Shown here: one piece after another, positions 1 to 64,000 of the stretch
Numbering within the stretch: position 1 is the stretch's first letter
How the letters are laid out: the number at the start of each line of letters is the position of its first letter
Origin: Octopus vulgaris
Lineage: Eukaryota
Direction of reading: 5' to 3'
Assembly (NCBI GenBank): GCA_951406725.2
Contig: OX597816.1
Span: 57,040,001 to 57,104,000, forward strand
Length of the DNA: 64,000 bases
The notes under the pieces: model-generated
Databases searched by the model: none
Seen by the model: the letters and a program-made list of their open reading frames with translations, nothing else
Told to the model about the DNA's origin: nothing
Position numbers and translations under genes: made by a program

Positions 1-448
1 CCATAAAAGAGTTGTTTTGGCATCCTTGAATCCTTCATCCTGACCACTCCATCTGAGCCTTTGCTTTAACACAAGAGCTTCTATGCTTTCACACCAAGAG
101 CCTTCCAATATTTCAAGATCACTGATGCGGTCCTTACACTTAATGCCATAGATCCCTCTGAGACACATCTGATAGAAACGTTCCAGTTGTTTAAGGTGGT
201 ATCGATATGTGACCCACGTCTCTCAGGCATAGAGAAGAGAAGGGAGCACACATGCCTTGTACACCTTTATCTTTGTCTTTCTGCATATGTCTCGCCGACT
301 CTAGAGGTGTTTTTCTAGCCTTCCGAAAGCAATACTTGCTTTCCTAATTCTATAAGGAATTTCATCATCCAAATTGCTATACCTATTAATAGTGCTTCCC
401 AGGTAGACAAACTGATCAACTGCATCAAGCCGTTCACCATACACAAAG
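1..448 (-). mobile_element. RTE-clade LINE ORF2 fragment (post-RT region), degenerate
   Basis: Minus-strand translation VDQFVYLGSTI...DDEIPYRIRKASIAFGRL, continuing past stops as TKIKVYKACVLPSLLYA*ETW...LRWSG...RMKDSRMPKQLFYG; hallmark RTE motifs. Confidence 0.9.
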
Positions 449-623
449 ATACATACATACATACATACATACATACATACATACATACATACATACATGC
501 ATGCATGCATACATACATACATACATACATACATACATACATACATACATGCATGCATGCATACATACATACATACATACATACATACATACATACATAC
601 ATACATACATACATACATACATA
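449..623. repeat. (CATA)n/(CATG) microsatellite
   Basis: Directly visible tetranucleotide repeat. Confidence 0.98.
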
Positions 624-636
624 ACCTGTTGTTGAT

Positions 637-1040
637 GTTAAAATTCCAATGAAGGAACCTTGGATCGAGGTTAGGAATTGGCTCTTTCTCTATTGGCAAG
701 AAATCTTGAAATAAAACTGAATAATGACCATACATACATATATACATGCATACATATTATCCTTCATCAAAAATACTATGGACAGTAACTTCGAAGCTTA
801 AGCCAGTTAAAGCATCGTTGGACTACAATCTTCTGTAACATCAATAAATTTGTATTCTTCAAATGTATAGTACGCACACACATATGCACTCACACACACA
901 CTCACACACACACACTCATATACCCATACACACATACACATATGTATGTATGTGATTGTTCAGTTTTATTTCAAGATTTCTTGCTAACAGAGAAAGAGCC
1001 GGTTTCTAACCTAGATCCATGGTTCCTTCATTTCAAAATA
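637..1040. repeat. Inverted pair of a ~90-bp interspersed repeat (637-727 and 955-1040)
   Basis: aagaaatcttgaaataaaactgaa in the first copy is the reverse complement of ttcagttttatttcaagatttctt in the second; the two copies translate to similar SVLFQDFL..EKEP..NLDP peptides on opposite strands. Confidence 0.8.
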
Positions 1041-1084
1041 AACAAGGGCGTATATATATATATATATATGTATGTATGTGTCTA

Positions 1085-1317
1085 TCTATGCGTATATGTG
1101 TATTTGTGTCTGTGTTTGTCCCCAATCGTCGCTTGACAACCGGTGTTGGTGAGTTTGCGTCCCTGTAATTTAGCGGATCAGCAAAAGAGACCGACTGAAT
1201 AAGAACTAGGCTTTAAAAAGCCATAGTACTGGGACTGATTCATTCGAGTAAAAATATTCTTCAATGCGGAGCCCCTGCATGGCCACAGTCTGAGTGAAAC
1301 ATGTAAAAGATGAAAGA
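1085..1317 (+). mobile_element. SINE family A, 3' part
   Basis: gtttgtcccc...cttgacaaccggtgttggt...aaaagagaccga...gcatggcc matches the full copy at 24450-24850. Confidence 0.8.
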
Positions 1318-1746
1318 TTAATTATTGCGAAAAAAATTAGGTCAGTTGCTCCACCGATTCTGGCATGGTGATGATTTTTGAAAACTAAATACAGAGTGCA
1401 GTTCTGACAAAAAACGCGACAGCAGTCACAGAAAAGAATCTGTTGAAAAGGGTTGGACATATTTACAATTGAGTTGGGGGGGGGGGCAAGGAATTATATA
1501 ACAAGTCTGTGGATATAATAAACAGAAAATGAGATTGTTAATTAGAGTATTATTGGGAGAAAGGTCAGGAGGGGAAGGTAACAGAATATCTGTCAACGAT
1601 ATTGTATGAATGGGACAAAGATGAGGGTTAGAGAAACTTCTGATACGCAAAACAATGGCTCTTTAGAGGAAAAATTCCAGGAAACAAAAATATTTCATTC
1701 TCCACCCTTGGTTTTTTAGTACATCAGGAAACAGGGGTAGATATGT

Positions 1747-1780
<34 letters not shown>

Positions 1781-2046
1781 CTCTTCTCTTTATCTATCTA
1801 TCTATCTTCGTTTCTGCCGCTCTAAAACACACCTCTTATGCTTCACACACACACATACACACAGACAGACAAACACACACACACACACACGCACACGCAA
1901 GTATGTATATACAATTTTATTCATATTTAAGTGAATACGAGAGAGTGTGTGTGTGTATGTGTGTATGTGTGTATGTGTGTATGTATGCATATGTATGCAT
2001 GTTCATGTATGTCTGTATACGTGTGTATGTAATGTATATGTATAAA

Positions 2047-2085
<39 letters not shown>

Positions 2086-2086
<1 letters not shown>

Positions 2087-2471
2087 CTAGCAGTATCGCC
2101 CGGCGTTGCTCAGGTTTGTAAGGGAAATAACTATAAAGCATTTTTAGAGAGTTATAGTCAAAAAATAGCAAAATAATGGAAAAAAAATTATGGTAAATTT
2201 TTTTTGAGAGTTAAAAAAGGTGGAGTTGCGTCCCCTAGACGGTCTGTGGTTTGGGTTTCTGATTCTCGACCCCATGTCGAATTTATCGATTTTTTTCAGA
2301 TCTGGGGGAACTTTTCAAAATTTTCGCTGCGTTAGTTTTGAATTATGACATTGGGCTATGTGTGTGTCAAGTTTCATCAGAATCGGTTGAAAGCCGTGGT
2401 CAGAATGAGGGTACGAGAAAACAGACACACAGAAAACGCACAGACAAACTGCCGTTTATATAGAGAGAGAT
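2086..2471 (-). mobile_element. Non-autonomous Helitron-like element
   Basis: One end is aCTAGc next to a GC-rich hairpin (cccggcgttgctcagg); the other end has acagac repeats and tttatatagagagat, the usual layout of short invertebrate Helitrons. Confidence 0.65.
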
Positions 2472-2472
2472 T

Positions 2473-2544
2473 ATTTGAGGGAATATAAATCCAAATTTAC
2501 AGGGAAAAAATTCAATTTACAAATACTAAATCAAATTTCACACA

Positions 2545-2612
<68 letters not shown>

Positions 2613-2959
2613 TTAGAAAAAAAACACCTTTTATCAATTCAAAGTGAACAATTAAATTACACCATCTAGAAAATTACATATAATAGAAATATTAAAAGTA
2701 TAATAACAATAAAATATCAATGAGTGAGTAAATTGCAAAAAAATAATAAAAACATATGTAATTGGTAATATATATATAAACAGCACGGATTTATGTCAGT
2801 GAACAGGTCGTGGTCTTATAGCGACGAAAATATTTTGACAAATTAAACTTAAATGTGTGTTTCTTAAATGGCTTACAAACACCTTCTACGCTGCAATTGT
2901 TTTCGTTTCAGCACACGATTTCAGATCAAATCACTTGCTACGCAAGTACATCTCCGTAA

Positions 2960-2960
<1 letters not shown>
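2473..2960 (-). mobile_element. Degenerate Penelope-like pLTR fragment related to the 19000-19425 element
   Basis: gggaatataaatccaaatttacagggaaaaa is the reverse complement of the 19380-19410 tail; minus-strand gatctgaaatc and gaaaacaattg at ~2893-2927 echo the HHR region at 19177-19226. Confidence 0.55.
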
Positions 2961-3013
<53 letters not shown>

Positions 3014-3677
3014 CATATTACCATCTATATGTGTGTGAGTTTGTCTCTGTGTGTGTTTACGCATATGTACATACATATATTTTAATATCGTGTTAAAAAC
3101 AATTTCACATTAAACTGAAAAATGATTTTTTTTTATTAGTACATATTTATTAAGTTTTTACTTTGACAGTGACTTCGAAATTTTTGCTTTATCGCTTTCA
3201 TCAGACAAGCTGAAACTTCGAAGTTACTGTTAATCGTTCTATTGTGAGTGTTAATATGTGTGTGCGTGTATGTGTGTGTATACATACATATATACAATTA
3301 CGCACGCACACACACACACATACACACACATGCACACGCGCACACAAACACGATTAACTTATCCCTGTACTTTTGTATTGGTATATACGTGTTTAATGTG
3401 TGCGAACGTTAATGTACCCGCATTCCACCCATGCCACTCATGGTATAACAATTGTTGCCGGTTTAGCACCGCTAACTCTTCGTAATTGGAATTTAATTTT
3501 AGTTTAATTACCAACATTTCTGCTTCACCACTTGAATTAAAAAACTTTCAGATGAGGAACTGCATGATGCGGAGGGAAGGAAGTGAACAGAAGGAAAAGA
3601 TGAAAGAGATAAGGAAAGAAAGAAGGCGAAATAAGGAAGAAAAGAATAGAGAATCACAAGGAATGAAGTTATTTTGC

Positions 3678-3902
3678 TTAGAACATAATCTTTTCTGCTC
3701 TTGGCACAAGGCCCGAAATTTTGGGGGAGGGAGCCAGTCGATTGTATCGCCCCAGTACGCAACTGGTACTTAATTCATCGACCCCGAAAGGATCAAAGGC
3801 AAAGTCGGCCTCGGGGAAATTTGAACTCAGAACGAAAAGATAGACAAATACTGTTGAGCGTTTCACCCGGCGTGCTAACGACTCTGCCAGCTCGCCGCCT
3901 TT
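3678..3902 (-). mobile_element. SINE family B (tRNA-like head, Meta-domain-like body)
   Basis: Minus-strand head aaggcggcgagctggcag...gttctgagttcaaatt, body gcctttgatcctttcggggtcgat...aagtaccag; many copies in the window. Confidence 0.85.
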
Positions 3903-4754
3903 TAGTCTAGAAAATAATAAAGTTTATTTCAGCACTGAATAAGAATCAGTGGTGGTGGTGGTGGTGGTGGTGGTGGTGGTGGTAGGAGCAGATAATAGTA
4001 ACAACTGCAATAACAAGAAAAAGAATTATTGATAGCGATTGAAGCAATATTAATGCCAAAAAGTAATATAGATCTTCCATTTAAAAGTGGATGTTGTGTT
4101 AGAACACATAATACTGCGTTATCCGCCATGAGAGAACTTCTCATATGGACTTGTAGTATACAGGAGTTGTTTATATCGCTGGTGATCGATAACTGTCCGC
4201 TACGGCCGCCAGAACTGCCCGCTCGTGCGATATTGACCTTTCTCGACCTTGTCAATGACAGATATCTATAGCCAGACATAGAAGTCGATTTCCACGTCAG
4301 CGTTATATATAGAATCACGGTATTTATTCAGGCACCGGCGTCGCGAATAACCAGTGGTCTTATAAAAAAATAATTAATATCGACAGGGACAGTATTTATA
4401 GCAAAACGTAGAAGATCAACAGCGACTGAAATAATGAATTCAAATAAAAGTCGGGTAATAACTGTAAATCGCCATGTTGAAAATGAATCTCGAAGATAAC
4501 TTTGTCACGGCCGTCATTTTGTAAATCGTCCATCCGCACAGAAGAAACACATTATAAAACATTGTTTCTGGCCTTAAAACTTCACTAAACTGCGATAGCC
4601 GTCCCTGCTCTCTGAGTCTCTCTCTAACCCCCGATCGCTTGTGTTTCTGCTGGTCACTATTAACACAATGACCCACCCAAATTCTAACCACGAAGAAGAT
4701 TCTTTTAGCATATGAATATTGAATATTGTCCTTGGTTTATCTGCATTTTTTATC

Positions 4755-4935
4755 TTTTACTTGTATCAGTCATTGGAGTACGGCCATGTTGGTGCACTGC
4801 CTTGAAGTGTTTTGCCGAAATAGTACTAGTACTTATTATATCAGTCTCTTTCGCCGAGACGTTAGATTACGGGGACGTAAAAAAGACAACACTGCTTGTT
4901 AAGCGGTGGGGAGAAAAAACACCGAAACAAACAGA
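4755..4935 (-). mobile_element. SINE family A, 3' part
   Basis: cggccatg...tctctttcgccga...cggggacgtaaa is the reverse complement of the family A tail. Confidence 0.75.
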
Positions 4936-5380
4936 AAACACACACACACTCGCCTGCGTGTGTATATGTGTGTGTGTGTGTATCATTTGTACTGTTCCGT
5001 GATGCTGAGATCAGCAAAAAAGTACTTCATCTGTTGACAGGTTAATGTTATTTAATAAACACAATATATGTTTTTATGTCCTATTATTAGTTTCATGTGA
5101 TGAAAGCATACCAAACGGTATTTTTAAACACGCCTGGTGCTTTAGCGCAATCATCCAGCACTGCCCACATGGCATAACATTAAACAAAAATAGGACGAAA
5201 GAAAGAGAGAAAAGTGAGAAAAGGTGAGAAAGAAGTGAACATAAAAGGCAGAAGGTTGAACAACCGCGGTTTTCCAACCTTCCGCCTTTTATATCTACGT
5301 GAAACTAAGAGTAGCACCTAATAACATGTATTGTGCTTATTAAATTATATGTATGTGTGTGTGTGTGTGTGTATGTATGT

Positions 5381-5454
<74 letters not shown>

Positions 5455-5640
5455 TTAATCCAAACAAGAAAGCAAAAAAAAAACACAACAACGCGAGGAC
5501 ATGGAACAAATATAGTATTATTGGACGCTCAGGAAAGAGCGGAGCTCTTCGTCGGAAACATAGGAGAAGAAAAGATCCAGAGAAGGGAAGACAGAGGGAA
5601 AAAAATCGTCAACGGTACACACGAGGTCACACACACACAT

Positions 5641-5835
5641 ATATATACGACGGGCTTCTTTCAGTTTCCGTCTACCAAAACTACTCACAAGGCTTTGATC
5701 GGCGTCCGGGGCTATAGTAGAAGATACTTGCTCAAGGTGCCATGCAGCGGGACTGAACCCGGAATCATGTGGTTGAGAAGCAAGTTTCTTACAACACAGC
5801 CACTCCTGCGCCTATATACGCACGCACACACACAT

Positions 5836-5906
<71 letters not shown>

Positions 5907-6046
5907 AACATATATATATTGCGAGCTTCTTTCAGTTTCGACCTGCCAAATCCACTCACAAGGTTTCGGTCGGCGTGGAGATATAGTGGAAGAAACTTGC
6001 CCAAGGTGCCATGCATCGGGCTGAACCCGGAGCCATTTGGTTGGAA
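5641..6046 (-). mobile_element. Two SINE family A 5' halves (5641-5812, 5921-6046) separated by (CA)n
   Basis: cgggcttctttcagtttccgtctacc...caaggtgcc...cacagccactcctgcgcc. Confidence 0.85.
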
Positions 6047-7080
6047 AGTAAACGAACCCAGAAAGCCCTACACATAAAGGCACTTGTTCTCATTGCGCTA
6101 CAACTCCGACTGCCGAGAGACTATTCAATAGTGTCTTAACGAAACCCGCAAACAATAATAAATCTCAGAGCGAGTTATAAACAGTAGCTGCAACACATCG
6201 TGACGTATATTTGCCATTTAAATATGGCTAACCCCTAAGGGTGGATGCTACTGTATTTTGTAGCCCCAGGAGGACACCTCCTCCAGCTGGCTATAGACAC
6301 ACTTTCTGTGCCCTATCCGCAAATATCTATCAATATTCATGTCATCAATTCTTTTCCATTTAGAATGTGTGTGTGTGTGAGTGTTGTCAATGTTTCACAG
6401 TCATTTTTGTTTCTTTGATATTCAGAGTTATCACCTCTTGCCTCTGTTGTACAGATTTATGTTTCGAAAGCCTTGATTAATAAAAAGCTTTCTCGCAGCA
6501 CCATGCCAAATGTGTTAATACTTTCATTGCTATTTACAGTATATTATAGTCTTTAATGTTGTAAATCTGTTAACCGTGCGTCTCCCCTAAACCGCCCCCG
6601 TCAACGCTATTAAGTGTTCCATTGAAGTCTCTTTACAACCTAAAGAGACAATAAGGACGTCAGTGTCTTCGACTGCATTACTAACTCCCTCATTGTCTAC
6701 TTTAATTTATGTGACACTCCAGAGTTATCCAGTGAAATTTAACTGTAATAAAAGACATTTTCGCCCAACAAAACACGTATTGTTACAGCTCGCTTCCTCT
6801 TCCTTTGAAAAAAAAATCTTCTGGATTTAATCAAAATAGTTTTCTAAAAGAAATACAGTTAAGAAATAATTATAAACTATTTCTGTATTTTTCATATTAT
6901 TAAACTTGTAATTATATTGTGCCTATAATTCTTTTTTTTTTTTTTTTTTTTTTTCATTCTCTGGTATTAAACAACCAGACCCTTGAAAATTCCCCTAATA
7001 ATCTCAAACGGAATAAACGAAAACAACAAAAAGAAAATTAAAAACTAGCATAAATTTTATGGTATTCGCTTCCTGCAGTA

Positions 7081-7159
<79 letters not shown>

Positions 7160-7460
7160 TCTCTCACTCGATGTTGATTTATCTATCTATCTATCTCTCC
7201 CTGCCTCAACACACTCGCGAGCGTTTGTGTAGATTGAACTTAAGAACCGTGAAATCAGTCGGGGTTTTTCTTGTTTTACTTTCAATATTCGGGTATTTTT
7301 ATTTTTATTTTTATCTTTTGTTTGCTTTATTTTTTTCTTTTTCTTCTTGATGGCGTAAATAGGATTTCTGAAGAAATCTTCAGCATTGTGCACACACAAC
7401 ATCCCTCGAACATAAATTACATATGTACGCATGGATGATGTATGTACGTGCTTATGTGTG

Positions 7461-7492
<32 letters not shown>

Positions 7493-7614
7493 TGTATGTA
7501 TGTATGTATGTATGTATGTATGTGTGTATATGACGTGCTTCTTTGTATGTACATAAGTAAGCATGTAAGTAGACAGCTAGGCATATAAATATGTATGTGT
7601 ATGCGTTATTTTGC

Positions 7615-7772
7615 TTAGAACATAATATTTTCTGCTCTTGGCACAAGGCCCGAAATTTTGGGGGAGGGAGCCAGTCGATTGGATCCGCCCCAGTACGCAA
7701 CTGGTACTTAATTCATCGACCCCGAAAGGATTAAAGGCAAAGTCGGCTTCGGGGGAATTTGAACTCAGAACA
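7615..7772 (-). mobile_element. SINE family B fragment
   Basis: Near-identical to 3678-3830. Confidence 0.85.
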
Positions 7773-8001
7773 TAACAGATGTATAATATATATATACATA
7801 TATATATATATATATTATATATAAGGGCTTAGTAAAATAAATTACTTTGCCACATACTGAACTCATTAGAAATAGCAGCTAAAGAAATTTCTTTAGCTAT
7901 TTCTAATACTTAAAGAAAATCTCTCTCAGATAGTGTTTGCTCAAACCAACTCACACAGGTATGGGGGAAAAAACATTAAAAAATCAAGTGCAAAGGTTAT
8001 T

Positions 8002-8053
8002 TGAGAACGTACGTTTCTAGATTAGTCAAATCGACATTTCTTTCGTCAGCTCA
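8002..8053 (-). ncRNA. Type I hammerhead ribozyme motif (family 1, copy 1)
   Basis: Minus: tgag CTGACGA aagaaatgtcgatttgactaatcta GAAA cgtacg TT ctca; helix I tgag/ctca, palindromic helix III. Confidence 0.8.
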
Positions 8054-8557
8054 GAACTCCTTGATTCGGATTTGGGAACACTGAAAGTGGGAGCATATCC
8101 TTTTGGCTTCTTATCACCTCTAGATTTCCGCTCGAACTAAAAGTGCTATCAAATTCGAAATATGCAAGCGAAGAATTTCTGCTCTCCCTTTCCACCAGCG
8201 TGGGTTAAAATTGACAAACACTATGTTTTATCGGTGAAAACCGACGCATTAAACAGAGAGAAATGAATTATAATTTCAACAATTGAGGGTAAAATTAATT
8301 AATTATTAATCAATTTCACCAAGTATTCAGTATGTAAAGGGACCATTTTAGGCGAATTCAAAATATTACATTATATATAAGGGCTTAGTAAAATAAATTA
8401 CTTTGCCACATACTGAACTCATTAGAAATAGCAGCTAAAGAAATTTCTTTAGCTATTTCTAATACTTAAAGAAAATCTCTCTCAGATAGTGTTTGCTCAA
8501 ACCAACTCACACAGGTATGGGGGAAAAAACATTAAAAAATCAAGTGCAAAGGTTATT

Positions 8558-8609
8558 TGAGAACGTACGTTTCTAGATTAGTCAAATCGACATTTCTTTC
8601 GTCAGCTCA
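8558..8609 (-). ncRNA. Type I hammerhead ribozyme motif (family 1, copy 2)
   Basis: Same sequence as 8002-8053, 556 nt further on. Confidence 0.8.
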
Positions 8610-9113
8610 GAACTCCTTGATTCGGATTTGGGAACACTGAAAGTGGGAGCATATCCTTTTGGCTTCTTATCACCTCTAGATTTCCGCTCGAACTAAAAGT
8701 GCTATCAAATTCGAAATATGCAAGCGAAGAATTTCTGCTCTCCCCTTTCCACCAGCGTGGGTTAAAATTGACAAACACTATGTTTTATCGGTGAAAACCG
8801 ACGCATTAAACAGAGAGAAATGAATTATAATTTCAACAATTGAGGGTAAAATTAATTAATTATTAATCAATTTCACCAAGTATTCAGTATGTAAAGGGAC
8901 CATTTTAGGCGAATTCAAAATATTACATTATATATAAGGGCTTAGTAAAATAAATTACTTTGCCACATACTGAACTCATTAGAAATAGCAGCTAAAGAAA
9001 TTTCTTTAGCTATTTCTAATACTTAAAGAAAATCTCTCTCAGATAGTGTTTGCTCAAACCAACTCACACAGGTATGGGGAAAAAACATTAAAAAATCAAG
9101 TGCAAAGGTTATT

Positions 9114-9165
9114 TGAGAACGTACGTTTCTAGATTAGTCAAATCGACATTTCTTTCGTCAGCTCA
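9114..9165 (-). ncRNA. Type I hammerhead ribozyme motif (family 1, copy 3)
   Basis: Same sequence, third monomer. Confidence 0.8.
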
Positions 9166-9369
9166 GAACTCCTTGATTCGGATTTGGGAACACTGAAAGT
9201 GGGAACATATCCTTTTGGCTTCTTATCACCTCTCGAATCACCTCTCGAATCACCTTATCACCACTCGAATTTGATAGCACTTTTAGTTCGAGCGGAAATC
9301 TAGAGGTGATAAGAAGCCAAAAGGATATACTCCCACTTTCAGTGTTCCCAAATCCGAATCAAGGAGTTC

Positions 9370-9421
9370 TGAGCTGACGAAAGAAATGTCGATTTGACTA
9401 ATCTAGAAACGTACGTTCTCA
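9370..9421 (+). ncRNA. Type I hammerhead ribozyme motif (family 1, inverted arm)
   Basis: tgag CTGACGA...GAAA cgtacg TT ctca read directly on the plus strand. Confidence 0.8.
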
Positions 9422-10193
9422 AATAACCTTTGCACTTGATTTTTTAATGTTTTTTCCCCCATACCTGTGTGAGTTGGTTTGAGCAAACACTATCTGAGAG
9501 AGATTTTCTTTAAGTATTAGAAATAGCTAAAGAAATTTCTTTAGCTGCTATTTCTAATGAGTTCAGTATGTGGCAAAGTAATTTATTTTACTAAGCCCTT
9601 ATATATAATGTAATATTTTGAATTCGCCTAAAATGGTCCCTTTACATACTGAATACTTGGTGAAATTGATTAATAATTAATTAATTTTACCCTCAATTGT
9701 TGAAAATATATATATATATATATATATATATCAAAATAAGGATTCAAATAGAATCACGTACTTGAAAAGATATGGAGGGTTGGATAAATCTGTGGTTCTA
9801 GCCTATGGTTGGTAAGTATTAAATTGGATATTCCGGTTGTTTACTCAGAGAAAACCAAAGCTTTATGAGTATTTAGCGCCTAAGGGGCTGGTCCAAATCA
9901 CGTGTCACGTTGCACGTGTTACATTGTACGTTGTTGGTATACTCTAGGGTGTCCGACAAGTCGTATATCCCCTTGGTGTATTATAATCAAATGAAGAATA
10001 ACAAGCGATGGATAATTGTCGGCTCATTACAGCTAGAAGAATGAGAGCATTTCTTCATTACAGAGAACTGTAATCATCAAATGAAACGTAATTTAACAAA
10101 TAAAAGAATATCCCAAGAATATGGCAGGGACGCGACTGGAAGAAACAGCTGTAATGAGCTGATATTTATCCGTCGTCTGTTATTATTCATTTG

Positions 10194-10227
<34 letters not shown>

Positions 10228-10232
<5 letters not shown>

Positions 10233-10795
10233 GGGGCGATGGGTAAATTGTCGCCATTTTATATTTCTAATTTTGTGCATGTGCATTGCGTGTTTTTGAT
10301 TTTTCTCAGACGAGAAAGATTTCTGCTGGGATCAGATGTTAACACACAAAAAAATCCGTTGTCTTGTTATATCCACAAAACATGCACCGAAAGTGATAAA
10401 AATCAAACATCCAGTCAGCATAATGGTGTGTGGAGGGATCCATTCATCTACCCACACGGCCTCAGACTCAACACGGACGCCCATATCAAGTGACTGCAGA
10501 GGGCAGTGCTGCCCTGGGTTAAGAGGGTTGCAGCTGAAAGACCCTATGTCTGGCAACAGGACTCTGTACTATGTCACACAAGCAGGAGAACCCAGTCATG
10601 GCTGTCAAGCAATTTCTGTGACCACATCACCCCTAACATCTGGCCATCTAAATCCTCAGACCCCCTTGATTATTGAGCGAGAGAACAACAAAACTCCTTG
10701 TCACACGAAAGATGAACTGAAGGCGAAGGTTATGACATCATTCACCAACTTAAACAAGGAGACCGTCCAGAAGAGTAGCAGGAGATTCCGATGTC
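10228..10795 (+). mobile_element. Tc1/mariner (maT/DD37D-like) degenerate element
   Basis: TA + caggggcgatgggtaaattgtcgcc TIR-like start; peptide KIKHPVSIMVCG...DELKAKVMTSFTNLNKETVQKS..RFR; homologous to 29588-30409. Confidence 0.8.
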
Positions 10796-11426
10796 TATGT
10801 ATGTATCTATACATGTATGTATGTGTGTATATATGTATGTTTGGTTGCGCAATAAAACCACTTGTGGCACCAAAATCAAGCTCTTGGGTGGCTTTAACTG
10901 AAAAATGTCTTTGAGAAGATGAAACTCTCTAATATAAACTTGCCTTGAAATAGTTTGCAGTTATCACGCATTTTCTTTTCAGTGATAGTCAGAGAGGAAC
11001 ATACGCAGATGGAGGGAGACAGAGAGAGAGAGAGAGAAAAAGAGACAGAGAGAGAGAGAAAAAAGAGAGAGAGAGATGCAGAGGAACAGAGAGAAGGAAT
11101 GGAAGGAAGGAATGGATTCCATACAGCTAGAATAAGGGAGCAGCGGCTGACATAGTCGTGTTAGAAGATTCGAGAGAGTAGATGGGTGAGACGGTGTTTG
11201 TAAAATGTTAGTGAGTAGATTATTTGCCTCTGTCTCAGAGTGATTCAAAATTACAGACTTTGGTAAAGATTAACACATCTGTAAAACTTCTGGCCAAAAA
11301 ACATATAAATTCTGCTTGCTATTTAGGAGAACAATGCGGCTTTTGTACTCTAGTCGCTGTGTTTATAAATACAGTACATACTTACATGTAAACATATATA
11401 AACATGCATGTATATGCATGTATATA

Positions 11427-11519
<93 letters not shown>

Positions 11520-11540
11520 AGAGAGCGAGATATATATACA

Positions 11541-11590
<50 letters not shown>

Positions 11591-12238
11591 AATACAAAAC
11601 ATACATTTAAATATATATAAACATGCATATATATGCATGTATATATATGTGTGTGTGTGCTTGCGTACGTGTGTGTATGCACCTGTGTATGTGTGTATTT
11701 GTGTATACATATATGTATGAATATAAGCAACCGCATGTTTGTGTAAGCATGAATGTGTCGGTGTGTGTTTGTGTGTGTGCGCGCGCGCGTGTCTGCCTTT
11801 CTGTGTGTGTGTGTGTGTGTAGTGTGTGTTTGATTCCGTCTCCGTCTCCATGCAACGTAAAGTCGTCAAACGATTTACACTCACACATGTACTAATGATT
11901 AATAATAATTAATATAATTAGTTGTTCTATAAAATAGTTATGAAACAACTTCATTTTCTGAGCGATGTCTCTCAAATATTCCAAAACACAGGAACATTTG
12001 GTGGCTTCCATTGTAGAAGAATGCTTAGAATTTCGAACAGACAAAAGAAACTAGAAAACAATCTAGGAGAGCGGGCGCACTAGCACATACATAAGTGTAC
12101 GTCTATCTGTTACTCCACATATGCATACAAGCATACAACAGATAGACACACTGGAACATACACACACATGTACACACACACACACACACACACACACGCT
12201 CACATACATATATACCAATATATACATATGTATGTATA

Positions 12239-13345
12239 TAGTAAAAGACAGCCTAAAAACTTGAAAACATTACTAACAAAGGCAAAATTTGACCTTAGCA
12301 ACAAAGACCAAACATTCACTGTATCTAAATGCAATGATAGCCGTTGTGGCACATGCGAATTCATACATACCGGCCAATATATAAACACAAAAACCGGGAA
12401 AATATTCACAAACGCGAATATGAACTGCACTGCATCAAATGCCCAAATTGTGAAGAAATATATGTAGGTCAGACGGGAAATGCACTATCAGAACGCTCAC
12501 GTGTACACCGACAACAGATTAGAGACCCAGAGGTCCGTCAGATACCTTTGAGTAACCATCTAGCAACATGTGGTCGGAAAATATATATAATATTTCCATT
12601 CTACAAATTACACAAGTGAAATCGAGAGGAAAATCAGAGAAAAGAATTTTATTGATAAATTCGAACCAAAGCTAAATAAGCAATAATAATAATACTTAGA
12701 GGTGCTACTTCTACTGCTACGACCATGACCACTAACAACAACAAAAACAATACTAAAGGTGATCAAGATGAAGATAGCAGGAAAATTATCTTATTTAGGC
12801 TTAAAAGTTCTATTGCCACCACCATCACCACTAGCAACAATAATTAAGGTGCTGACAATGATGATGATGACAATTGAAATATAAAAATCCCTGACCAAGG
12901 CTATTTACTAATTTCTAAAAATAGCCCAACAATTGCTGCCTCGGCCAGGGTTAAGATACAGGACTCTTGACATGTTCAAAAAAGCTTGACGCCTAAACCA
13001 ACCAATCAGCTTAAGTAATTGAGTGATGCTACACACTGATTGGTCAGAATACAGTTTGCAAAACCTAGTAATCTGGAGCCCACACAAGTGTATTTAAGGC
13101 ACATCTTAACCATCTCGGTACAGTCAAAAATTGTGAAGCATGGCTGTCACCACTACTACATGAACCTGAAGATTGCAGAATTTAATGCATGAAAGTACTA
13201 GTTCAATCAGAATGAACATTTAACATTCTACTATTTTATTTTATCCTATTATTTTATCGTATATTATATTATAAGATTGTAAATAAAACGTGAAAATCAG
13301 ACAAGGTTGGAATTCCTTTTATTAATATATTCTTCTATACACAAT
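12239..13345 (+). mobile_element. Penelope-like element 3' part: Zn-finger + GIY-YIG endonuclease remnant and pseudo-LTR
   Basis: KRQPKNLKTLLTKAKF...KCNDSRCGTCEFI (frameshift) CIKCPNCEEIYVGQTGNALSERSRVHRQQIR...IDKFEPKLN, followed by a non-coding tail with an HHR and AATAAA. Confidence 0.9.
13161..13205 (+). ncRNA. Minimal type I hammerhead ribozyme in the PLE pLTR
   Basis: tgaac CTGAAGA ttgca gaatttaa tgcat GAAA gtac TA gttca; 5-bp helix I, tgca/tgca helix II, palindromic agtact. Confidence 0.88.
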
Positions 13346-13354
13346 CACACACAC

Positions 13355-13410
<56 letters not shown>

Positions 13411-13413
<3 letters not shown>

Positions 13414-14421
13414 AGTTAGTTAGTTAGTTAATTTGGCTCAAAAGCAAATACCAAGGCCATGTAGGGGGACATGGAGTTAAGTACAGGGTGGTGTTCATGT
13501 AAAGAGTTCAGGCCACTTGAGGTCCAAGGAGGCTTTGAACAAAGCGGTCGTCGGCATCTTCACCATCTCGTCTGGCAGCTTGTTCCACGGATCCGCAACC
13601 CGGACGGTGAAAGCTCCTCTCCTTCGATTGAGATGAAATCGTCGCAGGTAGAGCTTTTCGGAATGACCCCGCAGCCGACGCTCCGGAGCAGGAGTGAAGA
13701 ACAGCTCTTTCGAGAGGTTACATTTCCCGCTTATGATGTTGTGGGCGAGAATGAGATCACCACGGCGGCGGCGTTTTTCAAGTGAATAAAGGTCGAGCGT
13801 CCTCAGCCTTTCTTCGTAGGACAAATTTTTGAGACCATGAACCATGCGGGTAGCCAGCCTCTGGACTCTTTCGGGATGCTGTATGTCTTTGAGGAGATAA
13901 GGAGAAGAGGCTTGAATCCCATACTCCAATATGGGTCTCACCAGCGTGACATAGAGTGGTAGGAATATGGCTGCTGTGAGCATTCCGAATGACCGTCGAA
14001 TCAAAAACAGAATTCCGCGCGCTTTGTTAGCAGCATGGACGCACTGGGCCGAAGGCGAAAAGGAGGAATCCACCAAGATACCCAGGTCCTTTACCTGATC
14101 GGTCCTCTCCAGCAGCAGACGACCCGGCTCGAAATCAAGTTGAGTTGCAGGAGTAGAGCCGACAGGCAGATGACAGCACTTTGACACGTTCAGACACAGG
14201 TCCCAATCGTTAGACCACTTCCAAATTTGGTGGAGGCATCGATGAAGATCCTCTATACTACCGCGAGGAGCGACCAGTTTGATATCGTCGGCAAATAGAA
14301 GGGTGTGTTGCGTGAGGTCGTCGGGCAAGTCATTTATGAAGACTAAGAACAACAATGGCCCAAGCACTGAACCTTGAGGCACGCCACTGCTCGCACTGGA
14401 GACGTCGGACCGCGAACCATT
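13411..14421 (-). mobile_element. 5'-truncated CR1/L2-group LINE with an open RT C-terminal frame and (TAAC)n tail
   Basis: 295-aa ORF 13495-14382 with PQGSVLGPLLFLVFINDL, LFADD, VRPILEY, RRRGDLI, LRGH; short 3' UTR ending at the gttagttag tract 13411-13430. Confidence 0.93.
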
Positions 14422-14677
14422 AACTTGAACTTGGAGTATATATATACACGCACATATATATACATATGTACATATACGTATATGTAATTATATAATATAG
14501 ATATACATATACGTGTACGTACGTACGTACATACATACATACACACATACATGCATACATACATACATACATACATACATACATACATACATACATACAT
14601 ACATACATACATGCATGCATGCATACATACATACATACATACATACATACATACATACATACATACATACATACATA

Positions 14678-15420
14678 GTAACTATGAATGGATATGTTAC
14701 TAAAAAGCTCCGTGATGATAGTAACATCGATCATCAAAGCAGTCTATCATGGATGAATAGCCGGATTACTACCTCCCACTTTAAAGGATATGCGTTTTCA
14801 ATCCAGAAACAGGAAACATCAACCAAGTACCTGATACACAAAAGGGATTGAGATGCAGGAAAAGCAGAGAAATGTGACAACCGATACAGACTTTGTGGAA
14901 ATAACACCGAGGATATCACCCACATCATAAACAGTTGTCCGAAAACGTCATCACGGTATAATCTACCGATGAGACATGACGTTGTGGCTAGGACACTCTA
15001 TAATGAAATCCATCTGATGGATAATCCCGAGGACAAAGATTTTAGAAGCCACAATATAGTAGAAGCCATTGCCACTCATAATAAAAAAGGAATACTGGTG
15101 GAATGTAACAGTGTAAACCTCAATAAAATGTAAGCACAACGGACCTGATATAATGATTTGGGATAGAGAAGATAAATTGTGTACAATTGTGGAAATTAGC
15201 TGCCCAACGGATGTTAACATAAAGCTGAAGATCTGTGAAAAAGATAACACTTATGCTGAACGAATGAGGAATCTGCAGTTACTCTACGCAGATTACGAGT
15301 TTAGGATTATACCTGTAATTATTGGGGACCTGGGATATGTAACACACTGCCTAAATACCAATCTTGCGAAATTAGGCTTCTCAAAACCAGAAAGGAGTAA
15401 GTTGATTCGAAGACTATAGA
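14678..15420 (+). mobile_element. R4/Dong-like RLE LINE C-terminal fragment
   Basis: IQKQETSTKY...RLCGNNTEDITHIINSCP...RHDVVAR (CCHC knuckle), then PDIMIWDREDKLCTIVEISCP...EKDNTY...IIPVIIGDLG (PD-(D/E)xK nuclease). Confidence 0.85.
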
Positions 15421-15440
15421 CCTAATATATATAGATCTAA

Positions 15441-15513
<73 letters not shown>

Positions 15514-15973
15514 CGGGAAGGTTTACGAAAATAAACAAAAGACAAAGGCAGGTGGAGTACAAACAAACAAATGTATTAGTATGGCGCTCAGGAATAGAAA
15601 TAGAACAAGTCTTTTACGTTTCGAGCCTACGCTCTTCGACAGAAGGATACACAGAAAAAAACAAAGGAGAGAAAAATGCGTGTAGGAGCTAACGATCTAT
15701 CATAGCTTAATAGTGAGGGATTATCAATCTGGCCAAAATCCTCCATAAACTGTCTTTTGGCACACCAGGCTAATACAATTGTTTTGTTTAGTAACGAACT
15801 CCTAGTTTTCTATTCCTTCCCCTCTTACTTCCCCATCTTCACTTTAATACTTCCCTTCCAAATCGTAACTTGTCTTCTTCTTTCCTCTTTATCTCTATTT
15901 CACTTGTCTCTTTCCTACTCTTTTCTCCCCCCCCCCCACCTCCTTCAGTGTTCTGCTTTCTTCTAACGAGAAA

Positions 15974-16086
15974 TGGCTCTGACGGAAGAAAGTCGCATTA
16001 ATTTTCTTAGCTCGTTCAATTTGCCTGAATTGAGTAAACCTATCAGTAATGTACCTGTAATGACTACTGGAAACAGCTGTAAGCCA
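15974..16086 (+). ncRNA. Hammerhead-like motif with extended domain II (core variant CTGACGG)
   Basis: tggct CTGACGG...agtcgcatta...taatgact actg GAAA cagctg TA agcca; perfect 5-bp helix I. Confidence 0.6.
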
Positions 16087-16721
16087 GCTTTAATCGAGAA
16101 AGGTGAAATATGTAATGACCATTATTTATACATACAGTCATAAGACTAATTATTAGCCAGACTCAGGTTAGAATTTGAAAAGAGACGCATGTCAATGAGA
16201 GGTCGCGAATATTGACGAAAGGACTTTCACAAACAAGCAACCGATTGATTGCTTGATGAACGTATTAAACAAACGATCGATTAGTTAGCTGGTTAGACAT
16301 TTAACCAATTAACTAACAATGAAGAAGTGAAATTGAACCAGTGCCTGTGTTATTACTTTTGGCGTAATAACCCTCCCGAGAAACAACAATACATATATTT
16401 ATACACACACACACACACATATATATATATACATATATATATACACACACACTCGTGTGTGTGTGTGTTATACATATGCACATAGGATGTCAAAAATCTC
16501 CTACATTTTACATGTTAACAAATATTTCAATCCCAAATGCACAGTACACAACAGTCTAAACCATAGCGATAACTAAAACAAAATATAAAAGAACGATGAA
16601 ACATTAGCTGCATGCACACCCTGTTACCACCTACTTATCTCTACTAGAGCCACAGCAATGGCCGTGTAAAATATAGGACGAGTTTCGTTGCACTCTCTAT
16701 AAATGTATATAATATATGTAT

Positions 16722-16937
16722 ACTCTTACTCTTTACTCTTTTACTTGTTTCAGTCATTTGACTGCGGCTATGCTGGAGCACCGCCTTTTAGTCGAGCAAA
16801 TCGACCCCGGGACTTATTCTTTGTAAGCCCAGTACTTATTCTATCGGTCTCTTTTGCCGAACCGCTAAGTGACGGGGACGTAAACACACCAGCATCGGTT
16901 GTCAAGCAATGCTAGGGGGACAAACAAAGACACACAA

Positions 16938-16984
<47 letters not shown>

Positions 16985-17147
16985 CGACAGGCTTCTTTCA
17001 GTTTCCGTCTACCAAATCCACTCACAAGGCATTGGTCGGCCAGGGGCTATAGCAGAAGACATTTGCCCAAGATGCCACGCAGTGGGACTGAACTCGGAAC
17101 CATGTGGTTGGTAAGCAAGCTACTTACCACACAACCACCCCTGCGCC
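16722..17147 (-). mobile_element. SINE family A, full length
   Basis: Reverse complement of 24450-24850, including head and (AAGAGT)-type tail. Confidence 0.92.
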
Positions 17148-17833
17148 TATCTAAAAATTAGAAGTAGATGTTTAGCCTACATCAAAAGCAGAATCTTACT
17201 TTCACAAGCAAAGAACAGATAATGATTTTGTATGGACTTTAAGATACTAATTTAACCTAATTGAATTCCTATAAGGTTTGCTGACGATGAAATCCCTGTC
17301 CGATTTAATTTCATTTAAGTAGAATTAAAGAGATTTAAATTAGGCGTGAAATTAAAATTGCAACGCCGAATATATCTGTTTCAAGATATTCTCTTCCAAA
17401 TATTTAATTTAGGGGCTTAAATAATTTATTGCAGTCTCAGAGAATCCTAGAGTTACGCTTGAGTTCACAAATAATGTTTATTTTTAAGTTAATCAGATGG
17501 GGGCGGTACAGTTCTCATGACTTTCGGAGTGCTCGGTTATGTGACATTGAGGTCGTAGTTGTGTCAGTATCTCCAAGGATAACATGGGGTGGGAAAGGGG
17601 GAAAACTGTCTAGTCTGATCGCTTCCAGTTCTTTTAAAAGTACCCAAGAACTATATAGGGGTATTAAACAGAGCCGTGTATAGGATGCACTATTCATTCT
17701 TTCCTCCTCATCCTCTTCATCTTCATCCTCATACTCCTCGTCAGTAAAACTACGATGAGCTATGAAATATTGCCTATAGTATTCAGTTCGTCGGCCCTGG
17801 ACTTATAGAAAGAGAGAGAGAGAGATTAGATAG

Positions 17834-17872
<39 letters not shown>

Positions 17873-17879
17873 TAAATAA

Positions 17880-17933
<54 letters not shown>

Positions 17934-17951
17934 ATAAATAGATAGATAGAC

Positions 17952-18005
<54 letters not shown>

Positions 18006-18014
18006 GTAGATAGA

Positions 18015-18054
<40 letters not shown>

Positions 18055-18101
18055 TTGATAAATAGATAGATGTATATATATGTGATATATATATATATAT
18101 T

Positions 18102-18133
<32 letters not shown>

Positions 18134-19104
18134 TACAGAAGCACAATTAAAGGTTACGAACGCTACATATCTGGAATCTTTAAATTAAATTTTGTCCAGT
18201 AGTTCTTTATCTTTATTAGTCTAGCTCAATAATAAATTTTTAAGGGGTGAAAGGTAATATAAGTCTTTACTCATTTATTTATTTTTCTCTCTCTATTTTC
18301 ACTCTTTACTCTATTTTGATTTATTTATTTTACTTTATTCTTGTTTTTATTTTATAATTTTAATGTACCCTAACATTAAGTTAATATAGTTATTAGTCTT
18401 TTCACCCTTTCGATATTTATAATAAGTAATAGATTGCCTGAATTTTCCTCCACTTTAATTAAATATTAATAACTATATACACTTGAATTAAACCCTACAT
18501 GCTAATTTTATATTGATTTAATAAGGATAGACATAATAGCACAATATGACCTTTTTACCAATTGTATCTACTTCAGCTTTCTTATACCTAACACCCCAGA
18601 TGAATATATTGTTATATTCTTACTTTACAACTCCAGTATACACAACCTTACTCCCCTTCTATGGTCTCTACCATTTCTTACACTCTGTTCTGTATGTCTA
18701 AATCTTATCAGTTAATGCCTTGCAGCCGTTTACTCAACATGCAGAAATTGAACACCTATTTTGTATATCTTTACCTCTCAAGAGATTCGACTTTCAAATA
18801 ACTTTTAATTTAGTTAATTAATTTTCTGAAGATCTGGAATTGAAACAGCTGTAAGGGATCTTAGTCAGTTTTTTAATTACTAAATAAGAATTTATTAATT
18901 ACCTCTCTATTTTCTCATCTTATTATATATATATATACACACATACATACGTGCATATAAATATATACATACATATATACTTACGAGCATATATATATAT
19001 ATAATATTAATTAGAGACAAAACCACTATTTTGCAAATCAAACAAAGAAAGACTTAATCCAACACATAAAAAAATTTAATATAAATTAAATAAAATTAAA
19101 TTCG

Positions 19105-19150
19105 CCACTACAATTGTTTCGTGTCTCTTCAAAGGACATTCATCAGGTGG
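19105..19150 (-). ncRNA. Type I hammerhead ribozyme motif (left arm)
   Basis: Reverse complement of 19187-19232. Confidence 0.85.
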
Positions 19151-19186
19151 ATTTCAGATCTTAAAATTGAATAGAAGATCTGAAAT

Positions 19187-19232
19187 CCACCTGATGAATG
19201 TCCTTTGAAGAGACACGAAACAATTGTAGTGG
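19187..19232 (+). ncRNA. Type I hammerhead ribozyme motif (right arm)
   Basis: ccac CTGATGA atgtc ctttgaaga gacac GAAA caattg TA gtgg; canonical core, GUA site. Confidence 0.87.
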
Positions 19233-19421
19233 CGAATTTAATTTTATTTAATTTATATTAAATTTTTTTATGTATTGGATTAAGTCTTTCTTTGTTTGAT
19301 TTGCAAAATAGTGGTTTTGTCTCTAATTAATATTATATAATATTTTACTATAAAATTGGATTCAATCCTAAATCTGATTTTTCCCTGTAAATTTGGATTT
19401 ATTCCCTAATATTTATTATTA

Positions 19422-19475
<54 letters not shown>

Positions 19476-19683
19476 GTAAGATCCAGGGATCAAAGTGTAA
19501 GGAATTTGTAAGCTTCGAGCAGTCCGTGAGAGATATGAGTTCCTATGAATGCGAATATAAATCTTAATATTCTAGATTAAAAATGAACTTCGTTTATCCA
19601 AATTTTGAAAAATGAAAGAAGAAAAAAACCGCATTATTTATGGTATGATGAAACATATATATATATATATATATACATACATA

Positions 19684-19736
<53 letters not shown>

Positions 19737-19950
19737 TCGAGACAAAGAATAAGTAAAGAAAATCTCTTTATTACAAAATACAAGCCACTTCTTAACGGGT
19801 CTACGACAAACAATTAATATACCTCAACTTTAGAATAAAAGAAAAAAATATATATACACACACAAATACTACACTCCATAGAATCCATTACTAATCAGCC
19901 CCTTCATAGCTATATTTACACCCATTCATATTCTCCCTTCTCTGTTTTTT

Positions 19951-20229
19951 TCTTCTTCTTCTTCTTCATCATCATCGTTATCATCATCATCGGCGTCATC
20001 ATCATCACCACCATCATCACCACCATCTTCTCCTTCTCCTTCTTCTTCTTCTTCTTCTTCTTCTTCTTCTTCTTCTTCTTCTTCTTCTTCTTCTTCTTCT
20101 TCTTCTTCTTCTTCTTCTTCATCATCATCGTTATCATCATCATCGTCGTCATAATCATCACCACCATCACCATCATCTTCTCCTTCTCCTCTTCTTCTTC
20201 TTCTTCTTCTTCTTCTTCTTCTTCTTCTC
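19951..20229. repeat. Compound (CTT)n/(CAT)n trinucleotide repeat with internal duplication
   Basis: The cat/cac block occurs twice between ctt tracts. Confidence 0.9.
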
Positions 20230-20673
20230 CACCCCCTACCCCTTAAGTTTGTCACTAATGTTTTTTAGTATAACACCTACGCTAATTCTATAAACAATCC
20301 TGAATTGAACTGAGACTGCCAGCCGCCACTGACCATTCAAAATACGACCATCAGGGCACTCCCAGATTCTCCCACCCCCTTTCCTCACCAGCCTTCCCTC
20401 TACTACCCTACCAAGAACTCACAACTACCTCGAACACACAAGTGCAAACAAGGGAGTCAGAGAAAGGCAGAATGCCACTTAAATCTGAACACTACTATAG
20501 AAATATTCCTTTAAAAAAACTTTTCTTCTAATTTTTCTAAATTTAATTATTTAATCGTTACAGTTGAAAAGGTCTCAAAATGACCGAAACCGGTACTGAA
20601 ATGTTCGCTATAAAATTATTTTAGCATTTTCTATTTTTTACTTGTTTTTTCATATATATATATATATATATAT

Positions 20674-20757
<84 letters not shown>

Positions 20758-20864
20758 GTAACATATAATAGGTATACATAGGTATACATAGGTATATATA
20801 GGTATATATATAGTATGATACATTAATTGCTGACACATTTATGTATGTAATATGTATGCCGAAC

Positions 20865-21235
20865 GCATGGCACTGTATTCAGTCCCAATGCGTGGCACCT
20901 TGGGTAAATATCTTCTATAGCCTCAGGTCGACCAAACCTTTGTGAGTGGACTCAGTAGATGGAAACTGAAAGGCGCCCGTTTCGTGTGAGTGTGTGCGTG
21001 CGTGTGTGTGTGTCTGTGTTTATGTGTATGTGAGAGTATGTATCTGTGTTTGTCTCCCACCACCGCTTGACGACCGTGGTGGTGTGTTTACGTCCCTGTA
21101 ACTTACCAGTTATGCAAAAGAGATCGATAGAATAAGTAGTAGGATTCAAAAAATATAAATCCTAGGGTGGATTTGTTCCACTAAAACCCTTCAGCATGGC
21201 CGCAGTCAAATGACTGAAGCAAGTAAAAAATGAAA
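20865..21235 (+). mobile_element. SINE family A, degenerate
   Basis: ttcagtcccaatgcgtggcaccttggg...gcatggccgcagtcaaatgactga. Confidence 0.85.
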
Positions 21236-21461
21236 GGTATAGATGCATCAATATATATATATATATATATCGCTTACTGGCTAGATCATCATCAAGTTTT
21301 TACCTCGCCTGTTTATACCTGTTTAAAATTTTATCTGAGGATGGTGGATTATATGTTATGATGTAATCTATAAATGCGTCAATAAAATTCTATCAAAACA
21401 GCTGCAGTATATGTTCAACCACATTTGTGATCGTTTTTATATAAATGTATGCACTTACATA

Positions 21462-21848
21462 TGGATGGAAGCACTCCGTCGGTTACGACGACGAGGGTTC
21501 CGGTTGATCCGAATCAACGGAACAGCCAGCTCGTGAAATTAACGTGTAAGTGGCTGAGCACTCCACAGACACGTGTACCCTTAACGTAGTTCTCGGGGAT
21601 ATTCAGCGTGACACAGAGAGTGACAAAGCCGGCCCTTTGAAATACAGGTACAACAGAAACAGGAAGTAAGAGTGAGAGAAAGTTGTGGTGAAAGAGTACA
21701 GCAGGGATCACCACCATCCCCTGCCGGAGCCTCGTGGAGCTTTGGGTGTTTTCGCTCAATAAACACTCACAACGCCCGGTCTGGGAATCGAAACTGCGAT
21801 CCTACGACCGCGAGTCCGCTGTCCTAACCACTGGGCCATTGCGCCTCC
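21462..21848 (-). mobile_element. tRNA-derived SINE family C, alternative 3' tail
   Basis: Minus head ggaggcgcaatggcccagtggttaggacagcggactcgcggtcg...gtttcgattccca (A/B-box-like); tail differs from the 38078/47996/50092 copies. Confidence 0.88.
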
Positions 21849-22575
21849 ACATGCACTTACATATATTTGTTATATGGCAATTGGTGAACATTAACACTGT
21901 CAATTACTGCCTCACGATGGCTCATCTAATGGTTTTTATGCTTTTATGACAAGATCGATCGAACCTGCATCTACATGTCGGCAAAACAAACTTGCTAACC
22001 ACTCAGCCACTGCGAGAAAGGAAAGTTTTTTACAATTACTACAACAAACTAATCATGTCTTCAACTTGTCACTTAAAATATCAGCTGTTTATATCATCTT
22101 GTATAACTTAGCTGAAAGTTTCTAACCGTGGCCATAACCCAGTAACCTCCTCCTCCTGATCACCAACACCACCCATGCTACTAACCTCCTCCTCCTCCTC
22201 CTCCTCATCATCATCATCATCAACACTATCGTATTCCAATCCCAAATTTTTTGATAAATGATTTATTAATAACCCAATTTGTGTCCTAAAATGGATATGA
22301 TCCTCATTTTTCAAACTTACACCCGTACTTACAGATATATATATATAATTAATCAATATAGGGTGGCAAAAAAAATTTTGTAGAATTCTTTTGCCACCAG
22401 CGGCCTAGTAGGAAAAAATTAAATAGTCATAGACCATTTTTAAGTTTAACATCAACAATCAAGGAACGGCCATAATAGGCCATTCACCCACTAGAAATAA
22501 CAGCCAAAGCTTCAACCGCAAATAAAAGTTAATTCTGTAAACCAGGAGAAAATTTAAAAAAACATTTACCCTGTA

Positions 22576-22682
22576 ATTTCTTATACGATATACCGTTTCA
22601 TCTGCTGATTAATGGTAAACTAACCTGATTAAATTAAATCAAGCCAATCTTCCACAGGCCCTCAGATTCTTCAGTAAGAAAT
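22576..22682 (-). ncRNA. Type I hammerhead ribozyme motif (family 2, copy 1)
   Basis: Reverse complement of 23444-23550. Confidence 0.88.
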
Positions 22683-23066
22683 AGCCCAAGTCGGAGCAGA
22701 TATTTTCACGAGGCATTTCCGACCTTGCCAAGTTTATATCTGACCTAAAATTTTCAAATCGTCGCACTCGCGCCAAATTTATCGGCAGCAAATAAATATA
22801 AGCCGTCGATTCCATTACGGAATTAACCAGAAAATTCATAATTAATCAATATAGGGTGCCAAAAAAAATTTTGTAGAATTCTTTTGCCACCAGCGGCCTA
22901 GTAGGAAAAAATTAAATAGTCATAGACCATTTTTAAGTTTAACATCAACAATCAAGGAACGGCCATAATAGGCCATTCACCCACTAGAAATAACAGCCAA
23001 AGCTTCAACCGCAAATAAAAGTTAATTCTGTAAACCAGGAGAAAATTTAAAAACATTTACCCTGTA

Positions 23067-23173
23067 ATTTCTTATACGATATACCGTTTCATCTGCTGAT
23101 TAATGGTAAACTAACCTGATTAAATTAAATCAAGCCAATCTTCCACAGGCCCTCAGATTCTTCAGTAAGAAAT
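23067..23173 (-). ncRNA. Type I hammerhead ribozyme motif (family 2, copy 2)
   Basis: Reverse complement of 23444-23550. Confidence 0.88.
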
Positions 23174-23443
23174 AGCCCAAGTCGGAGCAGATATTTTCAC
23201 GAGGCATTTCCGACCTTTTTCCTACTAGGCCGCTGGTGGCAAAAGAATTCTACAAAATTTTTTTTGGCACCCTATATTGATTAATTATGAATTTTCTGGT
23301 TAATTCCGTAATGGAATCGACGGCTTATATTTATTTGCTGCCGATAAATTTGGCGCGAGTGCGACGATTTGAAAATTTTAGGTCAGATATAAACTTGGCA
23401 AGGTCGGAAATGCCTCGTGAAAATATCTGCTCCGACTTGGGCT

Positions 23444-23550
23444 ATTTCTTACTGAAGAATCTGAGGGCCTGTGGAAGATTGGCTTGATTTAATTTAATCA
23501 GGTTAGTTTACCATTAATCAGCAGATGAAACGGTATATCGTATAAGAAAT
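23444..23550 (+). ncRNA. Type I hammerhead ribozyme with long helix II insertion (family 2, inverted arm)
   Basis: atttctta CTGAAGA atctg [~58 nt] cagat GAAA cggtatatcg TA taagaaat; 8-bp helix I, 5-bp helix II base, GUA site. Confidence 0.9.
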
Positions 23551-24202
23551 TACAGGGTAAATGTTTTTTAAATTTTCTCCTGGTTTACAGAATTAACTTT
23601 TATTTGCGGTTGAAGCTTTGGCTGTTATTTCTAGTGGGTGAATGGCCTATTATGGCCGTTCCTTGATTGTTGATATATATATATATATATATATATGTGT
23701 GCATGTATATATGTATATAATATGCATGTATATACATACATGCATGTATGTATATACATACATTCATATGTATGTATATATATATACATACATGCATACA
23801 CCAATGCAAGCACATTTACCCATATACATACAAGCATATACATGTGTGTATGTGCACGTGTGTGTGCGTCTGTGGATGGGTGTATATAATGCGTATGTTT
23901 ATACTTTGAATAACAGTCTGAAGTTTTTCAATAAAATACCACTATATTCTACACTTGATTTGGGAGCGCTATACTCTCCACCACCTTTTGCAGGTATGTG
24001 CTCGGATATGTATAATATAAACACACACGCACACGCACATTAATTAATTAATTCGCAATTAATGTGGAGTCATGTTTAAATATCCTCTCACTAGCCTGCG
24101 TTCAATCGCATGTATTTAAAGGGTTTTTTGGTAGCTTCGTAATGTTTGGGTATTAATCCAGTATGCAGGATATAAGTCTTGTCTTGATTTCCTTCCTTAA
24201 AA

Positions 24203-24257
<55 letters not shown>

Positions 24258-24278
24258 GTTAATTTTATATACATACAT

Positions 24279-24850
<572 letters not shown>

Positions 24851-25020
24851 ATATACAAATAAGAAAATGGAGGAACAAATTCATTTCAATCATTAACTTA
24901 CAAATATTACCATTTCATATTATTTATTAACTATATAAATAGGAACATCCAAATCGAACAAAACAATATACATCAATATGCAGGATAATAATACCATAAG
25001 AATAATACACATAAAATGGT

Positions 25021-25146
25021 CCTTACAGCTGTTTCAGCCTATAGATAAAAGTATCTGATTCTGCCTATATGAGTCAGATGTATTGAGGTAATATGCAGTT
25101 AAAAATGAGGTACTTATATATATAACTGAAGGCCTCGTCAGAAGTT
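25021..25146 (-). ncRNA. Hammerhead motif with long branched domain II
   Basis: Minus: ctt CTGACGA ggcct...aggct GAAA cagctg TA agg; internal hairpins cagtta/taactg and atctga/tcagat; weak helix I. Confidence 0.65.
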
Positions 25147-26704
25147 ATAAAGTACAATTATAAAAATGTAAATATAAAGATGAAACAAAATACACATACA
25201 TTTGGATATATATATACATAAGTGCTTATATATATATACATATATATAAGTATATATATAAAAATATACATACACATAAGGTTACGTATAATTAATTATA
25301 TGTACTGGAATATACATATACACCCATATCCATAAGTACATATACAATGTTCATTACATTACCAATATTATTATTATTATTATTAATATTAATATTAGAT
25401 TGTGTGCACTCTGTTATTCACAATACATATTAAATGAAATATACAACATAGAATATAGTATAATATAATATAATATAATCTATAGACAGATGTTTATGAA
25501 AGATGCAAGCTGGGTTACCCTCATAATCCCTATCTTACTTTGTACTATATATATATAGGATATATATATATATCTTTTTACTACTAATTCTTTTCTGAAA
25601 GACAAAGGCTCGAAACGTTAAACACTTCTATTTTTCCTGAGCTTTAAATACACCCTGTTTGTTGTTCTGTCACCTATTAGTGTTTTTCTGTATATTTTAT
25701 GATTATATATATGTGTGTGTAAAGACATATATGGGGCGAATAGGTGAGGGTAAGCATATATATGTACATATGCTTCTATGTTTGTATGCATATTTGTATA
25801 CACATGCGTAAGGAGGGGTCACCAGTGTATCGACCTCCAAAAGGGAAAAGCATAGGTTATATTGGTGTTGGATCCAGTGGAGGGGAATAAAATATGGGTG
25901 ATCAACGAAGGAGACAGATGTGAATTGGAATTAGCTGATGCATGGTAGCCCGAGATTAGTCGACTTCCAGGAACCAAGAACACTATTTTCACCAACACAA
26001 TATTGTGTTGGTCAATGACTGCATGCCACTCATTTAAGCAGTCTTTGTTTGAATCGGTCTCAGAAGTCTACATCTACATGTGTGTGTGTAGAACGAGTAA
26101 AGCAATGTCATTCATCCATGGTCGTATTCTTCATTGCATAACTGCTTCTTGCAATGCGTTTTAACCCTTCCATTTGGGCGGGATTTCAAAGTACTCGTCC
26201 CGCTGTTAACCTTGGACAGAACAATTTTGTTTCAATTTGTTTTGTTCATCACATATTTTGCCGGTGATTTAATCTGGGTGGTGATGCTTTATCTTGTATT
26301 TCTTAATCCACGATTAGTGTAAACACAGGTAACTTATATTAAACAAACACAATTAAATTTTACCAATTCGTCAATGCTTTACTAAAGCAATAACCTTTAA
26401 TGTTTTTGCTATTTGTCTTTGAATTTGTTTTTGGTTGTTCCATCAACAGGATTAGTTTATTTTTTTAAGTAATGACATCTATTGTTAAAAGTTCCATTTC
26501 TGCTTCTTTTTTCTGATTCTACATTATTTTCCTTTTTCTACTTCGCGTCTTTCTTAACTATTATAATTGTTACATAATAATTAATATTATTATAGCTGTT
26601 AATATTAAACCCACACGTTAAATCAATTTTATCTCTCTCACACACACACGCGCACAAATACAGACACCTACAAATGAACGTTAGGAAATCATTGTAATTT
26701 GTAC

Positions 26705-26751
<47 letters not shown>

Positions 26752-26755
26752 TATA

Positions 26756-27034
26756 TACTGTTGTGTCTGGGGAGAATCATTTTCTTTTTGTGCCTTTTTA
26801 TTTAACACACTCACCGGTAAAATTTCCACTTTTTTCTTACTTTTATTGTCCTAAAATTTTCGTTGCGTCTTGCAACCTTTTCAATGGTTTTAGAGACTCA
26901 AAACTATTGAAAAAGTTTGCAAGACGCAACGAAAATTTTAGGACAATAAAAATAGGAAAAAAGTGAAAATTTTACCGGTGAGTGTGTTAAATAATAAGGC
27001 ACAAAAAGAGAATGACACTCCCCAGACACAACAG
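26756..27034. mobile_element. Fold-back / MITE-like palindrome
   Basis: ctgttgtgtctgggga...ttttcaatggtttt and aaaactattgaaaa...tcccagacacaacag are ~135-bp imperfect inverted arms around a short spacer. Confidence 0.8.
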
Positions 27035-27097
27035 AATATGCTTCAACACACGAACTCATATAAATAATTTTGCAAAACAAATCCAAAGACGAAATAT

Positions 27098-27144
<47 letters not shown>

Positions 27145-29104
27145 TATGTGTAGGAGATGGGTTAAAACAAATTGGTGTCAGCAAAGCGCTTATCCCTAAT
27201 TGGTTAAACTAAAGTTATTTTGAATGATAAAATAATGTAAGGCAGACAAACGCTGACAGATGTCGCTTTTGTATGTCGACATAATCTCGCTTTAACTTTT
27301 CTTCTAACAGTCTGTCATTGATAAATGATAGAATCTTTACTAAATCCTTCACTCTCAGTCGAGAAATGTTCAAAAATATCTCGACGAAACAATATATTTT
27401 ATTCAAGATCTTTTAGAGTGAAGATATTTTCGGCTCCCTGTCAAAATTCCTCGCTAAACTGGTTCCCATTTGAAACTCATCCGAAACATTTTTTTTTTCT
27501 GCTATGGTTCTTTGCTTGTTTGTTTTTGTTTTTTTTGCAATGATATCAAAATCTTTATCACTTATTTAACGGATTCTTAGCCCAGGCTTTATGTCAATGG
27601 TGTGTGTGTGTGAGTGTGTGTGTTAGAGGGAGAAATAGAAACGTGAAAGAGAAGATACGAGATATAAAGAAACCTTAAAAAAGTAGAGAGAGAAGGTAAG
27701 ATAGAGAGAGAAAAGTGAAAGAAAGAGAATGAGAAAGCATTGAGCATATGTTGCTAATAAACTTCAATGTTACCTCATTAGCAATTTGGTTGCGTTGGCG
27801 ATAGAAGTAGAAACCAACAACCAGAAGAAAAGAATAAAAGAAAACAACAGAAAAAGTGTTTCTAAATTGAATTTGGGTCTCGTTTTATATCTTTCGTTTG
27901 TTTGTTTATCTTAGAAATGATTTTTTTAAGAAAAAGCATAAAAAATAAAGAACTCTCTCATTTTCTACCCCCTTCTTTCTCTCTTTCTCTCTCTTTCACT
28001 CTCTTTCTCTCATCATCCTCAATCCTGATAATTCACCCGAGACATTTCTTGTGAGTTTATTTTATTATTGGTTTTACTAAACATTTTTCCTACCATACTC
28101 CCTCCACAGTCTATCTGAAAATTCTATTTCAGTTGTTTACCATTTTTTCTGCCAGCAGAATTACGCCATTGCATTGGCAGCACCCTTAGAATGTCAGATG
28201 AAATCCCTTAGAAAGTATTTAGTTACGTTTTCTTAAGTTTTTAGTTCAAATCCCGCTGTAGTCGATATTGTCTTACATACCCCTTGGGTTGATAAAATAA
28301 ATGTACCAGTCAACTAACTGGGTCTTCACCTCATTCTTACAGTGCACGGTTTTTTCTAGCCAAGGGGTGGGGCAGTGGCTTATGCAACTTCTATTCATGT
28401 CACCAATGTCGTAACTTTTGTTGATTTTTGTTCAGATACAGATCATCTCTGACTGAACAGACGTGACCTTCCCATCGATTCTTCAAATAGTTAATCGAAT
28501 AGTTTTTTTCTTGCTTCCCTGTCTTTCAGCAGAGCGGTCAGTCTACGGTCGCCATGTTCTATGAGTTCCTCGGACAGTTTTTGTAGCACTCAAAAAGCGG
28601 TTACTAACCTTTACATCCCGCCACCTTCCATTTCTTCGAAGTTAACCTTTTCCCTCACTATCGCGAGTTAACCTTTTCCCTCACTATCCCGACAACGATT
28701 TACTCTCAGAGTAGCAGAACCTGTTCTGAAAGATTAAGAAAGACAAAAAAATTAATGCCATTACTTGAACTGGTATTTTATGAATCTCCAGAGGAACAAA
28801 AGGCAAAGTGGACTTTCGTGGGATTTGAGCTCAGGACGTAGTACTGCAAAGTAGTGGTACTACACTAACAGTTATGCCGATCGACAACCTTTATCACGCT
28901 TTTGTATGTCCTCTTTCTTTTTATATTCTATGTTGTGAATTGAGAAAACTCCTGAAATTAATTGTAGCAAAAATTAATTACATATTAATTATATTTTTCT
29001 TTATCACAAGGCCTCACAAGACCATTTACCTGGTTTCCGTTGCGTATAAGTGACCGAGATCACAACATTCTCCCCTGAACGGGCCACCGGTCCCTTACAG
29101 GGTT

Positions 29105-29305
29105 CAAGGCCAACAATTTAAAGGGAAGAGAGATAAGTCGATTACATTGACCCCAGTACGTGACTGGTACTTTATTTTATCGAGCCAGAAGGACTGAAAG
29201 GCAAAGTTGGTCTCGATGGGGTTTGAAGTCAAAACGTAAAGCATAAGAGGAAACGTCACAAAGCGTTTTGTTGAATGTGCTGACGATTCTATCAACTCAC
29301 CGCCA
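29105..29305 (-). mobile_element. SINE family B, degenerate
   Basis: gtcgattacattgaccccagtacgtgactggtact...aaaggcaaagt. Confidence 0.7.
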
Positions 29306-29587
29306 TATATTAATTATGCGGTCATTTTTAATTAACTGTATCTTAAGCTTAATCTGGATAATGATAAAGGTGACAGGAATTGTGGCTGAGGTGTTACACG
29401 TATGTTCATATGGTCGTGAATTCGATTCCTGGATCGGGCGTCGCATTGTGCCCCTTTGCAAAGCATATCATTTCATGCTGTTTCATTCTGCTCAGTTAGA
29501 AATGAGGAACATCAACCATCTTGCGCTTCAGCCTTCTCGTCCTCGATACTCTTTTATGCGAAGAGTGTCTATATCCGTTCGGGAATA

Positions 29588-30409
29588 TACAGCATGCGAT
29601 AGGTAAAATGTCGCCATTTTCTATTTCTAATTTCACGCATGTGCATTGCTTGTCTTTGATTTTGTCGGCTACACAGTACACAATTCACTCTACCAGAAAT
29701 TTGGAAACGACATGCTGTACTGCTTAGCATCCGCGCCTGAAGCTCCAACACGAACATTTCAGAGTGTTTGTGTGTGCATCTGAGGACAGTGCAATCTGAG
29801 GACATGTACTGAGTGTGATAAAAATCAAACATCCAGTCAACATCATGATGTTTGGAGTGATCACTAATGATGGTGACGTTATGTCTCCATTCATCTTCCC
29901 ACATGCCCCACACTCAACACGGAAACCGACATCAAGTGCCGGTAGGAGGTAGTGCTGCCCTGGGTCAAGAGGATGGCTGTTGGAAGACCCTGTGTCTGGC
30001 AACAGGACTCTGCATCATGTCGCTCTAGCAGGAGAACCTAGTCATGGCTGTCAGACAATTTCTGCAACCACATCACCCCTAACATCTGGCCACCTAACTC
30101 CCCATGTGAGTTATTATGTGTGAGGCGCTATTGAGCGAGAGACCAACAAAACTTCTTGTAACTGAAGGCAAAGATCATGGCAGCATTCACCAATTTAAAC
30201 AAGGAGTCTGTCCAGAAGAGTTGCAAAAGATTTCAAAGTCATCTGGAGATCATGGTTGAAGCCAATGGCTATTTTATTGAATAAATTTACTGTTTAGTAT
30301 TTCAAGATATTTTCATATAATTTCGGTAAATATATTGGTTAAAATAAGATGTCAGTGTACTTTTCATTTTTGCAGAATTTAGACGACAATTTAGTCACCG
30401 CAGGCTGTA
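29588..30409 (+). mobile_element. Tc1/mariner (maT/DD37D-like) internally deleted element with TIRs
   Basis: TA-cagcatgcgataggtaaaatgtcgcc...gacgacaatttagtcaccgcaggctg-TA; remnants KHPVNIMMFGVITNDG, WQQDSA, WPPNSP. Confidence 0.85.
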
Positions 30410-30749
30410 TATGTACTTTAAAAAAATGATCGAAAGTACAATACATGTTACCGACTCAAATTTGATTTACTAGAGAGTGCCAAGGGAAAAGATACAGATT
30501 CGCCATTCTTGATAACTAAATATTTCATCAGTTAATGCATGGCGTGCACTAATCCCTGTTATATTGGCAATTGAACAGGAAAAAAAGAACGATAACACAT
30601 TAGCACCATGAAGACATCTTTACCACCTGCCTAACAAGCGCCATAGCAATGGCCGAGTAAAATATGAAAGGATTTACTATAGCAGCCACATATAGTCACA
30701 TGAAACTAATCGAATATTCAGTTTAAACCAATTAGCAATAAGATAAAAT

Positions 30750-31180
30750 ACATTTACCTTAATCCCTTTAACTATATGGCTACTTAATATAACTAATTAT
30801 ATATTCATCTTCAATCACCTGTATATAACGGCTTTGATGCTACCTTAGTGTAATTATATAGTCGACCTTAACCTAATTAATAATATATTAGCCTTAAATA
30901 AGATAATCACTTTAAACTAATTATATATTCGCCTTTAGTTAATTATTTATCCGCCTTAAGCTCATTAAGTCGATATAATCTAATTACGTATTCATCTCAA
31001 CCTAATTTATTAAATTTTTAACCCAGCCCAATTATTTATCCTACTTACTAACCCAATTAATCTCATATTCACCTTAACCTAGTTAAAAAAATATTCACCT
31101 TAACCTAATTATCTATTCAACTTAACCTCATTAATCATATACTCTCTTTCATACATTCACCTCAGCCTAATTAATTATAA
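30750..31180. repeat. Degenerate AT-rich minisatellite (taacctaatta...tattcacct-type units)
   Basis: cttaacctaatt and atattcacct motifs recur at roughly 25-nt spacing. Confidence 0.65.
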
Positions 31181-32059
31181 TCATTACTTTATTTCAAACC
31201 CAACTGCATTCTCATTAAAATCTATTTAACGTTTATATATATATATATATATATATAATGCTACTGCTATTTAGCCCTAGGAAACACCGTTTCCAATTGA
31301 CCTTAACACATTTTCTGTGTTCGCATGTTTTCAAAGGGGGAGATAAACATCTCCACCCAGATATATATATATATATCTATAACTTTTAAATATGTTTAGG
31401 GGAAGCATTTTGAATATGTAAACACAGCTCCTATTCCATTATGCCGGCCACAGTCTTATGATGCTTAGTGGTGAACCAGTTTCCTGGGGGCTGCACCGAG
31501 CTGTACCGATATAATGCAGGATAAATAGAGTAATAAGGCGGAGCTCCAGCATGGCCGCACTCAGTTGACTAAAACAAGTAAAAGAATATAAGAATAATAA
31601 CGACAATAATCCTTGGATGGAATTTATAATTTTCTTCAATGCATCGCTACGCGCGTTTCAACAAATCGCATGACTCTTAGGATCACAGACCGTATTCCCG
31701 GGATGATTACGGTGTAGTCCATAGTATCCGTCGGCATCAGGTAGATCATGTTCATGGATTCACATGTGTGTGTGTGTGTGTGTACAGTGATGGATTCGAG
31801 AGTTTCGTTTATTTACGAGTTGATTTCTTAATTTCACTAGAATGTTAATACTTATAATGGAGAGACTTAAAAACAAGAATTAAATTTTTTTTAAATCGAA
31901 CTTAACAAATTTCCCGATAAGCAAGTGGTCATATCATTATATCCTACAACAAACTACAGTACGTTTGATTCTCTTGCCATCATTCAAAGACGTTGAAAAC
32001 ACTTCTCAAAGTTTATGCAATACTTTATCAAGTCTACTTTTAGCTGTCATGTCTCTTAG

Positions 32060-32550
32060 GCCGAATGTCCCTTAAAACGCACGTCTTGCATTCGCATCTC
32101 GACTTTTTTCCAACGAATCTTGGTGCCACAAGTGATGAGCATGGTAAGAGGTTCTTGCAGAACATATCTGAGATGGAAATGAGGTATCAAGCCTGGTTCA
32201 ATCCACGTATGATGGGTGACTACTGCTGGTTCCTACATCGGGAGACCAGCACGGCGCATAAGCGCAAGAGCAAGTGTATCAGACATTTCTGAGCTGAGCA
32301 TATCAAAAATAATGTAAGTATCCCCTTAACATGAATATACTAAGTACCATTATATTGTAATACTATTTGCCTTGAACATAAATTTACTACATACAATACT
32401 AATATATATAATTATTATTTCCCTTGAACTTAACTATTCCTGATTCTAATATAGTATTAATGTATAATTATGCGCATAACTCAAAATACTGACGTGCTAC
32501 AGCAATTCTGAGTTCAGATTTGGAATCAGTGTACTCGATTTAGTTTAGTG
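32060..32550 (+). mobile_element. Chapaev3-like (CMC) DNA transposon 3' fragment
   Basis: MSLKTHVLHSHLDFFPTNLGATSDEHGKRFLQNISEMEMRYQ...MMGDYCWFL resembles the conserved C-terminal transposase motif; candidate end ...tttagtg. Confidence 0.8.
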
Positions 32551-33650
32551 CAGTATCATTTGTCTGGGTAGCAGACAATAATTTTTTTCTTTATCCTTTT
32601 TTTTTTTGCCCAGTGTAATATATTCACTGATCTTGCGGAAACCCTACCGAGCTGAATAAAACTCGGTGTGCGCGTCTGGCATTCTCGTAAGTCACTGCTG
32701 AAACGATGTCTTCGTCGCTCCGATATGCATTGTGTTTGTAATACATGTCTGTGAAGTAATTTTCTCTCAAACGATTCCACAACATCAAACTTTTCCACGG
32801 CGATACGTTCAGGATGATACAAATAGCGATGTTAAGTTAATTCAGTTTCAATTTGCGCCCACCGAGTTCATTTACAGCGAGACCAAAATGTTTGCGATAG
32901 CAATGAATGCATTATTCAGTTTCCTGTTTATCGATGCATAAAATTTCGCCTTAGCAAGTAACAAACGAATTGACAATTCCCAAGTTTCTCGAGAGTCACT
33001 ACAGGAACGATGTTCGTCTCGCCCCAGTACATATATTGTTTTTAACACAGCATGTTTATGAAGAGATTGTATCTCAGACGATAAAAAACCTGTAGTACCA
33101 TGCTTTCATCAGCATATATGCATTTACAATGAGACGCAAATGGCTATTTTAAATGAATAGATTAACAGAACTTTTGTTAGGGTATGTACCTAAGGCAAAT
33201 ATTCATCGTGAACCGAGGAAATATTTTTAGCAGTTTTTCATTAAGTTCTCGTGAAGGTAAGAATCAACAGCTGTGTTAATCGTTTTGACGTTGAACGTGC
33301 TAGGTGGTCCTTCAACAGTTCCCGCCCAAACACGCTCTGGTATATTATTACACGATCATAACAGATTATATTTTGATTTCATTAATTTACGTTTTACTAC
33401 AAACTGACAACCGACATTAACATCTACAGCAGTGACTTCAACAACAGAAGAAGGAAGACGAAGAGGCGGATGAGGAGGAGCATTCCATTGTGTCATTTAA
33501 CAACTATATACTGAGTGGATGGGTCTGTCTAAACATATATCTATCTATTATCTCTAAGTGTATGTGTATGTGTGTGTTCGTTTGGTATCTGTGTTTATAT
33601 TTATATATGCATGTATGTATGTATGTATGTAGGTAGGTAGGTAGGTAGGT

Positions 33651-33698
<48 letters not shown>

Positions 33699-33944
33699 GT
33701 TCTCTTCTAATTATTTGAATTCTTCCCGTTAAGGAGAAGCAAGTTTCTAGCAAAAACACAAAGCAAATGTTGATCACGAAAACAATATCACATTTTGAAC
33801 TTGAGAAAAGTTTTTCATATTTCTATTCTTCCAGATGTTTATTGCTTTCGTAATGTGCGAGTCTGTTGGTTGATTTCATTTTCTGAAAATCCAAGGTTAT
33901 CCAGATTGTCACTTAGGCATTTACTCAGAAAAACCAAGAGCACC

Positions 33945-34246
33945 TATTTTGTGGGGAGGGAGCCAGTCAATTAGAACGAACCCAGTACGCAACTGGTACT
34001 TAACTTATCGACCCCGAAAAGTTGAAAGACAAAGTCGACCTCGGCAGAATTTGAACTCAGAACGTAGCGGTAGACGAAATACCTATTTCTTTACTACCCA
34101 CAAGGGGCTAAACACAGAGAGGACGAACAAGGACAGACAAAGGGATTAAGTCGATTACATCGCCCCCAGTGCGTAACGTAGCGGTAGACGAAATACCGCT
34201 AAGCATTTCGCCCAGCGTGATAACGTTTCTGCCAACTCGCCGCCTT
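33945..34246 (-). mobile_element. SINE family B with internal duplication and apparent TSD caagagcacc
   Basis: caagagcacc at ~33935 and 34247 flanks the element. Confidence 0.85.
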
Positions 34247-34473
34247 CAAGAGCACCAATTATTATTATTGGTATAAAAGGGAATTTATAAGCTTGAAATT
34301 TCGAAGCGGTTGTCCGTTGTTATTCTCCTTCTCTTCGATTTTCAAAGAGATTTTCACGTCAGCAGGACATCCGATCTTTGTGTTGCTTCATGCAGCTATT
34401 TTTCTGTCCCAAACTATGATGCCCGACTTGACAGATGTTTTGGTGAGAATGTTCCACCAATATGCATGTATCT

Positions 34474-34577
<104 letters not shown>

Positions 34578-34908
34578 TTCTATGGTGGAGATGCAAGCGG
34601 GGAAACGTAGCGAAAATGAGAAAGACAGAGTGAGAAGTGTTTGTGTACCGTAACTAAACTGGTTGTTGGGAAGGACTACTGAAGAACTTAGTCTCTATGC
34701 CAGGGTTCTAGGGAGGGTATTTGTAAGACAGGCATAAAAGAAAAACACAGGAACCCTTCACAGTCACTGAGGAGGGAATTCCAGGGAGTGGCAGTTGCAA
34801 GGCGTGAAGATTAACCAAAGTGTTTGGCGTGGCGTTCGTAGATAAGACGCATTATGTTGATCCAAGCAGTGGGGAGTATATAGCGAACTAGTAGATTGGA
34901 GCAGAGCC

Positions 34909-34909
34909 T

Positions 34910-34974
<65 letters not shown>

Positions 34975-35013
34975 GGTGGTGGTGGTGGTGGTGGTGGTGG
35001 TGGTAGTAGTAGT

Positions 35014-35079
<66 letters not shown>

Positions 35080-35080
35080 G

Positions 35081-35116
<36 letters not shown>

Positions 35117-35119
35117 GTA
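34909..35119. repeat. (GTA)n/(GTG)n/(GCA)n compound microsatellite
   Basis: Directly visible. Confidence 0.95.
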
Positions 35120-36113
35120 AGAAGCAACGGTAAAGTCAGTAGTTTTAGTTGTTGAAATAATCTGTTAATATTCAGTCGGATGACGTCCCTTCTCATCGCC
35201 TTCAATAGAACCCCAGCATGAATCGAACTCATCACTTCAAGATCCCACCCCGCCATCAATGTCATATTGCTCCTGCTTATGTTTCTTAGGGCGACGAGAT
35301 GTCCCCATTGTGTTATATAGATTTACAAGAAATAAGCTGGACTCTGAGAATTGAGTAACTAAACAACAAACACTACTGTGTATCTATAAACCACCAAATT
35401 CGTGTGTGATTGGCTCTCATTGATCACATTCACAAGATCGATACCCTGTTATGTTTTATTCAATCAATATATTTGTACCGTGGTAAGTATAGAGGAGAAT
35501 TATTGATTTATTTCTTTTTACTTTTTTATTTCACCTTCATCTTATTATAACATTGAATATTTTTACTGTCGGCTAATTGGTATTTTTGTAGCTGAATAAA
35601 CCATGATCTGCATATCTGTGACACCCCAACCGTGACAATTCCTTCTTTTAGTAGGATAATCTAGAACTACATTATCTATTGCGTCGTTCCCTTGTTTCAA
35701 GATAGCAGGGTATAATTTGAGGAAGATTTAGCTGCTATTTCCAGTACTAGCAAATCTACCCATCTACGATGGAGGCATAAAATGAGGGAGGGCAGTCATA
35801 ACAGCAATATGTATTGAGAAATGTGTAAATGGACCTGATAGATTACTGGGTGATGTCTTAGAGAATTCACATTATTCTGGGTGATACAGCATTCTATTGC
35901 AGTTATATGACATGTCTTTGCGACTAAATGACATGTGATGACGATTTACTCTCGAATTAAAATAGGCTCCCAGCCTTTGTATCATGAATGGTTATGTGGA
36001 CCACTCCTAACGAAAGCCAGAGTTTCCTTCGACCACTACATAAAAAGTATTAAGAAAAAAATGTTATTTAGATATACTTTTATTTTAGCGTTTTACACTA
36101 TTTTACGCTTGGT

Positions 36114-36435
36114 AACATTCTCACCAAAACATCTGTCAAGTCGGGCATCATAGTTTGGGACAGACAAATAGCTGCATGAAGCAACACAAAGGTCGGATGT
36201 CCTGCTGGCGTGAATATCTCTTTGAAAATTGAAGAGAAGGAGAATAACAACAGAAAACCGCTTCGAAATTTCAAGCTTATAAATTCCCTTTCATACCAAT
36301 AATAATAATTGGTGCTCTTGAAGGCGGCGAGCTGGCAGAAACGTTAGCACGCCGGGCGAAATGCGTAGCCGTATTTCGTCTGTCGTTACGTTCTGAGTTC
36401 AAATTCCGCCGAGGTCGACTTTGCCCTTCATCCTT
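36114..36435 (+). repeat. Inverted duplicate of ~34175-34452 (unique flank plus SINE B head)
   Basis: aacattctcaccaaaacatctgtcaag...ggtgctcttgaaggcggcg is the reverse complement of 34240-34452 with scattered substitutions. Confidence 0.9.
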
Positions 36436-36599
36436 AACTTAACTTTATGACACGTTTATACATTCATTGTTCACAAAATTTCTTTATTTAAATTATGAAT
36501 CATCTTCCTTCTGATAATATCAATATGATTACAAAACTTCTTTGTAGACGATATTTTTGTTTGGTCGACACTAATTTTCAAATCTCTGAAGTCCGTTGC

Positions 36600-37010
36600 T
36601 CTACCCACAGCGACGTATAACCGGCCGTGGGTAAAAATACACCTACATGATTTAGTCTGGCCCTGTGCCTTGTGTGCTGTGAATGCGCTAGCGGAATCTT
36701 TAGGAATCCGCCCATCTACGATGAGAAATAAAGAGATAGTATCGCAAATCTAAAGCCTCTAAATTCACGAACTGTACAGAGTGGAAATCCAGAGTTAATC
36801 CTCGTCGCTGGAATTTTAACAAAAACAAAAAAAAAATCAAAGGTGATTTATTAATACAAAACTCAATATCCAATAAATAATAATACATTTTCACCTTTTT
36901 TTCTTGATTACTTCCTTCGTAATCCCGAAAAGCATCGTGACCATTGGTCCAGCCGTTTGACTGTGAAAAGGGAAAAGACAGACGGACACAACGCCCATTA
37001 TAGTAAGAAG
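36600..37010 (-). mobile_element. Possible Helitron-like non-autonomous element
   Basis: acccacagcg...ggccgtgggt hairpin at one end; acagacggacacaacg...attatagtaaga at the other, like 2086-2471. Confidence 0.45.
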
Positions 37011-38077
37011 TTAACTTACTTTCCTTTGCTTCTTTTATTAGTTATCTCCCCCTTAATTTTTATTTACCTTTTTATGCTCATAAACTGAACAATTATCCTC
37101 AATATCCACTAAATAATCATATATATTACACAGTATTTTGTTTCGTGTCTTTCCGTGCAATTTCCGCACGCTTCACGCTTCAGCTTACCCGAAGACTCTT
37201 TGAACACCTATTTCCTATTCTTCTAAACATTTCTCCCCACCCAATAACATTATATACGGTTCCTAATTCTCAACCAGCTTGAAATAACCATATAATTATC
37301 GATACTTTGATCTTCCTTTGAAAGTTGAGCCTGTTTTATATTGATCTCCGGCCATCCTCTTAACTTTGATCTGAGATTCTCCTCTTAGATTGAGTTTTCT
37401 CATAACCGACTTGGTTAGTGATAGTCTAATGAAAAAAGCCTACTGGGTTTGTTATAAATATTTGTCGGTGATTGTTGATGTGTTTCTAATAAAGAAAAAA
37501 ATTTAGCTGGTAATAATAAAATAATAAATTTCAATACATTGTATTAAGGGAAATAAATTCATTGAAAACAATTACATGAAATTCTGAATAACTTAACTTT
37601 ATGACACGTTCTCTTTAAGAGGAGAACAAATTTTGCTTAGGATTTTTTCTCAAACTGAGACAGAAATTTCAATAAATTGAAAATCTGTTATGCTTTTAAT
37701 CCTTAACCATAATCCTTTACAGAGACTGGTGGGAAGCGGAAACTTGCTCCGATTGCTTTACAACTGATTAGATTCCTCTAAAGGCCCTCAAAATACCTTG
37801 TGGTGAGGTGAAACTGAGAAACAAAGTCTGTTGCCATTCAATTAGGTTGTGCCGAGATTTGAACTCAGAATGCAGAAGTTCATAAAAACAACTCGTGACT
37901 AATCAGTAGATCACCCCACTTCATTTACTGGATCGAATAATTCATGCATGATTTAGTCGTGAATTAATTGCAGGTAACCAATGGCAATTTTAACGCACCA
38001 TTTATGACCACCACTGCAAATTCCATGAATATAATCAGACTCTCTTCAGTTGCTGTTGGGATGCTGCTGCTGTTGCT

Positions 38078-38437
38078 GTTGAGCGAAGCGGTCTTCGTCC
38101 TCTTGGGAGAAGTCCGAAACGTGGTCTTTTGCTATTCGTAAGACCAGCAGAAGAGAAAGCTGGTCAACCCCCGACACCGAGAGCATCGACGGATGGATGA
38201 ATGCGCATCCAGGCTCAGCGGTTGCGTAGGAAGTCGGGGACAAGAAACAGGAAGAAAGAGTGAGAGAAAGTTGTAGCGAAAGTGTACAACAGGGCTCGCC
38301 ATCACCCCCTGCCGGGGCCTCGTGGAACTTTAGGTATTTTCGCTCAATAAACACACACAACGTCCGATCTGGGAATCGAAACCTCGATCCTCCGACCGCG
38401 AGTCAGCTGCCCTAACCATTGGGTCATTGCGCCTCCA
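38078..38437 (-). mobile_element. tRNA-derived SINE family C
   Basis: Head ggaggcgcaatgacccaatggttagggcag..., tail ...cttcgctcaacagcaacagc. Confidence 0.9.
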
Positions 38438-39174
38438 CTGCTGTTGGGATATACAAGTATACGAGTGAAGGCGCTCAGTTCTCGATCACTGCGTAGTGTC
38501 TCTTACTATAATTGGCTCAAGGTCTGTGAGTGAAATTGAACAAACAGAAACAGTGTGAAAGCCGTCGCCATTGTGTGGTGGGTGCAACGTGTCAATGAAA
38601 TGCTCAGCTATTCGCACGCTAATTCCATGAATATGTAATACTGTGTAATTATCATCGTCGAAATCGACAGAGATCCAGTTACTTTATACACTATATCTGT
38701 AGACATTAAAATCAACCCACACTCCTTGTTTAACATTGTTTAACATAACAATGCCTTGCAAGGACATGTCCGAGTAGAGCCATGTTCCTGGGTGTTCGCA
38801 TGATAACATGATACGTTGGCAGCAACGAAGACTATTGCTTCAACAAGGAGTGACTAGAAACAATGAAGTTAAAGAGATTCTGCGCGGTTAAGTCTTGCTG
38901 GATGCACCCACTTCTACATTACTAACATTTAGATTAAGAAAAGAAAATACAAGAGTGTCACTTTGGTTTATCGCATTACAATGTTGCATCTTTGACCTTT
39001 ACACGGAAGATAATGAGAACTGTGCACCGAGACACCAAGATGGAGAGGCAACTCTAAGACAAACCAGAATCTGTTTAGACTCGCAAACATTATTTAGTTT
39101 TTACTTCAGCATTCTTTGACTATAATTACGTGTTGTGTATTGCATTTTATTTTTGTTTTTTTTCTTTAGTTCGA

Positions 39175-39237
<63 letters not shown>

Positions 39238-39342
39238 GTTATTATTATTGTTGTTATTATTATTATATTATTATTATTATTATATTATTATTATTGTTAT
39301 TATTATTGTTATTATTATTATTATATTATTATATTATTATTA

Positions 39343-39373
<31 letters not shown>

Positions 39374-39423
39374 CATCATCATCATCATCATCATTATTAT
39401 TATCATTAATAATAATAATAATA
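39175..39423. repeat. (ATT)n microsatellite
   Basis: Directly visible. Confidence 0.95.
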
Positions 39424-39463
39424 ACGATATATGTGTGTATCTAATATATGTGTGTATCTAATA

Positions 39464-39496
<33 letters not shown>

Positions 39497-39814
39497 GTGT
39501 ATGTGTATATATATGTATGCGTATATGCCTATGTTTATACATGTATATAGAAATATATATATATATACACACCCTAAAACTTGATAGTTTTTCTCTACTA
39601 AATATATATATATACACATATTCAATTCAAATAAACAATCAATTAAAAAAATGAATAATAAAATTAACGGACAATAAGAGGACGTGCACAAGGAATGCAT
39701 TAGCTTGGCGCTCGGTGAAAAGAAAGAGAGTTTCCCGTTTTGAGCATAGCTCTTCGTCGGAAAGAAGAAAGGAAAAAAGTCCAAAGAAGGAAAACAAACA
39801 TCAACAGCACGTGA

Positions 39815-39854
<40 letters not shown>

Positions 39855-39860
39855 CCATAC

Positions 39861-39921
<61 letters not shown>

Positions 39922-39929
39922 TATATTGT

Positions 39930-39989
<60 letters not shown>

Positions 39990-40278
39990 TTTATACAGAT
40001 ACGTATACATGCATATGTATGTGTGTGTGTGCGTGTCTGTATGTATATGTGTGTGTAGGCACACATTGTCTCAATTATGTGTGAAATATCTGCCTTGAGT
40101 GTAGCTTTATTAACATCAGATTTTTTGTGAAGCTGAGAACATTTGGTAAGTATAAATCAATAAATAATAATAATATAGTTAAAAGAAAAAATAAATACAA
40201 TTATATACTCCCCCTCAATTATACACATACCCACACATATCCCCACACATATTTACAGGTACACAGGCACATACGCAG

Positions 40279-40321
<43 letters not shown>

Positions 40322-40980
40322 TACGCATGCATAGATGAATATGTATATATATCCAATGTAAGTATGGGTAAATGAAAAATTTGCAAACTGGTTCATTAAC
40401 CTGTCGTAATGTCGTATCAAATCGAGTTGTAAATATGGTACCCGCATTGAGTCAGTTGCTTGAACTATTGTTAATCAGTGCATGTGAGTAACAAAGACGG
40501 GGGTGTCTTTTCATTTTAGTTATCTCGCTCTTCCTCCGTCTAACCGTCACTGTGAGGAATTTATTTAAGATGATATAAAATGAATAGAAGCCCAGTACCC
40601 TGTGTATTAGAAGATCAATCAACAGCAACAGTAAAGTAAATCCTTAGGTTCAAAAGTCAATAATAATATAAAGAAACTAAGCTCACAAAGAATAGATTGT
40701 CTATTGATCTGACGTCCTTAAAATTGATGGTAGCTAAAGAATGAAACGAACGAAGCAGAAGGAAAAAGAGAAAGAAAAAAAAGAAGAAAACAACTGGAAG
40801 AAATTTTATGGTGTTTAAAAAACCTGGCAGTAAAATTCCAGGCCTTGTGCCTATATAAGAAAGGACTATTCATATATTTCTGTTCCGTGCTGTAGTTATC
40901 GGTCCCCGTCTTGAGAGTTCCGTAAAAGCTCAGAGTTCCCATAGGAACGGCCGCTGTGATTAGACCCTTTGCCCCTTTTT

Positions 40981-41143
40981 ACAATACAGCATGGGACGTG
41001 AGAGATAGAGTGGTGAGGAACCTTCCCCATTACTTAACCATTCATTTATAAACCCCGGATTTCTTACAACACAGCATGGGACGTGAGAGAGAGAGTGGTG
41101 AGGAACCTCCCCCATAACTTAACCATTCATTTATAAACCCCGG
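40981..41143. repeat. Tandem duplication, ~85-bp period
   Basis: acagcatgggacgtgagaga...tttataaaccccgga occurs twice. Confidence 0.9.
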
Positions 41144-41247
41144 AAGCAGGTAAAATAAAGCTGACTTCGACGAGATTGCAACTCATAGATGTTAGCACAA
41201 TAATTTCATATACTGCGAAGCGTATTATTCGACGCTCTCTTGATTCC

Positions 41248-41618
41248 TATTTCTTTACTACCCACAAGGGGCTAAACACAGAGAGGACAAACAAGAACAG
41301 ACAAACGGATTAAGTCGTTTATATCGGCCCCAGTGCATAACTGGTACTTAATTTATCGACCCCGAAAGGATGAAAAGCAAAGTTGACCTCAGAACTCAAA
41401 ATTGTCTATAATTCGAATTTTGGCACAAGGATTGAAATTTGTGGGGTTGGTGTAAGTCGATTACATCGACCCCAGTGTTCAATTGATATTTATTTCGTCG
41501 AACCCGAAAGGATGAAAGGCAAAGTCGACCTCGGCGGAATTTGAACTCAGAACGTAACGGCAGACGAAATACGGCTACGCATTTCGCCCGGCATGCTAAT
41601 GTTTCTGCCAGCTCGCCG
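41248..41618 (-). mobile_element. SINE family B, compound copies
   Basis: Two bodies plus head ctgccagctcgccgc. Confidence 0.85.
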
Positions 41619-42171
41619 CTCTCTTGATTCCGTCAATTCGCCATCTCCCAAGCAACATCGTCCCCTTCATCTCCACCGCCATCACCACCATATCAACTGA
41701 AATAAACAGCGTTGATTTCTTAATTAAGAGAAATAAAATTCACAACAGCCAATGAAGATGTCAACGACCAACAAAAGAAAGACATGAGGCATCTTAGGCA
41801 CCAACGTCGTTCAAATGATTGGCGTGGTCGGTGGGAGCATAGGGAGATGTGCTACGCAAAAGAAGGAAACCATAAAAGATATTATAAACGAGAGTTTCTA
41901 TTTGGAGTGTAGTTTGAGAAATCTCTGGGGAAATTTTAGTTTTCTGTGAAGAGAGTTTGGTATTGGAATCATTACGACATTAGACAAATGTATTTTACTC
42001 ATTCATATCAATGGTTGACAGCTGCCGGCATGGCGGTGGGGGACTTGTCATATATATTATGAGCTCAACTATATCCACTGTGTATGTTGTTATATATGTA
42101 CGGATGAATGTATGAATATACGGATCTATTTATATATGTGTGTGTGTGTATGTGTGTAGGAAAATCCGTAC

Positions 42172-42224
<53 letters not shown>

Positions 42225-42303
42225 CACAATTTAACAAATAAAACATATGCATACATACATACATACATATATGTACATACCTACATCTATATGTATATAT
42301 ACA

Positions 42304-42374
<71 letters not shown>

Positions 42375-42537
42375 CACAAATAAACGTAGAACACAACGAG
42401 AAACGAAAACATAAAAACAAACAAGGAAACGGACTTTTTTTAACAACGAAAAAACAGAGTACAAGACAAACAATACAAGGGATATTCCCCTTCATCAGCT
42501 GCCCCTGTTTCGACTCAATGCGTGTTTCGAAGTTAAG

Positions 42538-42586
<49 letters not shown>

Positions 42587-43773
42587 GTATATATCACCCA
42601 TCACCCCCATTCCTTCTATCTGGCACACCTTTACTCTTTACCCTATCATCTTTTTACACTCCCATATCTTTCTCTCTCTATCACCCTCACCTCCCCATTC
42701 CTACTATCAATTTTTCTTGACTGACCACTAACCAGTACACTCTCCCTCTCTTCGTCTCTTTATTATCTCTCTTCCCGCTTTTCACTTTATTCTCTTCCTC
42801 TTTTCGATTCGACCTTACAAATACCTTCCCAACTTTTAAGTCACTTAAAATAAAGCCCTCGATTCAATAACACTATTGATACTTTTATTACATGAGTATT
42901 TTTATTGGTTGATTTTTCATAAATAGGAAAATATCTTTCTTCTCCATTAACGGAACTTGCTGCCTCTCATTCTAAGTACCGTTTTCACTGGCATAAAATA
43001 CACACGACCACATTAGACGCATCCCAGTTTCAGCAGCGCATATTCAAGCAAAGAAGCTTTTAGTTCATTAAATCACGTAATATAAGCCCCAACTTCACGT
43101 ATAGGATCCGGGGGTGATAATCTGAGGCATTTTCTGATGGGGGGGGGGGGGAGTGCGTCGTATATGGCACCAAAAACGATAATTAAAATGCTTTATATTC
43201 CGCCCCCTTCCATCGCCTGAATGCAACTGATTGTGTTATCTTAAGTTTACTGAAGAATAGATACAGGCCTTCAATGAATTCAGAAGTTCACAAGAATAAT
43301 TTCTTTCGAAAATTCCAAGACCTACAAAATCTGGCGCCAATTTCTTGTCTTACCATGGCATATGTATCTGTAATTCACATGCTGTTTACCATTCGGTGGT
43401 GCCCGCCCACTACTTTACTGCTAACATTTTCTCTAAACAGGCACTTCTTTCCAATTTATCCAAAGAAACTGACTAGTCTTTTTTACATGGTTTTCTTTTG
43501 CCATTTTATTTTTATGTTTTTAACAGACAAAGGCTTAAGGGATATTATACGTTACATGAAAAGGGGAATAACAGTCGCCATATGCCGACGTTTTGTGTGC
43601 ATGTATGTAAGTAGGCATGTATGTATGTATATATGAATGTAATGAACGCTTGTATGTATATATGCATGTACGTATTTATGATGCGTGCATGTTTGTGTGT
43701 GTGTATGTGTGTGTACGTATGCACAGCGAATATGCATCTATATTATCCATATTCATATACATCTGTGTGTATC

Positions 43774-43820
<47 letters not shown>

Positions 43821-43831
43821 CTGTGTGTGTG

Positions 43832-45127
43832 TTGGGTCATCCCATAAATAATGCGGGTTTTTTCAATTGCATGAACTAAAAGTCGAAGGGGAACGGAATA
43901 AACCACCTGCATCAACTTGCTATTATAAAACCAGATAGTAATTTCACCTTGTACTTATTCTTAGTGCAAATTTTGAAGAGTGCAGTTCGATTTTAACAGT
44001 TATTTTTTCAAAGCTATGATGGAAGTGACAAAGTAACATATTCAGCATATTTTGCTTTATGAGTTCAATAAAGGTAACACCGCAACGGAAAGTGCGAGGA
44101 ATATTAATGCAGTATATGGGGATCGGACAATAAGTGTAATCCAATGTCAATGGTGGTTTCAGAAATTCCTAGGTGAAAACTACAGCCTAGAAGAGCCTCG
44201 TCCTTGAAGATCTGTAGAGCACGACGAGGACGTCCTGCAAACCCTGGTGGAACAAAACCCCATCGTAACTGTCGAGGAACTAGCAGATAAGCTTGGATTT
44301 GGTCATTCAATCATTCATTGACACCCGCATGCCATCGAAAAAGCCAGCAAATTGGGTCAATGGGTTCTTCACAAACGTTCCCAATCTAATCGCGCGCAGA
44401 GAGCGAATGTGTTTTTCTTTGCTGTTACGTCTCACGAGTGAACCTTTTTTGGGCCGAATGGTAACTGGTGACGAGAAATGGGGTTCTCTATAAAAATGTC
44501 AAGTGCCGAAGACAGTAGGAAGGGAAAGGAGGAACACAGGCAGCCCAGGCTAAAGATAGTCTTCACCCACGTAATTTGATTTTATCTGTTTTGTAGGATA
44601 TGAAAGGTTTAGTCCACTTTGAACATTTAAACTCAAACCAAACAATAACATAGGAGATCTACTGCGAGCAGCTTGGGAGGCGTAAGTCAGCGCTAGAAGA
44701 AAACCGACCACATTTGGTTTCAAGACAAAAAGTGTTCTTCCATCAGGATAATACTCGGCCGCATACAACGTGGATGACATTTCAAGGGCTGGAACAGTTT
44801 GAATGGGAAACGATGAACCAACCACCGTATTCGCCGGCCATTGCTCCTTCTGATTATCATTTATTCTGCAGTCTTCAAAATCATTCGGACGGAAAAAATG
44901 TGAATTCTGTAGACGAGGTCAGAACAGTACAGCAGGAGTATGTTAGTATTTTTCGTCACGGACAAGTGAATTTTGAAAGAGAAACCTTGCAAGTCTACCA
45001 GATTGATGGAAGAGCATTGTAGGAAATGAAAGAGAGTATATTTTAGATTAGAAATGAACTTTGCTTATCTAAATTTTGAAAAATAAAAGAAGTATTAAAA
45101 AAACGCACTATTTATGGGATTACCCAA
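43832..45127 (+). mobile_element. Full-length degenerate mariner transposon (~1.3 kb)
   Basis: TIRs ttgggtcatcccataaataatgcg / cgcactatttatgggattacccaa-TA; remnants VTGDEKW, FHQDNTRPH, QPPYSPAIAPSDYHLF; frameshifts and stops. Confidence 0.93.
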
Positions 45128-45145
45128 TACATATATATGTAATAG

Positions 45146-45208
<63 letters not shown>

Positions 45209-45353
45209 TAATAAAGTAGGATGTCTACAGTTACTCTGTCAAACCTATCTATTGCTCTCATGGTGTCATATGCTTTCTAAACTGCGCCGGTGCATATGCT
45301 TTTACTCATCATCCGTTTATACATTTTGTATAATTTCTCCATTATATATATAT

Positions 45354-45414
<61 letters not shown>

Positions 45415-45417
45415 AGG

Positions 45418-45509
<92 letters not shown>

Positions 45510-45540
45510 CCATTCATTTTGCTTCTGTTTCCTTTATACA

Positions 45541-45589
<49 letters not shown>

Positions 45590-45654
45590 GGTGTATACAT
45601 GTATGTGTGTGTGTGCATCTATCTGTCTTCCTCCTCTCCCTGCCTCTCTCCCTG

Positions 45655-45746
<92 letters not shown>

Positions 45747-46119
45747 CATACATACATATCCTAAAGTGTTTCATGTTTACAGAGTTACTCTGTCAAACCT
45801 ATCCATTGCTCTCATGCTGTCATATGCTTTCTAAACTGACAAGTTCAGTCAGATCAATGAATGTTAGTTTGCTGTTTTTAATATGTAATCTGCCTTCTCG
45901 AATAAATTTCAACAAAGATAAGCCCGATCCAATGGAGATAATCATAACCAGCTGCTTTCATATTCAACTTCATTTAGTCTATTAATATTTTACTGGTTTA
46001 CGTATTTTGGCCATGCACGAGGACCATACTGGAGGGTTTCGGTAGATGGAGCCACGTTTTATGAGTTTCTTAATTATGCGTTCGTCTGTTTTGATTTGTA
46101 GAATATATTTTGTGTTTTA

Positions 46120-46490
46120 GGGAGACGAGCTGGCAGAATCGTTAGCACGCCGGGCGAAATGCTTAGCTGTATTTCGTTTGCCGCTACGTTCTGAGTTCAA
46201 ATTCCGCCGGGGTCGACTTTGCCTTTCATCCTTTCAGGGTCGATTAAATAAGGACCAGTTATGCACTGGGGTCGATATAATCGACTTAATCCGTTTGTCT
46301 GTCCTTCTTTGTCCCCTCTGTGTTTAGCCCCTTGTGGGTAGTAAAGAAATAGGTATTTCGTCTTCCGCTACGTTCTGAGTTCAAATTCCGCCGAGGTCGA
46401 CTTTGCCTTTCATCCTTTCGAGGTTGATTAAATAAGTACCAGTTACGCACTGGGGTCGATATAATCGACTTAATCCGTTTGTCTGTCTTT
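46120..46490 (+). mobile_element. SINE family B with partial tandem body (184-bp period)
   Basis: gtatttcgt...ttaatccgtttgtctgtc repeated from 46169 and 46353. Confidence 0.88.
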
Positions 46491-46779
46491 GTATGTCTCT
46501 TGTGTCCCTGGGACGTGTAAATTAATTGAATATATGTCTTTTCAGTATATTCGAAGTCATTGTCAACAACATTCTTGGAGTAGTCCAGGATATACCCATG
46601 GATATAAATCAGGTAAGCCAACTGTAACCTCGGATATAGTTTGACAGATGGATTAATGTGGATTGCTACATGGGATGGCCACATCCGGAACGATACTTCT
46701 GATAGGTTTGCTCTGTCATGAATGACCTTAGTTAACTGCAACAACACTAGTTACCGATTGTAGACATAAATTTGATCTG

Positions 46780-46829
<50 letters not shown>

Positions 46830-46839
46830 ATATGTGTGT

Positions 46840-46870
<31 letters not shown>

Positions 46871-46996
46871 GCCTGTTGCTGCGGAGCTTCCCTCGAATAC
46901 GTAGATTCAAGTTTATACACAACACTAACGAATATATCTCTTCATGTGTGTGAGCGTGCGTGTGTGTGTATATAAGAAAGAAAAGAAAGAAATGGT

Positions 46997-47034
<38 letters not shown>

Positions 47035-47339
47035 TGTGTCTGTGTGTCTGTGTGTGTATTCCACATGGTAGTAATTTTTTTATGAAATAGAATTATAGCT
47101 ATTTGTAAAATAATGAAACTCGTTAAAATACACCCTCCATGCATCCAATTAATAAACTGTGCCTCCATACATTTATTTAAGAAACTGTCCTTCCATACAT
47201 CTGATAAAAAAAACCAAGCCTCCATGAATCTGTTTGAGAAACTCTGCCTTCCATTTATGTACACAAAAAGCTTCTTTGCCACATATCACTTCTATTTTTT
47301 TCTCTCCCTCTCTCTTTCTCTATTTAGAAAACGATAATT

Positions 47340-47406
<67 letters not shown>

Positions 47407-47995
47407 CTATCTATCCTTCCACATCCGTGTTTAAATCATTCTGTTACAATTACACGATTCACTTTTGAAGTTACTGTAAAGAATCTCCATAAAGCAGTTT
47501 CAGTAAAGAAGGTAGATGTATTCTTGTAAGGCTTAACTAGCCTTAATCCCATTCTTAATCCTTTAGTCTTTCACCATTATTCACAGCTTTCTTGCATTTT
47601 TTTGCTTTTCAATGTGAACCTCTTTTTTTTTCGTTTGTTTTTGTTTTCTTTTTTTTTTCAACATGAAATTATTTTTAAAGAAAATTTTTCTCTTTATTTT
47701 ATTACTTTTGCTGCTGGCGTTGTGATTGTTGCTGTCACTGTTGCCTTAGTGATAGCGGTGGTGGTGGTTGTGGTGGGTGTGGTGGTAGCGGCGGCGGTGG
47801 TGGTGGTGGTGGTGGTTGAATTGGTGGTGGTGGTGGTGGCGGCGGCGGTGGCGGTGATTTAGGTGGGGGTGAAACCAGTGTCGTTGGGATGATAGTGATG
47901 GTGGTGGTGCAGCTGCTGCTGCTGCTGCTGCTGGTGGTGCTGGGTGGTGGTGGTGGTAGTGGTGTGGTGGTGGTGCTGCTGCTGCTGTTGCTGTT

Positions 47996-48351
47996 GATGT
48001 CGTGCGAAACGGTCTTCGTGGGAGAAGTCCGAATCGTGGTCCTTTGCTATTCGTAAGACCCGCAGAAGAGAAAGTAGGTCAACCCCCAACACTGAGAGCA
48101 TCGACGGATGGATGAATGCGCATCCAGGTTCAGCGGTTGCGTAGGAAGTCAGGGACAAGAAACAGGAAGAAAGAGTGAGAGAAAGTTGGGGCGAAAGAGT
48201 ACAACAGGGGTCGCCACCACCTCCTGCCGGAGCCTCGTGGAGCTTTAGGTGTTTTCGCTCAATAAACATACACAATGCCCGGTCTGGGAATCGAAACCGC
48301 GATCCTCCGACCGCGAGTCCGCTGCCCTAACCATTGGGCCATTGCGCCTCC
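47996..48351 (-). mobile_element. tRNA-derived SINE family C within (GCT/GGT)n
   Basis: Homologous to 38078-38437. Confidence 0.9.
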
Positions 48352-49300
48352 GCTGCTGCTGCTGCTGCTGTGGTGGTGGTGGTGTTGGTGGTGCTGCTGC
48401 TCGTGGTGGTGATACGGCTGTGCTGCTGCTACTGCTGCTGCAGCTGTTGATCGCCGTAGAAGTAGTGGCAGCGGTATTGGTGGTGGTGGTGGTGGTTTGA
48501 GGAGGAGGAGGAAGAAGAGGAGGAGCTGGTATTAGTGTCGGTAGTGGTGTTGCTGCCGATGTGGATGGTAATGGTAGTGGTTGAAGACTTGAATTCACTG
48601 GAGACTACTAAACAATTACTAAACAATAACTCCTTGCTGAAGCTAAGGGGCTTTGTCCCTTTAAGGTTTCTCTTAGTGTCTACCCATGGCATATTAAGGA
48701 CAGAATGAGAATGGCTGAGGTACAGAAATAACAGTTACAGTGCTCCATCACCTCGATGCGTAGTGATTTTATGAAGGGCATGAGTGACGATGAATTTGGG
48801 GTATTCTGGCTGTTGACAATGGGTTTCCAGGCCGATGAATGTCATCCGAATGTCCCCTTCTTTCCAATGGCTCCTCTTTTTAATATCCTTAATCTACCCA
48901 CTTTCTAATAACTCCTTTCTCTGATGTCTCCTATTTTTCTCTACTTATTCATGTTCCGTATTTCTCATATTCTTTTCTGTCTAAAGTCCCTACTTTTTAC
49001 TGCCGCCTTTGTTTTAATGTCCCTTCTTCTTCATGTCCCCTATTATTTAATGCCCCTAATTTCTAGTGTCTCCTACTTTTAACGACCCTTTCTTTCTAAA
49101 TTCCCTTTCTTAGGTATTCTTGTGATAAACAGTCAAACAATGATTTTTATAAGAAATCTCTGGATGAAAGAATCGGTAAAACACAAAAACACAATAACAA
49201 ATGAGCTACTTCCGACTCTTCACGTTCTGACTTTTTACAAGCGTCGGTAAAATAAATACCAGTTATGTACTGGTGTCAATATAATCTAGTATATGCTCTC

Positions 49301-49374
<74 letters not shown>

Positions 49375-49449
49375 ATGTTTTAATACCGACTTATGCTCGT
49401 GAAAGCCCGTCCAGCCAGTAATGGAGTGAACATGTGTATACTCAAAAAT

Positions 49450-49640
49450 AAGGCGGCGAGCTGGCAGAAACGTTAGCACACCGGGTGAAATGCTTAGCGG
49501 TATTTCGTCAGTCTTTACGTTCTGGGTTCAAATTCCGCCGAGGTTGACTTTGCCTTTCATGATCGATAAATTAAGAGGTTGCGTACTGGGATAGATCTAA
49601 TCGACTACCCCCAGCACTACCACTCTCCCTAAATTTTGGG
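49450..49640 (+). mobile_element. SINE family B
   Basis: aaggcggcgagctggcagaaacgttagcac head. Confidence 0.85.
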
Positions 49641-49661
49641 GCTCAAAAATACACGCTGATT

Positions 49662-49764
49662 AAAACAACCCCAAAATCCGTGTGCAAAACAACCCCAAAA
49701 TCCGTGTGCAAAACAACCCGAAAATCCGTGTGCAAAACAACCCCAAAATCCGTGTGCAAAACAA
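49662..49764. repeat. 24-bp minisatellite, ~4.3 copies
   Basis: aaaacaaccccaaaatccgtgtgc head-to-tail with no spacers. Confidence 0.95.
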
Positions 49765-49886
49765 AGCGGTATGCAAATTAGAATAATTATTATTTATACA
49801 AATACATTTACTAAACAAGGCAAAAGTCACCAAACTCAGTCCGATACCAAGTCAGAACAGAACTGAATTAAAAAAATATAGCACAA

Positions 49887-49933
<47 letters not shown>

Positions 49934-50091
49934 TAATCTACTCTCATATTTCTAATCTGCCAAATTTAGAAATTCTCTTCCGTAAATATTCGTTTCTGAC
50001 AATTGAACACACCTTTTCTTTTCTGTTCCATTTATGAAGATTATTCTTCATCTATGTTGATGTCGTTGCTGCTTTGTTTGTTTGTTTGTTT

Positions 50092-50445
50092 GTTGAGCGA
50101 AGTGGTCTTCGTCCCAGAAGTCCGAAATGTGGTCCTTTGCTATTCGTAAGACCCGCAGAAGAGAAAGCTAGTCAACCCCCGACACCGAGAGCATCGACGG
50201 ATGGATGAATGCGCATCCAGGTTCAACGGTTGCGTAGGAAGTCGAGGACAAGAAACGGAAAAAAAGAGTGAGAGAAAGTTGGGGCGAAAGAGTACAACAG
50301 GGGTCGCCACCACCCCCTGCCGGAGCCTCGAAGAGCTTTAGGTGTTTTCGCTCAATAAACACACACAACGCCTGGTCTGGGAATCGAAACCGCGATCCTC
50401 CGACCGCGAGTCCGCTGCCCTAACCATTGGACCATTGTATCTCCA
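50092..50445 (-). mobile_element. tRNA-derived SINE family C with (AAAC)n tail
   Basis: Homologous to 47996-48351. Confidence 0.9.
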
Positions 50446-51022
50446 CTTGTTGTTGCTGCTACTTCCGTTGTTGTTGGTGTTGTTGCTGATGATGTTTAGC
50501 CCTAGGTCAGTCCTGATCCAATGGAAATTACCTCTGATCAATAGCATCGAATTATGACCATCCCTGTTTTGGTTATGTGTTCTTTCTTTTTTTTTTGTTT
50601 ATTTTTCGAAGTAGATTTTGCAGAATGTTCTTTTTTAAGACTTGAGTGTTTATAATTGGAAGGGTGTCTGGCTGCTATGCCTTGCAAGCCGTGTGTCTAC
50701 CTATAGACTCCCTTGTCCCGTCCATAAAAAGACGCTGTTCTTGTTAGTAACCCTTGTTGTTGTTGTTGTTGTTGTTGTAGTATCTGGTGTAATTGCGGAC
50801 ACTTTTTCCACGATCCCAACTTGGATAAATATCACATTGTACATTGTGTACCTTATCAAAACAAATCCAGGGCTGAATAAGATGGGGCGGGAGGGGTGCG
50901 AGATTTACACTGAAGCTGTGGGGCGGGGGGTTCTTCTTTTCTCTGTACACGGCTAAGCTCTACAAATAGGGCCTTTGCTCTGTGTATGCTTTGTATGTTT
51001 ATATGTGTGTTTTGGCGCGTAC

Positions 51023-51086
<64 letters not shown>

Positions 51087-51434
51087 ATGTGTGTGTGTGT
51101 ATATATGTGTGTGTGTGTGTGTGTGTTACATTTCAAATGCGTGCCCGCATGTATATGCTTGAATTAAAATAATAGAGGTCTTTTCACGTCTGCATTGCTT
51201 GAACATACAGCTGGATATATTTATCTATTTACTTATCCATATAGCTTTATATTACGCCTATCTATCTATCTTCATATAGTTATACATGTGCGTGTGTGTA
51301 TATAGGTAGAAAGAGAGGAGAGGAGAGAGAGGGGGAGAGGATAGGTGAGAGGAGGGAGGAAGAAAGGAGAGAGGGAGGGAGAAACATCATACCTACATGT
51401 ACATACATATGTACACAATAGATAGATAGATAGG

Positions 51435-51509
<75 letters not shown>

Positions 51510-51514
51510 GTAGG

Positions 51515-51590
<76 letters not shown>

Positions 51591-51592
<2 letters not shown>

Positions 51593-52886
51593 TCTTTATT
51601 AGCCACACAGGGCCGAACACAGAGGGGACAAAATACAATGTAGAGCTTTTCTTTTCGAAAGAAAAAAAAAGGAAAGTGGAAAATAGAAAAAAGGAGGGAA
51701 AAATTCCGATCAAAAGGGATCGTGTAAAGAAAATCCTATCAAAAGGGATCGTGTATCACAGAACAAAGTAAAAATGTGAAAAACAGATTAGGTTTATCCG
51801 TGGAAAGAAAAGCCTACGAAAAAGACCACGGTAACCTCAGGTAGGGAGGGGAAAAAACACATGAGAGCAAAGTGCTCTCTCCCACTTTTTTGGATTTACA
51901 GGATCATGCTCAACGTGGTTTCGTCATTCGCGCGTACCATCTTTGCTACATTCGTTCACCTTTTACTGAATGTTTCATGAGACAAAACTTGCCTCTCTCT
52001 TCTCACCTTCCTTTTCAAGTGGTACTTGAAAAAAAGTTGATGAGCGATTGGCCAGAGAGGAGAGTGTTTGTCTCTAATCCTTTGTCTCGAGTCCACCACA
52101 CACATTCTTTCACCATGGCCACAAGTAGGAGGAAAACTGCTTTGCCTTCCCGATTAAGGGAAGATGGCGGAGTAATTTTCACGATAGACTCGGCCGACAT
52201 CCGAATTCGTCCCACACGCGATAGCAGCCGTTCGGCATAAACCCACAGGGCCGAAATGGTTGGACACAGCACGAGTGCGTGCAGAATAGTTTCCTCACTC
52301 TGACCCCATGTCGGGCAGTTGGTCCGATGTATCTCGAACGGTGCCTGTAGAGCTTATCCCAAACGGATAATGCTTCTCGATAGTACTGCCAGGCTAGTGA
52401 TCTTTGGTGATTGTCCATAGTCCCAGCCCGAACATTGTCCTGAACAGGCGGGTCAGCTGTTTCTCGTCGACGCCCAGATTCTCCCCGAGAACATTGTTGC
52501 ACCTCCCCCCCTCCACTAATCCTCTATAGAACACCTTCGTGAAATTGAAGTCGCATAAATTTGGTCCGGACGGCAGAGTTGCTTGAGAGCAAGGCGGCGG
52601 CACTCGCGGTGCTATTCGCCTAGCATCGGTCTCTGTTTGATCAACGGCTGCAGTTCGGCCAAAGAGACGAGGTGCGGGAAAGCGCGCCTCACAAACGGCA
52701 ACCACACCTATTCACCGTCGTCTATGAAACGCCGGAGAAGTCACAGTCTATCTACCTCGCTAAATGGAGGGATGGGCATGCCATGATTGATATCTGCGCA
52801 TCATCAACCACGGCATGATCATCATCAACCACGCATCATCTGCGCATCATCAACCACGCCCAGCCCTCCATTTAGCGAGGTAGATA
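51591..52886 (-). mobile_element. L1/Tx1-like LINE 3' end within (GATA)n, with rearranged 5' junction
   Basis: Minus: HQRSLAWQYYREALSVWDKL...SEETILHALVLCPTISALW...KECVWWTR (zf-RVT-like C-terminus); AATAAA directly before the (CTAT)n tract; LNGG(M/L)G segment present in both orientations at 52748-52886. Confidence 0.8.
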
Positions 52887-52934
52887 AATAGACAGATAGA
52901 CAGACAGATAGATAGATAGATAGACACAAGCACA

Positions 52935-52962
52935 CATGTATGTATTTATGTATGTATATATG

Positions 52963-52996
<34 letters not shown>

Positions 52997-53330
52997 TGTA
53001 TGTATGTATGTACGTATGTGATGTATGTATATATGTATATATGTATGTATGCATGTATGTATATATGTATATATGTATGTACGTATGTATGTACGTATGT
53101 ATGTATGTATGTATGCATGTATGTATGTATGTATGTATGTATGTATGTATGTATGTACGTATGTATGTATGTATGTATGTATGCATGCATGTATGTATGT
53201 ATGTATGTATGTATGTATGTATGTATGTATGTATGTATGTATGTATGTATGTATGCATGCATGCATGCATGCATGTATGTATGTATGTATGTATGTATGT
53301 ATGTATGTATGTATGTATGTATGTATGTAT
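52935..53330. repeat. (TATG)n microsatellite
   Basis: Directly visible. Confidence 0.97.
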
Positions 53331-53699
53331 CATTCTAATGAGTTATGTGTTGGTATTTCAGATCTGACAAACTCCCAGTGAAAACGAAGACTTCTGCCGT
53401 AGAATCTTGTTTGAACATCACATATTTACGAGTTTCCTTTACAAACGATTCTGACAAAACCCCCAAAAGTTACAAGCTTGGAACTATGTCCTAACGACAT
53501 TCCTTTCACATTTTTCAAGCATTTTCTCTCACTTGTTCTTTGTCTAACCACCCCAAATACATCATGAATTAATCAGCCGAAAGAAATAACACCCGACTTC
53601 AACCATGACATTTGTTATTTCACCTTCTTCCTTTCTTCTCTCTCCTATTGGAACCCCATCAAGTCTGCTGGAACTCCCAGAACATTATTATCATTATTA

Positions 53700-53760
<61 letters not shown>

Positions 53761-54169
53761 GCTTATAAATGACAAGCTTCAGACAGAATAACAAACTGAT
53801 ATTAATTCATCAAACTTGTTTTCTTCTTCCGCCACTTTTGCGGTAACATTTAATAATGTCTTGCGGAGCAGCAGATATTACTTTACCGCCACCACCGCCA
53901 CCTCGCCGCCGCCATCACTATTAATAACACCACCACCACCACCACCACCACCACCACCGCTACCACAACTACAACCGCCACCGTCGCCTTCACTACTGCT
54001 GCTAGTGCTACGACTATCATGTTCATAGCCACCACGAACAACACTTACTAATAACATCCCCACCGTCACATCACCGCCATGACATCACTACAATCGCACA
54101 ATCAGCATATATACGTGTGTTGTGTGTGTGTGTGTGTGTGTTAATTTAAAAAAGTACGCAGAAATAAAA

Positions 54170-54594
54170 ATTTCTCTATTGCCCACAAGGGGCTAAACAT
54201 AAAAGGGACAAACAAGGACAGACAAACGGAATAAGTTGATTATATCGACCCAGTGCGTAACTGGTACTTTTTTAATCGATCCGAAAAGGATGAAAGGCAA
54301 AGTCGACCTTGGCGGAATTTGAACTCAGAACGCCGACCTTGGCGGAATTTGAACTCAGAATGTAACGGCAGACAAAATACCTATTTCTTTATTACCCACA
54401 AGGGGCTAAACAAACAAGGACAGACATATATATTAAGTCGATTACATCGACCCTAGTTCGTAACTGGTACTTATTTAATCGACACGAAAAGGATGCACGG
54501 CAAAGTCAACCTTGGCGGAATTTGAACTCAGAACGTAACAGCTGACGAAATACCGCTAAGCATTTTGTCCAGCGTGCTAACGATTCTGCCAGCT
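54170..54594 (-). mobile_element. SINE family B with partial tandem body
   Basis: Two bodies joined at aaatacctatttcttt, plus a short local duplication. Confidence 0.85.
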
Positions 54595-54720
54595 GCACAC
54601 AGAAATAAAACGCATTGACGAAATGTCTGATGTTATTCAAAAGCGATTTTTTTTTGCTCTACAAGTTTGTGTGTTTTGATTAATTAATCTTATTGAGTTT
54701 GTGTATTTTCAGATTATTGA

Positions 54721-55130
54721 AATGGAATGTCAAGTGGACAAAGCTGAACGTCTTCAACACCATTCGCTTGTTTCATTTAATCGAGGTGTTAAACCTGCCG
54801 GAGCTGCTCGTGTTATTTATTTGTGCTGTGTATGGAGCAGGAGCAATGCTTCAAAGTACCACCTGGCGTTGGTTTTCGCGCTTCAAAAATGGGAACTCTG
54901 ACATGAAGGACGGATCACACACCAAGTCGACCAACTGAGTTCGCTAAAGAGCGATTGAATCAACTTCTTCACGAAAATCCGCGTCAAACGACCAGACAAT
55001 GGGCGGAACAGACGTATTGTGATAAAAAGAAAAAAAAACTGTGAACAGCCTTAACTCAATGAGCAAGGTTAAGAAACTTGTCGCTTGAGTTCCACTCACT
55101 TTGAGCAAAACCAACAAACATCAACACTCC
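54721..55130 (+). mobile_element. Mariner transposase N-terminal fragment
   Basis: MECQVDKAERLQH...FNRGVKPAGAAR / ICAVYG...TTWRWFSRFKNGNSDMKD...LHENPRQTTR...LA*VPLTL (WVPH-like). Confidence 0.82.
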
Positions 55131-55373
55131 ATAATATACATACATACATATCTGTGTGTGTGTGTGTGTGTGTATGTGTGTGTATTATGTGTGTATATGT
55201 ATTCATATATATTTATATGTAAATATATATGTATGTATATATTTAGCTATGAGTGTCTATGTTTGTCACCCCACTGTCGCATGTCAACCGATGCTGGTGT
55301 GTGCACGTGTGTATGTATGCACGTAGATATGTATATATGTATGTAGTATTGCATATATCTACGTATGTATTTA

Positions 55374-55408
<35 letters not shown>

Positions 55409-55429
55409 ATAAACCTATCTATGTGCGTG

Positions 55430-55648
55430 TGTCTTTGTGTTTGTTTCGTTTCACCGCTTAACAACCGTTGTTGGTGTGTTTACGTGCCCGAAACCTAGCG
55501 ATTCGGCAAAATATTTCGATAAATTTGTACCAGGCTTTAAAAAGATAAATCCTGGGGTCGATTCCCTCGACTGAAAACTCTTCAAGGCGGCGCCCCAGCA
55601 TGGCCGCAGTCTAATGACTGCAACAAGTAAAATGTACAAGGTAAAAGA
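55430..55648 (+). mobile_element. SINE family A, 3' part
   Basis: ggtgtgtttacgt...ccagcatggccgcagtctaatgactg. Confidence 0.8.
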
Positions 55649-56024
55649 CAGTCTGTGTGTCCCGACGCCTGTCGATGAAGTTTAAAGGAGAAATTCGTGG
55701 AAGTCATTTTAGAGTGGAGAGTAAAATACCCCAAACAGTTAGGAATCGATGAACAATGTACCCAATGTATAACACACAAACGAAAGACAAAGAATAGGGG
55801 TCGGGTAATACGGGCGCATTAGATGAACATTTAGAACAGTGTGATATGCAAGAAATAAGATCAAAGGAATTGATACTGTAGCTGTTAATGATTTATATTC
55901 TTCGCTGGACACGACGCCAAGTAGCAAGACTAAAGAGGAAGACAAGAGAAATGAACGTTGCATGTAGAACCAGTCAAAGAGTCACATGTAACATAGAGTT
56001 GCCATTAGTAGAGAATTTATACGG

Positions 56025-56450
56025 CATAACTATATATGGATGCGAGACCTGGACACTAAAGAAAGCTGACCGGAAGAGAATTAATGCATTCGAGCTTTGG
56101 TGTTGGAGAAGACTTTTACGGATTCCATGGACAGCGAGGCTCACCAATGGAGGAGTTCTTAAGCAGATCAGGCCGAAAATGTCGCTAGAAGCTAGGATCA
56201 CTAAGCATAGATTGGCATATTTTCGTCATACTATGCGGAGAAAATCCCCGGAGAAGGACATCATGCTCGGAATGGTCAGTGGCAAGAGAGGAAGAGGCCG
56301 ACCAGGAACCCGCTGGCTTGACACCATCAAGATTGATACCGGAATGGACATAGCCAATCTGAAAGAAGCGGCCCAGGATAGAACTGACTGGAGGACACTG
56401 ATCCATCGAGTAACCGAGAGTCGACTTCGACTGAGCGGATAGATAGATAG
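56025..56450 (+). mobile_element. RTE/BovB-like LINE 3' end with (GATA) tail
   Basis: YGCETWTLKKADRKRINAFELWCWRRLLRIPWTAR...GKRGRGRPGTRWLDTI...DRTDWRTLIHRVTESRLRL. Confidence 0.93.
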
Positions 56451-56997
56451 AACTGGTAGGAAGAAATACCACACGGTATTTTTGCTGCCGTCCTTGCGAT
56501 TCTAACATTATGCTGCCTTCCAGTGGTTTCATATTTTGTGACAAGGCCAGCAAATTTAGGGCAGGTCTATAGTAGATCACATCCAGCCCAGTACTTGGCT
56601 GGCTATTTATTTACTCGGCGCTGAAAAAGTGAAAGTCTTCTTTTCGGTGTGATTTTGAATTCAAAACATGAAAAGCCAGAATAAACGTTGCAGGGCATTT
56701 TCTCTGACGTTCTCTGACGCTTCTTCAAATAGACCACCATCTTTTTTTTGTTTTTTGTTTTGAACATTTAGTTTCGGTATTCTTTATGTTTGTATTGTGT
56801 ATATAATACACACACACACAGACGCATGCGCACAAACACACACACGCTCCTATATACGTCAGACAATGAATAATATGTTATTTTTAAGCGAGGCTGTTTG
56901 ATTGGTTGAATAAATGTCTTATATTAGTTGTGGTGTACATTGCTGTGTTTGTCTTTTGGTTGTATGCCCAAATATACATGCATACCATATATACACA

Positions 56998-57066
<69 letters not shown>

Positions 57067-57113
57067 CATATATACATATATATATATATGCATATACATA
57101 CATATATATATGC

Positions 57114-57226
<113 letters not shown>

Positions 57227-58660
57227 CACACACATATTCCACTTACAAACTTGCATTTACATACATACTATACAATCTTGTAAATAGATGGCTAGTAACG
57301 TATGTATATTTAGGTGAGTGTTGTTTTGTGTGTGTTAGAGAATGTATAAACGTGTGCGGTGTAGACGTAGCGTTCATTTTTAGATTCTTCGTTTGAGGAA
57401 TTAACATCAAATTATCTGTATACATTTCGTCTGCACAATATTTTTTTTTTCTTTTGGAATGATGAGTTGGTTTTAGAATCTGGTTTTATTCTTTAATATT
57501 CCTAGGATGAAATTTTCTATTTGCGATAGCTTTTCATTTTTCCCCTTTTCTTTTTTTTTTTTTTTTTGTTTTATCTAAGCACATGGAAAGAACATGCTTT
57601 ATTAAACGAATAACCAATGGATTTACGTAGAACAGACACCTCAAGATGTATCGGTAAATAGTCGAGAATTGCATTAGTGTATTACTTTACGTACAACCAA
57701 GAACAGAAGGGATTTTGCCGCTGATAAACTCATTAGAATTCACAAAAAAATAAAAGCCAATAGGAGGCGCAGTGGGAGATTTCTATTACTGTTCCTTACA
57801 TCAGCCATTAGACCCGACATCTGACACCTCATCAACGCTTTCTTCGCCATTTCAACAGTTTATATACTCTCAAACATGCAAACATATACATACGGCAAAA
57901 CATGTGTTTTTATGTATATGAATGTATACATATGTGTTTACGTATAAGTGTCTGTATGTGTTCATGTGTGTGCCTGCGGGTAGAGTGTATATTCATATGT
58001 ATAAAATATATATATATATATGTTCAGCAAAATTCAGATTTAGATGAATATGGTACTTAAGTTAAAGGCACCAGAATTTGGTATGGTATAATCCATATAA
58101 ATCAAATGGGGTGATTATAATCAAAATAAGCAACAAGGATACCCAAGGTATCCTTGGGTATACTTGTTGGATATCTTGGGTACCCTTGTTGCATATTTTG
58201 GGTATATAAATATATATATATATATGTACTTGTATGTATGTATGCATGTATGTATGTATGTATGTATGTATGTATGTATGTATGTATGTATGTATGTATG
58301 TATGTATGTATGTATGTATGTATATTTATGTATGTATGTATTTATGTATATATGTATGCATGTATACTTATGCATGTGTGTCTGTAGTGTAAGAAATATA
58401 TTAGCCAGTCATTTGGTGCAATGCAGGGAAATATTCTAAATTTAAATCAATCAGATTTTATTCACATGTATCATATCCTACATGTGTCTCCATGTAATCG
58501 TGCTACGGCGCCTTTTTTTCTGCCTACGAAGAGATAAAAATCTGTGGTGTAACTACTTTTCTTACACCTCACAGTCAGACTAAATTGTATGTTTATTAAT
58601 TAGATGCACCTTACATTTGAGTGGTGTACATACACGTGTGTGTGTATGCGTGTGTGCGTG

Positions 58661-58765
<105 letters not shown>

Positions 58766-59549
58766 AGATGCGCTGAATGAGTGACGATTTCCCATAAAAA
58801 TTAAGGCTGAAGTTTGTCTTACTCTACACAATGCAGTCTTTGAAGGTTCAATACGGAATCGGGCTTTGAGCTCAATAAAGTTGAAATGAATTCAGTAAGG
58901 GCATCTGATGAAAGGATCTGTAAGCGATTTGGAATGGTTATTGGTTATTTAAACGGAGTGAAAGTCAGAAATATTCCTCACTCGTTTCCAGTTGTTTTAT
59001 GATCGTTCATTTCCACCATATGCGCGGGTGTGTGCACGCGTGCGTGTGTGCCTGCGTGTGTGTGTGTGTGTGCATGCGTGTGTGTATGTGTGTGCGCGCG
59101 TCTGTTTGTGAGCATGCGTGTGTCTTTGTGCGTTTGCGAAGTGTGTGTGCAGATGTGCGTTTGTGTGCACGCGTGTGCATATGCGTGTGTGTTGTGTGTG
59201 TGTGTTATGGGTATCGCGAAAGGCCTGGTTGGAGACCCAACCTTCCGAATTCTTTTTTACAGGGCTTAGAGAATCTGAAGGACGACTCCAATAAGTGTCT
59301 GAGAGAGGAATATGTTTAATAAAACATATTCCCTTTCCTACAGGAAGCCTAATGAGGAAACGACGTAATATATACACAAAAACTTGAATCACCCCCATCC
59401 CCGCTGTAAGTAGAAACCTTGTTCGGCCAACAGGGGCTTTTTTAATAGGGCTTCCCCCACCCACTACAACGATGCTCTCGCTAGGAGCGAGTTCACAGAG
59501 CTCACTATGTGAAGGACCTCCAAAACCCCTCCCCACACCCCAAGTGGAT

Positions 59550-60190
59550 TAGGAAGAGAAAAAGTATCTGGTTCAATCTCTCGTTCAACCTTGAAGTTTC
59601 TACCAACGTTGCTAGGAACTTCCTGTAGTTAATTAAGAAGCATTTCCCTAGAGGCTATAAGTATAACAAGTTCTTTAACCCTCACAATGTCAAGGTGACC
59701 TACGCCTGCTTAGACAACATCGCAGCTAATATTGCACGCATCAACAGACGCAAAAATGCACACACACAACTACCAACCTGCAACTTCCGAAACCCTACCA
59801 TCTGCCCTCAAGGAGGATCCTGCCTCTCTAGGACGATAGTCTACAGAGCAACACTCATACTATCCAATGGCACCACTAAGGACTATATGGGTATGACAGC
59901 CAATGAATTCAAGGGAAGATACTCACATCACATGCACTCACTCAGATGCAGGGACAGAAAGAACTCTACTTCCTTGTCTTGCTTTCTCTGGAGACTCCGT
60001 GACCTCCGAAACGAACCACCTAGCATCAAGTGCACTATCATCGACAGGGTGCCATCACATTTACCCGGCGCCTATAATTACTAGTTCTGCTTCCGTGAAA
60101 GACTGCATATCCCCCACCAACTCACATTATCCATCAACAGGAAATATGGTCAGTTCTATTACTGTCACCCTTCTGGCAAATTTCAAGCAA
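59550..60190 (+). mobile_element. Penelope-like element fragment (linker + GIY-YIG), degenerate
   Basis: RKRKSIWFNLSFNLEVSTNVARNFL*LIKKHFP...VKVTYACLDNI...ICPQGGSCLSRTIVYRATL...YMGMTANEFKGRYSHH...STSLS. Confidence 0.88.
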
Positions 60191-62028
60191 ATGACCGCCG
60201 ACAACTCGGATTTAACACCTTAGTACCAGTTGTTCCCCTGTATTGGCTGCTGCAAGGTCACCGCCGTCAACCCCCATGAACAGGGCCGATAACCACCAAC
60301 CCCTATCGCCGGTGTATTCCTGTCCACCGACAAATCCACACTCCTTGTATATGTTCACCCACACCAGTATACATTTACACCCGCACGCACGTGTGCACGT
60401 GCGCATACGCATGTACGCAAACATATATATACACACACATACACACACACGCTTACATACAAATACAGACACACAGACATATATGCGTCGCGCTCGCACA
60501 TCCGTATAAACAAATACATACACACACACATACGCACGGACGTATACACACACACGTCCGTATTCGCTCGTAGGCATGTATCTACATAATTTCATACATA
60601 CATGCACAATCATACACACACGCATACATAAACACTCATGCATATATACGTACGTACTCGCACATCTGCACAAACATATACATGCACGCACACACACATA
60701 CACATACGCACGCTGGCATACACGCACACATCTGCATGCGCGCACGCATATATCCACACAGTCTTATACATACATGCATGCATACACCCACGCACTCACA
60801 TACGTGCACGTATACGTGCATACAAGTTCATATGCTTACTCTCTTATCTATAGACCCAGTCGCACCACCCATCCCATTTCCTCTTCAACCACGCTGTCTA
60901 TTTCCTGTTCACCTCGCGGCCTTTTTTCCAAGAAACTGTTGTTACTGTACTACCAGCATTAAAACTGTGACATCACATGACCTTCCTTGACCAATAGCCG
61001 GTAGCTATCTTGGACTTTTCTATACCTCTGTTTTCATTCGAATTTCCACTGGACTTTAAGTAGCACGGAATTTGAATCAAACTATTCCGGTCCATATATA
61101 TGAATGCTCGATATGAGGAGTAGATAGATAGACGACAACTGATGAAGGGTCCTTTCTCTGTGTTCACTTGAGCTGTTTTCCAGGTTTTTTTCTCGTTGTT
61201 TACGTATTTCACTCGTTTTTCCCTCATTTGTTTACGTATTTCATGTTATTTGCACCGTTGGTGACGTCCTGTACCTATATATGTACGTGTGATATATATG
61301 CACATATATGTTAGGGGGCAAGGTATTTCTATCGAATCAACTCGCCAGTCAACTGAAAGGAATAAAGGCTGAAAGCCTTGACACACCAAACATCCAAACG
61401 CTTTAAACTTGCCATATGAACCTAACATCAAACGTCCTCCGCAGTCGTTACAACAGGCCTTACTCGCTCAAAATAATTCCTGTGATTCTAGAATATAAAC
61501 AGAGAAACTCTGGCATTTAATAACTTCCTTTACAGGACGACCGAAGCATTGAGCTCAATCAATTCTTTCATTTCCAGAAATTTCCAAATATATTCCAACC
61601 GCTAACTTTGAAATCTAACACACCTATGAAATGAATCAGTCCATTTGTCCATTTTCTCTCTTCAAGTGGGGGAGGTTATTGCTCGGTCATTAATAGATAA
61701 TACGTTTCCATTATCTTTGACCTACAACTTTGAAGTAGATCAGCTTAATTACATTGTATGGGACCCACTGAAGCGGTTTTAGTGTAGATAGATTATTTAA
61801 AGCAAACATTTATCTAGAAACTCTTCTGTTATTTTGACATTTGCCAAAATGTCAATATAATCATCGACAAATATTCAGGGCTTAAAATAATGGTGGCTGT
61901 CCGTAATTTCACATTAACACGGAAATCACTTACATTTGTCATGGTGACATTGAATAAATATGTATATATATACACACACTTATACAAACATATACAGATA
62001 TATAAACACACGCACAGACACATATATT

Positions 62029-62225
62029 CTTTTATTTGGTTCAGTCATTTGACTGCGACCATGCTGGAGCACTGCCTTTAGTCGAATGAATCAACCCCAT
62101 GACTTATTATCTGTATGCCTAGTACTTATACTATCAATCTCTTTTGCCGAACCGCTAGGTAACGGTGACGTAAACACACCAACATCGGTTGTCAAGCGAG
62201 GGAGCGGGGACAAACACAGACACAC
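62029..62225 (-). mobile_element. SINE family A, 3' part
   Basis: ttcagtcatttgactgcgaccatgctggagcac...ggggacaaacacaga. Confidence 0.85.
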
Positions 62226-62290
62226 AAATATATATGTGTGTGTATGTGTGTGTGTATGTTGTGTGTGTGTGTGTGTGTATATATGTATGT

Positions 62291-62357
<67 letters not shown>

Positions 62358-62582
62358 GTATGTATGTATATCTATACTAGTATTATAAGCCGATTTCATT
62401 CGGGTGTACTCGGACCACATTTTAAAGATGAGGAATTTTGCCCTAGAGGCCACGCATTTCAATTGAGCAAAGTTCCCCACCAATTTTAACAAAGGTGTGC
62501 AAATTTTCATGTCAATCCGACCACATTTACTAACACTTTTGCCTGCACAACTGTTTGTGAAGCAACGTCTGCCCTTTTCACA

Positions 62583-62650
<68 letters not shown>

Positions 62651-62691
62651 CAACGGGCTTCTTTCAGTCCGTCTACCAAATCCACTCACAA

Positions 62692-63031
62692 AGGAGGGGA
62701 GGAGGATAGAGGAGAATGATGGGAGGAGGGGAGGAGGATAGAGGAGAATGATGGGAGGAAGAGGAGGAGGGGAGGGGGAGGAGAGAAGGATAGAGGAGGT
62801 TATAGGGGGAGGGGAGAATAGAGGAGGAGGGGAGGAGGAGGAGAGAAGGATAGAGGAGGAGGTTATAGGGGGAGGGGAGGATAGAGGAGGAGGAGGGGAG
62901 GAGGAGGATGGGAGGAGGAGGAGGAGGATGGGAGGAGGAGGAAGAGGATGGGAGGAGGAGGAGGATAGGAGGAGGAAGATAAGAGGATGGAGGAGGAGGA
63001 TGGGAGGAGGAGGATAGGAGGAGGAGGAGGA
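62692..63031. repeat. Purine-rich (GGA)n low-complexity tract
   Basis: Directly visible. Confidence 0.95.
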
Positions 63032-63898
63032 CATGAAATGAGTGTAGATGTGAATGAGCGAATGCGTATGAAAATGTGAAAGAGAGTTTGTCGTTTACCA
63101 AAATGTGCGGAAGTGAACAAATCAATGATTAAAAAATGTAAATGATGGGGGAGAAAGTATGATGAAAAGAGTAGCAACGATAATAGGAGAAAGAGAGAGA
63201 GAGGAGGAGGGAGGGAGTAAATGAGCTGTAGTGATTATGAGGGCAACTTCGTTTGTGTTTATAAAAGTGAGTTTGGGAGAATATTTTTGAGTGAATGCGG
63301 GAATAAGCGAACGTAGAAATGAGTGAGTGTCGGCTATAGAATGAACGCTAGTGCAATCGAAAGGTGGAGAAAAAAAATATAGAATAACAATGGCAAATAG
63401 ATTCCAATTAAATCTCACTTGGTTATCTGTCTGGCAGTAAGTAAAAACCAAATCATAAACTCTATATTTCTAGCATCTAACACCCACCAGAATTTCAAAT
63501 CTGGCCTCGAAGCTTCACCATTCCAGTCTCGCAGCAACCACTCCTTTTTTTGTTAGATCCGATAACATTTAACGTGTTTCGCACATTTTCCTGTTCCGCT
63601 TCAAGAATCGGATCGAGTTTGGAAAAAAAAACAAAATTCAAATAAAACTAGAAGTATTCTGTTACAAATTGGCATTTAAAGTGATTTATTTGTTTTGTTG
63701 CACCGCTTTTGCTTTAAAAGTAAACCATCCGGTCTATCTTGGTTCCTTATTAAAAATCCAATTTATAATAAATATCAATTTCTTATAATAGGCTGCGTCT
63801 ACAATGACCATAATAACAATAATAATAATGATGATGATTTCATTTATCTTCCACATAGGCGATAATAATAATGATAATAATGATGATAATAATAATAA

Positions 63899-63976
<78 letters not shown>

Positions 63977-64000
63977 GACAAAGAAAAATCCCAGCAATGG

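What the first reader, a model, noticed from the sequence alone, without database searches (positions are those of the whole stretch)
7790..23700. Both outer ends are RNA 3' ends annealed to (TA)n: two-sided target-primed insertion model
Taking the HHR strand as sense, each of the three inverted structures has its 3' ends at both flanks and its 5' truncation points fused in the middle. The outer breakpoints fall at AT-rich positions of the unit (atatataat, gttgaaa, ttaattat, gttgat) adjoining (TA)n. Inference: both ends of a break in a TA microsatellite primed reverse transcription and the cDNAs were joined centrally. This is compatible with the known inverted pLTRs of PLEs.
Basis: inference. 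Interest (0 to 1): 0.7.

Follow-up and report, generated by a model that had tools for sequence, protein, structure and literature searches.

The report
Twin-primed Penelope-type ribozyme insertions
Three unrelated small ribozyme-carrying jumping elements sit here as back-to-back pairs in TA repeats, a known layout, and their two ends almost always start at two different fixed points, which suggests that both cut ends of the chromosome likely copy the same RNA outward during insertion.

Summary
Observation confirmed. Three unrelated non-coding hammerhead families (A, 556-bp unit; B, monomer; C, 491-bp unit) lie head-to-head between (TA)n. Genome-wide polarity is minus-left/plus-right in 93 of 93 two-arm loci of A, C and an autonomous Hydra-type Penelope family. 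An intron spliced on the ribozyme strand of B confirms which strand is sense.

One correction: the outer ends are not RNA 3' ends. They fall at two fixed sites per family (S1, S2), 67-106 nt apart and away from the ribozyme cut. One insertion pairs S1 with S2 in 85 of 88 cases. Both arms share source variants (about 90% versus 11-12% in shuffles), join by short microhomology, and are sometimes non-nested. A fourth family shows roughly 11-bp target duplications. Annealing to TA is mostly 2-4 nt and does not choose the site. No empty allele was recovered.

Best reading: twin target-primed reverse transcription at a staggered cut, rather than the published self-priming model. The layout, one-sided tail and TA targeting are in print. 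This scan has noted the same rule on other DNA.

The parts
7782..7815 (.). Left (TA)n target flank of insertion A (one interruption)
7814..9233 (-). Family A left arm: about 2.6 tandem 556-bp units; outer end at S1 (unit position 192 after the ribozyme cut); hammerhead cores at 8006-8049, 8562-8605, 9118-9161
9234..9264 (.). Central junction of A: about 30-nt insert built from repeated snippets of the adjacent arm ends
   Evidence: (period-12 repeat 9225-9255)
9265..9705 (+). Family A right arm, 5'-truncated; hammerhead 9374-9417; outer end at S2 (position 288), carrying the about 95-nt tail
9706..9731 (.). Right (TA)n target flank of insertion A
18989..19002 (.). Left (TA)n flank of insertion B
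18999..19162 (-). Family B left arm; hammerhead 19109-19146; outer end at S1 (about 110-115 nt after the cut)
19160..19426 (+). Family B right arm, spliced form (exon junction at 19177/19178; 1062-nt GT..AG intron in other copies); hammerhead 19191-19228; about 80-nt tail to S2; 3-nt overlap with the left arm
19427..19472 (.). Right (TA)n flank of insertion B
22335..22346 (.). Left (TA)n flank of insertion C
22345..23217 (-). Family C left arm: 1.8 tandem 491-bp units; long-stem-II hammerheads with H17 at 22584 and 23075; outer end at S2 (position 237), carrying the 106-nt tail
23216..23674 (+). Family C right arm; hammerhead 23452-23543; outer end at S1 (position 131); 2-nt overlap with the left arm
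23673..23696 (.). Right (TA)n flank of insertion C
26753..27100 (.).

Best explanation
These are insertions of three non-autonomous, hammerhead-bearing elements, likely written by a Penelope-like (PLE) reverse transcriptase-endonuclease that primes from both ends of one staggered cut. Shown: fixed head-to-head polarity, two fixed outer end points per family, S1/S2 pairing within an insertion, shared source variants between arms, short central microhomology, spliced and unspliced copies of B, and target duplications in family D and some B loci. Inferred: the enzyme, probably a dimer, cuts both strands of a TA-rich target about 11-14 bp apart, leaving 3' overhangs. One overhang starts cDNA at S1 and the other at S2, both internal to one RNA (circular or multimeric for A and C), with 2-4 nt of pairing setting the exact base. 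The two cDNAs stop independently and their 3' ends are joined by microhomology-type repair. The S1-S2 interval is the known one-sided 'tail'.
For: Polarity: 32 of 32 (A) and 35 of 35 (C) two-arm loci, 8 of 8 further A loci from a short query, 18 of 18 loci of autonomous family E. S1/S2 pairing: 29 of 29, 32 of 34, 8 of 8 and 16 of 17 classifiable loci; pooled 85 of 88, p 7e-22 against an even split. B: 29 of 33 adjacent pairs, partly tail-biased. Inherited variants carried by both arms: A 120 of 134, C 50 of 55 (shuffled means 0.11, 0.12); E 69 of 70, B 9 of 11 (shuffled 0.19, 0.10). Central junctions: 43 of 65 overlap by 1-10 nt, 5 blunt, 15 with inserts, 2 longer overlaps. Non-nested arms that a fold-back cannot make without a later deletion: A 4 of 29, C 4 of 32, E 7 of 16, B loci L149, L150, L175, L176, L179. 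Target duplication in D: 15 of 22 loci match over 10 nt or more versus 9.5% of mismatched flank pairs. Five B loci repeat an interrupted TA motif of 14-16 nt on both sides. B arms: 42 spliced, 13 unspliced, 3 unclear; intron GT..AG on the hammerhead strand. In vitro, a PLE protein cuts and extends both strands, starts at two internal RNA sites that bound the tail, and is predicted to be a dimer (PMC11167929).
Against: All evidence is from assembled genomic footprints; no intermediate was observed. No empty allele was recovered. Non-nested pairs are fewer than independent arm lengths predict (4 of 29 versus 8.6, p 0.02; 4 of 32 versus 7.7, p 0.065; p 0.10 and 0.16 after allowing for how loci were found). 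Near-symmetric junctions are slightly in excess (7 of 91 versus 3.8, p 0.08). Shared variants fit fold-back or gene conversion equally well. In older family D arm concordance is weaker (67 of 84 versus 58% between loci). PMC11167929 reports no difference in start site between strands and no homology between start site and cut DNA. No autonomous partner of A, B or C was identified. Loci are the best-scoring 40 of 441-2866 candidates per DNA search, so young copies dominate.
Confidence: 0.7

Rival explanations
1. Self-priming (fold-back): one target end primes; the cDNA, or an antisense template, folds back and copies itself, and the endonuclease resolves the copy at the other site, giving a one-sided tail. 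Self-priming on an antisense template is the proposal in PMC3846280; endonuclease resolution of the tail is suggested in PMC8557442.
For: Explains shared variants, splice concordance (14 of 14 loci with both arms typed) and one tail per insertion. Most arm pairs are nested (25 of 29 A, 28 of 32 C). Mild excess of near-symmetric junctions. Several B insertions are near-perfect palindromes at the element's 5' end.
Against: Non-nested arms occur in four families, including monomeric B, where one locus (L175) has arms that do not overlap at all. The longer arm can be either the S1 or the S2 arm (S1 longer in 10 of 29 A and 7 of 32 C). Junction positions are mostly unrelated between arms (21 of 91 within 50 nt versus 16 expected). 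Spliced copies require a sense-strand template. Later central deletions could still mimic non-nesting.
Confidence: 0.15
2. Dual priming: both target ends prime, but on two RNA molecules, each protomer holding its own RNA, usually from the same source locus.
For: Overlapping arms need no strand displacement. In L149 one arm stops at the common 5' end while the other runs about 350 nt further upstream. Some D arm pairs differ at common variant sites (L203: 4 of 6).
Against: Two equivalent RNAs give no obvious reason for one S1 and one S2 start in 85 of 88 cases. Arms share variants in 90-99% of comparisons in the young families and never mixed spliced with unspliced forms (0 of 14, although most of these loci were found with a spliced query).
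Confidence: 0.12
3. The palindromes arose at DNA level (inverted duplication or recombination of a single insertion), or by independent insertions into the same TA tract, or by assembly error.
For: TA tracts attract repeated, nested insertions (L185, L140). Palindromes are hard to assemble.
Against: No TA at the centre, fixed polarity, fixed and unequal ends, locus-specific junctions and target duplications spanning the whole structure.
Confidence: 0.03

Closest known systems
Complex insertions of endonuclease-bearing PLEs (PMC3846280, parts 1-4 of 5 read; PMC8557442, passages and sections 11 and 15 read)
   Same: Partial tandems, an inverted 5'-truncated copy joined head-to-head, a tail at one end only, 8-10 bp target duplications, (TA)n targets, retained intron.
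   Different: Tails here are 57-106 nt rather than 30-40 nt. The tail is near-obligately one-sided (85 of 88) rather than 'optional' or 'often'. A, B and C encode no protein. The published explanation is self-priming, which part of these data disfavour.
PAc Poseidon element in vitro (PMC11167929, parts 1-2 of 4 read)
   Same: Two internal reverse-transcription start sites that bound the tail, downstream of the hammerhead; both target strands cut and extended; AT-rich targets; predicted dimer.
   Different: That paper does not link the two sites to the two strands of one event or to the inverted layout in the parts read, and reports no homology at the start site; here 2-4 nt overlaps are usual.
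Metazoan non-LTR retrozymes (PMC7761336, passages; bioRxiv 10.64898/2026.07.22.740005, parts 1-2 of 5 read)
   Same: Non-coding tandem units with one type I hammerhead each (A, C); proposed mobilisation by PLEs from circular RNA giving longer-than-unit cDNA.
   Different: Here the PLE footprint (two start sites, inversion, TA target) is visible on the retrozyme arrays themselves. Circular RNA and cleavage were not tested.
L1 twin priming and dual priming (PMC2837659, passages)
   Same: Both nicked strands prime cDNA; two inverted pieces inside one target duplication; junction microhomology.
   Different: L1 starts one arm at the poly(A) tail and the other at a variable internal site, as an occasional variant, with non-overlapping arms. 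Here both starts are fixed, arms overlap, and about 80-90% of sampled young loci of A, C and E are two-armed.
Hydra-clade PLEs (PMC8557442 section 11)
   Same: Autonomous family E in this genome (717-aa frame, about 2.6-kb unit) has RWK, DKT, CxCX5C, a C-terminal GIY-YIG-like domain and (TA)n targets, and obeys the same S1/S2 rule.
   Different: It shares no significant nucleotide similarity with A, B, C or D, so it is not shown to be their mobiliser.

Membership tests
PLE-type insertion | Inverted 5'-truncated copy joined head-to-head | tested here: met
   93 of 93 two-arm loci
PLE-type insertion | Tail at one end only | tested here: met
   85 of 88; tail longer than the 30-40 nt described
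PLE-type insertion | Target-site duplication | tested here: inconclusive
   Clear for D and five B loci; hidden in pure TA for most A and C loci (84 of 108 loci have no C/G within 10 nt of either junction)
PLE-type insertion | Intron-retaining copies | tested here: met
   Family B: 13 unspliced and 42 spliced arms; not seen in A or C
Autonomous PLE | ORF with reverse transcriptase and GIY-YIG endonuclease | tested here: not met
   No ORF of 100 aa or more inside the three window structures; none of 150 aa or more in the longer B copies
Non-LTR retrozyme (A, C) | Tandem non-coding units each with a type I hammerhead | tested here: met
   core and stems by pattern, no Rfam match in the listed rows
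Non-LTR retrozyme (B) | Tandem units | tested here: not met
   B occurs as a monomer with an intron; better called a non-autonomous PLE-end derivative
Non-LTR retrozyme (A, C) | Self-cleavage and circular RNA accumulation | not testable with these tools
   Only assembled contigs were offered. Indirect: inherited variants sit in all units of an arm in 153 of 169 (A) and 86 of 99 (C) cases
L1-type twin priming | One arm starts at the RNA 3' end / poly(A) | tested here: not met
   No poly(A); ends at fixed sites that tandem arms also traverse. Works like twin priming, but is not the L1 process
Hydra clade (family E, not in the finding) | RWK, DKT and CxCX5C motifs, under 3 kb, (TA)n target | tested here: met
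   Read from the 717-aa frame of L268 against PMC8557442 section 11; Pfam GIY-YIG hit is weak, E 0.011, below cut-off
Hydra clade (family E, not in the finding) | Placement in the Hydra clade by RT phylogeny | not tested
   No tree was built

The most novel reading that the evidence does not exclude
PLE integration is twin-primed by design: an asymmetric RT-endonuclease dimer bound to the tail segment of a single RNA makes a staggered double-strand cut and starts one cDNA at each edge of the tail. Every insertion would begin two-armed, single-arm copies would be abortions of one arm, and retrozymes would hitchhike simply by carrying a tail-like segment.
Probability: 0.45. Interest if true: 0.72.

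Novelty: new variant of a known kind. Interest (0 to 1): 0.5.

Why it matters
How PLEs form their tandem/inverted structures is named as an open question in PMC8557442 (section 15), and the proposal in PMC3846280 is self-priming on an antisense template. A near-strict S1/S2 pairing ties the two in vitro start sites of PMC11167929 to the two ends of one target break and gives a simple strand-resolved experiment. It also places retrozyme arrays on the PLE insertion pathway by footprint. The elements and their layout are of known kinds, and the scan has recorded the same rule in this and other genomes, so the increment here is the number and variety of tests.

Tried and rejected
Empty allele: public contigs of four runs laid on insertion A gave no joint across it; repeat copies swamp the stretch. 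B and C were not examined this way. No conclusion.
Rfam: only microsatellite- and palindrome-driven miRNA-type matches among the 150 of 224 rows shown; none reached its gathering score.
Short query for family C returned no candidates, so C lacks a sample free of the full-unit requirement.
Mobiliser search: no significant nucleotide match between A, B, C, D and family E.
Tail structure: MFE folds pair the S1 and S2 regions in A and B but not C or D, with no control; not used.
Apparent pile-up of S2-arm truncations near S1 in A: judged a product of the query's length requirement; not used.
D variant test with variants in 3 or more loci (17 of 58) is inflated by recurrent mutation; redone with six common sites.
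Interrupted-TA duplication test: 9 of 17 loci scored 12 nt or more versus 9% null, but on inspection only five B loci are clean; three matches borrow element letters and one is ambiguous.
Literature: searches found no paper proposing two-ended priming at the two tail boundaries for PLEs; subscription papers are not covered, and no supplements were read, where such a model could appear.
Full report
1. What is in the window. Self-comparison shows three young inverted structures at the stated places, each with (TA)n on both sides. They are unrelated in sequence and hold no long ORF. A (7814-9705) is a 556-bp tandem unit, C (22345-23674) a 491-bp tandem unit, and B (about 18999-19426) a monomer. 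Each unit carries a type I hammerhead core with a short palindromic or near-palindromic stem III, on the minus strand in the left arm and the plus strand in the right arm. The hammerheads are recognised by pattern only: the Rfam rows shown list none and single-strand folds do not recover the fold. That minimal PLE hammerheads may cleave as dimers is stated in PMC7761336 (passages).

2. Which strand is sense. Family B settles this without the ribozyme. Some genomic copies contain a 1062-nt GT..AG intron 51 nt upstream of the cut and others, including the window copy, lack it precisely: 42 spliced, 13 unspliced and 3 unclear arms among 57 loci. The intron reads on the hammerhead strand. Spliced copies must derive from a sense RNA.

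3. Polarity. The genome is 2.8 Gb in 227 contigs. I mapped the best-scoring loci of each family: 40 for A (of 1940 candidates), 40 for C (of 920), 12 further A loci from a short query, 57 for B, 40 for a fourth window palindrome D (26753-27100), and 20 for an autonomous family E met inside locus L185. Two-arm loci are minus-left/plus-right in 32 of 32 A, 35 of 35 C, 8 of 8 further A and 18 of 18 E. Eight of the E loci were fetched after their polarity was visible, where 9 of 9 opposite-strand pairs have it. D has 24 head-to-head partners and no tail-to-tail partner among 40 loci. B has 33 head-to-head adjacencies and one opposite adjacency, between neighbouring pieces at a compound locus (L140).

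4. The outer ends are two fixed sites, not RNA ends. Counted from the ribozyme cut, A ends at 182-199 (S1) or 284-293 (S2), C at 124-131 or 231-237, E at 40 or 107, and B at about 110-115 or 188-199. Tandem arms pass through both sites in their inner units. This matches the two internal start sites that bound the PLE tail in vitro (PMC11167929). Within one insertion the two ends differ: S1 with S2 in 29 of 29 A, 32 of 34 C, 8 of 8 further A and 16 of 17 E loci with both ends at a site; pooled 85 of 88, p 7e-22 against an even split, treating loci as independent. Left out were three A, one C and one E locus with an end at neither site. B gives 29 S1/S2, one S2/S2 and three unclassified of 33; D gives 22 of 24 partners ending at S1. 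The main B and D queries included the tail, so those two are biased. Single-arm loci end at either site (A 5 S1, 3 S2; C 2 S1, 3 S2).

5. Annealing. The overlap between element and TA run is 2 nt at 29 of 34 C-S1 ends, 2-3 nt at 26 of 38 C-S2 ends (9 with none), 2 or 4 nt at 27 of 33 A-S2 ends, and 1-8 nt at 21 of 35 A-S1 ends. The C unit has five alternating AT runs of 4 nt or more and none is used as an end; in A three of five are. Pairing likely sets the exact base, but the site is chosen by something else, presumably the protein-RNA complex.

6. The target. No empty allele was recovered. Indirect evidence: D mostly inserts outside TA tracts (6 of 22 loci have a (TA)4+ flank) and shows direct repeats across the whole inverted structure, median 11 nt, 15 of 22 at 10 nt or more versus 9.5% of mismatched flank pairs; two of the 22 are copies of one locus. 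Five B loci repeat an interrupted TA motif of 14-16 nt on both sides (L066, L076, L080, L136, L139). Both point to a staggered cut in pre-existing DNA with 3' overhangs. The original length of the TA tract is unknown, and growth during or after insertion is not excluded.

7. One template. Variants carried by three or more loci are present in both arms in 120 of 134 cases in A and 50 of 55 in C, against 0.11 and 0.12 in 500 shuffles; E 69 of 70, B 9 of 11. In older D the figure is 67 of 84 at common sites against 58% between loci. Such variants sit in all units of an arm in 153 of 169 (A) and 86 of 99 (C) cases, as expected from a circular or homogeneous multimeric RNA. Splice state agrees between arms in 14 of 14 typed B loci, 13 of them spliced and mostly found with a spliced query.

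8. Twin priming or fold-back. PMC3846280 explains head-to-head PLE repeats by self-priming on an antisense template. A fold-back copy must lie inside the first arm. That fails in 4 of 29 A, 4 of 32 C, 7 of 16 E and five B loci, one with arms that do not overlap. The longer arm can be either one. Central junctions are locus-specific: 43 of 65 overlap by 1-10 nt, 5 are blunt, 15 carry inserts and 2 overlap more; two junctions inside A's own palindrome were left out. The window's A junction holds a repeated-snippet insert, which resembles polymerase-theta end joining (recalled, untested). Against my reading: non-nested pairs are fewer than independent lengths predict (p 0.02 and 0.065; 0.10 and 0.16 after conditioning), near-symmetric junctions are slightly in excess (7 of 91 versus 3.8, p 0.08), and later central deletions can mimic non-nesting. 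A minority of fold-back events is possible.

9. Comparison with what is known. [quoted passage not shown] PMC8969392 was seen as passages only. My searches found no paper assigning the two start sites to the two ends of one break; the library lacks most subscription papers and I read no supplements. Earlier notes of this scan state the short-end/long-end rule and a twin-priming reading in this genome and others; I saw them after forming my reading and they are not independent evidence. Family E has the Hydra-clade motifs but is not shown to mobilise A, B or C.

10. Verdict. The elements are new members of known kinds; the mechanism, if true, is a fixed-site variant of twin priming that addresses a stated open question and is directly testable. 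Interest 0.5.

Noticed in passing
window 26753-27100: Fourth inverted insertion (family D), older, with a hammerhead-like motif whose C3-G8 pair appears replaced by U-A (read by eye, untested); most relatives sit outside TA tracts and show target duplications.
   Followed up: yes
window 12084-13410: 3' fragment of a PLE: cysteine linker and GIY-YIG-like reading, hammerhead core at 13166 (+), ending at (CA)n(TA)n. Pfam gave no relevant hit for the part scanned.
   Followed up: partly
window 59629-60084: Endonuclease-like fragment resembling family E's C-terminal domain by eye; no Pfam hit.
   Followed up: partly
window 18826-18937: Single hammerhead core on the + strand about 100 nt upstream of a TA run, directly left of insertion B; a further element end.
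   Followed up: no
G000 family E (L267-L298): Young autonomous Hydra-type PLE: many 96-99% identical copies with an open 717-aa frame, in tandems and inverted pairs; its hammerhead-like core reads CCGA instead of CUGA.
   Followed up: partly
L185 (G000:C7:17120500-17130400): Nested structure: family E inserted in the TA centre of another inverted element, next to a B arm joined to an unrelated TA-ending sequence, possibly a two-family event.
   Followed up: partly
family B loci: 5' truncation points cluster at about -74 (possible transcription start) and at +6 to +12 after the ribozyme cut; an ATG opens stem II as in PAc but the frame stops after 17 codons.
   Followed up: no
family C loci: Several truncation points lie at positions 5-8 and 24 after the ribozyme cut, which may mark cleaved templates; not tested.
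   Followed up: no
window 13495-14487: 330-aa reading frame of a LINE-type reverse transcriptase C-terminal part on the minus strand (recognised by eye).
   Followed up: no
L259 and L260: Two D loci on C5 about 0.8 Mb apart share flanks, suggesting a segmental duplication or assembly duplicate.
   Followed up: no

Follow-up and report, generated by a model that had tools for sequence, protein, structure and literature searches.

The repeat locus at 7814–9705 of the window (the whole 64,000-nucleotide stretch of octopus DNA analysed here, which is microsatellite-rich and animal-like) is probably a non-autonomous retroelement with hammerheads, an animal non-LTR retrozyme, that inserted recently. 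The insertion was most likely made in trans by the reverse transcriptase (RT)/GIY-YIG protein of a Penelope-like element (PLE). Both the kind of element and the pattern of insertion have already been described; what is useful is their coincidence at a single insertion.

The locus, referred to as family 1, comprises a tandem array of 2.56 near-identical 556-bp units and an inverted arm that is the reverse complement of 8714–8274, with one mismatch in 441 positions (Table 1). The original prediction of a 556-bp monomer repeated 2.5 times, plus an inverted arm, is therefore confirmed. The array period reads as 556 or 557 because of two homopolymer indels. A single homopolymer base distinguishes the left unit from the middle one; the third unit has one such difference and also a substitution, while the inverted arm departs from the middle unit at one substitution in its 441 nt. 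The sole two substitutions between the copies (9205 and 9329–9330) occupy adjacent positions of the inverted-repeat stem, and both are G to A on the plus strand.

Each unit, as well as the inverted arm, carries its own type I hammerhead motif, with GUU sites 556 nt apart. The unit has a GC content of 34% and no coding capacity: its longest stop-free frame is 60 aa, a Pfam match was obtained in none of eight frames, and the RT plus GIY-YIG ORF of an autonomous PLE was sought in it and not encountered. As a circular monomer, its RNA folds better than shuffled versions (z −6.3; 100 dinucleotide shuffles), with 64% of bases paired. Rfam microRNA matches at 9181–9357 were rejected, as they correspond to the inverted-repeat hairpin and score far under the gathering thresholds.

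Table 1. Features of the family 1 insertion, in window coordinates.
Feature	Position	Strand	Remarks
(TA)n target tract, left	7782..7823		TA microhomology overlap with element end; true junction 7814–7823
Tandem arm, 2.56 units	7814..9233	-	RNA sense minus; 3' end leftward, stopping at proximal end site
One complete unit, register from recurrent distal end	8269..8825	-	
Type I hammerhead, copy 1	7991..8063	-	Predicted cut after 8006; extent mapped from arm copy
Type I hammerhead, copy 2	8547..8619	-	Predicted cut after 8562
Type I hammerhead, copy 3	9103..9175	-	Predicted cut after 9118
Head-to-head junction	9225..9264		Alternating tandem-arm end (8666–8677) and inverted-arm start (8714–8709)
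Inverted, 5'-truncated unit, ending at distal end site	9265..9705	+	
Type I hammerhead, copy 4	9360..9432	+	GUU 9415–9417; predicted cut after 9417
18-nt motif common to family 2, candidate cis signal	9539..9556	+	149 nt before distal end
Tail of 96 nt, from proximal to distal end site	9610..9705	+	15-bp hairpin 14 nt before end
(TA)n target tract, right	9706..9731		

The hammerheads were located with a type I descriptor. Their CTGACGA cores start at 8049, 8605 and 9161 (minus strand) and at 9374 (plus strand), and the N17 positions (8006, 8562, 9118 and 9417) yield two cleavage-to-cleavage monomers, both of 556 nt. The predicted spacing of one unit thus holds, and the positions first given for the motifs (8002, 8558 and 9114) correspond to the 3' end of lower stem I. 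In controls, the descriptor gave no hit in 5000 shuffled monomers and one core in 40 shuffled windows; the nine real matches in the window all fall within three repeat loci. No Rfam hammerhead match was obtained at the gathering score or up to E=10, and a 25-nt hammerhead pattern gave 0 matches against metagenomes.

The catalytic core is intact. No core variants occur among the 40 of 53 variant sites shown, an outcome that would arise by chance about one time in four (hand estimate) and so does not count as evidence. Stem I consists of 4+3+5 bp, while stem II is interrupted and closed by an A10.1–A11.1 mismatch in all four copies; a U-A pair at 10.1/11.1 accounts for 46–77% of family 1 depth in four runs. 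Stem III is a single base pair; its palindromic GUAC loop lies within a palindrome of 10 nt, for which a duplex energy of −11.6 kcal/mol is calculated. Hammerheads with a 1-bp palindromic stem III are reported to need dimers (PMC4209133, PMC7229834), and eight of nine predicted Xenopus dimers did not cleave in the experiments described by Li, Clavereau and Pollet (2026; bioRxiv 10.64898/2026.07.22.740005). The ribozyme fold of family 1 (−6.7 versus a minimum of −11.0) is not the lowest-energy fold, and the pairing probability of stem I is low (0.05 in a 221-nt context). Given the A-A mismatch and the 1-bp stem III, cleavage may be weak; the ribozyme would probably cut best as a dimer formed through the palindromic stem III.

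Both 3' ends of the element (RNA sense) face outward into (TA)n tracts. The right, or distal, end maps to 8826–8833 of the unit, where (TA)n abuts the element in at least 23 contigs of run X2 and at least two of run X8 among the 24 of 311 loose ends shown. The left, or proximal, end lies 96 nt short of the distal one, at a TA-rich site; among the same loose ends, one ambiguous case at 8937 is the sole candidate for its recurrence. Other family 1 copies likewise abut (TA)n, and so share the AT-rich microsatellite target. Within (TA)n a target-site duplication is unreadable. Hairpins precede the ends but are not stronger than those of the unit's background windows, and are suggestive only. A CCCT lies 8–20 nt before the (TA)n run at 4 of 96 run ends, three of them at these elements, although this motif was chosen post hoc. 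A step in depth at 8815–8835 was discarded as evidence for the distal end; it fits, but depth is equally high at 8735–8754, and it gives no copy number.

Because the recurrent right end sets the register of the unit, the inverted arm represents one 5'-truncated unit with a tail and does not cross a monomer junction; nor is the left boundary a monomer junction. The inverted arm was originally predicted to run through the sequence marking that boundary, and a 96-nt overrun is indeed present. Its use as proof of a circular or multimeric template is not supported, since the overrun resembles a PLE tail: the extension is confined to the inverted arm, its distal end recurs, and by analogy it behaves like the one-sided tail of PLEs, although at roughly three times the published length of 30–40 bp. 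Circularly permuted ends, also anticipated, are not supported. The right end recurs at 8826–8833, a second family shows the same two-site pattern, and the ends of family 1 look fixed at two sites rather than permuted.

The nature of the template is nonetheless constrained. Of the inverted arm, 153 nt precede the cleavage site and 288 nt follow it. Since both arms read through this site and the tandem arm runs for 2.56 units, the template was very probably uncut there and thus either a circle or an uncleaved multimer, so that this part of the prediction survives on other grounds. Circles as templates for cDNA of more than unit length were already proposed in 2014 and 2020 (PMC4209133, PMC7229834).

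Animal non-LTR retrozymes have been described by Cervera and de la Peña (2020; PMC7229834) and Li et al. (2026), both of which propose that they are mobilised by PLEs through circles. Family 1 resembles them in its non-coding tandem unit with a type I hammerhead in each of three consecutive units, its GC content under 45%, its multicopy nature and its self-paired monomer RNA. The 1-bp stem III with a palindromic tetraloop is like that of HHR_Amex1 of the axolotl. At 556 bp, the unit is above the range of 150–450 bp in PMC7229834 and within the 51–972 bp of Li et al. The inverted arms of family 1 also set it apart, in that the word “inverted” occurs 0 times in the main text of PMC7229834. This likeness is one of DNA sequence; expression, cleavage and circles are features of the published retrozymes. 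The locus shows every retrozyme feature that could be tested, and is not an autonomous PLE.

Hallmarks of PLE insertions include partial tandems, an adjacent inverted 5'-truncated copy, a 30–40-bp tail at one end and a bias for microsatellites (Craig et al. 2021, PMC8557442; Arkhipova et al. 2013, PMC3846280), with head-to-head given as the most frequent arrangement (PMC3846280). Family 1 shares with EN+ PLEs (Penelope/Poseidon, Neptune, Nematis, Naiad and Hydra) the partial tandem and inverted 5'-truncated copy placed head to head, a tail-like extension at one end, the microsatellite target and a hammerhead near the 3' end. Judged by these features, the locus appears to work like a PLE insertion. 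Unlike EN+ PLEs, family 1 has no ORF, and its tail is 96 nt compared with 30–40. Its hammerheads also differ from the minimal hammerheads of PLEs in lacking the G10.1–C11.1 pair, given as conserved in PMC4209133, and the unpaired bulge after position 9. Naiads show the same (TA)n bias as family 1 but have no canonical hammerheads. Non-autonomous Chlamys PLEs such as MRC1 (PMC8557442) are likewise non-coding, with multicopy head-to-tail insertions thought to be PLE-mobilised. In contrast to family 1, they occur in green algae, mostly lack canonical hammerheads and target (CA)n and (C)n (PMC8557442).

In work with a purified PLE protein, both DNA strands were cut and extended, AT-rich DNA was preferred, and synthesis began at two internal sites, one at either limit of the tail; insertion was independent of hammerhead cleavage (Frangieh et al. 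2024, PMC11167929). In the octopus, the PLE protein would nick both strands of the (TA)n tract, and cDNA synthesis from each nick would begin at one or other of two fixed positions within the unit, separated by 96 nt, on a template uncut across the hammerhead site. In the resulting pair of arms, both 3' ends would face outward and one arm would carry a tail. The template has an even chance of having been an uncleaved multimeric transcript; a circular monomer copied round 2.56 times is somewhat less probable, and re-use of one RNA through template jumps improbable.

An autonomous PLE partner was not found among the 52 of 178 window ORFs scanned, the sole RT in which looks like that of a LINE. 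This RT fragment (13498–14487, minus strand) is an open 330-aa frame with a match to Pfam RVT_1 (E 3e-14); it is 5'-truncated and bears a short simple-repeat tail beside (TA)n. From its motifs we take its clade to be LINE rather than PLE. Other repeats are present in the window as well. A SINE-like dispersed repeat with many window copies lies directly left of the insertion (7605–7781; 96% identical to 3668–3833), and the target (TA)n adjoins its end; it is reminiscent of SINEs in octopus genomes. A further dispersed repeat of ~390 bp, about 90% identical among 38062–38446, 47977–48361, 50091–50494 and 21645–21853, has no hammerhead match.

The centre of the locus is a patchwork, in which 8669–8677 alternates with the first six bases of the inverted arm and is followed by 8666–8674, with overlaps of 1–2 nt; only base 9263 is left unexplained by pieces of the two arm ends. 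This composition agrees with the end-joining patchwork that had been predicted. It fits microhomology-mediated joining with templated insertion, a polymerase theta-type repair, although RT slippage is also possible. The two cDNA ends would thus have been joined by repeated rounds of microhomology annealing and short synthesis.

Another possible origin for the inversion is a single priming event, after which the cDNA folded back at a small TCGAA hairpin and copied itself, with the patchwork arising from later repair of an unstable palindrome centre. Self-priming has been proposed for PLE inversions (PMC3846280), just 37 nt of the unit separate the points at which the two family 1 arms stop, the inverted arm begins at a TTCGAA palindrome, and the arms of a third family (described below) stop about 13 nt apart. 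On the other hand, the hairpin is weak (−1.5 kcal/mol as DNA), the inverted arm ends at the family's recurrent end, and in the second family the arm stops are separated by about 310 nt, at a junction with 2 nt of microhomology. Copy 3 also has two private differences that the inverted arm does not share, although these may be later changes or errors. On balance, fold-back is rather unlikely; as it concerns the origin of the inversion only, its probability overlaps with those of the alternatives below.

Family 1 is also present in public sequence data. The unit is present in 20 of 24 listed runs, under four organism labels. Among the listed runs, none with an RNA record holds it; X8 was only guessed to be RNA and is not counted toward expression. 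Contigs covering the unit segment 8715–9300 numbered 3584, 9408, 1489 and 206 in four runs, and many were 5–10% diverged. At nine variable sites checked within copy 3, all copies covering a site share one letter, which is often the minority letter of the family. Such shared letters in the four copies indicate one source sequence and a young event. Family 1 is therefore a high-copy, diverged, non-coding family, of which the window copy is young. Among the papers listed in literature searches on octopus Penelope, hammerhead and retrozyme elements, there was no description of family 1.

Single low-depth contigs on 8715–9300 show internal skips of 92, 192 and 296 nt, plus strand switches, which hints that the family includes deletion derivatives and further inversion junctions. 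The joint 8716–9265 was rejected as proof of tandem copies, as it reflects only continuity of the unit across the cut in the query; contigs cannot distinguish a circle from a tandem.

These contigs bear on whether the unit is instead only the pseudo-LTR or 3' end of an autonomous PLE, such that the locus would be a stack of 5'-truncated copies rather than a member of an independent non-autonomous family. Retrozymes resemble pseudo-LTRs according to Li et al. (2026), and pairs of opposite-strand hammerheads 100–700 bp apart have been attributed to truncated PLEs (PMC4209133). In addition, Logan contigs are too short to reveal an ORF. However, the units are equal in length and seamlessly joined, the unit has no ORF remnant or Pfam match, and the share of contigs continuing into unlike sequence is just 0–0.03. 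Diverged contigs in all four runs also cross the 8825/8826 register, although none of those listed has 31 letters on both sides. A pseudo-LTR origin is therefore unlikely.

Less probable still is an assembly artefact, whether a chimeric or fold-back read or a mis-joining of high-copy repeats. No contig or joint among those listed spans the family 1 centre (contigs show presence only), so that the junction is known from the assembly alone; the copies differ mainly through homopolymer indels, and loci of this kind are known to trouble assemblies (PMC8557442). Nevertheless, the two arms differ in length, and each ends at its own site and adjoins a different flank. Both arm ends have served as templates for the patchwork, locus-specific letters are common to the copies, and the same anatomy occurs in two other families. 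Least probable of all is local growth of a satellite through unequal crossover or slippage, without an RNA intermediate at the locus. Local amplification of a terminal repeat into arrays was suggested by Li et al. (2026), but such growth does not account for the inversion, the tail, the recurrent end or the outward orientation of both ends in (TA)n, even if it could still add or remove a unit later.

The two other families contain the five further hammerheads found in the window with the same descriptor. Family 2 (22345–23674; period about 493) is also a partial tandem with an inverted arm, head to head in (TA)n. The roles of its arms are swapped relative to family 1, with the tandem arm bearing the extra 106 nt of tail. 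The stem II region of its hammerhead measures 83 nt, and N17 falls at 22584, 23075 and 23542. A weak alignment sets the family 1 hammerhead against this long stem II, and might reflect a decayed motif. Family 3 (18993 to about 19427) is a near-perfect inverted pair of ~168 bp with a 12-nt centre, arranged head to head in (TA)n, and its hammerhead has an A-C mismatch at 10.1/11.1 and a GUA site. About 85 nt separate its right arm from the next (TA)n, and by likeness to the other families this stretch is probably a tail.

Families 1 and 2 share an 18-nt motif with seven exact matches in the window, all in the loci of these two families, compared with 0.02 expected (the pattern having been drawn from them). 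It lies 149 nt from the distal end in family 1 and 147 nt in family 2. A lone copy with two mismatches at 35726–35743, with no hammerhead nearby, is possibly an old relative. An end-to-end alignment of the two families keeps both end sites in register (z 2.85; equalled by 5 of 500 shuffles), although the part that follows the motif shows no significant homology on its own (252 of 1000 shuffles).

These features allow a broader, tentative proposal, with less than an even chance of being correct: several retrozyme families of this genome, with unrelated hammerheads, may share a cis module, comprising the 18-nt motif and two RT start sites separated by 85–106 nt, with a hairpin immediately before the distal site; each insertion may consist of two cDNAs primed at the two sites on a circular RNA. 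The longer tail and the shared end module are the only new points of anatomy, and are drawn from two to three loci. If the proposal is true, the tail would be unusually long for a PLE, the anatomy would be direct evidence that retrozymes are moved by PLE proteins, and the families would supply abundant natural data with which to tell a circular template from a precursor.

In the papers cited here, the link between retrozymes and PLEs is made through co-occurrence, shared hammerheads and pseudo-LTR homology, whereas here the insertion itself bears the marks of a PLE. The origin of the tandem and inverted structures of PLEs is called an open question in PMC8557442. With a short, young and abundant non-coding family that has two mappable end sites, it would become testable by counts of ends in a single assembly.

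Follow-up and report, generated by a model that had tools for sequence, protein, structure and literature searches.

Among described systems, two come close to the repeat reported here. Animal non-LTR retrozymes, according to the available text of two accounts (Cervera & de la Pena 2020, PMC7229834; Li, Clavereau & Pollet 2026, 10.64898/2026.07.22.740005), are non-coding tandem repeats of low GC content that carry one type I hammerhead per unit, have structured RNA and co-occur with Penelope-like elements (PLEs). Endonuclease-bearing (EN+) PLEs, in the part of the source available, form partial tandems with an adjacent inverted, 5'-truncated copy, a tail of 30-40 bp on one side only and a bias toward (TA)n (Craig et al. 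2021, PMC8557442). A PLE protein studied in vitro, that of Anolis Poseidon PAc, cuts AT-rich DNA on both strands and extends each of them, and the distance between its two internal start sites corresponds to the tail (Frangieh et al. 2024, PMC11167929). From the same partial texts, hammerhead cleavage was dispensable for insertion of the anole PLE in vitro (PMC11167929), and 8 of 9 Xenopus retrozyme dimers were without cleavage in vitro (10.64898/2026.07.22.740005); both observations count against the ribozyme step of the cycle proposed below.

We analyzed a 64-kb stretch of octopus DNA (hereafter, the window), which lies on contig C3 of a genome assembly of 2.8 Gb and 227 contigs in which TA microsatellites are abundant. 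The element at 22345-23674 is an animal non-LTR retrozyme that bears the insertion footprint of a PLE; both this class and its connection with PLEs have already been published in the sources above (PMC7229834; 10.64898/2026.07.22.740005). It shares the retrozyme traits just listed, with a GC content of 35%, and its unit is slightly above the 150-450 bp of the first account and within the 51-972 bp of the second. It differs from animal retrozymes as described there in a 58-nt insert in helix II, in that no pLTR homologue was found and in being known here from sequence alone. With EN+ PLEs of the Hydra and Neptune clades it shares partial tandems, an inverted 5'-truncated arm, a one-sided tail, (TA)n and a type I hammerhead, whereas it has no ORF, its hammerhead is full-size rather than minimal, and its tail is 106 nt instead of the published 30-40 bp, which counts against a PLE reading (PMC8557442, as far as available). 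The PAc reaction is alike in its AT-rich DNA, in the cutting and extension of both strands and in two internal start sites that set the tail. Non-autonomous PLEs of Chlamys such as MRC1 likewise form multicopy head-to-tail insertions but, unlike the octopus unit, have 3' ends similar to those of their autonomous partners and, in the text available, mostly lack canonical hammerheads (PMC8557442).

Two features of the octopus family, a stereotyped two-armed insertion and a pile-up of 5' ends at the predicted cut, are absent from the retrozyme accounts as available (the word "inverted" occurs 0 times in that text of PMC7229834). Our literature searches turned up neither a cephalopod retrozyme nor an account of 5' ends located at the cut, and a term search of the main text of an octopus repeat paper (PMC13282606), in the form available, found neither "ribozyme" nor "retrozyme"; repeat libraries may contain the family.

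Architecture of the element and its hammerheads

Self-blast and a pattern scan resolved the element into a 491-493-nt unit, repeated 1.8 times on the minus strand and accompanied by an inverted arm, and located three type I hammerheads. This agrees with the preliminary description, which had proposed a ~492-bp monomer in 1.8 copies with an inverted arm. The features are as follows.

22345..23217, minus strand: long-end arm, a 5'-truncated unit 112-493 (23217-22838) and then a full unit 1-493 (22837-22345); its 3' end, at unit 493, abuts (TA)n
23216..23674, plus strand: short-end (inverted) arm, unit 421-493 and then 1-387; its 3' end, at unit 387, abuts (TA)n
23216..23217, unstranded: head-to-head inversion junction, a 2-nt overlap of both arms (gap -2)
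23444..23550, plus strand: type I hammerhead, predicted cut after 23542
23067..23173, minus strand: second type I hammerhead, of identical sequence, with the cut predicted between 23075 and 23074
22576..22682, minus strand: third type I hammerhead, likewise identical, with the cut predicted between 22584 and 22583
22584..23074, minus strand: predicted 491-nt RNA from double cleavage, modelled as structured
22345..22450, minus strand: "tail" of 106 nt (unit 388-493) that separates the fixed 3' ends and terminates only one of the two arms
23618..23633, plus strand: TTRGCTGYTATTTCTA, a short motif situated about 40 nt ahead of the short end and a candidate enzyme-recognition element
22335..22347, unstranded: left half of the (TA)n target
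23673..23696, unstranded: right half of the (TA)n target

The stretch 22345-22726 matched 22838-23217 at 99.2% identity, and 23216-23674 matched the reverse complement of 22451-22910 at 99.8%. From cut to cut the unit measures 491 nt, and the repeat unit in the outer copy 493 nt. The differences in homopolymer length between copies that had been noted earlier were seen again, together with one substitution, at unit position 472. The longest frame of the unit has 68 codons; no ORF of at least 130 aa occurs inside 22345-23674 or on the unit, and thus neither carries the reverse transcriptase (RT) and GIY-YIG ORF of an autonomous EN+ PLE.

The pattern scan covered both strands of the window and gave three hammerhead matches, all inside the element and at the coordinates first described, with the same 8-bp helix I and the same helix II (5 bp). 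CUGAAGA lies at 23452 on the plus strand with GUA ending at 23542; the corresponding minus-strand pairs are 23165/23075 and 22674/22584. Helix II bears the 58-nt insert, which includes a 14-bp hairpin, and precedes GAAA; the short helix III ends in a palindromic UAUA loop. An Rfam search of the element region returned no hammerhead family at E<=10, probably because of the long insert. In the Rfam search of the whole window, the miRNA matches were simple repeats or palindromes below the gathering score (among the 150 of 224 matches listed). In folding models, the active hammerhead fold lies 1.8 kcal/mol above the minimum-energy fold, and helix III alone would be marginal (-0.5), whereas two copies are predicted to pair through the palindromic loop at -14.2 kcal/mol. 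Amphibian ribozymes that act as dimers likewise have a short helix III and a palindromic loop, according to the available part of PMC7229834.

Variation among copies bears on whether the motif is maintained. Across 71 loci, represented by one haplotype each, the 13 core positions showed 2 deviations in 923 cells, compared with a mean minor frequency of 3.4% outside the core; none of the 13 was polymorphic, against 52 of 273 positions outside, a difference that alone is not decisive. The free core position, N7, carried A, T, C and G in 29, 23, 11 and 8 loci, respectively, and was the sole position with four alleles among unit positions 1-380. One helix II pair was GC in 54 loci and AT in 17, a change from G-C to A-U, and the loop palindrome was AT in 52, GC in 17 and AC in 2, so that UAUA became UGCA, still palindromic, in 17 loci; since these changes are at the subfamily level, they represent few independent compensatory events. 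On the opposing side, the first helix II pair was broken in 6 of 71 loci, and the non-core hammerhead positions were as variable as the remainder of the unit (16/94 vs 52/273). On balance, as far as copies can tell, the motif behaves like a hammerhead under selection.

Several other features of the window were observed. A sister element at 7806-9710 has a 557-nt unit, the same two-armed layout in (TA)n, a hammerhead-like motif and a short motif of the TTRGCTGYTATTTCTA type before its short end. Long near-perfect palindromes stand beside TA repeats at 18993-19343, which has sub-threshold miRNA matches in Rfam, and at 26753-27039; both are possibly short two-armed insertions of other families. 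On the minus strand, 13495-14487 contains a 330-aa frame that by eye resembles the C-terminal part of a LINE reverse transcriptase.

Copies, ends and targets across the genome

The hammerhead pattern had 1,573 exact matches genome-wide, and a control pattern had 0. A 397-nt query gave 917 first-look candidates, of which the best 40 were scored and proved mostly 99-100% identical. We mapped 88 loci: that in the window, 36 best hits of the 397-nt query, 10 from another search and 41 more from contig 1, the last taken in order from a pattern search up to ~170 Mb, with rows of the sister family left out. The best-hit loci are biased to long arms, and the contig-1 set (45 loci, four of them shared with the other set) requires an intact tail pattern.

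Head-to-head arms occurred at 72 of the 88 loci. Among the 74 arm pairs, 62 combined a long with a short end, 2 were short+short, 2 were long+long and 8 included another end. The long end falls at about unit 493 and the short end at about unit 387, and 139 of 148 arm ends abut (TA)n. From these pair statistics, both ends are fixed points of a single unit and are separated by 106 nt; the inversion point is variable. The footprint described for PLEs, comprising an inverted 5'-truncated arm, a partial tandem, a one-sided tail and a (TA)n target, is thus found in the family. An inverted arm had already been reported at the window locus, and it is present there; far from being a quirk of one locus, it follows a family-wide rule and a footprint that is published (PMC8557442, in the part available).

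Units of 491-493 nt are joined head-to-tail, with 1-10 per arm. Judged by frames and GC content, the family consists of non-coding tandem units of low GC, with a type I hammerhead in each and no LTR-type layout; identity and copy data from one genome assembly indicate dispersed, recently mobile copies. With homopolymers masked, units within arms differ by 0.39% (202 pairs) and units between loci by 3.5%; unit pairs from opposite arms differ by 0.78% (134 pairs), a value inflated by the double insertion L060. Thirty locus-private variants were fixed in all covering units. These data show that both arms of one insertion come from one haplotype, a test limited by the nearest other locus, whose distance (0.51%) is on a par with that among units inside one locus. 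The low within-locus divergence and the near-identity of the scored copies point to a young family, in line with the recent insertion proposed from the single locus. At L040, L060 and L172, insertions lie beside or inside other retrozyme-like insertions, and the leftover (TA)n at each end seems to have served as a new target.

Proposed cut and uncut templates

The two priming sites lie 133 and 239 nt downstream of the predicted cut, and a cut RNA would therefore yield short arms starting at about unit 255. We found that 42 of 161 terminal arms start within unit 255-290, where 8.1% of the bases at risk lie (binomial p 8e-12); this interval was chosen post hoc and is the most AT-rich of the unit (81%). 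Such starts were seen in 21 of 83 short arms, in 21 of 78 long arms and in 24 of 81 arms of the contig-1 subset. The best 36-nt window of the unit for 5' ends starts at 248-255, and counts in successive 12-nt bins are 3 and 5 before the cut and 15, 11, 16 and 3 after it; only 2 of 161 ends fall exactly at 255-256. Smaller clusters sit at other hairpins or T-runs, at 459-470 (9), 363-374 (8) and 303-314 (8). The pile-up suggests cleaved RNA templates, with RT stalling or AT-richness as a rival explanation. From the ends of the copies, it is likely that the RNA is cut in the cell, and self-cleavage is the predicted means. The available text on Anolis PAc differs here, reporting no reads that end at the hammerhead site (PMC11167929), whereas in octopus the 5' ends of arms accumulate a short way downstream of the cut that is predicted.

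The ends are also paired. Both arms stopped within 255-295 in 12 of 62 pairs and one arm in 9 (Fisher p 2.7e-6), and the 5' ends of the two arms lay no more than 35 nt apart in 23 of 62 pairs, compared with 10.8 after shuffling; outside the cut interval the figures were 10 of 39 and 4.7 (p 0.013). This fits either one RNA serving both arms or the fold-back of one cDNA.

The copy at 22345-23674 needs a circular or uncleaved multimeric template, as is supported by both of its arms running through the cleavage site between unit positions 254 and 255 (three passages here); arms at other loci cross this site seamlessly as well. A circular or concatemeric template had been proposed earlier from the junction gattaattat/gaattttctgg, where unit 493 meets unit 1. 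The need for such a template is upheld by passage through the cleavage site, whereas the cited junction is the fixed long 3' end, and crossing it is uninformative about a circle because it lies midway in an RNA that runs from cut to cut.

In the published retrozyme model, which was also the lead of the preliminary description, every multi-unit arm would arise when a monomeric circular RNA is reverse-transcribed in rolling-circle fashion. The units of one insertion are nearly clonal and have private variants in common, and the cut site is crossed without scars, as this model would have it; the unit is also predicted to fold well as a circle (z -4.6, 40 shuffles), and circular RNAs have been demonstrated for coral, mussel and axolotl retrozymes (PMC7229834, in the part available). 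In the contig-1 set, 20 of 69 first passes stopped at the cut compared with 4 of 47 later passes, as would be expected of a mixture of cut linear and uncuttable templates, but in the pooled loci later-pass stops (17/129) come close to first-pass stops (25/144). Against a monomer circle, moreover, the same substitution recurs in non-adjacent units, at a spacing of 3 in L171 and L200 and at spacings of 4 and 3 in L162; in L194 a substitution occupies an equal rank in the two arms, and L198 combines two subfamilies as a mosaic. The unlinked loci L031 and L033 have one common ordered pattern at position 386; we rejected their unit order as proof of one template, since position 391 differs. We therefore regard a monomer circle as an unlikely source of all multi-unit arms. 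Recurrences of this kind would be impossible from a monomer circle and, as read from the copies, show some templates to have been oligomers, although unequal exchange after insertion could be an alternative source of the recurring variants. Oligomeric templates, linear or circular, are the economical reading. Since the unit variants indicate oligomers among the templates, circularity is unproven, and a period of three is only a hint, given other recurrences at spacings of 1, 2 or 5.

Among the runs listed as containing the stretch, none is labelled RNA. The unit is covered by contigs from four runs whose RNA origin is a guess; strand, ends and circles are not readable from them, and the longest, at 472 nt, is shorter than the unit. 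The stretch itself is present in runs X1-X20, under six organism labels, and the contig comparison covered runs of two of these labels, A and B.

A probable Penelope-like partner and the proposed cycle

The family is a young non-coding hammerhead repeat that lies as two arms in TA microsatellites and is likely copied from RNA in trans by the RT and GIY-YIG endonuclease of a PLE. The genome holds candidates for the partner. An autonomous Hydra-type PLE leaves the same long and short two-armed footprint, with a 73-nt tail (L087, L088 and L092), carries a minimal hammerhead and is young; more than 40 open frames of 727 aa were found among 150 rows listed. These frames are assigned to the Hydra type from motifs alone, because RWK and DKT are present and CCHH is absent, and their linker reads CxF, not CxC. 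Frames of 781 aa from a Neptune-type PLE occurred in 16 of 148 rows listed. The searches of the genome for PLEs scored the best 150 of 14,640, 6,136 and 5,081 candidates.

Homology between these PLEs and the unit was sought in several ways. A blastn comparison of the unit with 40 PLE loci gave only separate small insertions or chance hits, local alignment of the unit to four PLE ends was shuffle-like (69-139 of 300 shuffles scored as high), and a motif and ORF scan of 16 further GIY-YIG loci returned no partner. No examined autonomous PLE was homologous to the unit, so none of them identifies the enzyme. The longer tail points weakly to a Hydra-type machinery. The TTRGCTGYTATTTCTA motif before the short end is common to sister non-coding families, and alignment of the 3' region to sister families picked by this motif was weak (2, 11, 25 and 72 of 300 shuffles as high).

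Other PLE-related sequences were seen along the way. In the window, 59629-60084 (plus strand) holds a 151-aa frame that resembles a Hydra-type GIY-YIG endonuclease and belongs to an old, mostly broken PLE family; a Pfam search returned nothing for this frame. The 781-aa Neptune-type family (L097:1768-5471, L094-L105) carries, upstream of and overlapping the RT frame, a separate frame that reaches 479 aa, and our scan found no canonical hammerhead at its 3' end. By eye, 13319-13360 of the window resembles the tail end of this family in L103.

The unit might instead be the pLTR of an unfound autonomous PLE, with truncated and tandem derivatives as its copies, the hammerhead as a passenger and the 5' pile-up as a product of RT stalling or AT-rich microhomology. 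PLE pLTRs do bear type I hammerheads and leave a footprint of this kind (PMC8557442), retrozymes of Xenopus share homology with pLTRs (10.64898/2026.07.22.740005; both sources as available), and the clustering of ends at other hairpins and T-runs is in keeping with stalling. Yet what comes after a full unit at the 88 loci is either the next unit or (TA)n, with no locus continuing into a fixed other sequence (flanks judged by eye); arrays reach 10 units, subfamilies ~10% apart retain the non-coding unit, and the core is nearly invariant while N7 is free; we find this account improbable. A DNA-level origin, as a MITE-like or fold-back element, by satellite amplification or as an assembly artefact, could draw on the inverted ends, on homopolymer differences that are perhaps read errors and on periodic variants that perhaps stem from unequal exchange after insertion, but it is most improbable in view of ends that are different fixed points of one unit, a variable inversion point, two 5'-truncated arms, the same structure on many contigs, and contigs of four independent runs (four studies) that contain the unit with both end types joined to TA repeats, which argues against an artefact at the family level.

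Under copying in trans by a PLE, the cycle would run as follows. Tandem arrays would be transcribed, and the hammerhead, probably aided by dimer formation through the palindromic loop III, would cut only part of the sites, leaving linear monomers and oligomers, some of them perhaps ligated to circles. The PLE enzyme would nick (TA)n on both strands, with priming at unit 387 and at unit 493; each cDNA would extend toward the 5' end, and the two cDNAs would be joined via a few bases of microhomology. Templates cut just upstream would give short two-armed copies without the ribozyme, whereas uncut or circular templates would give multi-unit arms, as at 22345-23674, able to seed the next round.

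More tentatively, and at somewhat less than even odds, the family may be a genomic record of the retrozyme cycle, in which cutting in vivo is incomplete and a single PLE complex primes one RNA at two sites 106 nt from each other; cut templates would end as dead short copies and oligomers (possibly a circular trimer) as fertile arrays, and several unrelated families would share one recognition motif for a non-homologous PLE partner. With the end statistics comes testable mechanistic detail that our literature searches did not turn up. The copying enzyme of animal retrozymes, the form of their RNA and the role of the hammerhead in PLE-type mobility are open in the literature, as far as its available text goes (PMC7229834, PMC8557442, PMC11167929, 10.64898/2026.07.22.740005). 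These questions of retrozyme mobility can be tested directly in the octopus family, which supplies exact priming sites and a defined target, shares its genome with candidate enzymes whose frames are intact, and shows a population signal where the cut is predicted.
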